From positions 275,849 through 339,848 of the forward strand of contig CAYNHQ010000001.1 of NCBI GenBank assembly GCA_964397255.1: a stretch of DNA of 64,000 nucleotides, written 5' to 3'. Positions within the stretch are counted from its first letter, which is position 1. Each line of letters opens with the position of its first letter. The position numbers and the translations under genes were made by a program. The stretch comes from an uncultured bacterium (GTDB lineage Bacteria > Bdellovibrionota_G > JALEGL01 > DATDPG01). The notes under the pieces are model-generated. The model was not told where the DNA came from. It saw nothing but the letters and a program-made list of their open reading frames with translations, and searched no databases. Below, in pieces: positions 1 through 64,000 of the stretch.

Positions 1-1039
1 CCTTCGTTTGATTCGAAAATCGCTTTCTCATATTTTCTCTCAGGTACAGAGTTCGGATGAAACGGTCACGTCGCGATTCGGTGACATTCTAGGATCCAGT
101 CGCCTCATGCAGGATGTGTATTATCGAATCAGCCGAGCGGCGGAAACGGATTCGACGGTTTTGATCACAGGGGAAAGTGGAACGGGAAAAGAACTCGTCG
201 CCCGAGCCATTCACTTCAGCGGGTCGAGGAAATCAAAACCTTTTCTGGCCCTTAATTGCAGCGCACTTCCGGAAGGGCTTTTGGAAAGCGAACTGTTTGG
301 CCATGAAAAAGGGGCATTTACGGGTGCCGTCAAAAGCCGAGAAGGAAAATTTGAATTGGCGGAACACGGCACGCTCTTTCTCGATGAAATCGGCGAAGTC
401 GCTCCTTCAGTGCAAGTGAAGCTTCTCCGAGTTCTTCAAGATCGTGCTTTTGAGCGTGTGGGAGGCCGCGAGACACTCAATGTGGATGTTCGAATCATAG
501 CTGCGACCAATCGAGATTTGGCGACAGCGGTTCGGAATGGAAGTTTTCGTGAGGATCTTTTCTATCGTCTCAATGTCGTGACGATTCACCTTCCGCCACT
601 GCGGGATCGAAAGGAAGATGTTCCCTTGTTGATCGAACACTTTCTCTCCTCCAAATGCCGAAAGGTGGGTGCCGACGTGAAGAAACTCGCTCCTGCTGCG
701 CGAGAGCGTCTTTTGCACTATGATTATCCCGGAAACATTCGGGAGCTTGAGAATTTAATCGAGCGTGCGGTGGTCATTTCACGTGGTGAACAAATCGAGG
801 CTTCCGATCTTCCATTGGGAGGCGCGCTTTCGCAACCGTCGATGGATCAGCTTTCACTCCCAATTGAAGGTGGACTTTCAACCCTTGAGTCGATGCGCGA
901 ACGTTTGGAGCGGGACGTGATTGAGCGGGCATTGAAGCTCTATCCTGAGAAATCGAATACAGAACTTGCTGAAACGCTCGGCACCAGCCGCCGCGTCCTC
1001 GAAGCCCGCCTCAAACAATATGGACTCTCAAAGTCTTGA
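1..1039 (+). CDS. Sigma-54-dependent transcriptional activator, NtrC family, 5' partial (reading frame open to window edge)
   Basis: AAA+ sigma-54 interaction domain with Walker [16 protein letters not shown] motif and [15 protein letters not shown]; C-terminal Fis-type HTH; no start codon inside window. Confidence 0.85.
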
Positions 1040-1074
1040 CCGGGGTGGGAAAGCCCTGATAACGGGGCGCGCTC

Positions 1075-1629
1075 ATGTTGGTTCTGTCGACACATGCGGA
1101 TACGAACTTTCTCTCTCATCGCTTGGAGCGGAGAGAAGGGGGGTACTACGGGTATCTGGATAATTTTGCGGGGGTTTACGCGACAATGCGTGCCTATTTC
1201 TCGGGAGAGATTGTAGGCGATTATGTTCGAATCGTCCTCACCGACGAAGAAGAAACGACATTCGCGGGAGCGATCAAACTTCGCAAGCAAGTCAGCCCAA
1301 ACGATCTCGTCATTGTGGTCGATGTCACGGGGATCATCGGCGATTGGGATTTCACGATTGAAAAATGCTCCGATCCTGCCAGTCAGGCCTTTGTGCGAAA
1401 GGCACTCTCTGGCTTTCGATATAAGCTTTTCGAAGACTCTCCCGATCCAATTGCTTCCGAAGATGAGGTGGACGTTTATCGAGAGAAATGCCCCCACACG
1501 TTCTTTTTAGGCCTACCCTGTGAAGGAGGGGACTACAACGTGGAAGCCGTTTTCTGTCGTGAATCCACAATCGACGCCGTTAGTCGTGCAATCATTGCTC
1601 TTGCCAAAGCCTACCCCTCTTGGGTATAG
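1075..1629 (+). CDS. Short M42/M28-family metallopeptidase-like protein (degenerate, 184 aa)
   Basis: Pattern YLDNFAG (cf. lDdRaG), TDEEETTFAGA (cf. QEEvGlrGA), DLVIVVDVT, GGDYN(EA) matches the M42 aminopeptidase core but lacks the N-terminal insertion; inference from remembered family motifs. Confidence 0.35.
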   Translation: MLVLSTHADTNFLSHRLERREGGYYGYLDNFAGVYATMRAYFSGEIVGDYVRIVLTDEEETTFAGAIKLRKQVSPNDLVIVVDVTGIIGDWDFTIEKCSDPASQAFVRKALSGFRYKLFEDSPDPIASEDEVDVYREKCPHTFFLGLPCEGGDYNVEAVFCRESTIDAVSRAIIALAKAYPSWV

Positions 1630-1644
1630 CGCTGCATCATGTCG

Positions 1645-1679
1645 CGGTCTTGCTTCCGCCCCACCACACTCCATAATCA
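1645..1679. repeat. Left copy of an imperfect ~35-bp direct repeat (GGTCTTGCTTCCGCCCCACCACACTCCATAATCAC)
   Basis: Matches 2360-2389 in about 30 of 35 positions; lies immediately 3' of the M42-like gene. Confidence 0.7.
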
Positions 1680-1744
1680 CTTGTAATATGGACAATACGT
1701 AGGTGGCTTTCGGGGATTGATATATGGTTTACAAACATATATAA

Positions 1745-1933
1745 TTAATTAACATATATCAGGATGAAAGCCGCCTTCTCCTGGTCGATAATCATGAGCC
1801 ATTTGGTTTTCATATGCACACGCGGCTACCTCATGAGAAAGATCATCGCGTGGTCTTGAATGTAAGCGACTATCGGGAGGCGCTTCGATTGTTTGAACGG
1901 GAGGCAGAAAGAATTGTCGAAAATGAAACATAA
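1745..1933 (+). pseudogene. 5'-truncated ORF remnant, possible toxin partner (DUF6516/TumE-like) of the downstream HTH gene
   Basis: Open frame from a TAA at 1742 to a TAA at 1931 encodes LLLVDNHEPFGFHMHTRLPHEKDHRVVLNVSDYREALRLFEREAERIVENET; there is no plausible ATG near the frame start; it overlaps the start of the HTH gene; similarity to DUF6516 toxins is from memory only. Confidence 0.3.
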
Positions 1934-2333
1934 CCACGTTCTAGAAATTCACTTTAAAAATCGCAAGAACTTTTTTAAGGAAGTCTCGCACGCGTTCTCA
2001 AAGAGGGAGCCACTCCTTCAACCTAAACACCAGATCTTTTTCGAGTCGGTATCGACTTTCCGAAACTTCATGACTATTCAGAAAATTGAGATCTTAACGA
2101 CCATTGCGACTCAAAAACCGTCCTCGATTTACGAGCTTGCCAAACTGGTCGATCGCGACTTTGCCGCCGTGCTTCGGGATTGCACAAGCCTAAAGGGAAC
2201 GGGATTTATCAAATTACAAGCAACGAAAGGGACGAAACGAACCAAGATTCCTAGACTGGCTTTTGATTATGTTGCGATAGCGATTGAATTGCCTCACAGC
2301 CCCTATCAAATTGAATTCAAGCATGCGGCTTAA
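1893..2333 (+). CDS. HTH DNA-binding protein (MarR/HVO_A0114-like, antitoxin-like); ATG at 1923 is the more likely start
   Basis: Winged-helix-like segment MTIQKIEILTTIATQKPSSIYELAKLVDRDFAAVLRDCTSLKGTGFIKL; small size; position downstream of a toxin-like remnant. Confidence 0.45.
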   Translation: MNGRQKELSKMKHNHVLEIHFKNRKNFFKEVSHAFSKREPLLQPKHQIFFESVSTFRNFMTIQKIEILTTIATQKPSSIYELAKLVDRDFAAVLRDCTSLKGTGFIKLQATKGTKRTKIPRLAFDYVAIAIELPHSPYQIEFKHAA

Positions 2334-2359
2334 ACATTCCCGAAAAGGACTCTTCTCTC

Positions 2360-2389
2360 GGTCTTGCTTCCCCACCATCACTAATCACC
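2360..2389. repeat. Right copy of the imperfect direct repeat (GGTCTTGCTTCCCCACCATCACTAATCACC)
   Basis: Pairs with 1645-1679; lies immediately 3' of the minus-strand purD-like gene (stop codon at 2394). Confidence 0.7.
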
Positions 2390-2393
2390 CTAT

Positions 2394-3686
2394 TTAGGTC
2401 AAATAGCCCCAGGTGTGGAGGAGATCGCTGTCTTTCGTCCAGCGAAGGCCGATGTCGGTTCGGTAAAACATGTTGGGAATTAAAATGTTTTTAATTCGTT
2501 GGTAGGCTTCTTTTCGCGCGGTTTCCATCGTCGTGCCCGAACCGGTGACAACGAGCGCATACCCGCTGCTACCCGCGAGCACCCAGTCACTGCCGACAAT
2601 CCGTACATCGCCCGGATGAATTCCCTCATTCATCGGTTTTCGAAAAATAATCGGCGCATCTCCCGCATATTTTTCGAACGTATCTTTGTCGGTGAAAGGA
2701 AAGGGAGGGACAGCGATAATCACGCCGATTTGAAATCCCTTTTTTACTTTTAATGGATATTGCTGCCCCGAAGCCATGGCGTATAAAAAATCAGACCAGC
2801 GGGATTGGATTCCTTCGATCTGAATATTGATGGTGGGATAACCGAAGCGTGTCGTGAATTCGAGTGGATAAATTCCCCGGCCATTAGCCATGCAATTGAC
2901 GTCGATGTAACCGACATATTTATTTTCTCGCAAGCGGTCCGTCATTTTTGCCAGAGTTGATCGAAAGACCTGGTTGTCCGACGCCCAAAACATCGAGGTT
3001 CCCATTTCACCCGTAGAGGGCCCGATTTCATCGTTGAACATTCGTTTATGTTCAAAATTGATACAGGCCGGAAGAATAAAATCATTGCCATTAAAAAAGG
3101 CGCCCACAGCAATTTCCACACCCGAAGCGAATTTCTGAAGTTGAAAACTCTTGATCTTTGTCCCCCAGGTTTTTTTGTAATGCTCGAGCATTTGAACAAT
3201 ATCTTCTCCGGCCTCTTCCTGTCCGACGTAGGAGAGAACTTTATCGTTTTGAGCCTTGCCGCTCGGTTTAACGACATAGCGATTCGGATTGACCCGGACA
3301 TACTCAATGGCCGCATCGAACGTACTGAAGTCGGCGGAGGGGAGAGTCGTCATCCCCACTCGTTTCATCTCATCCTGGCCGAAGTCACGATCGAGTTCGA
3401 GTTGATCTCCGTAAGTGGATCCGCCTACCACCCATTTTCCTGCTTTTCGTAATTTATCGGCATGTGATCCGAAACCGACATCGTCAAAAACGATCACATC
3501 CGCCCATTCGAATCCCAATTCCAACGTTTCGCACTTTTCAACGAAACCGTCGGCGACAGATCGTTCCCCTTTTGTGTGGATGTAATATTTCACGGCGCTT
3601 CCTTCTTTTGCGACCGTCCAAGCAAGGTCATGAATGAGGCCGTCGTGGGAAACGAAAAGGAACTTCCGTGAACTTTCGCCGTTCAC
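2394..3686 (-). CDS. purD: Phosphoribosylamine--glycine ligase-like ATP-grasp protein (PurD family, divergent)
   Basis: N-terminus KFLFVSHDGLIHDLAWTV (cf. GGREHALAWKL), YVVKPSGKAQ, HKRMFNDEIGPSTGEMGT (cf. DHKR..D.D.GPNTGGMG), EFTTRFGYP (cf. EFNCRFGDPE), RTDIGLRW; 430 aa. Confidence 0.55.
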   Translation of the reverse strand: MNGESSRKFLFVSHDGLIHDLAWTVAKEGSAVKYYIHTKGERSVADGFVEKCETLELGFEWADVIVFDDVGFGSHADKLRKAGKWVVGGSTYGDQLELDRDFGQDEMKRVGMTTLPSADFSTFDAAIEYVRVNPNRYVVKPSGKAQNDKVLSYVGQEEAGEDIVQMLEHYKKTWGTKIKSFQLQKFASGVEIAVGAFFNGNDFILPACINFEHKRMFNDEIGPSTGEMGTSMFWASDNQVFRSTLAKMTDRLRENKYVGYIDVNCMANGRGIYPLEFTTRFGYPTINIQIEGIQSRWSDFLYAMASGQQYPLKVKKGFQIGVIIAVPPFPFTDKDTFEKYAGDAPIIFRKPMNEGIHPGDVRIVGSDWVLAGSSGYALVVTGSGTTMETARKEAYQRIKNILIPNMFYRTDIGLRWTKDSDLLHTWGYLT

Positions 3687-3798
3687 AAGTGAAGTGTCTC
3701 AAAAAAGGGAGCCGGATGACAAGAGAAGAGTGAATCTATCCCCCCAATTTTCAACGGTTTTTCATGAATTGAACCTCGGAGGCCTTTCTGTTAGTTTC

Positions 3799-3821
3799 CT
3801 CGCCCTCGGAAAATGGCGAGG
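3799..3821. promoter_or_regulatory. Inverted repeat CCTCGCC-N9-GGCGAGG in the pckA leader and divergent promoter region
   Basis: Perfect 7-bp arms seen directly; an overlapping alternative pairing CCCTCG/CGAGGG also exists; about 20 nt upstream of the AAGGA Shine-Dalgarno and ATG. Confidence 0.3.
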
Positions 3822-3829
3822 GAAGGGGT

Positions 3830-5356
3830 TTGAAAGGATTGAACATGTCTGAATTCAAGGCGGTGCCCAAAGCAAAGGAAGTCATTCGAGGAGTCGGTCG
3901 CCCCGAACTTCGTACTCTGGCCAAAGGTGACGAGACCACGACCGAATATGGAAGCGCGTCGTATGTAACCCGAATCAAATCCCGAAGCGCCGCCTTCACA
4001 CGAAACACGGTGGAGAATCAAGTCACCGATGATGATCGCAAGGTGATCCGCGAAATTCAAGAGTATCTCAAAGGTGAAACTGTTATTGAAGTGGATCGGC
4101 AGATGTGCCAGGGCCCTGTTTCTGGCGCCTATGCCTGTCGGCTGTGGGTGACGAAACCGTACGCTCGTTTGGCCCATATGTTTCACGCGAGTCTTGGGCC
4201 TCAACAGGGGACCAAAGAGCCCGATATGTTTGTGATCGACGTTCCGGAATTCAAGGGAGAGAAACGGATATTGGTGGATCCCGATGCGGGCGTCACCTAT
4301 GTCTTGGGGTCGGATTACTACGGCGAAATCAAAAAAGCATTTCTTCGTATGACCATGTATCGAGGGAAAATGCAGGGAGGTCTAGGCCTTCATGCCGGCT
4401 CCAAAGAAGTATGGGCAAAGAGTCGGAAGACAGGAAAAATCGAGCGCTCGGGAATGCTCTTTTTCGGGCTTTCCGGCACGGGGAAAACAAGTTTGACCTG
4501 CCACGACTACGACATGAATGAGGGAGCGGGGGAATACTGCCGAGTTCGTCAGGATGATGTGGTGATTTTAAAGAAAGATGGTTCAGCACGCGGAACCGAG
4601 ATCGAAGGTTTTTATATCAAAACCGAAGATCTCAATCCGAAAGATCAAAAAGCGCTCTATTACGCCTGTGTTTCGCCTGATGCCGTTTTTGAAAACGTTT
4701 ATGTCGAGCCGTCGGGGAAAGTCGATTTTTATAATCCATCGATTTCAAAAAACGGGCGCGCCGTTGTATCAGTTCGAAAGGTCGTAAACACCGACGGCGA
4801 TATCGACCTTCCTCTAGCGAATAAAATCTTTTTTATTACCCGTAATCCTTTGGTTCCTCCTATCGCCCGCTTGACGCCTGAACAAGCGGCGGTTGCCTTC
4901 ATGCTGGGTGAATCGATTAAAACTGCTGCCGCTGATCCAAATGCAAAAGGCGAGGCGGTTCGCGAAGTCGGAACGAATCCCTTTATCGTTGGATCGGAAG
5001 ATGAGGAGGGAAATCGATTTTACGAAATTTTGCGAGCCAATCCTAAAATGGAATGTTTCCTTCTCAATTCAGGAAAAGTAGGAGAAGGGGAAAAAGCTCG
5101 GAAAATCGGGATTCTTGAAACCGTGGCGATCCTTCGCGCGGTCGCGCGCGACGCCATTGCTTGGAAAAAAGATGTTCTCCTCCGCTTTGAAGTTCCGACT
5201 TCGGTGGAAGGGATCCGAATTGAAGATTTTTCCTTTGGTCAATTTTGGAGCCCTTCAGAACTCCAATCCAGACTTGAGTGGCTTCGAAGCGAACGAAAGA
5301 AATGGCTCGACGGATTCCCTAAACTCAATAAGACTCTTCTGGAAGCCCTTTACTAG
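3830..5356 (+). CDS. pckA: Phosphoenolpyruvate carboxykinase (ATP-dependent), divergent
   Basis: Kinase-1a motif LFFGLSGTGKTSLTCHD (cf. FFGLSGTGKTTLSTD); 508 aa; region ACRLWVTKPYARLAHMFHASL resembles the PckA core. Confidence 0.6.
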   Translation: MKGLNMSEFKAVPKAKEVIRGVGRPELRTLAKGDETTTEYGSASYVTRIKSRSAAFTRNTVENQVTDDDRKVIREIQEYLKGETVIEVDRQMCQGPVSGAYACRLWVTKPYARLAHMFHASLGPQQGTKEPDMFVIDVPEFKGEKRILVDPDAGVTYVLGSDYYGEIKKAFLRMTMYRGKMQGGLGLHAGSKEVWAKSRKTGKIERSGMLFFGLSGTGKTSLTCHDYDMNEGAGEYCRVRQDDVVILKKDGSARGTEIEGFYIKTEDLNPKDQKALYYACVSPDAVFENVYVEPSGKVDFYNPSISKNGRAVVSVRKVVNTDGDIDLPLANKIFFITRNPLVPPIARLTPEQAAVAFMLGESIKTAAADPNAKGEAVREVGTNPFIVGSEDEEGNRFYEILRANPKMECFLLNSGKVGEGEKARKIGILETVAILRAVARDAIAWKKDVLLRFEVPTSVEGIRIEDFSFGQFWSPSELQSRLEWLRSERKKWLDGFPKLNKTLLEALY

Positions 5357-5362
5357 GAATTC

Positions 5363-6376
5363 ATGGCGGAATCTGTGAGTGGAAAGCGAAGCCTCGAGGG
5401 GAGTTCTAAAACAGCTCACACCTCGGCCTTCAAATTGATCAAGGAGTCTCTTCTTCCGAAGACGATTTTTTTAACTGTGGGTTTGCCTAAAGACGCCTTT
5501 GGTTCAGTCGATGTGACGAATCGTTGCAATCTCCGATGCAAACATTGTTACTTCTATGAGCAGGATGTGCCCGCTGAATCTACGGACGAAGAATGGCTCG
5601 CCCGGTTTGAAGAGATGGGAAAGGGATGGAATCGAACTCGCTCAGTGACGTGGATCGGCGGAGAGCCGTTGCTTCGAAAGCATCTTATCGAGGCCGGTAA
5701 AAAATATTTTGATCATAATTTGATTGTCACCAATGGGTTGATCCCTCTTCCCGATTGGAAAGACGTTCATTTTCATGTCTCGATTGACGGGGATGAAGAA
5801 GCGCACGAGCGGCAACGAAATCAAAAAGGAATTTATCGGGAGATCATGAAAAATGTGGACCGGCCCGATCTCGATGTTTCGATCGCCTACTGTGTATCTT
5901 CGCTGAACGTTCATTGTATTGAGAAAGTGTTGGAAGAGTGGCGGACCATTGGCGTGAAAGGATTCCTTTTTAGTTTCTATACGCCGATTGAGTCGATTCG
6001 AGACCCTCTCTTTCCGGGTTGGGAGTCCCGCGATCGGATCATCGATCGCCTAATCGAGCTTAAAGAAACAAAATACGGCGATTACATTCTCAATGAACCC
6101 CGTGTCCTGGAATTAATGAAGCAAAAGAACTCAAAGAAAGTCACCGACAACTGCCTTTTTACCACCAAAGGTTTTTCCCTCGATCCGGTAGGGAAACGGA
6201 AGGAGAAATGCATGATGGGAGCGAAAGCCGATTGCGATAAATGCGGCTGCATCGTTCCGTTTTATCTTCATTGGCGGAGTGAAAAGCGAAAGATCGTGAG
6301 CGAGATGGCGCAAGACCTCGCTTCCTATATGTCCTCCCGCGTCCGACATCTCTTTGGAACTGCCAACGCGAACTGA
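5363..6376 (+). CDS. Radical SAM protein with a Cys-rich SPASM/twitch-like C-terminus
   Basis: CNLRCKHCYF (CX3CX2C), GGEPLL motif, C-terminal CMMGAKADCDKCGC cysteine cluster. Confidence 0.75.
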   Translation: MAESVSGKRSLEGSSKTAHTSAFKLIKESLLPKTIFLTVGLPKDAFGSVDVTNRCNLRCKHCYFYEQDVPAESTDEEWLARFEEMGKGWNRTRSVTWIGGEPLLRKHLIEAGKKYFDHNLIVTNGLIPLPDWKDVHFHVSIDGDEEAHERQRNQKGIYREIMKNVDRPDLDVSIAYCVSSLNVHCIEKVLEEWRTIGVKGFLFSFYTPIESIRDPLFPGWESRDRIIDRLIELKETKYGDYILNEPRVLELMKQKNSKKVTDNCLFTTKGFSLDPVGKRKEKCMMGAKADCDKCGCIVPFYLHWRSEKRKIVSEMAQDLASYMSSRVRHLFGTANAN

Positions 6377-6377
6377 T

Positions 6378-7244
6378 TTATATACTCTGTGCAGTTGCGA
6401 TGTGTGGCTTGGGTTCGAATCGAATCACACGATTTCGACCGGAGCGTTTCGCGTCGTAAAGAGCGTCATCGGCGATCTCAAGTAGAATTTTTCCCGCAGG
6501 ATCATCCATTGATTTAGGGATGTCATGTATCGAAGCGACGCCCGCGCTGAGCGTAACTTTGGTTTCAATGCCCCGATAGGCAAAGGGATGTTTCTCGACC
6601 TCTTGGCGAAGGCGTTCGGCGAATTTCATGGCATCGCCCACATTCGTTTGGGTCAAAATAAATGAAAATTCCTCTCCTCCCGTTCGTGCTACATAATCCG
6701 TCTCGCGCCGGCTCGCGGCAAAAATTTGGCCGAGCTCGTGGAGAACATAATCGCCGAACAAATGTCCGTGTGTGTCGTTAATTTTCTTAAAAAAATCGAT
6801 GTCAACCAAGATGACGCAGAGATCGAGGTCGTAACGTCGCGCGCGCTTGAATTCGAGGCTCAAAACCTCATGTAAACGGAAGTAGTTCGCAAGCCCCGTG
6901 AGTCGATCCGTAATCGAAAGTCGAGAGAGTTGCCGATTCTTTATGGAGAGGAGACGGCGTTGAACGAGAAGCTTTAGGTTGTGTTCAAAGAGCCGATCAT
7001 CCCGTAACCCCAGCGCAAATCCGCAAAGCACCAGGCAAACTGCCGCGCCGAGATTCATGTAGGCATAGAGAAACCAATTTCCCAGCAATTCATGCACAAG
7101 AGTCGAAAAGATGGAAAAGGGAGAGGTAAAAAAGGGCGGGACCATTCGAACGATGAGCCAACCCAAGGGCGCCGAGAGAGACAAAAGGAGTCCCACCATC
7201 GGGTAGAGGTACCGTTTGGGCCGGTTGTGTTTTCTACGTTCCAC
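6378..7244 (-). CDS. Membrane-anchored diguanylate cyclase (GGDEF domain)
   Basis: N-terminal TM segments; RLTGLANYFR, DIDFFKKINDTHGH, GGEEF active-site motif. Confidence 0.85.
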   Translation of the reverse strand: MERRKHNRPKRYLYPMVGLLLSLSAPLGWLIVRMVPPFFTSPFSIFSTLVHELLGNWFLYAYMNLGAAVCLVLCGFALGLRDDRLFEHNLKLLVQRRLLSIKNRQLSRLSITDRLTGLANYFRLHEVLSLEFKRARRYDLDLCVILVDIDFFKKINDTHGHLFGDYVLHELGQIFAASRRETDYVARTGGEEFSFILTQTNVGDAMKFAERLRQEVEKHPFAYRGIETKVTLSAGVASIHDIPKSMDDPAGKILLEIADDALYDAKRSGRNRVIRFEPKPHIATAQSI

Positions 7245-7349
7245 GATGGCTGGAAAACTACTCTAGCTTCATGGGAAGCGAAAGAGGGAGATTTGGGTTG
7301 ACTTTTCAAGGGTTAGACATAAAACCGGGAGAGGAAACGGGGCCTTATA

Positions 7350-8843
7350 TTGGTCCCGTTTTTGTTCGAGCTTTGGATGATGATGATGAAATCGAATGCC
7401 TTTTATGGGGTGATTTTTCCTCTTTTATTCGCCCTCACTACTTCGGTTTACGGAGAGGTGACGCCCACTCCTTCGCCGACACCGACGAGCCCCGCCCCCG
7501 TTCCCTCACCCCCTCCACTGACCATGCAACAAGAAAAACCGGAGGTGCTGGTACTTAATCTTGAAGGTTGTCTGCAGCGGGCGCTCGCATCTTCCCCTGA
7601 AATTGAAGCCGCGGAATTTGAAAAAGAAGTGGCTCAATCCAAATATTCACAGGCCTCAAATTCCTATTTTCTTCCCGACGTGAATCTTCGAGTGCTGGGA
7701 GGGCCGGTTCCCAACGTTCCCAACGGTTCCGGTCCCGAAGGAAATTTTCCCAGCGTCGATACCAGTTTCACCGATCTGGGTCCCTTTCTGAAGGTTCGAG
7801 TCGAGGCGATTCAGCCGCTCTTCGCGTTCGGCAAACTCTCTAATTTGAAAAAAGCCGCAGCGCATGGAGTGGAAGCCAGGCAGGCAGGAGAATCAGCGGC
7901 CCGAAATCTATTGGCACGTGAAGTGAAGGTCCTCTATGCGGGGTTGACCTACCTTTATAGCCTTCAGGATTTTGTTCGTGAGCTTCTCGATCGCGCAGGG
8001 AAAGCGAGAGAGCAGGCGCAGGAAAAAATAAAACAACATTCAGCTCAGGTGACAGAAATCGACCTGATGCGTTTGGATGTGTTTGATGCAGAAATTCGAA
8101 GGCGTTCGGTAGAAGTGGATAACGGCATCGACCAGGCGCTTAAAGCCATGGCTGTATTAACAGGAGTTGGATCAAGCCAACCGATCGACATCGTGGACAA
8201 AGAGATGAAATTTCGTGAAGTCCATTTCCAACCTGTAGAAGAATATCTGCATATGGCGGAAGCCACGCGGCCCGAATTGAAGCAATTGTCGGAAGCTGTG
8301 GCTGTGCGAAAGGCGCTGTATGAATCACAACGCGCGGATTATTACCCCTTCTTTTTTCTCGGCGGATTTTACGAATATGCGAAAGCGCCCGGCCGGGAGG
8401 ATGTTGATAATCCATTCCTCGTGGATGAATTCAACAACAATACCGGTGGAGGAGCTATCGGCCTGCAGCAAAAACTGAGCTTTCACATGACCCATTCGCG
8501 AGTGGAAGAGGAAAAGGCGGAATATCTCAAAGCGCTTGCCCAACAAAAGGCGGTATGGCGAGGTGTGGAACTCGATATCCGAAATGCCTATTCAAAATTG
8601 ATCACCGGGCGCGACTCCGTTGAAATTACTCGATCCGGCTTGAAAGCAGGGCGCAGTTGGGTGACCGCCACCACACTTAATTTCGGAATCGGCCTCGTTC
8701 CGGTTAAAGACCTCTTAGAAGCGTTTGTAGCTTATACGAAAGTGAAAGCCTCTTTCCTTGAGACAGTAAATGATTATGATGTGGCCCTGGCGGATCTTTC
8801 ACGGGCAGTAGGAAGAGAAGTAATGGAATTGAGGTTTCGGTGA
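7350..8843 (+). CDS. TolC-family outer-membrane efflux protein
   Basis: Signal peptide, Pro/Thr-rich linker, LEGCLQRALASSPEIEAAEFE-type OEP repeats, ~500 aa. Confidence 0.6.
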   Translation: MVPFLFELWMMMMKSNAFYGVIFPLLFALTTSVYGEVTPTPSPTPTSPAPVPSPPPLTMQQEKPEVLVLNLEGCLQRALASSPEIEAAEFEKEVAQSKYSQASNSYFLPDVNLRVLGGPVPNVPNGSGPEGNFPSVDTSFTDLGPFLKVRVEAIQPLFAFGKLSNLKKAAAHGVEARQAGESAARNLLAREVKVLYAGLTYLYSLQDFVRELLDRAGKAREQAQEKIKQHSAQVTEIDLMRLDVFDAEIRRRSVEVDNGIDQALKAMAVLTGVGSSQPIDIVDKEMKFREVHFQPVEEYLHMAEATRPELKQLSEAVAVRKALYESQRADYYPFFFLGGFYEYAKAPGREDVDNPFLVDEFNNNTGGGAIGLQQKLSFHMTHSRVEEEKAEYLKALAQQKAVWRGVELDIRNAYSKLITGRDSVEITRSGLKAGRSWVTATTLNFGIGLVPVKDLLEAFVAYTKVKASFLETVNDYDVALADLSRAVGREVMELRFR

Positions 8844-9535
8844 CCGAACCGGCGACGGACGAATCGCAATATAAAATAGAGCAAAACCAAATTCTCCTGA
8901 AAGCCGAAATTAAGGAGTGGTGGGTGACACGCGTGATGCGCCCGGTAGAGCATTTTTGTATCAAGCATCAGGTCTCCCCGAATTTTATTACCTATACGGG
9001 ACTCTTTTTTTGTTTTCTGTGTGGAATTCTGTATGCGAACGGAAAGTTTCTTACGGCCGGGTGGATGGTTCTTCTGGCCGGGAGCTTGGATTTTCTGGAT
9101 GGGCGTGTGGCACGGGCGACCAACCGGGTGACGGCACAGGGATCGTTTCTTGATACGGTTGCGGATCGCTATCAAGATTTTTTCCTGTTGGCGGGTTTGG
9201 CCGTTTATTTCCGAGATAGTCCCATATTGTTGGTGGCGCTTTTGGCAGTGGGGGGCGCCTCGTTTGTCCCTTACGTAAAAGCGGCGGCCGAAATTCGTGG
9301 GATTGACCTCTCACGCGTGGGAGCCATGCAGCGTCCGGAGCGAATTTTTACCCTCGGATTCGGATCCATTGTCAGTTCCATTTTTCAGATTTCACTCATG
9401 CCGTTTTATGGCAAAGGAAACCCCCCGCCTCAACATCTGTTGATCACGGTGATTTTGCTTTTGGCGGTGGCATCCAATCTTACGGCGATCAGAAGAATTC
9501 AATATACGATGAAAGCCTTGGAGGAAAAAAAATGA
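8840..9535 (+). CDS. CDP-alcohol phosphatidyltransferase family protein
   Basis: Motif DFLDGRVARATNRVTAQGSFLDTVADRYQD (D-G-x2-A-R...G-x3-D-x3-D); multiple TM segments; GTGA overlap with the upstream stop codon. Confidence 0.8.
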   Translation: MTEPATDESQYKIEQNQILLKAEIKEWWVTRVMRPVEHFCIKHQVSPNFITYTGLFFCFLCGILYANGKFLTAGWMVLLAGSLDFLDGRVARATNRVTAQGSFLDTVADRYQDFFLLAGLAVYFRDSPILLVALLAVGGASFVPYVKAAAEIRGIDLSRVGAMQRPERIFTLGFGSIVSSIFQISLMPFYGKGNPPPQHLLITVILLLAVASNLTAIRRIQYTMKALEEKK

Positions 9536-10254
9536 AGAGGATCATCATTCCAGCCATTTTATTGGTTGTCTGGGCCTGTAGTTCGTCACATCCCACAACT
9601 GCTGCAGAAGAGGCTTCGTCAGCCACAGCCACTCCAATGGCGACCGCCACGAGTCTCCCTTCCGAGAAATCGGTTCCTCATTCCGAAGTGGTAAAGGCTG
9701 CACCCAATTCACCCACAGAAGTGATTCAGAGGTATACGGAAGAGCTGCGAGGAATAGTCGAGCCGGGCAAACGGAAAGAAAAAGGGTCGCGGGACGTAAA
9801 GCAGGAAGAAAAGATCGCTCAAAAGGTACGGGAATTTTTTGATTTTGACGGCTTAGCGCGAATGAGCCTCGGAAAACATTGGTACAAAATCACGCCCAAA
9901 CAGCAGAAAGAATTTTCCACGGTGTTTATCGATCTCGTAGAGACCTCATATTTGCGTCGCTCGCGTAACATTATCGGTGACTACAACATTGTTTACGGCA
10001 AGGAAGAAATAAAGAAGGATCAATCCAAAGTGAAGTGCAGCGTGATTCGAAACGACGCAAATGTGGATATCACATATGAGCTTCACCGAAATCCGAAAAA
10101 CTGGATGATCTTCAACATTATTCTCGACGACGTCGATCTCGTGAAAAATTATCAGAGCCAGTTCAACCGAATCATCCAAGTCGCCGGTTTCAAAGGCCTG
10201 ATGAAACGAATGCGCCAGAAACAGCAAGAGGGCGCAACGGAGCCGACCCTCTGA
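9532..10254 (+). CDS. MlaC/Ttg2D-family phospholipid-binding lipoprotein-like protein
   Basis: Signal peptide with LVVWACSSS lipobox-like segment; FDFDGLARMSLGKHWYKITPKQQKEFSTVFIDLVETSY matches the MlaC pattern; ATGA overlap with the upstream gene. Confidence 0.55.
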   Translation: MKRIIIPAILLVVWACSSSHPTTAAEEASSATATPMATATSLPSEKSVPHSEVVKAAPNSPTEVIQRYTEELRGIVEPGKRKEKGSRDVKQEEKIAQKVREFFDFDGLARMSLGKHWYKITPKQQKEFSTVFIDLVETSYLRRSRNIIGDYNIVYGKEEIKKDQSKVKCSVIRNDANVDITYELHRNPKNWMIFNIILDDVDLVKNYQSQFNRIIQVAGFKGLMKRMRQKQQEGATEPTL

Positions 10255-11678
10255 TTAAACGTTGTATCTTCGTTCTCATCGATGGGGGACGTCCTGATGC
10301 CATCGAGCAAGGAGTCTGCGAGGGGAAACTTCCAAACCTCAAAAAGATTTTTTTTGACGAGGGAGAACTTCGGACGGCGACCACCGTTTTTCCTTCCACC
10401 ACCGGACCCGCGTACGCTCCGTTTCTAACCGGATGTTTTCCGGGTACCTGTCATTTGCCGGGAATTCGCTGGTTCGATCGGACGCTTTACGTTCAAGATC
10501 GTTGGAGCCCCAAGGCGGTTCGCAGTTACGTCGGTCACGAAAGCTATTTTATGAATCGGGATATGGCGCCTCACCTCCGAACCCTTTTTGAAGAACTCCA
10601 GCCTTCGGTGAACATTTTTAGCTCGATCAATCGCGGCGTGTCGTTTGCTGGGAACAAAACAAAACTTCTCCGGGCGCTTTATTTTCTTTACGCACATTTC
10701 ACCGGGGATTGGTCGCGAGTCGACCGCGCGGCGACACGATTTCTTCTTTCCTCGATGAAGGCCCTTCCGAAATTCCTATTTGTGGTCTTTCCTGGTGTGG
10801 ACGAACACAGCCATCTCTCGGATCCATTTTCAAAGCGCGCGAAAAACGCTTATGCCGATCTGGACCAGGCCATGGGGCGACTGGTCAATCTTTTGAAAGA
10901 TTTGGGGGAGTACGATCAGACACTGATCGTCGGATCGAGTGACCATGGCTTAAGCCAAACGCACACCCATTTGGAGCTTTGGGAGGAGATGGAAAAGCAT
11001 GGTTACCCGACGCTTTACCATCCCAGGGTATTTCGAAAGCATATTCGCGCCGCGTGTATGGTTTCCGGAAATGGAATGGCGAATCTCTATTTCCAAAATG
11101 GCGATGGGTGGAAGAAGCCGATCACCCATGATGAATTTGTCCGAGTTGGATTGATGAAGAGGCTTTTGAACAGGGACGAAATTGATCATGTCATTACGAG
11201 GGAGAGCAAGGAAACCTATATCGTTACAAGCCGAAAAGGGACGGCACGAATTCGTGAAAAGAATGACCAAATTCAATATCAGCCGATAGAAAGCGATCCC
11301 TTCGGATTTGACCCCCTCCCTCGAGGAATGTCTTTTGATGATGCTCTCGATCGAACGTACGATACCGATTATCCCGATGCCCTCGTTCAAGTCGTACAGC
11401 TTTTTCGAACCCCCCGCTCAGGAGACGTCGTTGTGACGGCGCGACCCGGGTATGATTTGCGTAATCGGCATGAATGGCCGGAGCATTCCGCCTCCCACGG
11501 CTCCCTTCATAAGGAACACATGCTAGTTCCTCTCCTGGCAAATCGTAAAATGTTTAAAAAGGGCGGAATTCGGTCCGCGGATCTATTCCCTTCCATTTTG
11601 AAGAGGTTGGAAATGCCCGTTCCCAATTATTTCATTGATGGCCGAAGCCGCATCGAAGCTTTTACTGCAATTCGATGA
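10251..11678 (+). CDS. Alkaline-phosphatase-superfamily phosphodiesterase/nucleotide pyrophosphatase; start uncertain (conserved N-terminus precedes the first ATG)
   Basis: In-frame upstream peptide CIFVLIDGGRPDAIE carries the catalytic-site motif of type I phosphodiesterases; no ATG until 10455 (the track itself starts at TTG); there is a candidate CTG at 10251. Confidence 0.6.
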   Translation: MIKRCIFVLIDGGRPDAIEQGVCEGKLPNLKKIFFDEGELRTATTVFPSTTGPAYAPFLTGCFPGTCHLPGIRWFDRTLYVQDRWSPKAVRSYVGHESYFMNRDMAPHLRTLFEELQPSVNIFSSINRGVSFAGNKTKLLRALYFLYAHFTGDWSRVDRAATRFLLSSMKALPKFLFVVFPGVDEHSHLSDPFSKRAKNAYADLDQAMGRLVNLLKDLGEYDQTLIVGSSDHGLSQTHTHLELWEEMEKHGYPTLYHPRVFRKHIRAACMVSGNGMANLYFQNGDGWKKPITHDEFVRVGLMKRLLNRDEIDHVITRESKETYIVTSRKGTARIREKNDQIQYQPIESDPFGFDPLPRGMSFDDALDRTYDTDYPDALVQVVQLFRTPRSGDVVVTARPGYDLRNRHEWPEHSASHGSLHKEHMLVPLLANRKMFKKGGIRSADLFPSILKRLEMPVPNYFIDGRSRIEAFTAIR

Positions 11679-11698
11679 TTCGGCCGTCGTCGACGGTG
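11631..11698. repeat. Palindromic repeat element, copy 1 (full hairpin); forms the 3' end of the AlkP-family gene
   Basis: Left arm CATTGATGGCCGAAGCCGCATCGAAG, loop CTTTTACTGC, right arm AATTCGATGATTCGGCCGTCGTCGACGG; contains the CCGTCGTCGACGG palindrome. Confidence 0.75.
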
Positions 11699-11750
11699 TT
11701 CAGAATCTCGTGGTGAACGTTGACTCATATAAAATAGCGAGGGTAGAGTA

Positions 11751-12903
11751 ATGACAATGGAAAACTGCCACCCCAAGTTTTTGTTGTCGGGAATTCTCCT
11801 TTTCATTGGGGCATTCACTCTTCAATGTGGAAGCGACTCAACAACCATTCCAGAAATTTCCGCGTGGTCGTTTGTCGACGGCAATGGCAAAAGCGGAATC
11901 AATAAAGACCCCGCAGGTCAGGCATACCAACCTGAGCCCGTTATTTTTGATTCCAAGTTTTACGTCACTTGGTACGAGTACGACGGATTCAATAATACTC
12001 GTGTTCACGTTGCAGTATTTAATGGCGACGCTGCTTCTCCGGCTTGGATCTTTGTGAGCGGAGCGAACGGTCTCAATAAGGACTCGATGAAGGTCGCGGA
12101 ATTTCCACAGCTTGCCGTGATGAATTCCAAACTCTACGCCACATGGAGCGAGGATAACGGAACGGCTACCCAGATCCGAATAGCAGTTTATAACGGGGAC
12201 GATAGCTCTCCCACATGGACTTTTGTCGATGGCAATGGGACGAACGGCATCAATAAAGATTCAGGAAAAGATGGGAGAGTTCCATCACTGATAGCCTTTA
12301 ACGGGCAATTGTATGCGACCTGGTCCGAAAAAGGCTTATCCTTTGTTGAGCAGGTCCGCGTCGCCGTTTACAATGGCAACGATAGTTCTCCCGCATGGGC
12401 ATTTGTGGATGGCAACGGTTCCAATGGCATCAACAAGAATTCATTTGCCAGCGCCCCTTTTTCCAAGTTGGTCTGAGGTACAAGACGATACCGGTGGGCC
12501 CCATCAGGTTCGAGTCGCAGTTTATAACGGGGATGGCAGCGCGCCCGCGTGGACATTTGTCGACGGCAACAGCACCAAGAATGGCATCAACAAAAATCCT
12601 AATGAAGAGGCTGAATCGATCGTTGATCTCGAGGTTTCTAATTCGAAGCTATATGCGACCTGGCAAGAAGCAAGTGCGGATTCTGGAACTGATCAAGTTC
12701 GAGTGGCTGTCTACAGCGGGGATGACAGTGCCCCCGCCTGGACATTTGTCGATGGCGATGGGACAAACGGCATCAATAAAGACTCTACGAAAATAGCGAG
12801 CGGGCCCATGTTGATTGATTTCAATTCAAAACTCTACGCCACCTGGAGTGAACGCAAAACAGGAACAGGTAACGAGCAAATCCGAGTCGCCGTGGGAAAT
12901 TGA
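11751..12903 (+). pseudogene. Secreted beta-propeller-like repeat protein, disrupted by a +1 frameshift near 12460 (ORFs 11751-12476 and 12313-12903)
   Basis: Signal peptide; about seven ~57-aa repeats W-x-FVDGNG-x-GINKDS...KLYATWSE...QIRVAVYNGDDSSPA; the repeat continues in the +1 frame after INKNSFASAPFSKLV*. Confidence 0.6.
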
Positions 12904-12960
12904 AGATTTTTGATTTTCCTGGAGCCGAAAGTCAAACTGTAAACGCAGCTGCTCAACCAT

Positions 12961-13030
12961 CCGATTGACGGCCGAAGCCGAATCGAAGCCTTTACTGCAA
13001 TTCGATGATTCGGCCGTCATCGACGGTGAG
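12961..13030. repeat. Palindromic repeat element, copy 2 (full hairpin) downstream of the repeat-protein gene
   Basis: CCGATTGACGGCCGAAGCCGAATCGAAGCCTTTACTGCAATTCGATGATTCGGCCGTCATCGACGGTGAG; re-encodes PIDGRSRIEAFTAIR* on + strand and [12 protein letters not shown] on - strand. Confidence 0.75.
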
Positions 13031-13048
13031 TTTGGAGATTGCCGCAAG

Positions 13049-13438
13049 TTACGCGGCGCGAGACATTTTCAGTCGTTCGATTTTCGTGGCAAGCCCAATA
13101 ATTTGATCCACATGAACTTCAAATCGATTTCTCCATACAAGAGCCGTTCCAAAGTCATCAATGGATACCGCAGACCAATCTCTGCGTCTCTTGGGATAAC
13201 AGTAAACGCGAGAAAAGGAACTGAGGTCTGAATAATATCGATAGCTGTCTGATGTATCGATGATAACCCGCCCTTGCTCTGGGGTTGAAACACGCAAAAT
13301 TACTGAAGTGGTGGAACCCATGGGATTTCCTTTCCCTTTGCGGCTGCCGCCCAAGCTAAACGAAGTTCCTGTCGACGTTCTTTGCACCACTCTGCAATCA
13401 ATCGGTTGGATCTTGAACCAAGACTTCCCTCTAGACAT
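13049..13438 (-). CDS. Hypothetical protein (129 aa), doubtful
   Basis: ORF only; no recognisable motifs; lies in a region bounded by repeat copies. Confidence 0.15.
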   Translation of the reverse strand: MSRGKSWFKIQPIDCRVVQRTSTGTSFSLGGSRKGKGNPMGSTTSVILRVSTPEQGRVIIDTSDSYRYYSDLSSFSRVYCYPKRRRDWSAVSIDDFGTALVWRNRFEVHVDQIIGLATKIERLKMSRAA

Positions 13439-13613
13439 TTTCCTGAGAGATCAAAAACTGCCTCACGCCCAGAATGCCTTGCATGGAAGTGGGCCTTCTT
13501 ATGTTTCTGTCGGTCAAACCAATACATATAAATGACTATACCAAAAAACTCTGAAATTCTCGGCATGGATACGCTTAGGCTATTATTTCAATGGGTTACT
13601 AGGCAACATTTAA

Positions 13614-13653
13614 TTTACTGCAATTCGATGATTCGGCCGTCGTCGACGGTGAG
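13614..13653. repeat. Palindromic repeat element, copy 3 (loop plus right arm only); forms the 3' end of the LpoA-like gene on the minus strand
   Basis: TTTACTGCAATTCGATGATTCGGCCGTCGTCGACGGTGAG; on the minus strand it encodes ...[12 protein letters not shown]. Confidence 0.7.
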
Positions 13654-15521
13654 AACAGTCAATTTCTTTTCAGCATCCCGTTTCGTGTTGAACGAAATTT
13701 CTCCCGACACTCCCGGAAATTTTTGGACGGCGGCAAGTGCGGCCGAAAAAGCTGAACGTGAGGACTGATGTTGACTCTGAAGGACCGACAAAACAAGGCT
13801 GACGGTATCGTAGGCTTGGGCTTCGAATACGCCGGGCTCCTCTCCATAGAGGGAGTAAAAGCGCTCCATAAATTTGGAGACAGCAGGATCTTTTTTCCCC
13901 TTGTAAAAACTATCGAGAAATACAGATCCCTGAAAATAAGCTCCTTTGTCCCCTCCCTTGAGAATCTCCGGCGAATTCCAGAGATTGGTTCCAAGAAGAA
14001 CCACTCCGCGAATATCGTAGTAGCTCAAGGCTGGTGCAATTTGCGTCGCCTTTTCGGCATTGTCGGGAACAAAGAGGGCTTCAAAGTCGACAAGATTTGG
14101 GGAATTATCAGGCCGAAGTCCCGGCGGATCAAGGCCCACGATTTTCTTTAAAGGGGGGCCAAAGTCGTTGGCCTCGGGATCGTAACTTTCCGCCCCGCGA
14201 ATTTCCCCGCCCCGCTTCACAAACTCCTCCCAAAAAAGGCTCATAAATTCCGTTCCGTAATTGTTGTCAGGATAGAGTAGCGCGACACGGCGAATGCCCA
14301 ATGTATCGTGAGCCACAGCCGCAAGAGAAGCGGCTTGAGAAGACTTTGTCAGCCCATTTCGAAATATCGTGTCGCCCAGTTCAGTAATCCCCTCGGCCGC
14401 GCTCAGCGAAACCATCGGAAGCTCATATCGGCTCGCCGCTAGCGCTGCCATTTGGCTTTGCTTTGCAAAGAGGGGGCCTATGACGGCGATTACCTTTCGT
14501 TCGTTCACCAGTTTTTCAAGCGCGGAAACCGCTTTTTCCGGATCATCCCCTGAATCTTCAATATAAAATCTCGCTGCAGAGGTTCCGGCGGCCGGAGAAA
14601 ACAGATTCATTGCAATGGCCACACCTCGCAACATTTGATTGGCGTAAAAACGGTTGTTCCCGGAAAGAGGAGCCAAAATTCCAATCGCATTGGAATCCAC
14701 ATCGGTCGATTGCTCCAACGCAGCGGAAAGCTCCACGGCCTCGCGGGTATATTCCAGGTCTCGAAATTGATTGAGATACATCGAAATCCACTTTCGAGCC
14801 GCAGCACGATCTCCAGCATGATAGGCGAGCTTAGCTAATTTGAAACAAGCGTGGCCTGCCGGGAAAAAAGTTTTTCGAATCGCCAACATCTGCTCTAGAT
14901 CATCTTGAGTAGCTGATTGATCCAGAAGCTCCACGATTTCGTTTTGGAGGGCGACATTGGGACGCTGTGTGGAGGTTGCATCGTAAAAGGAAATCAAGAA
15001 ACGTAGCTTCCATTTTGGAACATTTGTCTTGTCGAACGATCCTCGAGCCGCTTCCTCTAATGTTCCGATGCGAGCGAGAGGAACCTTGGTCACATCAATC
15101 GTTGCAAAAAGCTCGGCGGCTCCCCGGTAGTCACGGCGCGCGTAGCGGAGTTTAGCCAGCTCCTCTTTCCCTTCGTTGGTCGCGTCTCCCGTGGGATATC
15201 GAGTGACCAGCGATTCAAGCAGCTGTTCCGCTTCCGGCAATTTCTTTCGAAGGCGCTGGATTTGGCTGGAACGAAGAAGAGCGTTATCGGCGTACTCGGA
15301 CATCGGCATTTCAGAAACGATCGTCTGGTATTTCTTAAACGCTTCGTTGTAGTGTTTTTTCTGCAGAAGAATTTCAGCATCGTCATAATCAATTTTTGCG
15401 GCTTGATTGACGGGCATTTCGACTCCATTGCGAATGACCATTGGGCCCTTCGCACAATTCGAAACGAGAATCATCAAAAAGCCGGAAAGGGCAAGGTAGC
15501 GGCTATTTCGAGACACTGCTG
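13615..15521 (-). CDS. LpoA-like lipoprotein: N-terminal TPR-like domain plus C-terminal LivK-type periplasmic binding domain; likely start is GTG/TTG/ATG within 15519-15560
   Basis: Signal peptide [20 protein letters not shown]; TPR-like helices; C-terminal half [21 protein letters not shown]...LLYPDNNYG matches the Leu/Ile/Val-binding fold; total ~640-650 aa. Confidence 0.55.
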
Positions 15522-17314
15522 TAAAGAGTTTCCGCAATTTGGTGGGTAATATCATTGAGAAGCGCCAATGCCTCGTTAATAGTATTAAAGTCATCACTTT
15601 CGGCTGCCTCTCGCGCCCGTTGAAGCGAATCTTCCAATCGATTTCGATCTTCCTCAGAGAGCTTGGCCGCCAAGTCCTTGAGGGATCGTTCTGTGGAGTA
15701 AAGCAGGCCGGCCAGTTCATTCTTAGCGTCGACAACACGCTTCATCTGTTCATCATCGGCCGCATGGGCTTCGGCATCAGAAATGATCTGATTGATTTCA
15801 TTTTCCGTAAGACCGCTGGTGGGTGTAATTCGCACACTTTGTTCCCGCTGGGTAGCCATGTCTTTGGCCGAAACCGATACAATTCCATTGGAGTCGATAT
15901 CAAATGTAACTTCAATTTGAGGAACTCCGCGAGGAGCCGGCGGAATTCCAACCAATTCAAAGATCGCGAGGGATTTATTGTCTTTGGCCAGCTCCCGCTC
16001 TCCCTGAAGGACATGGACACGGACCATCGGTTGATTGTCAATCGTGGTCGAAAAGATCTCACTCTTTCGTGTAGGAATAGTGGTGTTCTTTTCAATTTGT
16101 TTGGTGAACACCCCGCCCTGCGTTTCGATCCCCAGGGAAAGTGGCGTGACATCGAGGAGAAGCACTTCTTCCACATCTCCCTGAAGAATTCCCGCTTGAA
16201 CCGCTGCGCCGATGGCGACCACTTCATCGGGGTTCACTCCCGACGCGGGCGCTCGTTTAAAAATCTCCTTTGCCTTTTCAATCACGCGGGGCATCCGAGT
16301 CATACCACCCACAAGAATCAACTCTTCAATTTGCGCCACATTCAGCCCCGCATCTTTAAGGGCTGTTTCGCAAGGAGGGCCAAGACGATCAATGAGGTCT
16401 TCGACCAACACCTCAAGCTGGGCGCGCGTAAGTTTGGTGCTTAGATGCTTGGGTCCACTCGAATCGGCCGAAATAAATGGGAGATTAATGTCGGTTTCCA
16501 AAGAGGAGGAGAGTTCATGCTTCGCTTTTTCCGCAGCCTCCTTCAAACGCTGCAACGCCATGCGGTCTTTCCGAAGATCGGTATTGTTCGCCTTTCTAAA
16601 TTCCTCCACCAGCCAATCCACGATTCGCATGTCAAAATCTTCGCCGCCGAGGAAGGTATCGCCGCAGGTCGCTTTCACGTTGAAAACATCTGTTGCGATT
16701 TCAAGAACGGAAATATCGAACGTTCCGCCCCCCAAATCGAACACGGCGACATTTCCAGTTTTTTTCTTATCCAAACCGTACGCAAGTGCAGCTGCTGTCG
16801 GCTCATTGAGAATTCGTTTCACATCAAGGCCGGCGATTTTTCCGGCATCTTTTGTCGCTTGTCTCTGGCTGTCATCGAAATACGCCGGCACCGTAATAAT
16901 CGCTTCGGTCACTTCTTCGCCCAGATATTCTTCAGCCGTCTCTTTCATCTTTTGAAGAACAATCGCCGAGATCTCGGGCGGACTCATCATCTTGTCTCCC
17001 AATTGAAGCCAGGCATCCTTGTTCTTGGAAGGAACGATTTTAAACGAACAAAGTTCAATTGATTTTTGAGTCTCCGGAGAATCGTACTTTCGTCCAATGA
17101 GTCGTTTGATGGCGTAAAAAGTCCGCTCGGGATTTGTAATTGCCTGTCGCTTTGCAACCTGACCTATCAAGCGTTCGGAACGATCATTAAATGCGACCAC
17201 CGAAGGGGTGGTTCGAGAGCCTTCGGCATTTGGAATAACCACCGGTTCGCCCACTTCCATGATGGCGACACAGGAGTTTGTCGTTCCCAAGTCAATTCCA
17301 ATGGTTTTACCCAT
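15503..17314 (-). CDS. dnaK: Molecular chaperone DnaK (Hsp70)
   Basis: [20 protein letters not shown], canonical Hsp70 throughout; 603 aa. Confidence 0.97.
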
Positions 17315-17350
17315 ACGTTAATCCTGCCACAGAGCTCTTTTTGATTCCGC

Positions 17351-18004
17351 TTATTTTTCGTCAGCGGGCCCGGAATTCCCCTCTGTTTTGGGGGTTTCTT
17401 CCATTTTTTGGTCCTCCGGTCCCTTGGAAACCGTCACTACGGCGGGTCGGATCAACCGCTGGTGGAGAAAATAAGCTTTTTGGTGTTCCTCCATGATCGT
17501 TTGGGGAGGGTGCTGATTGGAAGAAGCATGGCTGACCGCCTCGTGAATGAGAGGGTCGAATTTCTTTCCCTCTGCACTTTCTGCCCGCACGCCGAAGCGC
17601 TCCAACACCGTTTTGAGCTGGGACAGGATCAGCTCCACCCCCTTGCGCATCGCATCGGTGTCCGTTGCTTTCTGCGAGTGCTCGACGGCCCGTTCGAAAT
17701 TATCCAGAACCGGAAGGATTTCGCGCACCAAATTCTCATTTCCATAAAGCATGAGTTCTGACTTTTCTTTCTGCACGCGTTTGCGGAAATTATCGAAATC
17801 GGCCGAAACACGAAGCAGCCGGTCGTACACTTCGTCAGCGGTCATTCCGCCGTATTTTTTTTCTTCCTTTTTTCCCGACTCTCCTTGTTTCTCGGCGGAG
17901 GTCTCTCCATTTTTATCGGGAGACGATTCTTTGCGGTGGCGGTCGACACTTTCCACCGCTTCTTCGATCAAAACCGGATCGACTTCCATTTTTGGTTCCT
18001 TCAT
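17351..18004 (-). CDS. grpE: Nucleotide exchange factor GrpE
   Basis: GrpE coiled-coil and C-terminal beta domain; position between hrcA and dnaK; ATGA overlap with hrcA. Confidence 0.9.
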   Translation of the reverse strand: MKEPKMEVDPVLIEEAVESVDRHRKESSPDKNGETSAEKQGESGKKEEKKYGGMTADEVYDRLLRVSADFDNFRKRVQKEKSELMLYGNENLVREILPVLDNFERAVEHSQKATDTDAMRKGVELILSQLKTVLERFGVRAESAEGKKFDPLIHEAVSHASSNQHPPQTIMEEHQKAYFLHQRLIRPAVVTVSKGPEDQKMEETPKTEGNSGPADEK

Positions 18005-19059
18005 GACTCCTTTTTCTCCTGAAGCACTTCCGTCAGTATTCGGCTCGTGAAATCCACCAACGGAACGATACGAGCATAATCCAGCCGCGTCGGTCCAATC
18101 ACACCAAGGACACCGCGATTTCCTTCACTATCGCTATAATCCGAAGTGATCATCGTTAGACCATTGATTTCAGGAAACTGATGCTCGCCTCCGATGGCGA
18201 TCTTCACGCCCGGGCTGGCGAGGGATTGATCCAGCAAACGGATGAGAAACGTTTTTTCTTCCAGCGTTCGTAGAATCTGCTGCATCCGATCAAAATTTGT
18301 AAATTCCGGCTCTTGAAGCAAAAGATTGCCCCCTTCAATATGCACGCCCGGAGTGGAATCTGAAAAAGCTTGTTCAGCTAGCGTAAGGGCGCGCCCCAAA
18401 ATCTGATCGTACTGCCTCTGAATTCGTTTCATCTCCAAAAGAATTTCTTTCCGAACATTGGCGAGAGTAAGTCCTGCGAGTCGTTCGTTAAGATAATTGT
18501 GCATTCGGTTCAGTTCTTCTTGCGAAATCGCACGGTCGATTTTTAAAATTTTATTTTCAACAATTCCACTCCCTGAAACAAGAACGGCAAGAACGAGTTT
18601 TTCTTTCAAGGCAATAAACTGAACATGTTTCAAACTCCGGTCATCCGGATTGGGCGAAAGAGCGAATCCGGGTTGATGGGAGCGGTTCGAGACCAATCGG
18701 CAGGCATCCCGCAGGACTTCATTCATGTCATCGACCCCGGTCTCGACCCTTTTCCGGATCTCCTCTCGTTCCTGGGGAGTAAGGGGTCGAAGGCGCATGA
18801 GCTGGTCGACGTAAAATTGATATCCGGACGGAGTGGGAACCCGACCCGACGAGGCATGGGAGCGCTTCAGAAAGCCCCTCTCTTCGAGCTCCGCCATGAC
18901 TGTCCGCACCGTGGCCGAACTGATCTCAATTCCTTTCTTTCTAGCTACTTGCGCAGATCCGACCGGCTCGGCCGACATGATATAGTCGCACACCACCGCA
19001 TAAAGGACCTCTTTTTTTCGATCAGATAGTTCCACGAACAGGATAACTGCCTGAATCAA
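18001..19059 (-). CDS. hrcA: Heat-inducible transcriptional repressor HrcA
   Basis: N-terminal LSDRKKEVLYAVVCDYIMSAEPVGS winged helix; ~350 aa; hrcA-grpE-dnaK order. Confidence 0.9.
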   Translation of the reverse strand: MIQAVILFVELSDRKKEVLYAVVCDYIMSAEPVGSAQVARKKGIEISSATVRTVMAELEERGFLKRSHASSGRVPTPSGYQFYVDQLMRLRPLTPQEREEIRKRVETGVDDMNEVLRDACRLVSNRSHQPGFALSPNPDDRSLKHVQFIALKEKLVLAVLVSGSGIVENKILKIDRAISQEELNRMHNYLNERLAGLTLANVRKEILLEMKRIQRQYDQILGRALTLAEQAFSDSTPGVHIEGGNLLLQEPEFTNFDRMQQILRTLEEKTFLIRLLDQSLASPGVKIAIGGEHQFPEINGLTMITSDYSDSEGNRGVLGVIGPTRLDYARIVPLVDFTSRILTEVLQEKKES

Positions 19060-19069
19060 CTCGAAAAGT

Positions 19070-20233
19070 CTAGAGAAGGTCGGTAAAGATTTGATCTGAA
19101 ACGAGAAGACCCTGGGGGGTGAGTTTCAAGTGATTCCGCTGACGAATGAGATGTCCCGTGGCTTTCCATCGTTCGACTTGCCTTAAAAAGGTGGGGGAAG
19201 GAGAAATGTCGAGGTCCTGTGTGAGTTTGTCGAGATGAATTCCTTCCTCCAATCGGAGGCCGGTCATGATTCTCTCTCGCCAATGAGTTTGAGGACTGAG
19301 AATTTCGTACTGATTGGCGGCTAGCTCTTTTTCCTCCAGAGAGTTTCGATATTTTGAAAGGTCCCGCGGATTCCAAAATCGTTTTATGCGATTGTTATTT
19401 CGTTGAAAGGAATGAGCTGAAGCACCAATTCCCCAATAATTTCCTCCGTGCCAATAATTTAGGTTATGCCGGGACTGAAATCCCGGACGTGAAGAATTGG
19501 AAAGTTCATAAGGAAAGAGCCCACGGCCGGATAGTTTCTCCCTCGTGAGGAAAAAAAAATCCGCAAAAATTTCGTCAGAAGGAAGTTTGATCACCCCACG
19601 CTTTTGTAGAGTCGCGAAAGGAGTTTTTTCTTCGACTGTCAGGGCGTATGTTGAAAGATGTTCAGGCTCCCACGAAAGACTTCGTAAAAGTGTTTGTTCC
19701 CACGATCTGAGTGTCGTTTCCGGAGAACCGAAAATGAGATCCAGACTGATGTTTGAAAAACCTCCTTTCCGTAATTGCTCGAAAGCTTTCTCTGAATCAT
19801 TGGCTGAATGAGTTCTGCCGAGAATCTTAAGTTCGGCGTCGTCGAGCGACTGCACTCCGAGACTGGCTCGATTGATTCCGATGGTTTGCCAATCACGAGC
19901 CCGATCGGTCGTAACCGTTTCCGGATTGATTTCGAGTGTAACTTCAACCTCCTTTTCAAAAGAAAATTTGTTTTGAAGGGCGGAAAAGACTTTCTCCAAT
20001 TCACTGGGTAACAGGAGGCTGGGAGTTCCCCCACCGAAAAAAATCGAGCTCACTTTGGATTCTCCGCTCCAACCAAATCTCTCGGATTGAGATATTTCAC
20101 TTATCAGCCAAGTGACGTATTGCGACGGAGATTGCCGCTTGGAGAGTGTGACGACAAAAAAGTCACAATAGGGGCAGTGGACCTGGCAGTAGGGGATATG
20201 AACGTAAATTCCTATGCCCGCTTTACACCCCAT
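19070..20233 (-). CDS. hemW: Radical SAM heme chaperone HemW / coproporphyrinogen-III-oxidase-like (HemN family); start taken at MGCKAGIGIYVHIPYC
   Basis: IYVHIPYCQVHCPYCDF (CX3CX2C); HemN C-terminal domain; conserved hemW-hrcA synteny as in Bacillus. Confidence 0.8.
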   Translation of the reverse strand: MGCKAGIGIYVHIPYCQVHCPYCDFFVVTLSKRQSPSQYVTWLISEISQSERFGWSGESKVSSIFFGGGTPSLLLPSELEKVFSALQNKFSFEKEVEVTLEINPETVTTDRARDWQTIGINRASLGVQSLDDAELKILGRTHSANDSEKAFEQLRKGGFSNISLDLIFGSPETTLRSWEQTLLRSLSWEPEHLSTYALTVEEKTPFATLQKRGVIKLPSDEIFADFFFLTREKLSGRGLFPYELSNSSRPGFQSRHNLNYWHGGNYWGIGASAHSFQRNNNRIKRFWNPRDLSKYRNSLEEKELAANQYEILSPQTHWRERIMTGLRLEEGIHLDKLTQDLDISPSPTFLRQVERWKATGHLIRQRNHLKLTPQGLLVSDQIFTDLL

Positions 20234-20260
20234 ACCTTCTTCGGTAGCTTGCCGCCCCTT

Positions 20261-22837
20261 ATGGCTACGGACTCCCACCGAGCTCAGAAATGGGCTTTCC
20301 CTTCCGGATTGATCCTGGTTCATGAGCGCACGCCTTCGTATCCGGCGGTGGCGTATCACCTCTGGGTTAAGGTGGGAAGCGCCTTTGAAGCGCCGACCGA
20401 AGCGGGCGTATCGCATTTTCTCGAACATATGCTCTTTAAGGGGACCGAGTCGCGCGATAGCGTTGCTCTAAACGACGCGATAGAAAATTTTGGGGGAAAC
20501 ATCAACGCGTTCACCACGTTTGATTACACCGCGTATCACATGGTTCTCTCGAGTCGGTTTTGGAAAGAGGGACTTTCGATACTTCTCGATATGGTCTTTC
20601 ATTCCCTTCTGGATGAGGAAGATATGGAGATTGAACGCCAAGTGATTCTGGAGGAAATTCGAGAATCGGAAGATTCACTCGACTCCGTTTTCGGCGATCG
20701 CTTTTTTCACGATCTTTACCCGAACCATGGATATGGGCGTCCTATTTTTGGAACCATGGACGGCATCCGATCCTTTTCTCATCCCCTCATGACCGGCTTT
20801 TACAAACGGTGGTACAAACCGGGGAATATTGTTTTGGCGGTGGCGGGTGATGTCGATTGGCCACAATTGATCGAGGCCGTAAACGAGTTCGTACCGGAAG
20901 TAGCGACGAAGGAAACATTCGTGGCCTCTCCATTTGAATCGACCCGCCCGCTGGAAGTCCCGACCGTTACCACTCTGTCGCGTGGGCATGAGGAGCGAAT
21001 GTTGGAGCTTGCCTTCCCGATCCCAAGCATTCGCCACGCCGATATTCCGGCACTCGATTTGCTCTCTATTATATTGGGTGAAGGGGGAATGAGCCGCCTC
21101 TATCGTGAAATTCGGCTAAAACGACAGCTGGCGCGCGATGTCGGAAGTAGTCTTTTCGCGCCCTTCCAGGCGGGGCGATTTCTTCTTCGTGCACTCCCAT
21201 ATCGAGAAACGCAAAAGGAGCTTCTCGAAGAATTAATTTTGCAGCTCCGAATTTTAATCAACGAGGGGGTTTCGACCCGGGAATTGAATCAGGCGAAGTT
21301 GGAACTCGATAAAGAACTCGTCTTTAACGACGAAACCGTAGAGGGAAGAGCCCGTACGCTGGCATATTACGAATCGACTTTCGGTTCGCTGGAAGAGGAA
21401 CTTCACTATCGGGATCGCGTGTTTGCCATCAACGAACGACAGATGGGGGAGGTCGCGCGAAAGTATATTGATCTTCGAAAAATGTCGTTAGGGCTGTTGA
21501 TTCCTGCGTCGGAAACGGCACCCCAAGAAAGTGAGTTAAAAGAAATCATCTCGACCGCTACCCAGCGTCGGTTGCCCGGCAGAGCCCTCGGACGAAAGAC
21601 GGAAGAAGCCGAACGCTGGCAATTGCCCAACGGATTGAAACTGGTTTACCGCCAAGTGCCTGACATTCGAGTATCGAGTATTTACGCGGCGGCAATTGGC
21701 GGGCTGTGGGCGGAGAATGCTACTAGCAACGGAATTTCAAATCTCATTTCAGCGACGCTTGACCGCGGAACCATCAACCGCTCCGATGAGCGAATTGCGG
21801 AGGAAATGACGACGCTTCAAGGTGAGTTAAGTGGGGTGGTGGGGCTAAATTCTCTGGGTCTTAAGATGGATTTGGTGGGGGCTAATCTTTTGCCGGCGCT
21901 GGAACTTTTTGCGGATGTCTTGCTCAACCCCGAATTCGCTCAGGAAATGATCGATCAGGAGCGAATGGCCACTCTTCGCGATATCGAAGCCCAAAAAGAT
22001 TATTTTGAATCCACCGGGATTAATTTATTTCTAGCGTCGCTGTTCAAAGGCCATCCATATGGAATGAATATTTTAGGCAGCCGAGAAACCATTGAAAAGC
22101 TGACGAGCGAAACACTTTGGAATCATTTTCGATCGGTGATCCGCCCCGAACGGTTGGTCTTGGGAATTGTGGGAGGCGTAGATCCTGGGGAGCTCAAAGA
22201 GGAAATCAACGCCATTTTCTCCGAGGTTCGCGGCGAAGGGGAAGCGATTCAAATCGCTCCGGCACTAGCACCTTTGGGGGGAATGCAGGAAATTCGACGG
22301 CCCATTCAAGGCGAAAAGGCCTATCTTTATTATGGTTTCCGTGGAGCTTTGCAGACCTCGGCCGATCGGTATGCGCTCGATGTGGTGAGCGCACTCTTGG
22401 CCAGCAGTGGGGGAGGGAGACTGTACGTCCGATTGCGTGAGGAATTGGGAATGGTTTACTCGGTTGAGGCGAATGCCGTACATGGAATGGATACCGGATA
22501 TATCGGAGTCATTCTCAACACGGCCCCCGCACATGTGGACGTGGCGCTTGAGGAGGTAAAAAACCAACTCGATCTTTTGACCCGCGAAACTGTAATGGAG
22601 GAAGAAATCGCTCGTGTGAAGAATTATCTAATTGGAAGTTACGATCTTGATCTTCAAAGAAGCGCTTCACAAGCGGCGCAACTATCGCTGGGTGAACTCT
22701 TCGGTACCGACCGCAAGCTAGGCGATTACATCAAAGGAATTTCCAACGTCACCACAGAAGACATCCAACTTGTCGCCCGCAAATACTTCCTCCCCAATGA
22801 ATCCATCTTCGTTCTTTTATCCCCTACGGTGAATTAG
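20261..22837 (+). CDS. Tandem M16 (insulinase/pitrilysin-family) zinc peptidase; start taken at MATDS
   Basis: HFLEHMLFKGT (inverted zinc motif HxxEH), two M16 modules; ~858 aa; the track ORF begins at a TTG at 20087 that is probably not the start. Confidence 0.8.
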   Translation: MATDSHRAQKWAFPSGLILVHERTPSYPAVAYHLWVKVGSAFEAPTEAGVSHFLEHMLFKGTESRDSVALNDAIENFGGNINAFTTFDYTAYHMVLSSRFWKEGLSILLDMVFHSLLDEEDMEIERQVILEEIRESEDSLDSVFGDRFFHDLYPNHGYGRPIFGTMDGIRSFSHPLMTGFYKRWYKPGNIVLAVAGDVDWPQLIEAVNEFVPEVATKETFVASPFESTRPLEVPTVTTLSRGHEERMLELAFPIPSIRHADIPALDLLSIILGEGGMSRLYREIRLKRQLARDVGSSLFAPFQAGRFLLRALPYRETQKELLEELILQLRILINEGVSTRELNQAKLELDKELVFNDETVEGRARTLAYYESTFGSLEEELHYRDRVFAINERQMGEVARKYIDLRKMSLGLLIPASETAPQESELKEIISTATQRRLPGRALGRKTEEAERWQLPNGLKLVYRQVPDIRVSSIYAAAIGGLWAENATSNGISNLISATLDRGTINRSDERIAEEMTTLQGELSGVVGLNSLGLKMDLVGANLLPALELFADVLLNPEFAQEMIDQERMATLRDIEAQKDYFESTGINLFLASLFKGHPYGMNILGSRETIEKLTSETLWNHFRSVIRPERLVLGIVGGVDPGELKEEINAIFSEVRGEGEAIQIAPALAPLGGMQEIRRPIQGEKAYLYYGFRGALQTSADRYALDVVSALLASSGGGRLYVRLREELGMVYSVEANAVHGMDTGYIGVILNTAPAHVDVALEEVKNQLDLLTRETVMEEEIARVKNYLIGSYDLDLQRSASQAAQLSLGELFGTDRKLGDYIKGISNVTTEDIQLVARKYFLPNESIFVLLSPTVN

Positions 22838-24558
22838 TTCGATTCACCCCACTTCGCGACTAGATCGGGGCGGATGAGGATGACGAGGTCTTGGGAACCG
22901 GTGACGCTATAGACCTGGCGCGTAAAATAGTAGCGAATATCATTGGCAAGAGATTCTTTCTTCGGATCTGGAACCCACCACTCGCGGAGTTTGCATCGTT
23001 CTTCGTGGTAGCCGGGGAAAAGAGGAATTTTCGTTTCGCGACCTGTCCAGTCCACCACAACGATGTCGGGTTTTTTGTCCGGCTCAAGCGTGGGGTAAAA
23101 CCAGCGGGTGTAGTTTCTCAAATACCAATAAAGTGGCCAGGCGGAATCGCCGTTGACCTGAATTTTCAATTCTTTTCCCTCTTTCGTTTCCTTCGCGAGG
23201 CGATCAATCCGATTTACGAGCCGAACGACTTCGGTCGAAGTATGCGTGTAAACGAGGCGTTCCTTTGGATCAGCTGCGTGTGTAACGGCCGCTTGAATCG
23301 TAATGTATCCCTGCCAAATAGCGACAACGGTAAACAGTACCCCCATTCGAACTTTCTTTATTTTCGACCAGGTTTGAAATCGGATAGCGAGATGACAAGC
23401 GGCATAAAATGAGAATGGGAAAATAATATGGGTTCCCAGCCAGGGGACTTTTTCACCCGCATACGAGTAAGCAAGAAGAGAAGTAAATCCCCAATGGGCA
23501 AAAAAGGCGGGCCCATATTCCTCCCGTTTCAAGTGATAGGTGACCACCATTCCCCACGCCAGCACTTCCAGAAGTGCAAGAGGGGCATGCCAGGGTTCAG
23601 TAAAATGAAATTTTTGATCCATTATTGTAGAGAGGACAGCCCATTTCGCTTGAAAAACCCAGAGAAGCAAAAAAGCGGCTGCAAGAGTGACTCCCGTAAT
23701 TCGAGAGCGCTTTACTGTCGAATTCGCGGCATGCAGAACACCAAGCGATAAAACAAAAAGAAGCGGGAGTTCATAAATGGCCAGCATGGGCAGGTAGTAG
23801 TCGAATGGCCCTTTAATTCGCTGAATTTTATTTTGTTCTATCCAGTAGGGAATCATTCGGCGGTAAAGAGCGTCGAGAATTCCACCCGGATTTGTGAAAA
23901 ACGTTGAATACAGTGTGCAAAAAATGAGAGTGAAAAGTAAAAATCCCGGCAGCCAATGCCAACGAAGCGAGCGAAGAGGGCGTTTCAATTCAATCGCGGC
24001 GCGCGCCGAGGGTAGGGCGAAAAAAGTGATGACCGAAGCGGACACAAAAATAAAGTTAAGCTTTGTGCAGACCATCAGAGCATAAGCCGCGACAGCCGTA
24101 TAAAAAAATTTCAGTTTTCCTGAGTCCGAAAAACGAAAGGCGCTCCATAGGAGAAGGGCGGTCAAAAACATCATCGGTGTATCCATGGCCAGGTAGCGAT
24201 GGTAGAAGGCCAACGTGGGGGAGAATGCAAAGAACCCGAGCCAAATCAACGCCGCGAGTGGGAAGAAAGACAGAAGCGAATATCCGAGGTATGCGGTGCT
24301 CATCGCCATGGCCGCCATCGACAAACGGCCGGTAAAATTGTTTACAGGAAGAACTTTAAAGATCGCTGCCTGCACATGATAGAGGAAAGGGCCATGTAGC
24401 ATCGGATCAAACTTATACGTTCCATGCTCCGCATATTTCCATGATTCAACCGCGTGAATCGATTCGTCGTGGTGATACGGTTTATCGGCAAGACCCCAGA
24501 GACGGGAAACGAGAAAAAAGCCGATGAAAAAGAAAAGAAGTTTTCGGCTTATCGCCAT
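22834..24558 (-). CDS. Membrane glycosyltransferase of the PMT/ArnT (GT39/GT83) family
   Basis: N-terminal loop PYHHDESIHAVESW with DE motif; more than 10 TM segments; 574 aa. Confidence 0.6.
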   Translation of the reverse strand: MAISRKLLFFFIGFFLVSRLWGLADKPYHHDESIHAVESWKYAEHGTYKFDPMLHGPFLYHVQAAIFKVLPVNNFTGRLSMAAMAMSTAYLGYSLLSFFPLAALIWLGFFAFSPTLAFYHRYLAMDTPMMFLTALLLWSAFRFSDSGKLKFFYTAVAAYALMVCTKLNFIFVSASVITFFALPSARAAIELKRPLRSLRWHWLPGFLLFTLIFCTLYSTFFTNPGGILDALYRRMIPYWIEQNKIQRIKGPFDYYLPMLAIYELPLLFVLSLGVLHAANSTVKRSRITGVTLAAAFLLLWVFQAKWAVLSTIMDQKFHFTEPWHAPLALLEVLAWGMVVTYHLKREEYGPAFFAHWGFTSLLAYSYAGEKVPWLGTHIIFPFSFYAACHLAIRFQTWSKIKKVRMGVLFTVVAIWQGYITIQAAVTHAADPKERLVYTHTSTEVVRLVNRIDRLAKETKEGKELKIQVNGDSAWPLYWYLRNYTRWFYPTLEPDKKPDIVVVDWTGRETKIPLFPGYHEERCKLREWWVPDPKKESLANDIRYYFTRQVYSVTGSQDLVILIRPDLVAKWGESN

Positions 24559-24821
24559 TTTTTTAAAATTTCTTCATCGAAATGCTTCCGGTAGAGAATG
24601 TCCCATTCCCTACTGCCTTCGACAAGATTCCGCGAATAGGTGCTGAGCTTTTTACGAACAATCGCGTCGACCTCATCTTCAAGGTGGGAGTATTTGGTCA
24701 AAATTTCCTTGGCTGTTTTGACCGCCGCGACGTTATCCGCAAATTGAATCCATCCTGCGCGTGAAATTCCATCTGTCAAAAGATGGGAGAGATGAGAAAT
24801 TTTATCTTCGGAAAGTCTCAC
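24549..24821 (-). CDS. Small conserved protein, DUF507-like (paralog 2)
   Basis: Paralogous to the adjacent ORF (LSEDKISHLSHLL.../EDEVDAIVRKKLSTY vs LRPEEIERIIDRLL.../EDEINAEVEKILSKY). Confidence 0.4.
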   Translation of the reverse strand: MRLSEDKISHLSHLLTDGISRAGWIQFADNVAAVKTAKEILTKYSHLEDEVDAIVRKKLSTYSRNLVEGSREWDILYRKHFDEEILKKWR

Positions 24822-25099
24822 AAAATCGCCTTACGCTCTTTGACTAACTGGTTTTTGACCATCAAAAACATCTTTCGTCGGTCCAACGCCCCTTTTTCAA
24901 ATTCCTTTTCATACTTGGAAAGAATTTTCTCTACTTCGGCATTGATTTCATCCTCCACACGAAGCTCTCGGGAGAATATATCGATCAATTGAGTTCGAAT
25001 TTGTGATTCGGGCCCTTTAAAGGTCGCTTGTTTTCGAGTTTTCCACTCTGCAAGTAGCCTATCGATAATTCGTTCAATTTCTTCCGGCCGAAGTTTCAC
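24818..25099 (-). CDS. Small conserved protein, DUF507-like (paralog 1)
   Basis: Tandem paralog with a 4-nt overlap; helical, charged. Confidence 0.4.
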   Translation of the reverse strand: MKLRPEEIERIIDRLLAEWKTRKQATFKGPESQIRTQLIDIFSRELRVEDEINAEVEKILSKYEKEFEKGALDRRKMFLMVKNQLVKERKAIL

Positions 25100-25103
25100 A
25101 CGC

Positions 25104-26270
25104 TCAGCCTAACCTCGCCCAAACCCCCTGTCCAATGGGTGCAATCTGCCCGCAGAGGACGGGAGCGCGGGCGCCGGTTGCTTTAGGTTCATTGATTGTG
25201 CGGCCACGCATCGTTTCAATGGCAAGGAGGGCGAAGGCAATCCCTTCGATTTGGTCGACAGGAAGTCCATAAGCTTCTGAAGTGGTTACCTCGAGCCAAG
25301 GTAGCCTTTCGGTAAGCGAACGCATCAGAAATAAATTTTTTGCTCCACCACCTACGACCACAACTTTCTTCAGTCGGGCCGCTGGAAAGATAAATTGTTC
25401 ATATGCGCGAGCTGTCGCTTCAACCGTGGCATAAGTCACCGTTGCCACAGAGTCGGCAACAGAAAGTTTCTGAAGAGAAGAGCGAAAACGATTTAAAAAT
25501 TGGCTCCCAAAATTTTCCCAGCCGGCCGATTTGGGCGGAGAGCGTCTAAAGTAAGGATGCGAAAAAAGTTTTTTGGCGATCGCGAGGTTGGGTGATCCGC
25601 GGCGGGCCAGTTCGCCACTTCGATCAAATGCCTTCCCTATTCTCCATCGAACAACTTGATCGATCCAGGTGTTCCCGGGGCCCGTATCAAAAGCGAGTAA
25701 AACAGAACCGTTTCTAAGAAGTGTGACATTTCCGATTCCCCCCATGTTTTGAATGGCGAGAGTTTCTCCTTTTTTTCCGAAGAGCAGGCGGTGAGCCGCA
25801 GGAGCGAGAGGGGCTCCCTCTCCACCCACGGCGATATCGGCTGTTCGGAAATTTCCGACGACAGGAATTCCTGTTCGAACCGAAAGTCGAGAAAGGTCCG
25901 CGAGTTGAATCGTGATACCAATGGGGTAACCAAATAGTTTTTTCGGCGTAGGAAGATGAACGACCGTCTGTCCATGCGCGCCGATCACATCCACGTGGTG
26001 TGATCCTTGTTTACTTTTTCGAATAAGGTCGCGAACCAATTGCGCCGAAAATTCCGACCAAGAGGCCGCAAAGCGATAACCGTTTCGTAGTTCATCGTGA
26101 GTGGCAATCGCTCGAACAAATTCCTTCCAACCCCTTGGAAAGGAGCGAAAGAGATGGCCACGCACTCGAACCTTATATCCGTTTCCTTCCGGCGTCGCAT
26201 CGATCCATACTCCGTCCAATCCATCGAGTGAACTTCCCGACATGAGGCCAATTGCGGAAATTCGTTTCAT
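25104..26270 (-). CDS. anmK: Anhydro-N-acetylmuramic acid kinase
   Basis: N-terminus IGLMSGSSLDGLDGVWID, 388 aa, ASKHA fold pattern. Confidence 0.8.
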   Translation of the reverse strand: MKRISAIGLMSGSSLDGLDGVWIDATPEGNGYKVRVRGHLFRSFPRGWKEFVRAIATHDELRNGYRFAASWSEFSAQLVRDLIRKSKQGSHHVDVIGAHGQTVVHLPTPKKLFGYPIGITIQLADLSRLSVRTGIPVVGNFRTADIAVGGEGAPLAPAAHRLLFGKKGETLAIQNMGGIGNVTLLRNGSVLLAFDTGPGNTWIDQVVRWRIGKAFDRSGELARRGSPNLAIAKKLFSHPYFRRSPPKSAGWENFGSQFLNRFRSSLQKLSVADSVATVTYATVEATARAYEQFIFPAARLKKVVVVGGGAKNLFLMRSLTERLPWLEVTTSEAYGLPVDQIEGIAFALLAIETMRGRTINEPKATGARAPVLCGQIAPIGQGVWARLG

Positions 26271-27226
26271 CCCAACACCAAGTCGAGCGAAGGTCCGGTA
26301 GAAATGGTGAATTCTTTACTGGCTTTAAGCAGGTCGCCATCCAACATGGGTCGCATTGCCTTTTGCAATTTGATGAGTACTTTTTTCGCAGGCAACTGTT
26401 CAATTTTCGGATCACTGATCGGTTCTCCCCGATACATTTTGGGCAAATCAAACAAAAGAGAACGGGGCGAAGTATGAAAGACCAGTAAGCCGAATTCATG
26501 AGGCGCCCCCTCGGCACCGTAAAAAGGCTTAAATCCGAATCCAATATGACGAACAGTAGATGCCGCGATATTAGTTACATCTCGCTTGGAGTACCAAGGC
26601 TGACCATCTCGCCAGAGTGAAACGGGGAAGGGTTGAAACATGGTTTCGGCCAAAGAACCTCTTACCATCGCTGACAAAACGGTTTGTGTCACGAGCGTGA
26701 AACCATAACGGGGAGTTGGGTCTGGATGCGAAGTGTAATGTTCGATGAACCGCGAAAACCCACCCACTCCGAAGATAAATCCGTATTGATGATTTACGCG
26801 CAATAAATAACGCTGAGTCGTCGCGAGAGGGAGTTTTCGTCGGATCCGATCAAGCAGGACCAGCAAATGCTCAACCGGCGGCCGAATAATACCGACACTC
26901 GTGGCCACCGTGTTCATCGTTCCTCCACGAAGAATCGCGATCCGAGGGAGCCTCTTTCGGCCGTAAGCTTCCACGAGTTGTGTGAGCGTTTGACGAAGTG
27001 TGCCGTCACCGCCGCAAATAAAAAGAATCTGCGGATTGGCCCGAAGAACATCATCCATGGCCGAAGGAAGTTCACCGGGGCTGTTGCTCATGATGAGAGG
27101 GCCGATCTCTCCAAATGCGGATTGGAGCCGGTCCAAGAAGTCAGATTCTTTTCTCGCTTTGCGCGAACGAATGTTGACGAGGAGCGCCAACTTATCTTGT
27201 GCTGATTTGCGAGAGCCTCGCACCAT
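26267..27226 (-). CDS. Diacylglycerol/lipid kinase family protein (DAGK catalytic domain)
   Basis: LFICGGDGTLRQ (GGDGT) motif; ~320 aa. Confidence 0.65.
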   Translation of the reverse strand: MVRGSRKSAQDKLALLVNIRSRKARKESDFLDRLQSAFGEIGPLIMSNSPGELPSAMDDVLRANPQILFICGGDGTLRQTLTQLVEAYGRKRLPRIAILRGGTMNTVATSVGIIRPPVEHLLVLLDRIRRKLPLATTQRYLLRVNHQYGFIFGVGGFSRFIEHYTSHPDPTPRYGFTLVTQTVLSAMVRGSLAETMFQPFPVSLWRDGQPWYSKRDVTNIAASTVRHIGFGFKPFYGAEGAPHEFGLLVFHTSPRSLLFDLPKMYRGEPISDPKIEQLPAKKVLIKLQKAMRPMLDGDLLKASKEFTISTGPSLDLVLG

Positions 27227-27263
27227 CCGTTATCAAATCGTGTTCCCGTGGGGATGACAAGAA

Positions 27264-30200
27264 TTAGGGAAGAGCACCCGATTCCCAGTCCTTGACCGCT
27301 TTAGCCATGACGGTTTGCAGTCTGCTTTCCGTCTCTTGAAAGATACGTTTCGGTGTTTCCTCATCCCTATCTTTTTTTCGCTTCTCTTCAATTTCTTTCA
27401 GTCGATTGAGATAGGCATTTTCAATTTCAAGTTGCGCGCCCTGCTGTTCGGCTAGGGACATTGGACCGCGAAGAAGATTTCCACGCGCTTTATTTTCAAG
27501 ATTTTTTTCATTTTCATGAAAATCGCTTTGAGCGATCAATTCATCTTTATAAGCGAGAGCCGCGGTATGCCCTACGACACTCCGAAAAGCAGCCTGAGCT
27601 TCCGCAGCTTTGGTTTCAAACTTCGTTGAAGGCTCTTCCGTGGCGAGAGACTCCGCCAAGTCCTCCCATGAATGTGCGAGGCCCGCCTTTATTTTTCGTT
27701 CCTGATAGTCTCCCCAGAGCTTTTGCTCCAGTTCTCCGAGATAATGGATGAACGTGAATTCCATTACACCGACCGCGAACATCTCAAAGGGATTGAGGGT
27801 CGTCGCCGATTGAATCTTGAGAGCTGAGGAGAAGGATTCCTCTGTGCGAAGTGCTACTCGCGCGATGCGAAATCCTCTGGCAATCCCTTTTGCAGCCGCA
27901 TGCGAGATCAGAACGTTTGGAACTCCGGCAAGAGCCGCCTTCCATTGAAACCCCTCTCCCATTAAAAAGGGGGCGCCTGCAAGAGCGATCCATAGTGGAA
28001 CCATACGCGCCGACATTGCTCCGATTCCCGCTCCTGCCGCTTTTGGAATCACGATATTGCTCAGACCCTGGAGTCGCCTGACTCCTTGATATCCACCGAC
28101 ATAGATGAATTCTCCCGCCGTTCCGGCGATTCCAAGAGCCGCCGCCTCTGCAATTAGATGTCGAACCTCATTCCAATCCCTCCAGCTTTTAAGTTTTTCA
28201 AAATCCCGATCGATCAACGCAACCAGCACATCGGAGGCCAGTTTGGTTGTCACATATCCAGCTCCAGACTTCGCGATTTCTTTCGTAGCCGGAGAAAGCG
28301 ATCGAAGAAGCCGGATCGCCTGTACGGGGTCAATGCCGCTGTTGAGTTGAATTCCTATTTTCTTTGGACTTACTTTTGCCTTGGCAAGAAGGGGACGGAA
28401 CGTATCAAGGATCTGATCGCCCTGTTTGAATTCTAGGGTTTCATCTTCACGAAGGTCTACCCGTATTTTCCCCGTGGGAGCTTTTTTTGAGACAAAACAT
28501 TTCGCTAAGGGATTTTCAATCCAATTTTGGATGAGTCTTCGCAGAGGTCTGGCACCAAAGAGGGGGTCATATCCTTCGCGGGCCAAGAGAGCGAGAGTTC
28601 CCTCCGTTGGCTCGATCTCTATATTTTTCTCGGCTAGACGGCGGTTGACACTTTGAATTTGAAGTTTGGCAATTTGGCGCACCTCCTCTGGAGAGAGTTG
28701 ATTGAAAGGAACCACTTCGTCGATTCGATTAATGAATTCAGGTTTGAATTTTTCCGCAATCGCATCCGTAATCGCTTTTTGGACGGGGTCTTTGGGCGCA
28801 TCCTCTGCCGACATCGCCGAATCACGCATTTTTCGAACCAACGCCTGGGCCGATTTTTCTTCTTCGGCCATAGCGAATCCGATTCCTTTTCTACGCTGGG
28901 TCACTTCGCGAATCCGGTCACTGCCGATATTCGACGTCATGATGATGATCGTATTTTTGAAATCTACCGTTCGCCCTTTTCCGTCGGTCAGGCGGCCATC
29001 CTCAAACAACTGAAGAAAGAGCTGAAAGACATCCGGGTGAGCCTTTTCAATCTCATCCAATAAGATTACTTGGTGAGGTCGTCGACGAACGGCTTCCGTC
29101 AATTGCCCTCCCTCTTCATGTCCTATGTAGCCAGGAGGAGAGCCGATCATTCGAGCGACCGAATGTTTCTCCATGAATTCCGACATGTCGAACCGCGACA
29201 TATTTCGTTCGTTTCCGAAAATGGTTTCGGCGAGCGCTTTCACCAGCTCCGTTTTTCCGACGCCGGTCGGACCGACAAAAAGAAAAACCGGCGGTCGGTT
29301 AGGATCTTGGAGACCCGTTCTCATTCGGCGAATCGCATTCGCCACCGCAGAAATTCCTTCGCGCTGGCCGACCACTCTCTTACCCAGCTCCTCCTCTAGG
29401 TTCGAAAGTTTCGCGCTTTCTTCATTGCCGATTTGCGTGACAGGTACGCCCGTTTGCCGCGCGATCAGCTCGGCTATTTTTTCTGCGGTAACGGAGCCGG
29501 AGAGTTTAGACTGGGAAGAGGGTGTTTTAACGCTTTGCCTGCGTAAGGCCGCACGGCCTGGTTGAAGATGGTGCCGTTCAACCCAGATTGCTCCGCGGGA
29601 ATCTCCCACTGCTCGAAAAAGTTTCGCGGAATCTTCCAGCACACGAATTTGTGTCGCACGGTCGATTTGGTTCACTACTGCCTGACGTTCATCCAAGGGA
29701 GAGAGAGGCTCGGAATCCCCTTCTTGAATCCGCGTTTCTGCCGCCGCTTGATCCAGCAAATCAATCGCTTTGTCGGGAAGTTTCAATTCTTGAACATATC
29801 GATGCGAAAGTTTGGCTGCCGCTTCGATCGCCTCCGGTGTAATGCGTACGCCATGATGTTTCTCCATGGTCTTGGCTTGACGTTTTAAGATTTCGACGGT
29901 TTCGGCCACAGAGGGTTCTGGAACTTGGACGAATTTGAACCGACGGCGCAGAGCGGGATCTTTTTCGACCTCACGAAGATTAACTAGATCGGTAGCGCCG
30001 ATCATCCGGATTTCGCCGTTAGCCAAATAAGGCTTGAGGGCGTTGATGAGAGGAGCTCGTGTTCCCGAGGCCTCTCCCGCGCCCATGATTTGATGGAGCT
30101 CGTCGACAAAAAGCAAAATATCCGGCCGACTTCGTGCGAACGCGATTAATCCCGCCGCGCGCTCTTCAAATTCTCCCCGGTACATGGTGCCTGCTACCAT

Positions 30201-32111
30201 CGCGTTCACATCGACGTTAAGAACGTGAATATCGTGAAGTGATTTCGGGACTTCTCCCTCCGTGATTTTTCGCGCCAGTTCTTCGACGATGGCGGTTTTC
30301 CCCACACCTGGGTCGCCAATTAATAAGGCATTCCGTTTCGTTTTTCGCTGAAGAATAGTGATCAGTTCATTGAGTTCCTTTTCGCGCCCGATTGCAGGTT
30401 CATAGGATTTGGTTCCATCCGTCATGTCTGTAACGAAAGAAGCCAGCGCCTGAGGGATGTTTACCCCCCGTTTAGTCGCAGTTACGGGCGGAGCGACTCT
30501 TTTGGTCAGCTCTTTGCCGAATTCCGTGAGGGCAGTGTTTTGGGCATGTTGTTGTTGAATTTCGATCAGAAGTTTTTCGATAGGTTCAATGACACTCGCT
30601 CGAAATTCGTCCGAACTTCTTTGCAACATCGGACGGATCGAACGCTCTGTTTCGATGGTGTCGTCACCGGGGGTCGTCGCTAATTCATTAAGTGAAAGCC
30701 GGTACAAAAGTGCCGATCTCGTGGCTCCTGCAATGGGAAGGACTTTCATCATTTCATTGGCCCGGATCGTCGCACGGGAAAGTGCAACAGCGAGAGTCGG
30801 ATGAAGTTTCACGGTGGAGGTATCCACCGCCTCTCTTACCCGGAAACGGTCTCCTTTTTTCGTGCCTTGAACAATCAAATTGGAATGACCGTTCAGAAAA
30901 TCGCCATAGGTCGCCACGGTCGAACTTCGGAGGAACGCCGCACGTTTTGCCTCTTCAATCCACCGGTGCATAAGGAGGTCAATCGGGACATCGGTAATAT
31001 TGGTCATTCGCCGAGTTAGCTCGGGGCGAGTCTCATTGGTCGTGCGGGGAACGAGGTCGATTTTTGGAAGTGTGAGTCCCCGGTTTTTCGCTTCGGATTC
31101 AAGAAAAGCTTTACGACGAAGAAGTGAAACTCTTTGCTGAGGAGCAATCTTTCTTTCTTCAAGAAGCCGACTCGATATCGATCGGTATTCGCTATTAAGA
31201 TCCTCGTCTTTGATCAGCAGTCGGCGATCCACAGCCGCTTCGGCAATGGTTTTTAACAAACCCTCACGTGGTCTTTCGCTCAAAATTTCGGAAATTCTGG
31301 CACCTATAGCCTGGCTTTGGGTTCGTTGTGCGGCATCAATGGCCGAGACCAGCATCGAGAAAGAGACATCTTTCTTGGCTAGTCGCGTGAGGTATGCCGA
31401 TTCAATTGCGGAGACGAGTCTGGAACTTATGGATTTTCCACGGCCCAGTTCTCGGGTGATTAATTGAAGCGTTCGGTCAGCCGTTTCCTGAGAAATGGTG
31501 GAATTTTTGGGTTCAGTTACTTCGAGAACTCTCTCAAGAAGAAAAATTCTTCGACCAGGGCGCAAAATATCGATGACTTCGACAAAATCTCCAAGTTGAT
31601 TTTGACTCGGAAGCGGAAGATTCCGTTCCTGCCAAAGATCTAACCATTTCCTACCCAACGAAGGATTGAGATCTTCCACGGCCAGATCGGAGAGATACGA
31701 AACCCACATTCTTTGTGGCTGGTTTTTCCACCAATGGGTGAGTGTTTCCTCTAAGTCAGGAGCATGAAAAAGATCACTGGAATGAATCAGCGAACGGCCG
31801 AGCGCTTCTTCATAGGGAAAACGATATTTAGAAAAGAGTTCAATTAAACGGGGCCCGTCTCCTTTTTCGAGGCCGACATGTTGGATCGTTTCGCGCAAGG
31901 CAAAAGGTGCATTTCGTTGGCCAATGTTTTCCCAGCCACTTTCCTGAACAAAAACTAAGAGAGCTTTTGGAAGGTGCTCAACGGTTTCGCTTAAGCCAAT
32001 GGATGCTCGTTGGTTTTGAGCAAATAGATCTCGACTGATCCCCGCCAAGGCCACCCAGAGGCCCAGGGCGAGAACTCCCCCCTTCGATCCCACGCGATTT
32101 CCCCCCTTCAC
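27264..32111 (-). CDS. Giant (1615 aa) ClpA/ClpB-family double-AAA+ ATPase with large N- and C-terminal extensions
   Basis: D1 Walker A LLIGDPGVGKTAIVEELA (aa ~595), D2 Walker A FLFVGPTGVGKTELV (aa ~945), sensor/arginine-finger regions, Clp-N-like repeats at aa ~430-580 (HPTLAVALSRATIRANEMMKVLPIAG); short D1-D2 linker (ClpA-like, no long M-domain); N-terminal hydrophobic segment GGVLALGLWVALAGI; C-terminal 400 aa with Gly-zipper-like hydrophobic helices. Confidence 0.8.
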   Translation of the reverse strand: MKGGNRVGSKGGVLALGLWVALAGISRDLFAQNQRASIGLSETVEHLPKALLVFVQESGWENIGQRNAPFALRETIQHVGLEKGDGPRLIELFSKYRFPYEEALGRSLIHSSDLFHAPDLEETLTHWWKNQPQRMWVSYLSDLAVEDLNPSLGRKWLDLWQERNLPLPSQNQLGDFVEVIDILRPGRRIFLLERVLEVTEPKNSTISQETADRTLQLITRELGRGKSISSRLVSAIESAYLTRLAKKDVSFSMLVSAIDAAQRTQSQAIGARISEILSERPREGLLKTIAEAAVDRRLLIKDEDLNSEYRSISSRLLEERKIAPQQRVSLLRRKAFLESEAKNRGLTLPKIDLVPRTTNETRPELTRRMTNITDVPIDLLMHRWIEEAKRAAFLRSSTVATYGDFLNGHSNLIVQGTKKGDRFRVREAVDTSTVKLHPTLAVALSRATIRANEMMKVLPIAGATRSALLYRLSLNELATTPGDDTIETERSIRPMLQRSSDEFRASVIEPIEKLLIEIQQQHAQNTALTEFGKELTKRVAPPVTATKRGVNIPQALASFVTDMTDGTKSYEPAIGREKELNELITILQRKTKRNALLIGDPGVGKTAIVEELARKITEGEVPKSLHDIHVLNVDVNAMVAGTMYRGEFEERAAGLIAFARSRPDILLFVDELHQIMGAGEASGTRAPLINALKPYLANGEIRMIGATDLVNLREVEKDPALRRRFKFVQVPEPSVAETVEILKRQAKTMEKHHGVRITPEAIEAAAKLSHRYVQELKLPDKAIDLLDQAAAETRIQEGDSEPLSPLDERQAVVNQIDRATQIRVLEDSAKLFRAVGDSRGAIWVERHHLQPGRAALRRQSVKTPSSQSKLSGSVTAEKIAELIARQTGVPVTQIGNEESAKLSNLEEELGKRVVGQREGISAVANAIRRMRTGLQDPNRPPVFLFVGPTGVGKTELVKALAETIFGNERNMSRFDMSEFMEKHSVARMIGSPPGYIGHEEGGQLTEAVRRRPHQVILLDEIEKAHPDVFQLFLQLFEDGRLTDGKGRTVDFKNTIIIMTSNIGSDRIREVTQRRKGIGFAMAEEEKSAQALVRKMRDSAMSAEDAPKDPVQKAITDAIAEKFKPEFINRIDEVVPFNQLSPEEVRQIAKLQIQSVNRRLAEKNIEIEPTEGTLALLAREGYDPLFGARPLRRLIQNWIENPLAKCFVSKKAPTGKIRVDLREDETLEFKQGDQILDTFRPLLAKAKVSPKKIGIQLNSGIDPVQAIRLLRSLSPATKEIAKSGAGYVTTKLASDVLVALIDRDFEKLKSWRDWNEVRHLIAEAAALGIAGTAGEFIYVGGYQGVRRLQGLSNIVIPKAAGAGIGAMSARMVPLWIALAGAPFLMGEGFQWKAALAGVPNVLISHAAAKGIARGFRIARVALRTEESFSSALKIQSATTLNPFEMFAVGVMEFTFIHYLGELEQKLWGDYQERKIKAGLAHSWEDLAESLATEEPSTKFETKAAEAQAAFRSVVGHTAALAYKDELIAQSDFHENEKNLENKARGNLLRGPMSLAEQQGAQLEIENAYLNRLKEIEEKRKKDRDEETPKRIFQETESRLQTVMAKAVKDWESGALP

Positions 32112-32168
32112 GTAGAGATTTCTTCTCTAATTCCATACAAACCTGTAAGGCTCGGGTCAAGCTAAAAT

Positions 32169-32882
32169 ATGCGCGTCGCACGATTTTATGAGCCTCACCT
32201 TCCATTTCGGGGAGGGCGGTTGGTGCTGCGTGATGAAAATCGTCGGATAGCAATCTCTGTTTTGCGCTTGTCGGAGGGAGCGCAAATTGAACTTTTTGAC
32301 GCCAAGGGCCAAATTGCCTCGGCGACCATTCAAGTGGCTTCTAAGAAAGAAATCCGTGTGGAGATTGTGAGCCTACGCCGGGCCGATTTTCCTTCTCCCA
32401 GCCTTACATTGATCCAGGGCCTGCCCAAGGGGGAGAAATCGTCGGAAGTGGTTCAAAAGGGTGTGGAATGCGGCATTTCCAAAATCGTTTTTGTGGAAGG
32501 AGAACATGCGGTCGCCCGAAAAGGGAAGGGGCAGAAAGAGCGCTGGAATCGTGTCGCGATCGAGGCCATGCGCCAAAGCGGAAATCCAATTCTTCCTGTC
32601 ATAGAGGGTCCTTTCCCGCTAAAGGAAGTGCTGGATCACTCTTCGGAAGAAGTTCGCCTCCTGCTGGATGAGAAAGAAGAAAAAAGTTCAATTCGAAACC
32701 ACCTGGAGAAAAAGGCTACGAGCATTGCGATAGCCGTCGGGCCGGAAGGGGGCTGGTCCGACGCGGATCGTGTCCTATTCCGCGCGGCGAAATTTTCGCC
32801 GATTTCTGTCGGACCGTATACCCTACGAACGGAAACCGCAGCGGTATTTGCGATGGCGCTCTCGCGTGCGTTTTACCCATGA
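32169..32882 (+). CDS. rsmE: 16S rRNA (uracil1498-N3)-methyltransferase
   Basis: N-terminal PUA-like region MRVARFY...LRLSEGAQIELFDAKGQ; SPOUT fold; 237 aa. Confidence 0.7.
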   Translation: MRVARFYEPHLPFRGGRLVLRDENRRIAISVLRLSEGAQIELFDAKGQIASATIQVASKKEIRVEIVSLRRADFPSPSLTLIQGLPKGEKSSEVVQKGVECGISKIVFVEGEHAVARKGKGQKERWNRVAIEAMRQSGNPILPVIEGPFPLKEVLDHSSEEVRLLLDEKEEKSSIRNHLEKKATSIAIAVGPEGGWSDADRVLFRAAKFSPISVGPYTLRTETAAVFAMALSRAFYP

Positions 32883-34603
32883 TAGACTCTTTTCCCCATA
32901 TGATTTCCAAGAAGCTTGCGCTTGTTTCTTGCCTATTGTTGCTGACCGAGTTGGGTTGCGGAAGGGGAAAGCCAAAGGTCATCGTTCCCGGTCATGATGC
33001 GGACTGGCCGATTGAGGCTCCCAATTCCAATTTGTACAATGATTACCTAAAAGGAAGTCAGCAGTCCGCTTCGGGGAATAATGCCGCCGCCATAGAACGC
33101 TTCAAAGAGTCCATAAAACTCGATCCAAAGTCCCCCTATTTGCGGGTTCGACTCGCTGAGGAGCTTTTTCGACGTGGGGATTTGACGGGGGCGGAGGCGA
33201 GCTGTCAGGAGGCTCTCAAGATCGATTCGAAAAATCGAGATGCCTATTTCCTTCTGGGTAAAATTTATGCGGCACGAAAGGAATGGGACAAGAGTGAGGC
33301 CGCGCTTAAGAAAGTCATGGATCTTGACCCCGCGGAGTCACGGGATGCCGCATTGGAGCTTTCCAGTATTTATGTTGAAGCAAAAATGCCGGAAAAGGCG
33401 ATTGCTCTTTTGGGGCAGGTGATTGCGAAGGACGGGGAGGATGTGCAGGCCTATTATGTGTTGGGACGAATTCATGCCGACATGAATCATGTCGACGAGG
33501 CGTTGAAAGCTTACGAGAAGGCGGCCGCGCTCAATCCCTCATTCATTCAAGCCCTAACCGCCATGGCACTGTTGTATGAATTTCAAGGGAAAATGGATCT
33601 GGCGGTGACGACCTATCGTCGTGTGCTTGAAAATGATCCCGACAACGTCAACGTTCGAAACCGTCTGGGACGAATTTACTTGGAGCAAAAAAATCTGGAG
33701 TCGGCTGTGGCGGAATTTGAGTCGGTGGCGCGTTCAAACCCCGAAGACGCGGTGGCCCGCTTGCGTGTAGCTCTCATTTATATTCAGCAGGAAAAAATCG
33801 AGGCCGCCGCCAAAGTCTTGCAAGAACTTATTTCTGATGCGCCTGAGTTCGATCAGGCCATTTACTACTACGGCATTGTTTTGGAGAAACAGAAAAAGCC
33901 TGATGCGGCCATTCATGAATTTCGAAAAATCAAACCGGATGCGGATTCTTACGAAGATGCTCAGTTGGCCGCTTCATATATTTTCGAAACACAAAAGAAG
34001 GATCTAGGCGGCGCGGAAAAAACACTGCGAACGGCAATCGAAAAAAATCCGAAAGCCTCTCGCCTTTACGGTGCACTCGCGGGGGTACTGATGAAGGCGG
34101 AGAAAATAAAAGAGGCAGAGGCTCTGATGAAAGATGCCGTGGCCAAATACCCGAAGGATGAAATTCTCTGGTTCTCCTTAGGGGAAGTATATGAAAAAAA
34201 GGGAGACTTGGTTGAATTGGAAAAAGCCATGAGGAAAGTGATCGATCTAAACCCTGACAACGCGAACGCGCTTAATTTTCTGGGATATACATTAGCGGAA
34301 AAGGGAATCCGTCTTGATGAAGCTGAAACGTTGGTTCAACGGGCTCTCCAGGCAAAACCAAAGGATGGTTACATCACAGACAGTCTGGGCTGGGTATATT
34401 ACCAGCAAAAGAAATACGACAAGGCGGTCGAAAAACTTGAAGAAGCGGTCAAACTCGTTCCCGATGACCCGACGATTAATGAACATTATGGGGATGCGCT
34501 TTTGAAAAAAGGAGACAAGAAGAAAGCACACGAGGTTTATCAGAAAGCTATAGAGCTATTTGAGGAGGAGAAGGATAAGAAGCGTGTTCAGGAAAAATTA
34601 TAA
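32879..34603 (+). CDS. TPR-repeat lipoprotein
   Basis: Signal peptide with LTELGCG lipobox-like motif; more than 12 TPR units (YYVLGRIHADMNHVDEALKAYEKAAALNP etc.). Confidence 0.75.
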   Translation: MIDSFPHMISKKLALVSCLLLLTELGCGRGKPKVIVPGHDADWPIEAPNSNLYNDYLKGSQQSASGNNAAAIERFKESIKLDPKSPYLRVRLAEELFRRGDLTGAEASCQEALKIDSKNRDAYFLLGKIYAARKEWDKSEAALKKVMDLDPAESRDAALELSSIYVEAKMPEKAIALLGQVIAKDGEDVQAYYVLGRIHADMNHVDEALKAYEKAAALNPSFIQALTAMALLYEFQGKMDLAVTTYRRVLENDPDNVNVRNRLGRIYLEQKNLESAVAEFESVARSNPEDAVARLRVALIYIQQEKIEAAAKVLQELISDAPEFDQAIYYYGIVLEKQKKPDAAIHEFRKIKPDADSYEDAQLAASYIFETQKKDLGGAEKTLRTAIEKNPKASRLYGALAGVLMKAEKIKEAEALMKDAVAKYPKDEILWFSLGEVYEKKGDLVELEKAMRKVIDLNPDNANALNFLGYTLAEKGIRLDEAETLVQRALQAKPKDGYITDSLGWVYYQQKKYDKAVEKLEEAVKLVPDDPTINEHYGDALLKKGDKKKAHEVYQKAIELFEEEKDKKRVQEKL

Positions 34604-35351
34604 TTTTCTATGGTTTGTGCTTGTCCTGATCAGCTGCGCCTCGGAACCCCCGGTACCCCTTAAAACCCGTGAAGGAGAAGAATGGCTCAAAACTCTTTCC
34701 GTGGGTCGGGCCGAATTTCGAACCTTGCGCGCAGAAGCGAAGGTTGAAGTCAAAAGAGGGTTTCGCCGGGCAAAATTCCATGCGTCGATCCTCGCTGCGG
34801 CGCCGGATAAACTCTATATCGAAGCGAGTGGTTTTGGATTTCCGGCAGCGCTTCTTTCTGTCGACGGAAATTTCACCCGCGTTTACCTTCCCTCCGAACA
34901 ACGTGCCTATGAGTCGAAGGATTCAAATGCGGTCGGCGCTCTTTTGGGAGTCCCGCTTGCTTCTCAAGAATGGATCAATTTACTTCTAGGTCGAGTTCCC
35001 AAACATGCGGACAAAATGGAACGGTCATCCACTGCAAAAGGCCAACTTTTCATTACTGTCACGGATTCAGACCAGAGTGGCGTTCTGACCCTTGATCGGA
35101 GCAGCGGAAAACTTCTTTCTTATGAAGAGAAAAGTCCTCGTTCTCTTCGCTATACATTTGAAGATTCGATCGATACGGTTGCGGGGCGCTATGCTTCCCA
35201 TGTTCGAGTGGTTTCAGAATCGCTTGCTGTGGATATCCATTTTAAAGAGGTGAGCGCCAATCCTTCCATCGAGGCACGGCTTTTTAAAATCGATTTGCCC
35301 CCGGGCATCGAACCCCTTGCTCTTCGGAATGTCGAACTCTGGCCGCATTGA
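34560..35351 (+). CDS. LolB-like/DUF4292-like outer-membrane lipoprotein (tentative)
   Basis: Lipoprotein signal FVLVLISCAS; size and beta-rich pattern. Confidence 0.3.
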   Translation: MRRRRIRSVFRKNYNFLWFVLVLISCASEPPVPLKTREGEEWLKTLSVGRAEFRTLRAEAKVEVKRGFRRAKFHASILAAAPDKLYIEASGFGFPAALLSVDGNFTRVYLPSEQRAYESKDSNAVGALLGVPLASQEWINLLLGRVPKHADKMERSSTAKGQLFITVTDSDQSGVLTLDRSSGKLLSYEEKSPRSLRYTFEDSIDTVAGRYASHVRVVSESLAVDIHFKEVSANPSIEARLFKIDLPPGIEPLALRNVELWPH

Positions 35352-35400
35352 TTTCGTTTCGCGCCTCACGAACCAAAAAAACAACCGTGTTATTGTTCAG

Positions 35401-35436
35401 TTGACTGTGGAATAAATCGGTGTAATCTTCAGTCAA
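35401..35436. promoter_or_regulatory. Hairpin TTGACTG-N22-CAGTCAA abutting the start codon of the COG1373 ATPase gene
   Basis: Perfect 7-bp inverted repeat; right arm ends at 35436 and the ATG is at 35437. Confidence 0.3.
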
Positions 35437-36576
35437 ATGAAGATTACATCGATCGCGAAACGCTATCTTGAAGATCCTGTTCACGCCGACTTGCGGGAGA
35501 AGATGGTCTTTATTGGTGGGCCGAGACAGGTCGGGAAAACGACATTGGCGAAAAAGCTGCTTTCGAGTTTTAAGGGGCAGTATCTAAATTGGGATGACAC
35601 GGATGATCGTCAAAGAATTCTTGCTGAGAATTTCAGCAAGGAGACACCGCTTCTTGTTTTTGACGAGATTCATAAGTTCGCGCGTTGGCGAAGATTGGTC
35701 AAGGGGATCTATGACAAATACTCTCCAGATACCAAGCTTCTTGTAACGGGCTCCGCTCGCCTCGACATTTTACGCAAGGGGGGAGATTCCCTTGTGGGCC
35801 GATACCATTACCATCGATTACACCCCCTTTCAGTCGCCGAACTAAGGATGAAAACGAAGGAGGACGTTCAGTCCCTGCTCAGATTTGGTGGTTTTCCCGA
35901 GCCTTTTTTTCGACAGAGCGAAATCGGTTATCGGCGTTGGTCTAACGAGCGAGTAGCGCGCGTGACGACACAGGACCTTCGGGATATTGAAACTGTAAAG
36001 GACCTTTCCCTTGTCGAACTGCTCATTTCCATGTTGCCTCCGCGTGTCGGATCACTGCTTTCTGTCCGGGGTTTACAGGAAGACTTGTCTGTTTCTCCCA
36101 ACACAGTAATCCGCTGGGTCGAAATTCTGGAGCGGCTCTACTACTGTTTTCGAATCCCTCCTTTCGGAGGCGAACGCGCCAAGGCGGTCAAAAAGGCGCA
36201 GAAGTTATACCTATGGGATTGGGCGGAAACTCCCGAAGGGGGTGCTCGCTTTGAGAATTTTGTGGCTTCTCACCTGCTCAAATATTGCCACCATCAGGAA
36301 GATACCCTCGGCGATAAAATGGAGCTTCGCTTTTATAGGGATAGTGACGGCCGCGAAGTCGACTTCGTCGTGCTCCAAAATCGCCGTCCGTTATTCGCCG
36401 TGGAATGTAAAAGTGGGGGCCAAAAACTTTCGCTCGACTTGAATTATCTGCAGACCCACTATCGAGTCGACCGAGTCTTTCAGACCCATTTGGGAAATAG
36501 CGATTTCGGTCACGAGGCGAAAGGAGGAAGAGTGATACCTTTCGCCAAACTAAGCGCGACGCTGGGTCTTTCCTAG
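35437..36576 (+). CDS. AAA+ ATPase with DUF4143 (COG1373 family)
   Basis: Walker A IGGPRQVGKTTLAKK, Walker B LLVFDEIHK, C-terminal DUF4143-like region. Confidence 0.75.
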   Translation: MKITSIAKRYLEDPVHADLREKMVFIGGPRQVGKTTLAKKLLSSFKGQYLNWDDTDDRQRILAENFSKETPLLVFDEIHKFARWRRLVKGIYDKYSPDTKLLVTGSARLDILRKGGDSLVGRYHYHRLHPLSVAELRMKTKEDVQSLLRFGGFPEPFFRQSEIGYRRWSNERVARVTTQDLRDIETVKDLSLVELLISMLPPRVGSLLSVRGLQEDLSVSPNTVIRWVEILERLYYCFRIPPFGGERAKAVKKAQKLYLWDWAETPEGGARFENFVASHLLKYCHHQEDTLGDKMELRFYRDSDGREVDFVVLQNRRPLFAVECKSGGQKLSLDLNYLQTHYRVDRVFQTHLGNSDFGHEAKGGRVIPFAKLSATLGLS

Positions 36577-36669
36577 CCCGGATTGTTCATGTACGGTGAC
36601 TTTTTATGGCTCAAGACCGAAAACGTCTGGGCAATACTCAATGGCATTAGTTAGGAAGAAATCTTTTCC

Positions 36670-37635
36670 ATGACTACTCCGCTTCTCGACGTGCGCAATC
36701 TCTCCATCGCATTTGATGTAAAGGGGAAGAAATATCGGGCTGTGGACCATGTTTCGTTTTCTATGGAGGCCGGGGAAACAGTGGCCATTGTCGGAGAGTC
36801 GGGCTGCGGCAAAACGATGACCGCGCTTTCACTGCTGCGATTGATTCCAGATGGAGGGAGCATGGAATCGGGAGAAATTCTTCTGCAGGGGACGAATCTT
36901 GTCTCTCTTTCTGCCAGCAAAATGAGAGAGGTTCGTGGCAAGGAAATCGCCATGATTTTTCAGGAACCCATGACATCGCTGAATCCGGTATTTACCGTCG
37001 GAGAACAAATCGCCGAAGCGATTCGAATTCATCGAAAACAGAATCGCTCGAGGGCAAAATCCGAGGCCATTGAGGCGATGCGTAGAGTTCAAATTCCTGC
37101 GCCTGAGTTGAGATACGACGACTACCCTCACCAGTTGAGCGGAGGAATGCGCCAGCGAATCATGATTGCGATAGCGCTGGCCTGTGATCCCCGGCTCCTT
37201 ATTGCCGATGAACCGACCACCGCTCTGGATGTGACGATCCAACTTCAGATCCTCGAACTTCTCAGAGAAATTCAACGAGAACGCAAAATGAGCATTCTTC
37301 TCATTACGCATGACCTGGGGGTGGTCGCCGAAGTCGCCGACCGAGTCTTGGTGATGTACGCCGGAGAAGTAGTCGAGTCGGCCACCGTTGAGGAGCTTTT
37401 TTCGGAACCGCTTCATCCGTATACTCGGGCACTCTACCGGTCACTACCATCGGTGGACACCAAGAAGGATCGCCTTCAGAGTATCCCGGGTAGAGTTCCC
37501 ACCATCGATGCAATTCCCGCGCATTGCCGCTTTCTGGACCGCTGCCCTGACGCCCAAGACCTTTGCAAAGAACCTTCGCAAGCCCTCCGCGAAATTCGGC
37601 CCCACCATTATGTCCGCTGCAGGCGCGCGGCATGA
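36670..37635 (+). CDS. Peptide/nickel ABC transporter ATP-binding protein (DppD/OppD type)
   Basis: Walker A GESGCGKT, signature LSGGMRQR, Walker [13 protein letters not shown], oligopeptide C-terminal domain. Confidence 0.85.
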
Positions 37636-38591
37636 GCCTGTTGGAGGTCAAAGAACTTCGAAAGAGTTACCCCGTTCGAAAAGGATTTTGGCGAAAACTC
37701 GTGGGAGAAGTCCAGGCAGTGGATAAGGTTTCGTTTTCCATCGATCCGGGAGAGACGTTTGGTCTCGTCGGAGAGTCCGGCTCCGGGAAAAGTACGTTGG
37801 GGCTTTCGCTTCTTCGATTGGTTGAGCCGACTTCGGGGTCCGTTCAATTTGAGGGGGAAGAAGTTACGACCATGTCCTCTGAAGAGCTCCGTCGTTGGCG
37901 GAAAAAGGCGCAAATGGTCTTTCAAGATCCATTTGGTTCGCTTAATCCCCGGATGCGTGTCCGAAGCATTATTGGCGAAGCGTTTGTTATTCACCGGCTC
38001 GTCCCACGCGATGAAATCCCCTCACGTGTGGAAGCGCTATTAGAAACCGTCGGTCTTGGGCCCGATGCCATGGGAAAATTTCCTCATGAATTCAGTGGCG
38101 GGCAAAGGCAACGAATCGGCATCGCCCGGGCACTTGCCGCCGGACCAAAATTTATTGTCGCTGATGAGCCTGTTTCAGCTCTGGATGTTTCTATTCAGGC
38201 TCAGATTCTCAATCTCCTTCTTGACCTACAGGAGAAGCTTCGACTCTCTTATCTTTTTATTTCTCACGATCTTCGGGCGGTTGAATTCATCGCGAAGCGG
38301 GTGGCGGTCATGTATCTTGGCCGTTTCATGGAAGTTCTCGGCGCCAGCAATCTTTCAAAACAAGCGAAGCATCCGTATACCCAGGCGCTTCTGGCGGCCG
38401 TTCCTATCGCCGATCCAACCAAAAAGAGAGCCAGAATCGTGTTGGGAGGAGAAATTCCGAATCCCCTTCATCCTCCTTCCGGCTGCGTCTTTCATACACG
38501 CTGCCCGATCGCGGAGGAAAAATGCAAAAGAGAAATCCCCCCACTTCGTGAAATCGAGAAAGACCATTGGGCGGCTTGTCACCTGGTATGA
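37632..38591 (+). CDS. Peptide/nickel ABC transporter ATP-binding protein (DppF/OppF type)
   Basis: [29 protein letters not shown]; ATGA overlap with the preceding ATPase gene. Confidence 0.85.
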
Positions 38592-40246
38592 AGTCATCTC
38601 TTAAAATTATTCCTCTGGGGGGATTGGGCGAGATCGGTATGAACAATCTTGTCGTGGAATATGATCGAAAAGCGATTTTAGTGGATTGCGGGGTCATGTT
38701 CGCTGATGACCATCTTCCCGGAATCGATCTTGTGGTTCCCGATTTTTCGTACCTATTGGAGAACGACATCGATCTTCGCGCTATCGTACTTACCCATGGA
38801 CATGAAGATCACATTGGAGCCATTCCATTTCTGTTGCGTGAGCGCAATGTTCCCGTTTATGGATCAAAATTTACGCTGGCGTTGGTGCGCGAGAGGCTGA
38901 AGGAGCATGGACTTCTCTCTGATGCCGAGATTCACTTGGTCAAAGAGGGGGACCGCACCCAGCTCGACCCGTTTCAGTTGGAATGGATTCAAATGAGCCA
39001 CTCCATTGCCGATGCTCTGGCTCTATCCATTGATACGCCCGAGGGAAGAATCATTCATACAGGCGATTTCAAGATCGATCCGCAGCCGGTCGACGGTAGA
39101 AAAACTGATCTCGAACGGTTTGGTGCTCTTGGAAAAGAGGGAGTTCTTCTTCTCCTTTCCGACAGTACAAATGTGGAGGTGCCGGGCGACGGTCAGTCGG
39201 AGCGAGTGGTCTACGATGGTCTTCGGGCCGCCATGAAGAATGCCCCAAGTTGGGTGGTTCTTGCTTTTTTCGCATCGCATGTCCCGCGAATGAAACAGGT
39301 TGTGGAATTGGCACAAGAGACCGGGAGAAAGATCCATGTGGCCGGTCGATCGATGATCCAGAATTTCGGTATCGCCCGTGAATTTGGTTACATCAAAGCG
39401 CCGGATGAACTCGTAGTCAATCTAGATGAGGCTCTCGAACTTCCGCGAAACCAACTTCTTATTCTTTCTACTGGAACACAGGGCGAACCTCGCTCCGCGC
39501 TGGCTCGCATGGCATTTGATCAGCACAAGGAGTTAAAGATCGAGCCTGGAGACCGTGTCATTCTTTCTTCGCGATTTATTCCCGGCAATGAAAAGGCGAT
39601 TTACGCCATCGTCAATCATCTCTATCGCCGGGGGGCCGAAGTGATCACGGCGATGGGAGCTGATGTCCATGTGTCGGGGCATGCGTATCGAAATGACCTC
39701 AAACGAATGGTGGAGGCGGTTCGGCCGAAATATTTCATTCCGGTCCATGGCGAATATCGACATCTGGTAAAACACGTTCAAGTGGCGCGTGAAGGCGGGG
39801 TATCGGAGGCCAACACCCTTCTCTTGGAAGATGGAGACATTGCTGAATTTCATGCCGGCAAAGGAAGGAAAAGTGGAAAGCTGGAACTTGGGCGATCCGT
39901 GCTCGATGGAAAAGAGTTGGCCGACATTGGAAGTGCCGTTCTGCGCGACCGACGCCACCTGGCCGAAACAGGCCTTCTGGTTATTGTGGTGATCATTGAT
40001 TCTCACTCTGGCGAAATTCTTCGAGGTCCGGAGCTTTTCGCTCGTGGACTTGTGTTTGAACAAGCGGCCGAAGATCTAATGCCCGACGTACGGGAAATCG
40101 TTTGCGACACGATTGAAGATTTTGACTCCGAAGCTCGTACGGACGAGGTGGCGGTGCAAGAGGAAATTCGGGCTTCCGTCCGGCGCTTTTTTAAAAACCG
40201 AATCGATCGAAAACCAGTGGTCATACCGATCGTTATGGAGGTTTGA
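38588..40246 (+). CDS. rnj: Ribonuclease J (metallo-beta-lactamase/beta-CASP)
   Basis: LKIIPLGGLGEIGMN, HGHEDHIGA, beta-CASP and C-terminal domain; ATGA overlap with the upstream ABC ATPase. Confidence 0.85.
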   Translation: MKSSLKIIPLGGLGEIGMNNLVVEYDRKAILVDCGVMFADDHLPGIDLVVPDFSYLLENDIDLRAIVLTHGHEDHIGAIPFLLRERNVPVYGSKFTLALVRERLKEHGLLSDAEIHLVKEGDRTQLDPFQLEWIQMSHSIADALALSIDTPEGRIIHTGDFKIDPQPVDGRKTDLERFGALGKEGVLLLLSDSTNVEVPGDGQSERVVYDGLRAAMKNAPSWVVLAFFASHVPRMKQVVELAQETGRKIHVAGRSMIQNFGIAREFGYIKAPDELVVNLDEALELPRNQLLILSTGTQGEPRSALARMAFDQHKELKIEPGDRVILSSRFIPGNEKAIYAIVNHLYRRGAEVITAMGADVHVSGHAYRNDLKRMVEAVRPKYFIPVHGEYRHLVKHVQVAREGGVSEANTLLLEDGDIAEFHAGKGRKSGKLELGRSVLDGKELADIGSAVLRDRRHLAETGLLVIVVIIDSHSGEILRGPELFARGLVFEQAAEDLMPDVREIVCDTIEDFDSEARTDEVAVQEEIRASVRRFFKNRIDRKPVVIPIVMEV

Positions 40247-40258
40247 TCCGAATCCTTC

Positions 40259-42283
40259 ATGGCGCGACGGATCCTTTTTGCCGGTAGTTTTCTGCTTTTT
40301 CCGCTGATCTTTCTTTTTCCCTACCTCTTGGGAAAAAAGCTATTGGGCGGGGCTGACTTTGAAGATTACTACCTTCCCTTGCAGCAGTTCCTTTCCAGTC
40401 AAATTAAAACAGGACATTTTCCGTATTGGAATCCACTGGCACTTCTGGGAAAGCCCACATGGGGGGATCCGGAAAATGCTTTCTTTTATCCCCCGCGTTG
40501 GATTCTTTTCTGGAATCCGGAATACACCATAACCCTGTATGCTTTTTTTCACTTCGCCTGGGCTCACGTGGGCGGCTATCGAGTTGCCAGAGAACTAAAG
40601 CTAGAAAGATTTCCCGCTTGGGTTTCCGGATTTGCTTTCAGCTACTGCGGATGGTCGGCTTCGCACTTTCTTGCCAACCATTCGATGATTCTCGCTGTAG
40701 AAAGTTGGGTTCCACACATCCTGGCGACGTTACTTTCGTTCTCCAAAAAAGAACGATGGGCACATTGGGTCATCATTCTCTTTTTTCAGGGACTCATGTT
40801 GACTCAGGCGGGAGCCCCGCAAACAGCGTACTACGGAGCGGTTTTTTTAATGCTTTCTCTTGTATCGCTTCGCCCCCAATTTCTCATCGAGCGAAAATTT
40901 ATTTTTGGAGTTTTGTTGGCGGCTTTTTCAGCAGCGCTCGTCGCCGCTCCGCAGGGAATCGGCACTTCGATTTCGCATGCAGAATCCGTGCGTGCGGGAG
41001 ACTACCCTTGGGATCGCGCCATTTGGTTTCGTCTCCTTCCAGGACAACTTTCAGAATTTTGGACCGGACTTTCTCTTCAAGAGATCGCGCGAAAAACCGC
41101 GGAAGTTTATGAAACCGGAGTGTTTGTGGGACCCGTGGTTCTCCTTTCTGCGCTTTTGGCGCTTCTTCGTAAAGAGCGCGAGGTCTGGATTCTCTGGGGT
41201 GTGGCTCTTTTGTTTCTTTTGTTGGGGATGGCCGAACCTCCCTGGCTCCTTCGGCTGTTTCGTCTTTTGCCGGGAGCAGGGTCCTTTCGAAGTCCGGGAC
41301 GATTTCTTATTCATACGATGTTGGTTTTGAGTCTACTGTCCGGTCTGGGCTGGAAATGTCTGTGCGAAAAATTGCGGCCGTACCTTCGACCCAAGTTTAT
41401 TCCCTTCCTGGAGGTGGGATGGGCCGCGGCGATTCTTCTTCCTTTGGCCGTTCATTTTTATCGGTATGTGCCGGAAGGGTCGGAGCGCTTTGATGAATTG
41501 AGAGGGAAGCTCGCAGCCACGGCCCGAAATTTGACGGGAGAGAAACGTCCCCGAGTGTTCTTGGGGGCAGGACCATTGCGCCCGAATCAGTTTCATCAGG
41601 AAGGGATTGAAATGGTTTCCGGCCGAGCGCCCCTACTTTCCTGGCGCTATGTTAACTATGTGAGCGGTCCAACGAGGGATGCGTATTGGATCGAAATGTA
41701 TCCCAGCCTTTCTCCGCGCCCCCATACTTCCCTTTCGCTTCTGGCGGCTCCCCTTTTCTTTTCAACTGGGAAAGAAGAAGTGGCCGATTCGTTAAAACCC
41801 TTGGCAAGAATTTCACCCTACATCATCTATGGCGATCCTTCGGCCTCGCCGCGCGTTCGTTTTTTTCCCAAGGGAATAGCCGTACGAAATCGAATTGAAG
41901 CGCGGGATCTTCTTTGGAAAGGAACCAATGCGCTGGAGGAGTTGTGGTACGAGGGTCCCGCGAGAGAGGGTTATTCCCCCGCGTCCAAAGGCAGCTGTCA
42001 ATACCGTATCCCGTCCACCGATCGATATGAAATTGATTGCGAGACCACAGGACCCGGATTTGTTTGGATTAGTCAGGCTTATTTTCCGGGGTGGCAGGCC
42101 ACCGTCAACGGAACCCCCGCCCCCCTTTATCCCGCACATCTTCTATTCCAAACCGTCCCCATTCCTTCGGGGAAAAGTTTCATTAACGTGGAATATCATC
42201 CCCAATACCTTGGACTCTCTTTACTCCTAGCGCTCATCGGCTTCGCTATTCCCAATTCGCTCCTTCTGTGGAGAAGGAAATAA
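40259..42283 (+). CDS. YfhO-family membrane protein (putative glycosyltransferase)
   Basis: Polytopic; N-terminal GGADFEDYYLPLQQFLSSQIKTGHFPYWNP matches the YfhO pattern; 674 aa. Confidence 0.5.
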   Translation: MARRILFAGSFLLFPLIFLFPYLLGKKLLGGADFEDYYLPLQQFLSSQIKTGHFPYWNPLALLGKPTWGDPENAFFYPPRWILFWNPEYTITLYAFFHFAWAHVGGYRVARELKLERFPAWVSGFAFSYCGWSASHFLANHSMILAVESWVPHILATLLSFSKKERWAHWVIILFFQGLMLTQAGAPQTAYYGAVFLMLSLVSLRPQFLIERKFIFGVLLAAFSAALVAAPQGIGTSISHAESVRAGDYPWDRAIWFRLLPGQLSEFWTGLSLQEIARKTAEVYETGVFVGPVVLLSALLALLRKEREVWILWGVALLFLLLGMAEPPWLLRLFRLLPGAGSFRSPGRFLIHTMLVLSLLSGLGWKCLCEKLRPYLRPKFIPFLEVGWAAAILLPLAVHFYRYVPEGSERFDELRGKLAATARNLTGEKRPRVFLGAGPLRPNQFHQEGIEMVSGRAPLLSWRYVNYVSGPTRDAYWIEMYPSLSPRPHTSLSLLAAPLFFSTGKEEVADSLKPLARISPYIIYGDPSASPRVRFFPKGIAVRNRIEARDLLWKGTNALEELWYEGPAREGYSPASKGSCQYRIPSTDRYEIDCETTGPGFVWISQAYFPGWQATVNGTPAPLYPAHLLFQTVPIPSGKSFINVEYHPQYLGLSLLLALIGFAIPNSLLLWRRK

Positions 42284-42353
42284 CCAGATAGCGATTTGAT
42301 GCGATTTGACATATAGTTTCAACTCCACCGCGAGGGTGGTGGAAACCAGACCC

Positions 42354-44735
42354 ATGGCGAAGTCGAAAGAAATGGATGAAGCTACCGAAGGATCGCCGCT
42401 TCGCGATTTAATCGGTTTCCTTCTCTTAGCCGTTTCCGTATTTAGTTTTATTTCGATCATCAGCTATCACCCGATGGATCCTTCCTGGAACACCGTGACA
42501 TCGGGAAGTTTTGTTCAAAACTACGGCGGTATGGTCGGAAGTTATTTGGCCGATGTTTTGATGCAGTTTTTTGGCTATGCGGCCTATCTCCTTCCTCTCG
42601 CCCTCTTGGGCGCGACCTGGAGCATTGTTTTCCGCCCGACGTTTCAGGGAGCGGTGATTCGGCTCATCGGATTTCTTTTTATCGTTATCTCCTTTTCACT
42701 TTTTCTAGCCCTACTTGGAGGGGACGCTGAAAGACTTGTTCCCTGGGGCGGGGCCACCGGTTATTGGCTTAGAAAGTTTTCCCTTCAGTACACCGGTGTG
42801 GGAGGGACCTACCTTGCTGCGCTTACAGCGCTCGCCCTTTCGCTCGTTTTGACGGTGGGTCTTACGTTCTCGGGTTTTGTCTGGTTTGTGTCGGTCTGTG
42901 GAGCTGCGGTACATGCGCTAAGCCGGACCCTCTGGAAAACTGCATCAGCCGTTCGTGAAGGCGTGGGCCAGGTGGTGGATGAGGGAGAGAAAGAGATCAC
43001 CAAGGGGATGAAAGAAATTCGGAAAGTGGAGGGGCCCCGCCTTCCCGAGCGGATCAAAATCGCCGGCGAAGAGATGGGAGAAGATCTTTCCCCGCCTGAA
43101 GCGATTCCAGAGATCCCGATTGTTGTTCAGAATCAAAAGAAGAAGCCGGAAAAAACGGCTCTTCCAAAATTTCATAGCCTGGAAGAAGATTCTCCTTCTC
43201 CCAAAGAAGAGAAAACAGCGCGGAATTACAAACTACCCGGCCTTCATCTATTAGAAGCTCCTGAAGAGCAAATTCTTCAAATTGACCGAGATGAACTCTT
43301 TCAAAATGCCCAAACACTCGAACGGAAATTAAAAGACTTCGGCGTCTTTGGAAAAGTAGTCGAAGTTCAACCGGGACCCGTGGTGACGATGTACGAATTT
43401 GAGCCGGCACCGGGCGTGAAAGTGAACCAGATCACACGCCTCAATGACGATCTTGCCCTGGCACTTAAGGCGATCTCCGTCCGCATCGAACCAATTCCTG
43501 GGAAAGCGGTCATCGGAATCGAAGTTGCAAATCGAAATCGCCAAATTGTTTATTTGAAAGAAATTCTTGCCAATGAAGCTTTTTCGTCGAGCTCTTCGTT
43601 CCTGACACTTGCCACCGGCAAAGACATTTCAGGGACGCCGGTCGTAGCGGACCTTCGGCGTATGCCTCACCTTCTCGTGGCGGGCGCCACAGGCTCGGGA
43701 AAATCGGTCGCCGTGAATAGTTTTATTCTTTCGATTCTTTACAAATCGACGCCGGAAGAAGTTCGAATGATTTTGGTGGATCCCAAAATGCTCGAACTTT
43801 CTCTCTACGATGGAATTCCGCATCTCATGCTTCCGGTCGTGACCGATCCCCGAAAATCAGCTGCTGCTCTTCGATGGGCTGTAACGGAGATGGAAAGACG
43901 CTATCGTTTGATGGCCGATATCGGTGTTCGAAACATTGAAGGATATAACAAAAAAGTCCCAAAAGTTCTAAGCGGCGAGGAAAAAAAGGAACCGGAACCT
44001 CTCATTCCGGAGGAGGCGACGCTTGCTCTCGAGCCGTCGGCTGATCCGAATCGGAAAGCGGAAGAACACACGGGAAAACTTCCTTTTATCGTGATCGTCA
44101 TTGATGAATTGGCGGATCTTATGATGGTTTCCAGCCGCGAGGTGGAAGAATCAATCATTCGTTTGGCTCAAATGGCGCGTGCTGCAGGAATTCACTTGAT
44201 GCTGGCGACGCAGCGACCTTCGGTTGATGTCATTACTGGAGTCATCAAGGCGAATATGCCGGCGCGCATTTCATTTCAAGTGGCGTCGAAAATCGATTCA
44301 CGAACCATTCTAGATTCTAATGGTGCAGAGCTTCTTCTTGGTGCAGGAGATATGCTCTTTCTTCCGCCAGGTACTTCCAAGTTGCAAAGAATTCATGGCG
44401 CATTTGTGACGGACAATGAAGTGAAGCGTGTAACCGATTTTTGGAAGGAGCAGGGAAAGCCGGAATACTTCCTCGATATTCTCAAGATTCAGGAAGAGCA
44501 GGTACAAGCCGATCTCGAGGTGGAAAGCGGCGAGGACGAAGATATTTACCGGCAGGCGCTCAATGTAGTTCGGGCGCATCGTGTGGCCTCGATTTCGATG
44601 ATTCAGCGCAAGCTTCGAATCGGTTACAACCGCGCCGCGAGAATTGTGGAACGAATGGAAGAAGAGGGGCTTTTAGCACCCGGCGAAGTCGGAAAACCAC
44701 GCGAAGTGATCATGAGTCGCCTCGAAGGCTTCTAA
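42354..44735 (+). CDS. ftsK: DNA translocase FtsK
   Basis: N-terminal TM segments, Pro-rich linker, motor Walker A AGATGSGKS, gamma winged helix QRKLRIGYNRAARIVERMEEEGLL. Confidence 0.92.
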   Translation: MAKSKEMDEATEGSPLRDLIGFLLLAVSVFSFISIISYHPMDPSWNTVTSGSFVQNYGGMVGSYLADVLMQFFGYAAYLLPLALLGATWSIVFRPTFQGAVIRLIGFLFIVISFSLFLALLGGDAERLVPWGGATGYWLRKFSLQYTGVGGTYLAALTALALSLVLTVGLTFSGFVWFVSVCGAAVHALSRTLWKTASAVREGVGQVVDEGEKEITKGMKEIRKVEGPRLPERIKIAGEEMGEDLSPPEAIPEIPIVVQNQKKKPEKTALPKFHSLEEDSPSPKEEKTARNYKLPGLHLLEAPEEQILQIDRDELFQNAQTLERKLKDFGVFGKVVEVQPGPVVTMYEFEPAPGVKVNQITRLNDDLALALKAISVRIEPIPGKAVIGIEVANRNRQIVYLKEILANEAFSSSSSFLTLATGKDISGTPVVADLRRMPHLLVAGATGSGKSVAVNSFILSILYKSTPEEVRMILVDPKMLELSLYDGIPHLMLPVVTDPRKSAAALRWAVTEMERRYRLMADIGVRNIEGYNKKVPKVLSGEEKKEPEPLIPEEATLALEPSADPNRKAEEHTGKLPFIVIVIDELADLMMVSSREVEESIIRLAQMARAAGIHLMLATQRPSVDVITGVIKANMPARISFQVASKIDSRTILDSNGAELLLGAGDMLFLPPGTSKLQRIHGAFVTDNEVKRVTDFWKEQGKPEYFLDILKIQEEQVQADLEVESGEDEDIYRQALNVVRAHRVASISMIQRKLRIGYNRAARIVERMEEEGLLAPGEVGKPREVIMSRLEGF

Positions 44736-44737
44736 AA

Positions 44738-45364
44738 ATGCTTTTTCTTATTTTTCTCTTTGCTGCCGATACGGGAGATCTTCTTATAAAACTTCAGAAG
44801 AGTTACGAGAGTGTGAAGACGATTCAGGCGGAGTTTGAGCAGGTGTATCGCTCCAAAAGATTTGATGAAAAAAAAGCCAAAGGGATACTGACAATAGCGA
44901 AGCCGGGGAAAATGAGATGGGATTACGACGAGCCCAAGGGAAAGGTTCTAGTGTCCGATGGGAAAAAGATGACGCTGTTTGATCCGGAAGATCGTCAGGC
45001 GATGGTGAGTGATCAGCCGCCAAAGGAAAAATTGCCTGTGGCGCTTTCCTTTCTGTGGGGGGAAGCAAAACTTTCTGAAACGTTTCGCTGTGAGTTAGTT
45101 CCCCAAGCGGAAAAAGAAAAAGTTCTTAAGTGCACGCCGAAAAAGCCCATTCCCAATGTTTCAGAAATTGATCTCACACTTTCTACCGATGAGCCTCTTA
45201 TGGTGACACGCTCTCGCGTCTTCGATGAAATCGGCGGCGAAAGTGACATTCATTTCAAAAAGATCCGCCGAAATGTCGAAGTCTCCGACAAGAAATTCGC
45301 CTTTTCTCCCCCGCCCGGCACCGAAGTCGTTTCCATGGGAAACGAAAAGTTAAAAATTGAATAA
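44738..45364 (+). CDS. lolA: Outer-membrane lipoprotein carrier protein LolA
   Basis: Signal peptide; TIQAEFEQVYRSKRFDEKKAKGILTIAKPGKMRWDY typical of LolA; ftsK-lolA synteny. Confidence 0.75.
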   Translation: MLFLIFLFAADTGDLLIKLQKSYESVKTIQAEFEQVYRSKRFDEKKAKGILTIAKPGKMRWDYDEPKGKVLVSDGKKMTLFDPEDRQAMVSDQPPKEKLPVALSFLWGEAKLSETFRCELVPQAEKEKVLKCTPKKPIPNVSEIDLTLSTDEPLMVTRSRVFDEIGGESDIHFKKIRRNVEVSDKKFAFSPPPGTEVVSMGNEKLKIE

Positions 45365-45422
45365 AGTCAGCAAGTTAACCCATTGACGGGGAAGGGGTGA
45401 ATCGACTACACTGCGCGCCCTT

Positions 45423-46778
45423 ATGGATTTGGCCAAGACCAAAGGAATAGTGGGCCTCATTAGCCTGGGTTGTCCCAAGAATCTCGTGGATTCGGAAGTG
45501 ATGCTCGGGCTTCTCAAAAAAGAAGGCTACTCGCTCACCAAGAAAGAAGACGAAGCCGATGTTTTGATCGTCAACACCTGTGCGTTCATCGATGCTTCGA
45601 AAAAAGAATCTGTCGACACCATACTCGATGTTGCGAAACTCAAAGAAGAAGGCTCGCTTAAAAAATTAATCGTTACCGGTTGCCTCGCCCAACGCTACAA
45701 AAACGAACTTGAAAAAGAAATGCCCGAAGTCGATCACTTCATCGGCACGGGTGAGTTTCAACGAATTACTGAGTTCACGAAAATCGATTCGACGGCATCG
45801 CGCTCTGCTGTCGCCCGACCCGAATATCTTTACGATTATGCGACACCCCGCATTTCGACGCTGCCCAAACATACGGCGTATGTGAAAATCGCGGAAGGTT
45901 GTTCACGAACTTGCAGTTTTTGCATCATCCCAAAACTTCGAGGGAAGGGAAGAAGCCGAACGATCGAGTCTATTGTTTTAGAAACCGAGCAATGGGTGGA
46001 GGAGGGCGCGCTGGAAATTAATTTAATCGCCCAAGATCTCACGGCTTACGGCCACGATTTAGAAGATGGAACGAATTTAGAAAACCTTCTTCAGCGGTTG
46101 ATTGGTATCGACGGCCTTCGATGGATTCGTCTTATGTACAACTATCCTCAATATTTTACCGATTCGCTGGTGGATCTCATCGCTTCATCCGAGAAGATCT
46201 GTAAATACATCGATATGCCTCTTCAACATATCGACAGTGATCTTCTCGCATCCATGCGACGGAAAGTAGATGAAAATGACACTCGCCGGCTTCTGGAAAA
46301 GCTTCGCAATGATATTCCGAACCTCACTCTTCGCACGACACTGATTGTAGGTTTTCCCGGAGAAACCAATGCGCAATTTGAGAAGCTTGTCGATTTTGTG
46401 GAGGAAACACAGTTTGATCGCCTGGGTGTTTTTACATATTCGCAAGAAGAAGGAACCGGCGCGGCGATGATGAAAGATCAAATTGCGACGAACGTGAAAG
46501 AAGAGCGCAGAAATAAAATCATGAATCTTCAGCAGTCGATTTCAGCGAAGAAAAATCGGGATTGGGTCGGTAGAGATCTTGAGCTTTTGGTGGATAAGAC
46601 TGTCAATGCCCTGAGAGGTTATCGCTATAGTTCACGAACCGAAGGGCATGCGCTCGACATCGATGGGCAAGTGTATTTACGCGGGGACGATATCCCTGTT
46701 GGAAACTTCATACGTGCTCGAATCACCTCATCCGGCCCTTACGACCTATTTGCGGATGCTTTTCCAATTGATAATTGA
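45423..46778 (+). CDS. rimO: Ribosomal protein S12 methylthiotransferase RimO (MiaB-family radical SAM)
   Basis: UPF0004 domain LGCPKNLVDSE...NTCAFI, radical SAM CSRTCSFC, C-terminal TRAM domain. Confidence 0.7.
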   Translation: MDLAKTKGIVGLISLGCPKNLVDSEVMLGLLKKEGYSLTKKEDEADVLIVNTCAFIDASKKESVDTILDVAKLKEEGSLKKLIVTGCLAQRYKNELEKEMPEVDHFIGTGEFQRITEFTKIDSTASRSAVARPEYLYDYATPRISTLPKHTAYVKIAEGCSRTCSFCIIPKLRGKGRSRTIESIVLETEQWVEEGALEINLIAQDLTAYGHDLEDGTNLENLLQRLIGIDGLRWIRLMYNYPQYFTDSLVDLIASSEKICKYIDMPLQHIDSDLLASMRRKVDENDTRRLLEKLRNDIPNLTLRTTLIVGFPGETNAQFEKLVDFVEETQFDRLGVFTYSQEEGTGAAMMKDQIATNVKEERRNKIMNLQQSISAKKNRDWVGRDLELLVDKTVNALRGYRYSSRTEGHALDIDGQVYLRGDDIPVGNFIRARITSSGPYDLFADAFPIDN

Positions 46779-46804
46779 ATTGAAAAGGTGGTATCCGAGG
46801 CCCC

Positions 46805-47515
46805 ATGAATGAAATCACCCCCGGACTTTATCGTTGGACCGTAGCCCACCCCGAATGGGCGCCCGAAAAAGACAAACCCGGCGGTTGGGGACAAATGGTC
46901 GGTGCCGTTCTCTTCCAGCCGAAGAAGGAAAATGTCGTCGTTCTCATGGATCCGATCGCCCCGGGGGATTCCGAACCCGAAGCTGCAGGTTTTTGGAAAC
47001 ATTTGGACAAGGTTGTGCCCAAGGGGAAGGGACAACTTGTCATCCTTCTGACGAATCATTTTCACAGCCGCACCGCCCAGCGGGTGTTTGACCGCTATGA
47101 CCAAAGTTGTTCATGTTCGTTGTGGGCCCATGTTTCCGTGAAAGAGAAAGAAAAAGTCCGGCTCACACACACGTTTGAGACGCGAAAGAAGCTACCCGGC
47201 GGTATGGAGGCCCTCCCGATCGATGGATACGAGGCGTCTGAAACGGCCTATTGGCTCCCGGAGCCTCGAGCATTGGTGGTCGGGGATGCGATGACCGGAA
47301 TTGGAGACAACGAAGTCCGAGTAGCGCCCGCGAGCTGGGCCGAGAGCACATCGGAAGGACAGACACGGTATCGGGAGAAATTCCGTTCATCATTGCGAGG
47401 ATTGCTCAAGCTGAACCCGGAGATGCTCCTCGTATCGCATGGAGAGATCGTCACGAAGGAAGGAAAGCAAGCTCTTTCGAAGGCGCTGAACGCGCCGGCC
47501 TGGGGCGAAAGCTAA
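46805..47515 (+). CDS. MBL-fold-like hypothetical protein (degenerate HxHxDH)
   Basis: LTNHFHSR in place of THxHxDH; C-terminal LVSHGE. Confidence 0.3.
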   Translation: MNEITPGLYRWTVAHPEWAPEKDKPGGWGQMVGAVLFQPKKENVVVLMDPIAPGDSEPEAAGFWKHLDKVVPKGKGQLVILLTNHFHSRTAQRVFDRYDQSCSCSLWAHVSVKEKEKVRLTHTFETRKKLPGGMEALPIDGYEASETAYWLPEPRALVVGDAMTGIGDNEVRVAPASWAESTSEGQTRYREKFRSSLRGLLKLNPEMLLVSHGEIVTKEGKQALSKALNAPAWGES

Positions 47516-47577
47516 CTCCCCTGTCATCACGGCTGCTGAAAACGGAGTATCTTGTCACGAAGTTCGACGGCCGTCGT

Positions 47578-48513
47578 TCAGCCAGGCTGACCGAATTCGG
47601 TATACTGATCCAAAATGATCTGATTTTCCTGTGCGATGATGTTTTTGAGCGAAGAAGTCATTTCTTTAAGTTCGCTGCGAAGCCAGTCCGATTTGGTCTT
47701 TCTTTCCGATTTGGAAAAACTTTCCATCTCATAGGCGAGGTCCGCCACCTTTCCTTCCAGCTGAATGAGCTGCTTCTCCAATTGGTCGAGGCGTGAAGTA
47801 AGCCACGGCGCCACTCTCTCCACGTTAGGATGAAGACCGGTTTCCGCACGGATCTCTTCGTCACCGAAACTGGTTAACGCCTCCCAGGCGTATTTGAGAT
47901 TGAGTACGATAAGGAGCACCTCACACCATCCGAGCTCTTTTGCCGTGTCATTTGCCGCGGTCATCGCTTTAAGCAAGTGCTGTGTGGCCGCAATGAGGGG
48001 AGTTTTGTCTAATTCGGGCCGCTTGGCTTTTGATCCGAGCGAGTTGACCCACACCGGGGGGATATCCGCATGCGATTTCCAAAATTCTCCGACAAAGCCG
48101 ACCATCGCGCGATATTGATCCCAGTTGATCGGCTTAAATATAAAACTGGAAGCGCCGAATACGTGGCACGTCTCGATATCTTCCTCAGATCGCGATCCCG
48201 TCATTACAATGATCGGTATCTTTTGAAGGTTTGGATCCTTCCGAAACTCTACAAGCAATCGGCGGCCATCTTTCCCGGGGAGATTTAGATCAAGAAGAAT
48301 CAAATCGGGATACGATTCTTGCCCGGAAGATGCGCTCTGCATGTAGCTCGTGGCTTCGTTGGCATCACGGGCCAATCGGAATTTCCAGTTTGGTTCGTTC
48401 TCACGGAATGCCGAAAGGGTCAGTTCGGCGTCCTCTTTTCGGTCTTCTATGAGAAGCACTGTAGGAGTATTCGCTAGTGCTTCACTTCGCTGCGCCGTAG
48501 CCTTTTTAGCCAT
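47578..48513 (-). CDS. Response regulator, Rcp1-like receiver plus C-terminal coiled-coil region
   Basis: VLLIEDRKEDAEL, LILLDLNLPGKDG, IPIIVMTGS, FIFKP; ~170-aa C-terminal helical region. Confidence 0.75.
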   Translation of the reverse strand: MAKKATAQRSEALANTPTVLLIEDRKEDAELTLSAFRENEPNWKFRLARDANEATSYMQSASSGQESYPDLILLDLNLPGKDGRRLLVEFRKDPNLQKIPIIVMTGSRSEEDIETCHVFGASSFIFKPINWDQYRAMVGFVGEFWKSHADIPPVWVNSLGSKAKRPELDKTPLIAATQHLLKAMTAANDTAKELGWCEVLLIVLNLKYAWEALTSFGDEEIRAETGLHPNVERVAPWLTSRLDQLEKQLIQLEGKVADLAYEMESFSKSERKTKSDWLRSELKEMTSSLKNIIAQENQIILDQYTEFGQPG

Positions 48514-48527
48514 TTTCCCTCCCTGAT

Positions 48528-50279
48528 TTAAATGGATTTGTGTCGTTGTTTAGTGGCTTGATCGATCCGCCGAGTTGCGTTTCCGTTTCGGAAGAAGGTA
48601 CGAAAGGTTTCGATCGGCATCGGTTTGCCAATGAAGAATCCCTGAACCTCATGGCAACCGATTCTTTTGAGATATGTCAGTTGTGAATTGTGTTCCACCC
48701 CTTCCGCGACGACTGAAACACCAATGCGCCGGCACAATGCAATCATAGAGCGTACAACTTGGGTGTCACTCAAACGCTCCGGTACGTTTTGAATCATTCT
48801 CTTATCAAGTTTTAACGTATCAAACGACTGACGGATCAAATAATCGAGAGAAGCGTAACCGCTTCCGAAATCGTCAATAGCGATTCGTACACCGAATCTT
48901 CGAAGGCCGCCCAAAATCTCGACAATCTTTTCCCAGTTTGGCACGACCTGACTTTCGGTTAATTCCAGCTCCAGAAGATTGGGCGGGACTCTATATTCCT
49001 CGCATAAGCTCATGAATTCTTCGGCGAAGCCGGGACGAAGCACCTCGGCGGGGGATAGATTGACCGAAACCACGAATGAATCGCCCGAATCGAGGCATAG
49101 CCGCATGGTTTTCAGGACATGCGTGACCACCCAACGACCAAGTTTTTCCATTTGTCCATGTTTCTCCGCCAAATCGAGAAAATCACCAGGGAACAGGAGC
49201 CCCCTCTCGGGTGATCTCCAGCGAAGGAGAGCTTCCGCTCCACTTACGGTTCCCGAGGAAAGCTGCAACCTGGGTTGATAGACGACTTCAAACTCATCTT
49301 TGTCCACAGCTTGCTGAAATTGCGCCTCGACATCTGTTCGAGTCTCTTGATGAACCAGAAAAGAGCTGTAGAGCCGGTATTGTCCGGAACCGCCGCGTTT
49401 TGCCGCATACATTGCAATGTCGGCCCGTTGGAGGAGAACTTTTGCGTTGCTTCCATCCCGCGGATAAATCCCGATACCGATGCTTGGCGAAATGTGAATT
49501 TGCTCATTTCCGAAATGAATCGGTGCTTCAAAAATATGCATCACCTTTTCAGCCACCTGTGCGGCGCTCGCCGCATCGGATACATCGGGAACGAGAAGTG
49601 TAAATTCGTCACCTCCAAAACGGGCGACGGTATCCTCTGAGCGAATTGTTTCAGAGATTCTCTTGGCGACTTCTTTAAGCACGTAATCACCGGCTTCATG
49701 TCCCAAACGGTCGTTCACCTCTTTGAATCGGTCGAGATCGATAAAAAAGATGGCAAACGAACTCTTTTCCCGATTCGATCGCGTGATCAATTGATAAAAC
49801 CGGTCGAAAAAAAGCTGGCGGTTGGGAAGTTGGGTCAGCAAATCGAAGTGAGCCAACTTCTGGATTAATCGTTCGGTACTTTTTCTTTGAATCGCGTAAA
49901 GAATCGAACGTGTCAGAGGTTGCGCCTCTATTTCCCGTTTCGGGATGAAATCTTGAGCCCCGCATTGAATGGCTTTCAATCCTAGCGATTCATCCTCATG
50001 TCCTGTTAACACTACAATGGGCACGCTCGGCTCGATCGCCATCATCCCTCGGACCGTTTCCAGTCCATTGCCATCCGGCAGCGATAAATCGAGCAGAACT
50101 ACGTTGAAGGTCATTCGATTCATCACATCTCCGACGTCGGCCAAGCGCCCCACGCTCGTGATCTCGAACCTTTCCTCTCCGGGCCCTTTCAAATACTCGC
50201 TTACCAGGCGTGCGTCCGCCGGATTATCTTCAACCAGAAGTATCCGAATCGGTTCACTCATCAGTGAGCCATCCCCCAA
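48528..50279 (-). CDS. Response regulator with GGDEF and EAL domains (c-di-GMP turnover)
   Basis: REC ILLVEDNPADARL; GGDEF (RFGGDEF); EAL domain (ELELTES...DDFGSGYASL). Confidence 0.88.
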   Translation of the reverse strand: MGDGSLMSEPIRILLVEDNPADARLVSEYLKGPGEERFEITSVGRLADVGDVMNRMTFNVVLLDLSLPDGNGLETVRGMMAIEPSVPIVVLTGHEDESLGLKAIQCGAQDFIPKREIEAQPLTRSILYAIQRKSTERLIQKLAHFDLLTQLPNRQLFFDRFYQLITRSNREKSSFAIFFIDLDRFKEVNDRLGHEAGDYVLKEVAKRISETIRSEDTVARFGGDEFTLLVPDVSDAASAAQVAEKVMHIFEAPIHFGNEQIHISPSIGIGIYPRDGSNAKVLLQRADIAMYAAKRGGSGQYRLYSSFLVHQETRTDVEAQFQQAVDKDEFEVVYQPRLQLSSGTVSGAEALLRWRSPERGLLFPGDFLDLAEKHGQMEKLGRWVVTHVLKTMRLCLDSGDSFVVSVNLSPAEVLRPGFAEEFMSLCEEYRVPPNLLELELTESQVVPNWEKIVEILGGLRRFGVRIAIDDFGSGYASLDYLIRQSFDTLKLDKRMIQNVPERLSDTQVVRSMIALCRRIGVSVVAEGVEHNSQLTYLKRIGCHEVQGFFIGKPMPIETFRTFFRNGNATRRIDQATKQRHKSI

Positions 50280-50806
50280 TTGATTGGAAGCTTCGCCGTG
50301 TCCAGCCAGAAGTTCTTGATGACTTTGATGACTTCCATGAAGTCATTGAGGTCCACGGGCTTGTTAATGAAGCAGTTTGCGTTAAGTTCATAGCTCATCA
50401 GGATGTCCTCTTCGGCCTGGGACATGCTGAATACAATAATCGGGATTCTTTTCAGTCCGATGTCTTGTTTGATTTCCGCCAAAACGGTGCGTCCGTCTTT
50501 TTTAGGAAGATTCAAATCCAGTATGATCAAGTCGGGCGTTCGCGAGTTGGCGAAACCGGATTTCTTTTTTAAGTAGTTCATGCAGACGACGCCGTTGTTG
50601 GCGATCCGCAGGTGATAGTCAAACCTACTTTCCTTAAACGCTTCCGCCATTAATCGTACATCTGCAGGATTATCCTCCACCAAAAGGATGAAAGGAGGGC
50701 GCCGCGTGCGTGTCTGAGTTTTAGGGTGAAAGAACGTGAACTTGTTTGGGACCTCTTCCTCTTGTATTTTAAGTGTCTCTTCTTCCGCTTCTTGTCGGTT
50801 GATCAT
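50261..50806 (-). CDS. Single-domain response regulator (Rcp1-like)
   Basis: ILLVEDNPADVRL, LIILDLNLPKKDG, IPIIVFS, FINKP. Confidence 0.8.
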   Translation of the reverse strand: MINRQEAEEETLKIQEEEVPNKFTFFHPKTQTRTRRPPFILLVEDNPADVRLMAEAFKESRFDYHLRIANNGVVCMNYLKKKSGFANSRTPDLIILDLNLPKKDGRTVLAEIKQDIGLKRIPIIVFSMSQAEEDILMSYELNANCFINKPVDLNDFMEVIKVIKNFWLDTAKLPINWGMAH

Positions 50807-50972
50807 AACTCGAGTCCTCCTTTTCGTAGCGGGATAAAGGTGATCACTCTATTTTACTCGTAATTCTTCATCTCTTTTCGCGCAGCGCCGGGACATGACC
50901 TTCGCATCTTCCTGCGGCGCGCAATCCGCGGTGCGATTGCCCCTACTTTTTCGGCTTTCGGCGGCAACCTCC

Positions 50973-50990
50973 TGAAATGAAAACATTTCA
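50973..50990. promoter_or_regulatory. Palindrome TGAAATG-aaaa-CATTTCA upstream of the REC/REC-GGDEF-EAL/REC operon
   Basis: Perfect 7-bp inverted repeat; about 170 bp upstream of the REC gene start at 50806. Confidence 0.35.
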
Positions 50991-51127
50991 TTCAATATTT
51001 ATCCGAAGCGAAAACGAACGAATGGACCGGCGGAAGCGATTTCGAACGAGCGAAGAGACTAACTAATGAAAAATTCGCCTGCGTTTCAATAATACTTTTG
51101 TGCTCCGGAACAAAGGCTTTACGAAAG

Positions 51128-52342
51128 TCAAGGGGCTGTTGGATTCTTAAATCGAACCTGGCTGGTTTCTTGAGGAAGAAGAAAATGAAAAGTCGTTCCA
51201 ACCCCCGGCGTTGATTCAACCCAAATTCGGCCCGCATGGCGCTCGACGATTTTTTTGCAGATGGCGAGGCCGGTTCCGGTGCCCGCATAAGTTCCAGGCT
51301 CATGCAGGCGGCGGAACATTAGGAAGACCTGTTCCGAATATTGTGGGTCGAACCCAATACCGTTGTCTGAAACGGAGAACACTGTCCCTTCCATCGTTTC
51401 TTCTGCCGTGACTTTGATAACCGGTAAAAGGTGTCCGTGAAACTTTAAAGCATTCGAGAATAGATTTTGAAATAGCTGAGTCAGCTGGATTGGATCGGAA
51501 TAAATTTTGGGAAGCTTGCCGATTTCAATTCTTGCTTTGTTCTCATCAATGGAAACCTTGAGGTTTTGTATCGCGTTTTTTACAGCCGCACGGGAATCGA
51601 CCAATTTTAGTTCGATGTCATCTCTACCCGCGCGAGAATAATCTCCCAGGGAACGAATCATCTCCTGTAAATGTTTCGATCCGTTAACGATGTAATTGAT
51701 AAACTCATTTCCTTCCCCCTCAAGCCGATCTTTGTATCTTCGCTCCAAGAGTTGAGTGAAGCTCGCGACTGTGCGCAAAGGCTCTTGAAGATCGTGAGAA
51801 GCAATGTAAACAAACTGCTTGAGCTCCTCGTTCTTTCTTTCCAGCTTTTGCGCGTACTTTCTTAAGTCTCGTTCCGCTCTTTTTCTTCCCTCCACATCCC
51901 TCAGAAAAAGAGCAAACAGTCTCCTTCCTCCGGAGGGGATTTCAGCGAACGAGTATTCCACGGGAAATTCATAGCCCGTAACTCGAGCGGCTGTTCCTTC
52001 GAGCTGCTTCCCAATGTGAGCCTGCGCCCATAGGGAGATGGATCGCCCGCGAAGAGACGTAAGAAATTTTTCTGCGGGATGGTCTTTAGCTTCTTCTCGA
52101 GTCGTATGAAAAATTTTTTCTGCGGAAGGATTAAAGTCGACAATAATCCCCTTTTCATCGAGGAGAAGGATCGCATCTAAAGAAGCGTCGAGGACTGCCC
52201 GCCATCGGGTCTCGGTGATTCGAGAGCGGGCCTCTTGAAAAGCAAACTTTTGGGCTGTTTCGCGCAATTTGCGGACTTTGGACAAACGATTCTCGGCCCT
52301 TGAAAGCCTTTGATTACTCACGAGGGAAGCTTCTCCTGGCAA
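51128..52342 (-). CDS. Cytoplasmic PAS-domain sensor histidine kinase
   Basis: PAS (LLLDEKGIIVDFNPSAEKIF), HisKA (ASHDLQEPLR), HATPase_c (DNGIGF...GTGLGLAICK). Confidence 0.85.
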   Translation of the reverse strand: MPGEASLVSNQRLSRAENRLSKVRKLRETAQKFAFQEARSRITETRWRAVLDASLDAILLLDEKGIIVDFNPSAEKIFHTTREEAKDHPAEKFLTSLRGRSISLWAQAHIGKQLEGTAARVTGYEFPVEYSFAEIPSGGRRLFALFLRDVEGRKRAERDLRKYAQKLERKNEELKQFVYIASHDLQEPLRTVASFTQLLERRYKDRLEGEGNEFINYIVNGSKHLQEMIRSLGDYSRAGRDDIELKLVDSRAAVKNAIQNLKVSIDENKARIEIGKLPKIYSDPIQLTQLFQNLFSNALKFHGHLLPVIKVTAEETMEGTVFSVSDNGIGFDPQYSEQVFLMFRRLHEPGTYAGTGTGLAICKKIVERHAGRIWVESTPGVGTTFHFLLPQETSQVRFKNPTAP

Positions 52343-52728
52343 ATTTCACGCGCACTTCGCAGGAGATTGTCGGCTCCAACCGGCTTTTGTAGAAATGATG
52401 TGATGCCCAGTCGTTGCGCCGTCTTTTCCTGCACTTTATTGCAGGAGAGAACCATGGTGGGGATCGATCGAAAATTCGGTTCGGTCTGTCGTCTTTCCAG
52501 GAACTCAATTCCATTCATTTCGGGCATGAGAATGTCCAGGATGATGAGCTGCGGTTTGACACCGGATTTTTCCAGCACTTCCAGCGCCTCCACTCCATTC
52601 GACGCGGTGGTGATTTCATATCCCTCCAGACGAAGGAGTTCGGCCAAACTCTCCCGAATTTCCGGATCGTCTTCCACAATTAATATGTTGCACGACGTAC
52701 GTCTGACACCAGCTACACTTGATGCCAT
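52318..52728 (-). CDS. CheY-like single-domain response regulator
   Basis: ILIVEDDPEIRESL, LIILDILMPEMNG; 136 aa. Confidence 0.85.
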   Translation of the reverse strand: MASSVAGVRRTSCNILIVEDDPEIRESLAELLRLEGYEITTASNGVEALEVLEKSGVKPQLIILDILMPEMNGIEFLERRQTEPNFRSIPTMVLSCNKVQEKTAQRLGITSFLQKPVGADNLLRSAREICQEKLPS

Positions 52729-52791
52729 GAGCCCCTCCCAATTCGTTCCTTTAATGATACCTTCGAAACTGCGCCGGTTTCAAAGTGGGAA

Positions 52792-52805
52792 AAATGATGT
52801 CATTT
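52792..52805. promoter_or_regulatory. Palindrome AAATGA-tg-TCATTT (shares CATTTCA with 50973-50990) upstream of the REC-histidine-kinase operon
   Basis: Seen in sequence about 65 bp upstream of the REC gene start at 52728. Confidence 0.3.
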
Positions 52806-52899
52806 CAATGTCTTTCGCCCGATCAGGAGCTTTCGCTTGAGATCGATCGAAAGGCCGAAGGGGCGAAATCGCGGAAAATATCGATTGTCAACCTCTAGA

Positions 52900-53976
52900 T
52901 TACTTTATCTCCACCCTATGACTTGTCTGTGAATCCATTTTTTTTGCAGCCGCCACACTTTCGGGACGCTGTTTCAGCTGGTAGATGGCGACATTTCGAG
53001 CATGCTCTTCATATGTCTTGGCGAACACATGTGTCCCTTTTCCATTGGCGACAAAATATAAGTAATCGGTTTGTGCCGGGTGAATCGCGGCGTTCAATGA
53101 GGAAGCACCCGGATTCGCAATCGGCCCCGGCGGGAGCCCCGATATGCGATACGTGTTGTAGAGAGTGGTAGTTTCTAAATCTTTCTTTGTGATGTTCCCG
53201 TTGAAATTTTTGATTCCATAAATCACGGTTGGGTCACTTTGAAGCCGCATCTTTTTTTTGAGCCGGTTGTGAAAAACGGACGAAACAGTGGGCTGCTCAT
53301 CCACCACGCTGGTTTCCTTTTCAACAATGGACGCAAGCGTCACCCATTGCAGTAGAGACAAGTGCAGTGATTTAGCGAGCGCTTCGTTTTGGGGCGTTGC
53401 GATGTCACGGAAACGAGCGACCATTGTCTCGATCATGCGGTCAGGATGATCCGTTTTAGCAAAATAGTAAGTCTCAGGGAAAAGAAATCCTTCAAAACTG
53501 TCCGCTGGAATTTTCAAATATTGAAGAAAATCTTTCCGAGCGAGGAGATCCGTGAAGGCCTTTGAATCTATCAAATGATTTTCCCAAAGGACTCGAGTGA
53601 TTTCTGCAACTGTACTTCCTTCCGGAAACGTCACTTTGTGAAGAATCACTTTTCCTTCCAGCAGGATCTTCAACGTCTCCCAAGGGGGAGAAGGAACAGG
53701 GAACCGATATTCTCCTGGTTTCAATAGAGATTGTTTCCGCGTGAGGCGAGCCAGGAGTCGAAATTTCCATGGAGAGACGAGTACCCCCGCGTCTCCCAAC
53801 TCCCTCGCCATCTCTCGCACTGAAATATTGGGCTTAATGAAGAGAACGGTGGAGTCTCGTGCGACCGGTGGAACATTTCGGACAAATGTCAACGCTTCAA
53901 TCGCTAAGAAGAATGAAACAACGCAAGTAAACACTCCCCAATAAATCCAGAAAAAGAATGTTCGTTTGGGATTCAA
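52900..53976 (-). CDS. mltG: Endolytic murein transglycosylase MltG (YceG family)
   Basis: N-terminal TM segment, YceG-like domain; 358 aa. Confidence 0.75.
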   Translation of the reverse strand: MNPKRTFFFWIYWGVFTCVVSFFLAIEALTFVRNVPPVARDSTVLFIKPNISVREMARELGDAGVLVSPWKFRLLARLTRKQSLLKPGEYRFPVPSPPWETLKILLEGKVILHKVTFPEGSTVAEITRVLWENHLIDSKAFTDLLARKDFLQYLKIPADSFEGFLFPETYYFAKTDHPDRMIETMVARFRDIATPQNEALAKSLHLSLLQWVTLASIVEKETSVVDEQPTVSSVFHNRLKKKMRLQSDPTVIYGIKNFNGNITKKDLETTTLYNTYRISGLPPGPIANPGASSLNAAIHPAQTDYLYFVANGKGTHVFAKTYEEHARNVAIYQLKQRPESVAAAKKMDSQTSHRVEIK

Positions 53977-54383
53977 CGGACCGTCCGATTCGCGAGAAAT
54001 CCCTGTAGAATTAGGGAGGCCGCAAGACTATCGCGCACCTCCTTTCTTTTTTTTCTTCGAACATTTCCTTGTAAAAGAATGTGCTCCGATTCGGATGAGG
54101 AAAGACGTTCATCCCAAAAATGAATCGGCCGATCGGTCTTTGCACGAAGAACCTCGGCAAATCGTTCCACTTCTTGGGCCATCTCCGAAGGTTCTCCTTT
54201 CATCGAGCGAGGATATCCGAAGACAATTTCAGAAACTTCGTTTTCTTCAATTAATTTGAGAAGAGCTTCGATTGGCTTTCCCTTGCGCGGGATCATTCCT
54301 ATAGGCTGTGCGGTAATCCCGAGCGGGTCGCTAAGTGCGAGGCCAATACGCTTGCGGCCGTAGTCGAGAGCAAGAATTCGCAT
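53973..54383 (-). CDS. ruvX: Holliday-junction resolvase-like nuclease RuvX/YqgF
   Basis: MRILALDYGRKRIGLALSD; 136 aa. Confidence 0.88.
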   Translation of the reverse strand: MRILALDYGRKRIGLALSDPLGITAQPIGMIPRKGKPIEALLKLIEENEVSEIVFGYPRSMKGEPSEMAQEVERFAEVLRAKTDRPIHFWDERLSSSESEHILLQGNVRRKKRKEVRDSLAASLILQGFLANRTVR

Positions 54384-54417
54384 TTTTTCAATGTTACACG
54401 TTCAAGATAGCGGCGAC

Positions 54418-55980
54418 TTAATTTTTATTATTCGAAGCGCCGACCACCGTTCCGGTGGGTCGCGGGGAAGCAGCCGGCAGCTTGGGTTGGAAAGCCATGT
54501 CAATCGGGCTGCGCCCGTGGAAATCAATCGTTCCACCCAAATTATCGATTTGAACACTAAACCCGTCCAGTTCTCCGATCGTGACTCGATTCAAGACAGG
54601 ATCGGCGACTCCCACAACTGAAGCATCTTTTCCCTTTGCGCCCCAAGAGCCGGGATCGAGGGCAATGGATGTCGGTGCGCCTCCCAATTCATTCACTTGA
54701 CCGTACTTTCTAGACTCATATCCACCTGGGTCGAGAGGGTAAGTCAGAAGTTGCGAGCCCTTGATGGCCAGAACAGTGCTGCCATTCGGATGGGCAACGA
54801 TATCGGTAAAACCACCAAGCGATGGCCGGCCCATTTGTCCTCCCCAAAGTTCCAAATATCCTGAAGGAAGAGTTTGATTTTCAATTTGAGAATGCTCGTC
54901 CGTCGTCGGAGTTGGGATTCGGTAGGGTCCCAACTGCATAGAAAGGAAGAACACTCCAAGTTCATTCGCTGCGATCTTCATGGGTACTCCACGAAACGTC
55001 TGCGAGCCGAAACCAAACCCAGCGTAAGCTCCCATCGGGTTTCCGGGATAACAACCGCGGCCAAATCCTTGACTATAAAAAGATTCGGCTACATCGATCG
55101 GCGCGCCGGCATTTTCGCTCAGGTAACAAACATCGAAGGTGCCGTTCACGCCCGGTAATGCGCCATTTGTAGGATCTCGTCCGATATAAAGCCTTTCTCC
55201 GTCGGGACTGAAGGCGATACTTGTCACTCGACCCGTTCCAAAGCCGACTTGCTCTCGAACTTTTCGAACCACCGATGTTCCCGTTCGAATATCGATGGCA
55301 TCCACGCGAAGAATCGACGCACCGTCATTGGTAGCAATCGCAATCAGCTGACCCAACGGAGTTCTGGCACTGGCTATTTCTGTGGGTCCGGAGATGGTGG
55401 GGATGAGGTCCGGGGTTGCAATTCCTCCCGCGCGCAGAATGGGTAAATACAAAACCTTGTTGCATCCTGTAAGCGTGGCCAAGACCACCGTTCCATCGGG
55501 CGTAAATGTGATTTGGCTCATATGACCCTGTTCACGGCTGATGCCTCGCAAGCGCGTGGCGAACCCGAGTGGGTAAGCTCGAATTCCGCTACTGGCAAAA
55601 GAGCGATTGGTGTATCGGTCCAGAAATGAGGCATCGGCTCCCACAAATTCTCCCTGGAGTTGATAGGCCAAGATGTCGACCGCTCCCTTTTCTCCCGGAC
55701 AATCTCCCGGAGTCGCAAGCTGGGGAGTTTGAAGTTCTCCTCCGTAGCCTCCGTTCGGATTTCTCTTCTGATTTAATTCTCCGCCGTAAGAACCATAGGC
55801 CGGGCCTCCCGGAGTATCGTTATTTTGAATGGAGAGAACGGCGGCAACTCGTCCATTGGAGGCATAAGGAGCATTCAATGCCGAAAGAGGGTGCTGTGCA
55901 TCAATTCCATGCCCACCGCCAGAACATGCGGACAGAAATATCGGAACTAGGCCCAACCCAATGAAATACGAACGATTCAT
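54418..55980 (-). CDS. Secreted lipoprotein with beta-propeller-type repeats (NHL/SMP-30-like, tentative)
   Basis: Signal peptide LVPIFLSACSGG; Gly-rich repeated beta segments. Confidence 0.35.
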   Translation of the reverse strand: MNRSYFIGLGLVPIFLSACSGGGHGIDAQHPLSALNAPYASNGRVAAVLSIQNNDTPGGPAYGSYGGELNQKRNPNGGYGGELQTPQLATPGDCPGEKGAVDILAYQLQGEFVGADASFLDRYTNRSFASSGIRAYPLGFATRLRGISREQGHMSQITFTPDGTVVLATLTGCNKVLYLPILRAGGIATPDLIPTISGPTEIASARTPLGQLIAIATNDGASILRVDAIDIRTGTSVVRKVREQVGFGTGRVTSIAFSPDGERLYIGRDPTNGALPGVNGTFDVCYLSENAGAPIDVAESFYSQGFGRGCYPGNPMGAYAGFGFGSQTFRGVPMKIAANELGVFFLSMQLGPYRIPTPTTDEHSQIENQTLPSGYLELWGGQMGRPSLGGFTDIVAHPNGSTVLAIKGSQLLTYPLDPGGYESRKYGQVNELGGAPTSIALDPGSWGAKGKDASVVGVADPVLNRVTIGELDGFSVQIDNLGGTIDFHGRSPIDMAFQPKLPAASPRPTGTVVGASNNKN

Positions 55981-56104
55981 CGTAGTGGGTCTACTAACAC
56001 TATGCGTTATTTTATTCAATCTAGACACCATGGTCAGGTTCTCGGCGGGATAGAGATCAAGTTATGTGCCAGAAGCCGCGACTATAGGAAGGCGATTAAA
56101 TCCA

Positions 56105-56152
56105 ATAATATTAACGCCTTAATATTAATATTAATCGATTAATATTAGTAAC
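56105..56152. promoter_or_regulatory. Cluster of four AT-rich palindromes (TTAATATTAA type) in the divergent region upstream of pgpA-cinA-recA
   Basis: AATAATATTAAC, TTAATATTAATATTAA, TTAATATTAG within 50 bp of an otherwise GC-balanced intergenic region. Confidence 0.4.
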
Positions 56153-56240
56153 TAGCTGCCCCCTATTCGCCCCCATGGGTACTCTCGGTCCCCTTCCTTT
56201 TTTCTCTTTCTTTGCGGCTTGGGTCGGCTAAGGTCCCCGC

Positions 56241-56702
56241 GTGAAATACTCCGTCCCATTTTGGATCTCCACAGCGGGCGGAGTCGGTCTCGCGCCGAAA
56301 GCCCCCGGGACCTTCGGCTCGCTTGTCGGCCTTATTCTCTTTTTTGGTATCGGACTGCTTTCTCCTTCCAACCAGTCCATTGTTTTTTTTCTTACGTTAG
56401 CCCTTGCATGGTGGGGCGTGACCGCATTCGAACGCGAGACTGGAATTCATGACGATCAACGAATCGTCATCGACGAAGTTCTCGGAATTTGGTTGACGCT
56501 CTTTGCTTTTCCTCTCGATGCTCGGTGGCTGGGAATCGGATTTATTCTTTTTCGCCTTTTCGACATTCTCAAGCCCTTTCCTGCCAATTGGATTGATCGA
56601 AAACTGAAAGGAGCCGCGGGGATAATTTTGGACGATCTTGTGGCCGGACTTTTTGCGCAAGCGCTTCTTCGAGTGGCCTATCAAATGTGGGGACATGCGT
56701 GA
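56241..56702 (+). CDS. pgpA: Phosphatidylglycerophosphatase A
   Basis: WISTAGGVGLAPKAPGTFGSLVGL N-terminus typical of PgpA; 153 aa. Confidence 0.8.
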   Translation: MKYSVPFWISTAGGVGLAPKAPGTFGSLVGLILFFGIGLLSPSNQSIVFFLTLALAWWGVTAFERETGIHDDQRIVIDEVLGIWLTLFAFPLDARWLGIGFILFRLFDILKPFPANWIDRKLKGAAGIILDDLVAGLFAQALLRVAYQMWGHA

Positions 56703-57961
56703 TTCTTGAACTCCTGACTTTGGGCGATGAACTCCTAGACGGCCGGAGAGTGGACACGAATACTGCGTGGCTGGGTCGAAAATTTACGGCTCTTGGTATT
56801 CCTCCTCGCTTTCGTCAAACCACCACCGATCGAATGGAGGATATTGTAGCGGCGTTTCAGCTTGCACTGTCTCGCGCTGATCTTGTCATTTCTACGGGAG
56901 GCCTGGGTCCTACTGCCGACGACATTACGTTCGAGGCACTTGCCAAAGCCTTGGGAAGACCGCTGGAGTTTTATCCGGATGTTTTTCGCCGGATTGAAAA
57001 ACGATTTGAAGAAAAGGGTATTCGATGCCCTTCTTCCAATCGTCGCCAGGCGATGCTTCCTCGTGGAACGGTCGAATTGGTCAACGAATGGGGAACGGCT
57101 CCCGGAGGAAAAATCGAAGAAGAAGGGAAGACGGTCTTTGTGCTACCGGGAGTGCCTCTAGAAATGGAGAATCTATTTGAACGTCATGTTCAGCCCAAAT
57201 TGGAAGAAGCTCTTGAAATAAAGGAGCGTCGCTTCGAGCGAATTTATAAGATCGTGGGTCTTCCCGAATCGCATGTAGAAGAGCGAGTGGATGCTTGTAA
57301 GCTTTCGGAGATTAAAGACGCCGACATTCGCATCGCTTACACCGCATCCTTTCCACAAATTGATGTAACTCTGTCCGCCGCCTCGAAGAGTTTGTCGGCG
57401 GACAAAATATTTAAGGAAACCGACAAAAGAATCTCGGAATCTTTTGGGGACCATTGGGTCGCCTTAAATCAAGAGACCCTTGAAGAAAGGGTGATCCGTG
57501 AGCTTCAGAATCGAAAATGGACCCTTTCCGTTGCGGAGTCACTGACCGGGGGATTGGTTCTTTCCCAGTTGATCAATGTGCCGGGCAGTTCCGAAGTGAT
57601 CGAAAGTGGAGTAGTGGCCTATAGCAACAAATCGAAGGTTGAACTTTTAGGGGTTGCAGAACAAAACCTTCAAAATAATGGGGCGGTTTCTGAATCGTGT
57701 GCCCTAGAAATGGCGAAAGGCATCCAGAAACGGGCCGAAACGACTCTTGCGGTCGCCACAACGGGAATTGCCGGACCCGGGGGGGGTGCAACCCCCGAAA
57801 AGCCGGTCGGCCTCCTTTATATTGCTTGGGTAGGTCCTCAAGTGGAGGAGGTCCGGAGATATCAGTTTTCATGGGAGAGGAATCGCAATAGAATGCTCGC
57901 CGCAACGGAGGCGTTGCGTGGTCTGTTACGGATTGTCGCGGGCCCCCACCTTCATTCTTAA
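56687..57961 (+). CDS. cinA: CinA-family protein (competence/damage-inducible; NMN amidohydrolase PncC domain)
   Basis: MoCF-binding N-domain ILELLTLGDELLDGRRVDTN; C-terminal CinA domain; directly upstream of recA. Confidence 0.85.
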   Translation: MGTCVILELLTLGDELLDGRRVDTNTAWLGRKFTALGIPPRFRQTTTDRMEDIVAAFQLALSRADLVISTGGLGPTADDITFEALAKALGRPLEFYPDVFRRIEKRFEEKGIRCPSSNRRQAMLPRGTVELVNEWGTAPGGKIEEEGKTVFVLPGVPLEMENLFERHVQPKLEEALEIKERRFERIYKIVGLPESHVEERVDACKLSEIKDADIRIAYTASFPQIDVTLSAASKSLSADKIFKETDKRISESFGDHWVALNQETLEERVIRELQNRKWTLSVAESLTGGLVLSQLINVPGSSEVIESGVVAYSNKSKVELLGVAEQNLQNNGAVSESCALEMAKGIQKRAETTLAVATTGIAGPGGGATPEKPVGLLYIAWVGPQVEEVRRYQFSWERNRNRMLAATEALRGLLRIVAGPHLHS

Positions 57962-57973
57962 AAGGAGAACGAG

Positions 57974-59056
57974 ATGTCATTAGATGTAAACCGAGAAAAA
58001 GCGATTGATTTAGCGATCACTTCGATTGAAAAGCAATTTGGAAAAGGCTCCATCATGCGATTGGGGGATGACGAGGGTCTTGTAAAAGATGTCCCCGTGA
58101 TCCCGACAGGGTCTCCCAGTTTGGACATTGCATTAGGGGTGGGAGGAATTCCCCGCGGAAGAATCATTGAAATTTTCGGACCCGAATCCAGCGGCAAAAC
58201 CACACTGACACTTCATGTGGTGGGAGAGGCACAGAAACGGGGAGGCGTATGTGCTTTCATCGACGCCGAACATGCGCTCGATGTCGTGTATGCGCGCAAA
58301 CTCGGCGTTCGAACCGATGACCTTCTGATCTCGCAGCCCGATACCGGCGAACAGGCTCTTGAAATTGCCGAAACCTTGGTCCGATCCGGCGCGATCGACG
58401 TCATTGTGATTGATTCCGTAGCGGCACTCACTCCTCGCGCGGAAATCGACGGCGAAATGGGCGATGCGCATATGGGGCTTCAGGCCCGATTGATGTCACA
58501 GGCCCTCCGGAAACTGACCGCGAGTATTTCGAAATCGCTTACGACCGTCATTTTCATCAACCAGATCCGCATGAAGATCGGTGTCATGTTTGGAAACCCG
58601 GAAACTACAACCGGTGGCAATGCGCTTAAATTTTACTCTTCCATTCGCCTGGATATTCGGCGAGTGGGAGCTATTAAAAATGGCGAGGATGTGGTCGGTT
58701 CGCGCACGACGGTAAAGGTAGTGAAAAATAAAGTCGCTTCACCCTTTAAAAAAGCGGAATTCGACATTCTTTATGGCGAGGGAATTTCCCGAATTAACGA
58801 TCTTCTCGAAGTGGGAGCCGCACGGAACATCATTGAAAAAACAGGAAGCTGGTACTCGTACAAAGGAGAACGATTGGGGCAGGGAACCGACAATGCCCGC
58901 GTGTTTTTAAAAGAGCACCCTGAACTTCTGACGGCGATTGAAAACGAAGTATATACTTCCGCCGGATTGCCCTCTCCAGGAGTGGCGAAGGGAGCCGCAA
59001 CCAAGGCCCCGGAGCCCGAAACGGAAAAGACGAAAAAGGGAAATGGGAAAAAATAA
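57974..59056 (+). CDS. recA: Recombinase RecA
   Basis: [10 protein letters not shown] Walker A, canonical RecA core; 360 aa. Confidence 0.97.
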
Positions 59057-59065
59057 AGGGAGCGC

Positions 59066-60217
59066 ATGGAACTCAACGACCTTCTGAAAGTCGCAGTTCA
59101 GGGAAACGCATCCGATATACATTTAAAGGCGGGATTGCCGCCGATGTTCCGAATCGACGGCTCTTTGGTTCCGCTCAAAGATGCCCGCCGATTCGCGCCG
59201 GAGGATGTCAGCAAGATCGCCTTTGGGATCATGAGTGCGTTTCAAAAGGAGAAATTCAAGGAGTACAACGAAATTGATATGGCCTACGGCGTTCCGGGCG
59301 TGGGACGCTTCCGCGTGAATTGTTTCTTGCAGCGGGGGACGATCGGCATCGTGTTTCGCGTCATTCCGTTTAAGATTCAAACGCTCGATGATCTCTATCT
59401 TCCCAAGGTCATCGAAAAAGTCGCGATGGAGTCGCGTGGCTTGATCCTCGTTACAGGGACGACGGGTTCCGGAAAATCGACCACCTTGGCCGCGATGATC
59501 GATTACATCAACTCCCGCCGGACGGCGCACATCTTAACGATTGAAGATCCGATCGAATTTCTGATTCGTGATAAGCGATGCATCATCAATCAGCGCGAAA
59601 TTGGTGTGGATACGATTTCGTTTCAGCAGGCCCTTCGCTCGGCCCTTCGTCAGGATCCCGATGTCATTTTGGTGGGTGAAATGAGAGATCTCGAAACGAT
59701 CGAAACCGCGCTTCAGGCAGCCGAAACCGGTCATTTGGTCATGTCGACCGTACACACGATTGATGCGACGGAAACGGTCACCCGAATTATTTCAGCTTTT
59801 CCTCCCTATCAACAAAAGCAAGTCCGATTGCAGCTCGCCGCTGTCGTGAAGGGAGTCATTTCGCAGCGTTTGGTCCCGCGTGTAGATGGAAAAGGGCGTG
59901 TACCTGCATGCGAAATTTTGGTTACTACCAGTCGCGTGCGCGAGCTGATTGAGAATGAGGATCGGACGAAGGAAATTCGCGATGCCATTCAACAGGGTTT
60001 TACATCCTATGGAATGCAGACCTTTGACCAATCTCTGCTCAATCTTCTCAACAAAAAGCTTATTAGTTATGAAGAGGCGCTTCGTCAGTCGACCAATCCG
60101 GATGATTTTGCCCTCCGTGTAAAAGGAATTTCGGGCACTTCGGACACCTCCTGGGATGATTTTGACAAGGGTGGGGGTGGCTCCGGTTCCGGCGGAATGA
60201 AGATCGAACGATTCTAG
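59066..60217 (+). CDS. pilT: Type IV pilus retraction ATPase PilT with a Gly-rich C-terminal tail
   Basis: N-terminus ASDIHLKAGLPPMFRIDG, Walker A GTTGSGKST, Asp box, His box; ~35-aa tail GGGGSGSGG beyond the usual end. Confidence 0.8.
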   Translation: MELNDLLKVAVQGNASDIHLKAGLPPMFRIDGSLVPLKDARRFAPEDVSKIAFGIMSAFQKEKFKEYNEIDMAYGVPGVGRFRVNCFLQRGTIGIVFRVIPFKIQTLDDLYLPKVIEKVAMESRGLILVTGTTGSGKSTTLAAMIDYINSRRTAHILTIEDPIEFLIRDKRCIINQREIGVDTISFQQALRSALRQDPDVILVGEMRDLETIETALQAAETGHLVMSTVHTIDATETVTRIISAFPPYQQKQVRLQLAAVVKGVISQRLVPRVDGKGRVPACEILVTTSRVRELIENEDRTKEIRDAIQQGFTSYGMQTFDQSLLNLLNKKLISYEEALRQSTNPDDFALRVKGISGTSDTSWDDFDKGGGGSGSGGMKIERF

Positions 60218-60275
60218 TTGAACTTTCCCCAAGATTTGCGATATAACGCGACTAGACAACCACCGAGGGGGAAGG

Positions 60276-61031
60276 TTGCGAGGGAAGGGGTTTCTTTCAG
60301 TAATATTAGTTTTTGTTCTTGGTTCAATGCCTGCCACAGGTCTGCTCGCGGAACCCGATGACCCCCAGCCTGAAGTAGTCCCCAGTACGCCGGAAGTGGT
60401 ACCGGAAATTCCACCGGTTGTGATTCCCCCGTACATGCCGCCTCGTAAGGAAAAAAAATATATTAATCGTGAAATGCTTGAGAATACCGGGGTAGTAGTC
60501 CTGATAACAGGCCTGAGCGTCGCCATTGTCAGAGGTTTGACGTATCTTATGAAAGGGGGAACAGTCTTGGCTCTCGCCGCACCGATTCCCATCATGGCTG
60601 ACGATCTCTCGGGTGGGTATTTGCCTCCAATCGCTTGCCATACCGACGATCGTTTAGTTGTCCAACACGTTCTCGAAAAATATCCAAGGCTCGAATCGCG
60701 CTTCAACAGATATACGAAACTTGTCGACCGTCTCCGATTTGAAACCTCAACCGGAAACCGAAGAGATTCCGGTTATGTGGAACTCGCCGTTTTAGAGGAT
60801 TTTCTCCTCCATGAAGATCGAAGTTGGCTTCGGCAGGCCGCTCGCGATCGTATCGAGGGGCTCACTTCGAACGACCACGGATATCTCTATGCACTCGATG
60901 AAATATCAAGTCGAGAGGTTCGGAATGAAAGTCTTGCGCCTTACAATTACCAGGTCGCTGATTTTATTCTCTCTCGTGGGGCACAAATGTGCCACGAATA
61001 CAATCTTGATCGTGGAGACATAGGCGGTTAG
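60276..61031 (+). CDS. Hypothetical secreted/membrane protein with a Pro-rich N-terminal region
   Basis: Signal-like LSVILVFVLGSMPATGLLA; PEVVPSTPEVVPEIPPVVIPPYMPP; one TM segment. Confidence 0.35.
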   Translation: MRGKGFLSVILVFVLGSMPATGLLAEPDDPQPEVVPSTPEVVPEIPPVVIPPYMPPRKEKKYINREMLENTGVVVLITGLSVAIVRGLTYLMKGGTVLALAAPIPIMADDLSGGYLPPIACHTDDRLVVQHVLEKYPRLESRFNRYTKLVDRLRFETSTGNRRDSGYVELAVLEDFLLHEDRSWLRQAARDRIEGLTSNDHGYLYALDEISSREVRNESLAPYNYQVADFILSRGAQMCHEYNLDRGDIGG

Positions 61032-61043
61032 TCTCGCCCCATC

Positions 61044-63689
61044 ATGGGGCGTACATTAACTTCCGGTGAAATTCGGGAGAAATTCTTAAAATTCTTCGAG
61101 AAAAATGGCCATCAGCGTGTGGCAAGCTCACCCTTGGTCCCGCGATTGGATCCTACACTTCTTTTCGCAAATGCCGGGATGAACCAATTTAAAGGGGTTT
61201 TTACCGGAGAAGAAAAACGCAAATACAAGAGGGCTACGTCTTCGCAAAAATGCGTTCGTGCGGGCGGCAAACATAACGATCTTGAAAATGTCGGCCGTAC
61301 GGCCCGACACCACACTTTTTTTGAAATGCTCGGAAATTTTTCCTTCGGCGACTATTTCAAGAAAGAGGCCATTGGCTTTGCCTGGGAATTTGTAACTAAA
61401 GAACTCAAGCTCCCAAAAGATAAACTTTATGTCTCCATCTTTCGTGAAGACGAAGATGCTTTTGAGATTTGGAATAAGAAAATCGGTATCGATGCCAAAC
61501 GGATCTATCGCTTTGGAGAGAGAGATAATTTTTGGTCTATGGGAGAGGTGGGTCCCTGCGGTCCCTGTTCTGAAATTTTCTATGATCAAGGGAAAGAAGC
61601 GGGTTGTGGAAAACCTGATTGCGACGTGGGCTGTTCCTGCGACCGTTATCTCGAGTTTTGGAATCTCGTTTTTATGGAGTTCGAGCAGAAGGCGGATGGC
61701 ACAAGAGTAAAACTGCCCAAACCTTCGATTGATACGGGTTCCGGCCTCGAGCGGCTGGCCGCCATTGTTCAAGGGGTGAAAAGTAATTATGACACCGATT
61801 TGTTTCAACCCCTTTTGACCACGATCGCCGGACGGACCGGTAAAGAATATTCGAAGGAAGATGAAGAAACGCGTATCTCAATGCGAGTCATGGCGGATCA
61901 CATTCGGGCGATCACGTTTCTCATTGGCGACGGGGCTCGTCCGTCGAATGAAGGAAGGGGATATGTCCTCCGACGTATTGTTCGCCGGGCCATGCGCCAC
62001 GCGTGGAAACTTGGAATCACCAAGCCCTACCTTCATCAGCTGTCCCATGAAGTGGTGGAACTGATGGGAAAGGCCTATCCCGAATTACAGACGAATGGCC
62101 CATCTACCGCCGAAATCATTTGTGCGGAAGAGGAAAAATTCCATGGAACCCTGGACCGGGGACTTGCGATTTTGTCTGAAGAAATGACGAAGCTCCTGGC
62201 GTCAGGGAAAAATACATTTCCAGGAGACATTGCCTTTCGTCTTTATGAAACATTTGGGTTTCCTGCGGACATGACAGCGGACATTCTTTCCGAAAAGAAA
62301 ATTGTAATCGACCAAGCGGCATTTGAGGAAGCTTCGGCCGCGCACCGAGAAAAAGCCCGAGGAAGTTGGAAAGGTTCTGCCCAAAAAGCCATTGATTCGC
62401 TCGCGAGGGGCTGGGTGGCCAAGGGATTTCGATCCGAATTTCTCGGGTATCAAACGATCGCCTCCCCCGGCGTGATCAAACATTTGGTTCGAGACGGAAA
62501 AGAAGTGAACCAAGCCAAAATGGGGGAAGAAGTAGAGCTCGTGGCAGACCGAACATCATTTTACGGTGAATCGGGCGGCCAGGTGGGCGATATTGGATCG
62601 ATTACGGGCGATGGATTTTCAATCGAAGTCATCGACACGCAAAAGCCCGTACCCGACATTATTGTTCACCGGGGACATGTCACGGAAGGTTTCATTTCAA
62701 CAGGGGCAAAGGGGGAATTCAATGTCGATTCCGAAGCCCGATCCGCGACCGCCAAAAATCATACGGCCACTCACATGCTTCATGCCACGCTTAAGGAGAT
62801 ACTTGGGAGCCATGTCAAACAGGAGGGATCGCTTGTTTCGCCCGAGCGACTCCGTTTTGATTTCTCACACCCCGCGGCGCTCACTCCTGCTCAAATCAGC
62901 GCCATCGAACAGAAAATGAACGAAAGGATTTGGCTCGATTCGAAGGTGAAAAAGGAAATTCTTCCTCTCGAAACGGCACTAAAGTCGGGAGCAGTGGCCC
63001 TCTTTGACGAAAAATACGGCCAACAGGTTCGTGTTCTAACCATCGACGAATACTCCAAAGAGCTTTGCGGAGGCACGCACCTTGATCGAACCGGCGAAAT
63101 TGGTCTTTTTAAAATCATTCGGGAGAGTTCTGTCTCGGCGGGTGTTCGAAGAATCGATGCGTTTACGGGATACCGGGCGCTTCATTATTTACAAGAAGGA
63201 GAATCAAAGTTGCGTGAACTGAGTTCTCTTTTAGGTACTTCCACAGAGGAATTAGGTACGCGAGTCGATAAACTTCTTGCGCGTCAAAAAGAATTGGAGA
63301 AAGAAATAAAAAAATTAAAGAGCCAACCGGGTGGAAATGGTTCGGCGAATCAAAAAATTGAAACGCTTAATGGAATTTTCTTCCTTACTTCCGAAATTGA
63401 ATCAGAAGATCCTCGTGAATTGCGTGAAATGGCGGATCGGCAATTGGAGAAATTGAAAAGTGGAATTGTCGTCATTGGAGCCAAAAGCGCTCAAAAAGCC
63501 TCGCTGGTGGTTAAGATTTCGCGCGATCTCACACCTAAATTTGAAGCGAACAAGATGGTGTCCGCCGCAGCGAAGGTGTTAGGTGGATCGGGTGGGGGTC
63601 GCCCGGACATGGCTCAAGCCGGCGGGCCGAATGTGGACGCCCTCCAAGCCGCCTTCGAAAACATACGAAAAAGCGTTACATCGATTTGA
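61044..63689 (+). CDS. alaS: Alanine--tRNA ligase
   Basis: Class II core, editing domain HTATHMLH, C-terminal DHHA1-like domain; 881 aa. Confidence 0.97.
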   Translation: MGRTLTSGEIREKFLKFFEKNGHQRVASSPLVPRLDPTLLFANAGMNQFKGVFTGEEKRKYKRATSSQKCVRAGGKHNDLENVGRTARHHTFFEMLGNFSFGDYFKKEAIGFAWEFVTKELKLPKDKLYVSIFREDEDAFEIWNKKIGIDAKRIYRFGERDNFWSMGEVGPCGPCSEIFYDQGKEAGCGKPDCDVGCSCDRYLEFWNLVFMEFEQKADGTRVKLPKPSIDTGSGLERLAAIVQGVKSNYDTDLFQPLLTTIAGRTGKEYSKEDEETRISMRVMADHIRAITFLIGDGARPSNEGRGYVLRRIVRRAMRHAWKLGITKPYLHQLSHEVVELMGKAYPELQTNGPSTAEIICAEEEKFHGTLDRGLAILSEEMTKLLASGKNTFPGDIAFRLYETFGFPADMTADILSEKKIVIDQAAFEEASAAHREKARGSWKGSAQKAIDSLARGWVAKGFRSEFLGYQTIASPGVIKHLVRDGKEVNQAKMGEEVELVADRTSFYGESGGQVGDIGSITGDGFSIEVIDTQKPVPDIIVHRGHVTEGFISTGAKGEFNVDSEARSATAKNHTATHMLHATLKEILGSHVKQEGSLVSPERLRFDFSHPAALTPAQISAIEQKMNERIWLDSKVKKEILPLETALKSGAVALFDEKYGQQVRVLTIDEYSKELCGGTHLDRTGEIGLFKIIRESSVSAGVRRIDAFTGYRALHYLQEGESKLRELSSLLGTSTEELGTRVDKLLARQKELEKEIKKLKSQPGGNGSANQKIETLNGIFFLTSEIESEDPRELREMADRQLEKLKSGIVVIGAKSAQKASLVVKISRDLTPKFEANKMVSAAAKVLGGSGGGRPDMAQAGGPNVDALQAAFENIRKSVTSI

Positions 63690-64000
63690 TCTTGGCAAGA
63701 AGATCCTTCGCCTCGGCCTGATACTTTCCCGCACTTGTATCACCGGCAAGAGCGCTGAGGACTTTTTTGGCCTGTTCCAAATCCTTTAATTTATAGTAAG
63801 CAAATCCAAGCTTATATGTGGCTTCCGAACGAAGATCGCCGAAATCGGGGTTTGCCCTCACGGTTTCCAGGCGGAGTAACGCGGCCTGATAGTCGCTTTG
63901 TCGTAAATAAAAATTAGCCACATAAAGCTCGCGTTCCGCCAACATCCTTTTGCACTCAGCCATTTTTTTCTGCGCCTCTTGCACCTGGGGGGCATTCGGA
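63676..64000 (-). CDS. TPR-type outer-membrane assembly lipoprotein, BamD-like; 3' portion only (gene start lies beyond window end)
   Basis: C-terminal TPR helices YVANFYLRQSDYQAAL...YKLGFAYYKL; reading frame open to position 64000. Confidence 0.35.
   Translation of the reverse strand, partial: PNAPQVQEAQKKMAECKRMLAERELYVANFYLRQSDYQAALLRLETVRANPDFGDLRSEATYKLGFAYYKLKDLEQAKKVLSALAGDTSAGKYQAEAKDLLAKIKSM

Follow-up and report, generated by a model that had tools for sequence, protein, structure and literature searches.

The unfoldase ClpC of Firmicutes, Actinobacteria and cyanobacteria (Hsp93 in chloroplasts) contains two AAA+ modules, D1 and D2, that are separated by a short M-domain; its N-terminal Clp_N double repeat binds adaptors and phospho-arginine, and the VGF loop is the ClpP-docking loop of the ClpC, ClpA and ClpX families. 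The ClpB/Hsp104 proteins are distinguished by a long (~120 aa) coiled-coil M-domain, and in ClpG and ClpK a ClpC-like core is preceded by an additional N-terminal domain and extended at its C-terminus. FtsH, a membrane-held unfoldase that works with a protease, has just one AAA+ module; two transmembrane helices are located N-terminally, at the entry face, and a metalloprotease is attached covalently. In Plasmodium, HSP101 is routed to the vacuole lumen by a signal sequence. This Hsp100 unfoldase works there beyond the producer's own membrane, with its exit face coupled to the membrane pore EXP2 via PTEX150; it has kept both the N-terminal domain and the M-domain, and a bulky C-terminal fusion impairs export (PMC8016102).

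The gene analyzed here is located in a 64,000-nucleotide stretch of DNA (hereinafter, the window) that comes from a metagenome-assembled genome (MAG) of an uncultured, Bdellovibrio-like bacterial lineage. Its product combines a Clp core with two long flanking regions, namely, the N-terminal ~540 aa and the C-terminal ~385 aa, neither of which has a Pfam, NCBIfam or PDB match (Table 1).

Table 1. Features of the gene and its product (amino acids are counted from the first in-frame start; a slash marks a candidate cleavage site)
Feature	Amino acids	Coordinates	Strand	Evidence or comment
Whole ORF		27264..32111	-	first in-frame start to the stop codon TAA at 27264-27266
Probable start region		32091..32109	-	GTG at 32093-32091 and Shine-Dalgarno-like GAAGGGGGG at 32109-32101, spacer 7 nt
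Signal-peptide-like N-terminus	7-31	32019..32093	-	MGSK-GGVLALGLWVALAGI-SRDLFA/QNQ; Kyte-Doolittle and format
Orphan N-terminal region	32-540	30492..32018	-	predicted all-helical; no detectable Clp_N
D1 AAA+ module and lid	541-796	29724..30491	-	Pfam, motifs, alignments
Short ClpC-type middle region	797-872	29496..29723	-	one-stretch alignment with the S. aureus ClpC M-domain
D2 AAA+ module and D2-small	873-1230	28422..29495	-	AAA_2 222 bits, ClpB_D2-small 80 bits
G-IGF-A, candidate ClpP-docking loop in the D2 insertion	1076-1080	28872..28886	-	ClpC alignment
Linker from Clp core to module	1231-1282	28266..28421	-	unconserved in the family alignment
Module, first half: Gly/Ala-rich, moderately hydrophobic helices	1283-1440	27792..28265	-	homologs P0009-P0012 and P0015
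Module, second half: long charged helices	1441-1615	27267..27791	-	homologs P0010-P0012, P0014 and P0015

The gene and its AAA+ core

The gene is an uninterrupted open reading frame of 1615 codons, and an exact copy of its product is present in the NCBI protein collection (P0001). In the initial annotation it was described as a double-AAA+ Clp protein that is transcribed divergently from rsmE across a 57-bp gap; the open frame and the Pfam AAA domains bear this out, and the distance to the rsmE-type neighbor (Methyltrans_RNA and PUA domains, 32169..32882) is indeed 57 bp when counted from the first in-frame start. The frame is open as originally listed, but the GTG at 32111 has no ribosome-binding site comparable to the strong one in front of the GTG of codon 7, which is probably the true start; in that case, the product would comprise 1609 aa and the gap would widen to 75 bp.

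Pfam identifies the AAA, AAA_lid_9, AAA_2 and ClpB_D2-small domains within aa 596-1214, so that the double AAA+ arrangement, the D1 lid and the D2-small domain that define class I Clp/Hsp100 proteins are all present, and the scores of the D2 domains show no sign of decay. D1 contains the Walker A motif GDPGVGKT (aa 599-606), the pore loop MYRGEFEER (aa 643-651), Walker B (aa 666-673) and the arginine finger region (aa 720-725); D2 contains the Walker A motif GPTGVGKT (aa 947-954), a pore loop (aa 990-1002), Walker B (aa 1015-1025) and the sensor-2 motif GARPLRR (aa 1186-1192). In the alignments with ClpB and ClpC, Walker B, the pore-loop tyrosines, the arginine fingers and sensor-2 are all intact. 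Thus, the two Walker A motifs and the short linker of the central core were correctly recognized at the outset. The accompanying claim that the protein fits no Clp subfamily holds for the architecture as a whole, which misses the five NCBIfam cut-offs given below, but not for the core itself.

Judged from the alignments, this core, which is about 46-51% identical to its best Clp matches, is of the ClpC type, with a short M-domain and IGF at the position of the ClpP-docking loop. ClpC chains align in a single stretch with aa 542-1233 of the query, and residues 377-516 of S. aureus ClpC run without a break across the M-region (58 bits). The IGF (aa 1077-1079) occupies the same position in D2 as the [IV]GF loop of ClpC, and its surroundings, rrkgIGFamaeee, correspond column for column to rnkyVGFnvqde of B. 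subtilis ClpC. In other respects the query departs from ClpC: the insertion that carries the IGF is ~23 aa longer, Pfam detects no UVR motif, an extra 385-aa region follows at the C-terminus, and Clp_N, which is undetectable, is replaced by an orphan sequence of ~540 aa that begins in a signal-like manner. Next to the bulky C-terminal module, the IGF loop may be a mere relic of ClpC ancestry.

The highest overall scores are those with ClpB/Hsp104 (589 bits with E. coli ClpB and 720 bits with TIGR03346), with which the query has all ATPase motifs in common. However, the ClpB alignments split into three stretches and leave ClpB residues ~425-525 (~100 residues) without a counterpart, which indicates that the long coiled-coil M-domain is absent from the query, where the linker spans ~76 aa. 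The IGF insertion lies exactly where the ClpB alignments break, and ClpB lacks this segment. The scores against the NCBIfam profiles for ClpB, ClpA, ClpV, ClpK and ClpG are all far below the respective cut-offs: 719.8 bits versus 1232 for ClpB (TIGR03346), 605.5 versus 993 for ClpA (TIGR02639; the M-region of the query is of ClpC length), 579 versus 885 for ClpV/TssH (TIGR03345), and 552 and 568 versus 1900 for ClpG and ClpK. No T6SS genes are found near the ORF, where the neighbors are rsmE, DAGK, AnmK, DUF507, TPR and others. The match to ClpG and ClpK extends over a single stretch, but the extensions of these proteins are much shorter (the profiles have 932-949 positions, compared to 1615 aa in the query) and, to our knowledge, unrelated to those of the query; nor do we know of a signal peptide in ClpG or ClpK. 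With FtsH, the query would have in common the concept of a membrane-held unfoldase that cooperates with a protease; in terms of sequence, the two share the AAA+ fold only. The similarity to HSP101 of PTEX (PDB chains 6e10 and 6e11, ~403 bits) reflects analogy, not orthology, and the pore and the adaptor of PTEX are separate proteins.

The N-terminal region

The first hydrophobic segment of the protein consists of 15-16 apolar residues between a lysine and an arginine, with a Kyte-Doolittle peak of 1.65 at aa 13-31 (19-residue window), and the next one is not encountered until aa 942. The AXA-type sites ALA/G and LFA/Q follow the apolar stretch. Given the small number of apolar residues and the presence of these sites, the segment has the format of a signal peptide rather than that of a 20-residue anchor and, by the heuristics of format and hydropathy, looks like a cleavable Sec signal peptide. 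The same format is seen in exported proteins encoded in the window (e.g., an OEP-family protein) and in the signal peptides of P0010 and P0015, two relatives of the C-terminal module that are discussed below. The membrane anchor that the initial annotation placed at this end seems unlikely, the stretch being apparently too short. If translation begins at codon 7, the hydrophobic segment has balanced charges on its two flanks, and the positive-inside rule does not fix the topology.

The remainder of the N-terminal region is an orphan. A Pfam search with aa 1-560 returns nothing, even at E<=10, and phmmer searches against the PDB yield no match for aa 26-430 and, for aa 368-575, only two chance-level matches to unrelated proteins (E 0.57 and 0.98); a Clp-N-like region, which had been proposed here, is therefore unsupported. 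Homology to the N-terminal portions (heads) of P0015, P0010 and P0011 was considered and rejected because no similarity to any of the three is detectable. The region contains no internal repeats, the window includes no second copy of either this region or the C-terminal module, and a pattern scan of metagenome contigs detects no relative of the N-terminal region. The AlphaFold model of aa 7-580, built from the single sequence, has a pLDDT of 42.

The C-terminal module and its genomic context

The C-terminal ~330 aa represent a genuine, unannotated and previously undescribed domain family. An exhaustive phmmer search of 1.84 billion representatives identifies six other members (P0009, P0010, P0011, P0012, P0014 and P0015) with E-values from 3e-24 to 3e-4, and a tblastn search of the window with family members produces matches at 27366-28361 only. 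The first half of the module is characterized by the conserved motifs SGAG, LG[IV]AG..GE, RV.PLW.ALAGA and LGVPNVL.AH, and the second half by GV.EFTLIH followed by charged helices with EKRARGN..GP and a terminal W-E; the query carries RV.PLW.ALAGA, LGVPNVL.AH, GV.EFTLIH and EKRARGN..GP at its C-terminus. The small-residue motif [IV][AG]G..GE is kept in four relatives out of the five whose sequences extend over this stretch. An oyster protein (P0013) was rejected as a member of the family, its match being of the low-complexity or coiled-coil kind and scattered over seven stretches. Degenerate-pattern scans reveal no relative of the module in genome, metagenome or viral contigs, and neither tblastn against plasmids nor PADLOC yields a match; Foldseek finds nothing in the PDB at E<=0.001, and a profile of the aligned modules gives chance-level matches only when compared with PDB sequences.

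The module is always C-terminal and is preceded by unrelated heads: PLD with metallophosphatase/5'-nucleotidase, M1 peptidase with HEAT, or unknown; a headless form with a hydrophobic N-terminus also exists (L001). In P0010 and P0011, the modules are 99.2% identical and the heads are unrelated. Signal peptides are recognizable by eye in two of the three full-length relatives, P0010 (...LLSASASA/QS) and P0015 (...AVSAVWA/EG), and P0011, as called, starts without one. The family is a head-swapping one, a pattern commonly seen among proteins that are secreted, displayed on the surface or involved in contacts between cells. That the module belongs to such a family, with apparent signal peptides on the full-length members P0010 and P0015, is the main point that escaped the initial annotation. 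When homologs with the full architecture are sought among the 1.84 billion representatives, phmmer finds no other protein that joins the module to a Clp core; the fusion is a singleton, known from one MAG contig. A homolog search with the entire protein brings back the query itself and matches to the Clp core, and nothing else.

In the query, the helices of the module have Kyte-Doolittle peaks of 1.3-1.4 (at most 1.37), short of the threshold commonly applied to membrane spans, and contain arginine and glutamate residues; as transmembrane helices they do not convince. In five homologs the values are 1.2-1.6, and the L001 ORF, which is counted apart, has one module window at 1.86 (aa 141-159, over the GV-EF motif). 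Accordingly, the description of the Gly-rich C-terminal helices as TM-like appears doubtful and, given the signal-like N-terminus, so does membrane anchoring at both ends. The charged helical tail that was also described fares better: in the AlphaFold model of the module, based on an alignment of six sequences, the pLDDT is 51, and only the part corresponding to the charged tail reaches about 67-91. With both AlphaFold models of low confidence and the fold search negative, the channel- or adaptor-like domain suggested in the initial annotation is no more than putative.

The surroundings of P0015 on its contig match the window: TPR, DUF4292 and rsmE flank it on one side, and on the opposite side lie DAGK, AnmK, a pair of DUF507 genes and a gene for an M16 peptidase. 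P0015 is thus a positional ortholog in which the module follows a head and a signal peptide, with no Clp core; no remnants of a P0015-like head are found in the other reading frames of the window. The best match of the AnmK protein comes from a Bdellovibrionales MAG (47% identity). The hrcA-grpE-dnaK genes are located near the ORF. Membership in a heat-shock regulon controlled via CIRCE was considered and rejected, as there is no CIRCE-like site anywhere in the window. The GC content by codon position and the codon usage of five segments of the gene are within the range of 26 other genes in the window. With codon usage uniform and the module C-terminal in other proteins as well, no obvious artefact is apparent of the kind in which extensions are fused through a frameshift or an assembly error.

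Location of the motor and rival explanations

A signal-like start combined with an intact ATPase puts an ATP-driven motor into a seemingly exported protein, which is a paradox of sidedness. We know of no extracytoplasmic AAA+ ATPase in bacteria and of no ATP in the periplasm, so that export of an intact ATPase is a priori unlikely. Tentatively, with a chance that we put somewhat short of even, the gene can be viewed as a natural, lineage-specific chimera in which a ClpC-type core resides between the head and the module of a signal-bearing, head-swapping envelope family. On the best reading, such a chimera would bring the unfoldase to the envelope of the cell or to an interface between cells. 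The simplest history would be that a D1-D2 cassette was inserted once, in frame, into an ancestral gene that already encoded the module together with a signal peptide and a head. The protein would assemble into a hexameric ring, as is usual, with polypeptides threaded through it in the direction from D1 to D2. Because the module comes after D2, its six copies would gather on the exit side, which would also be the ClpP-docking face, in a position reminiscent of the coupling of HSP101 to PTEX. There, the module could tether or oligomerize the motor on the surface of a membrane or of the envelope; a PTEX-like pore function of the module, suggested by this analogy, is pure conjecture. The family context and the N-terminal signal favor Sec export, in which case the motor would depend on ATP provided by another cell, e.g., at a predator-prey interface; this is the weakest step of the scenario.

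The idea advanced in the initial annotation, which we consider rather less probable, is that of a cytoplasmic, inner-membrane-tethered partner of ClpP that performs FtsH-like work with ClpC parts. The N-terminal segment would be an uncleaved or peripheral anchor (N-out, C-in) or non-functional, the module would hold the ATPase on the inner face of the membrane, in the cytoplasm of the producer, and membrane-proximal proteins would be extracted, unfolded and passed to ClpP via the IGF loop. The intact ATPase and pore-loop motifs and the ClpC-type IGF loop are all compatible with this role, as is the established fact that ATP is available in the cytoplasm only; the balanced charges at the codon-7 start leave either orientation open, and the helices of the module are moderately hydrophobic and rich in small residues. 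However, the 15-16-residue stretch with its AXA-type sites has the format of a signal peptide, and other full-length carriers of the module combine classical signal peptides with heads that are typically extracytoplasmic (5'-nucleotidase, PLD), so that the module itself seems to work outside the cytoplasm. Furthermore, given the geometry of Hsp100 rings, six modules at the D2 face could block the docking of ClpP, and no clpP or adaptor gene is seen among the annotated genes of the window.

An accident of evolution or of assembly is an unlikely explanation. Either a clp fragment would have been inserted very recently and without function, its frame being maintained solely for the sake of the module downstream, which is still required, or the join would be a chimeric product of metagenome assembly. 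The source is a MAG, the protein is the only one among 1.84 billion representatives to combine the module with a Clp core, its positional ortholog P0015 lacks that core, both NCBI genomes with the module (the window's own and the source of P0010 and P0011) are absent from the GTDB representative set, and an exported ATPase would be without fuel. Such an accident would nevertheless require that two in-frame junctions arose independently and that 4.8 kb of reading frame stayed open, and from segment to segment composition and codon usage are uniform. Clp_N is lost cleanly rather than truncated at random, and the core, at ~46-51% identity, has kept all its motifs and full-strength domain scores, which argues for purifying selection over drift unless the donor was already divergent.

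Still more doubtful, in our estimate, is the specific proposal that the chimera is an exported ClpC-type unfoldase of a Bdellovibrio-like predator, with the module delivering it to the prey membrane or inserting it there, as a helical domain that enters membranes conditionally, in the manner of toxin translocation domains. With six modules at the exit face, it could be a self-contained, PTEX-like push-translocase or an effector that would use prey ATP, and even prey ClpP via the IGF loop, to unfold and digest prey proteins. In either form, it would act beside sister proteins in which this module is joined to nuclease/nucleotidase and aminopeptidase heads.

If the chimeric fusion favored here is real and functional, it would either break the rule that bacterial AAA+ unfoldases stay cytoplasmic or define a new envelope tether for a ClpC-type motor; should the prey-side reading prove true, this would be the first bacterial AAA+ motor to function beyond its own cytoplasmic membrane. 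Apart from the Clp question, the ~330-aa module with its swappable enzymatic heads represents an undescribed family in an uncultured Bdellovibrio-like lineage. Bdellovibrio degrades the DNA and RNA of its prey and encodes nucleases with export sequences (PMC3593177). How predatory bacteria bring digestive enzymes to the cytoplasmic contents of the prey is an open problem, for which a module that serves nuclease, peptidase and unfoldase heads alike in delivery or anchoring would offer a concrete candidate that can be tested.

A ClpC-like core with two long extensions

The Clp fusion is encoded by 1615 codons on the minus strand without interruption and is transcribed divergently from an rsmE-type methyltransferase gene across a gap of 57 bp, as the initial annotation described. 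The first in-frame start, GTG 32111, has no ribosome-binding site ahead of it; GTG 32093 (codon 7) follows GAAGGGGGG at a spacing of 7 nt and is taken here as the putative start. Since the frame stays open over the 134 codons that precede the first ATG, the N-terminal region is coding. Downstream, 37 bp apart, lies a co-directional gene for a DAGK/YegS-like lipid kinase, followed by anmK, two DUF507 genes and a gene for a PMT_2-like membrane protein. The window also includes hrcA-grpE-dnaK, ftsK, RNase J, rimO, recA and alaS, and the locus is ordinary core chromosome. The hrcA-grpE-dnaK operon and the Clp fusion are separated by about 8 kb. Even with up to 3 mismatches allowed, no CIRCE-like operator is detectable across the 64-kb window, including the region upstream of hrcA.

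Features of the Clp fusion, its surroundings and the carriers of its C-terminal module
Feature	Position	Size or score	Remarks
Clp fusion gene	window 27264-32111 (-)	1615 aa	
rsmE-type gene	window 32169-32882		
hrcA-grpE-dnaK operon	window 15503-19059 (-)		
ORF	window 40259-42283 (+)	674 aa	sole family match a marginal YfhO C-terminal
ORF	window 54418-56031 (-)	537 aa	almost without family match; lipoprotein-like beginning (...FLSAC)
AAA (D1)	aa 596-727		Pfam
AAA_lid_9	aa 734-818		Pfam
AAA_2	aa 942-1133	222 bits	Pfam
ClpB_D2-small	aa 1139-1214		Pfam
P0009		168 aa	fragment
P0010	shared segment aa 2142-2512	2518 aa	signal peptide, PLD, metallophosphatase/5'-nucleotidase, module
P0011	shared segment aa 861-1231	1233 aa	M1 aminopeptidase, HEAT, module
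P0012		302 aa	fragment
P0014		261 aa	as called, second half of module only
Extended P0014 ORF	L001:409-1473 (+)		hydrophobic N-terminus, module
P0015	[VI]GFT repeats aa 443-495	899 aa	signal peptide, unknown head, module

The double-AAA+ core seen in the initial annotation is supported by the Pfam domains and by the retention of every ATPase motif: both Walker A and Walker B pairs, both pore-loop tyrosines (MYRGEFEER and GSPPGYIGHEEGG), the arginine fingers and the sensor-2 motif GARPLRR align with their ClpB and ClpC counterparts. These alignments show a complete ClpC-type motor. The protein has every defining feature of the class I Clp/Hsp100 superfamily and is therefore a member of it. None of the equivalog cut-offs of the NCBIfam Clp models is reached (ClpB, 720 bits with a cut-off of 1232; ClpA, 606 and 993; ClpV, 579 and 885; ClpK and ClpG, 568 and 552, respectively, with a cut-off of 1900); scores and architecture agree with the proposed misfit with ClpA, ClpB and ClpV, and likewise with ClpG and ClpK. 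The misfit with ClpC holds for the lack of Clp_N but not for the core, which by its alignments is ClpC-like. The core groups with ClpC over ClpB because it aligns with ClpC in a single stretch, from about aa 542 to 1233 and including the short M-domain, and because its D2 insertion 'rrkgIGFamaeee' matches 'rnkyVGFnvqde' of B. subtilis ClpC column for column, whereas the ClpB alignments fall into three pieces, the long ClpB M-domain has no counterpart in the Clp fusion, and the IGF-loop segment is missing from ClpB. The VGF segment of ClpC is the ClpP-docking loop.

A Clp-N-like region, also proposed initially, is not found: Pfam is empty for aa 1-560 even at E<=10, and phmmer searches against the PDB yield zero matches for aa 26-430 and just two chance-level matches to unrelated proteins (E 0.57 and 0.98) for aa 368-575. 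The hydrophobic N-terminal segment is present but would make an uncomfortably short transmembrane anchor. It covers aa 11-25 (GGVLALGLWVALAGI, Kyte-Doolittle peak 1.65), is the sole hydrophobic segment before aa 942, and consists of 15-16 apolar residues bounded by K and R, with ALA|G and LFA|Q behind them; judged by these heuristics it is built like a Sec signal peptide, and it is similar to the signals of window proteins that are evidently exported. The orphan region behind this signal-like segment (~510 aa) has no family, PDB or PADLOC match, no detectable internal repeats and no relative in metagenome pattern scans; a single-sequence AlphaFold model is all-helical and poor (pLDDT 42). The entire protein contains one cysteine in 1615 residues, which lies outside both the N-terminal region and the module. 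A separate Clp-like family (P0003, P0004 and P0005, 1100-1137 aa), with a good D2 and a weakly conserved D1 missed by Pfam, has N-terminal (~200 aa) and C-terminal (~400 aa) extensions unrelated to those of the Clp fusion; thus, long additions to Clp cores are not unique in themselves.

A rare C-terminal module on exchangeable heads

An exhaustive phmmer search with aa 1215-1615 against 1.84 billion representatives returns the query and seven other proteins, six of them genuine relatives; an oyster protein was rejected as a low-complexity artefact. These matches indicate that the C-terminal region (aa 1283-1615) is a real but rare domain, with no counterpart in Pfam, NCBIfam, PADLOC or the PDB. 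It is C-terminal in every carrier and retains the motifs SGAG, LG[IV]AG..GE, RV.PLW.ALAGA, LGVPNVL.AH, GV.EFTLIH, EKRARGN..GP and a terminal W-E, and the alignments show a conserved, head-swapping module. Among the 1.84 billion representatives, only the Clp fusion combines it with a Clp core; of the three other full-length carriers, P0010 and P0015 have signal peptides and P0011 as called starts without one, and their heads include typically extracytoplasmic enzymes. P0010 and P0011 share 371 C-terminal residues at 99.2% identity on unrelated heads, which suggests that the module was recently duplicated or gene-converted as a cassette; each is encoded on a 117,152-base NCBI contig, probably one and the same. 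P0014 was probably called from the wrong start: following the open frame further upstream in the L001 locus adds MPRRLICFPLSSFVFLCSNISSLVLPFQFVITLAL and the RV.PLW.ALAGA motif, giving a headless form. A gene called on the other strand overlaps this frame.

The Gly-rich C-terminal helices noted initially are conserved in position, but they are not convincing constitutive transmembrane helices because their hydrophobicity is moderate (Kyte-Doolittle up to 1.37 in the Clp fusion and 1.2-1.6 in most homologues, with one window of the extended L001 ORF at 1.86) and R/E residues occur inside. An AlphaFold model of the module from a six-sequence alignment has pLDDT 51, with about 67-91 only in the long charged helices of the second half, and Foldseek finds nothing significant for it in the PDB.

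Locus comparison and a possible history

On its 77-kb metagenome contig, P0015 is flanked on one side by FtsK, RNase J, an ABC ATPase, DUF4292, a TPR protein and rsmE, and on the other by GGDEF/FHA, DAGK, AnmK, two DUF507, a 609-aa protein, M16 peptidase, HemN and HrcA. Because this order matches that of the window, the GGDEF/FHA gene excepted, P0015 is the positional orthologue of the Clp fusion. It lacks the Clp core, and its ~500-aa head shows no similarity to the N-terminal region of the Clp fusion. Three [VI]GFT repeats (VVGFT, QIGFT, QIGFT) in its linker before the module are curious beside the IGF loop. The most economical history would be that a D1-D2 cassette lacking Clp_N was inserted once, in frame, into the gene of an ancestral exported protein, where it came to separate head and module, and that the head then evolved fast. 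In the P0015 contig and in L003, the locus of a relative, an oppositely oriented FHA-GGDEF gene lies between the module-gene slot and DAGK; it is absent from the window, where only the 37 bp at 27227-27263 separate the two genes, and thus the locus has been rearranged.

The nearest AnmK to that of the window (47% identity) comes from a MAG labelled Bdellovibrionales that keeps GGDEF/FHA-DAGK-AnmK and lacks the module gene; the following matches (35-37%) are labelled Deltaproteobacteria and Bdellovibrionales. A pattern scan of the GTDB representative set recovers neither the genome of the window nor the source of P0010 and P0011. The host is, as these matches suggest, an uncultured, deep Bdellovibrio-like bacterium.

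Sidedness and function

The Clp fusion would assemble into a hexamer that passes substrates from D1 to D2. Its six modules would then come out on the exit face of D2, the face at which ClpP would also dock, where they would serve to tether the ring to a membrane or envelope structure or to oligomerise it there. Between signal and module the chain has no hydrophobic segment, and the entire protein therefore lies on one side of the membrane. The family context favours the outside, and the need for ATP favours the inside. No bacterial counterpart of an exported Hsp100 is known. Our tentative reading, short of an even chance, is a natural chimera located at the envelope or at an interface between cells, with export somewhat favoured. 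A precedent for an exported Hsp100 is Plasmodium HSP101, which works in the vacuole lumen with its exit face coupled to the EXP2 pore (PMC8016102).

A cytoplasmic, membrane-tethered partner of ClpP would accommodate the ATP requirement and the IGF loop, at odds with the signal-bearing relatives, and is somewhat less likely. A recent functionless insertion or an assembly artefact is still less probable: the basis is one MAG sequence, but the N-terminal region, D1, D2 and module each stay inside the range of 26 other window genes in both GC by codon position and synonymous-codon usage, and there is therefore no compositional sign of chimeric assembly. The finding is both real and unusual. What is new is the joining of a ClpC-like core to this module, a pairing absent elsewhere among the representatives searched, and the paradox of its sidedness is sharper than the initial annotation realised.
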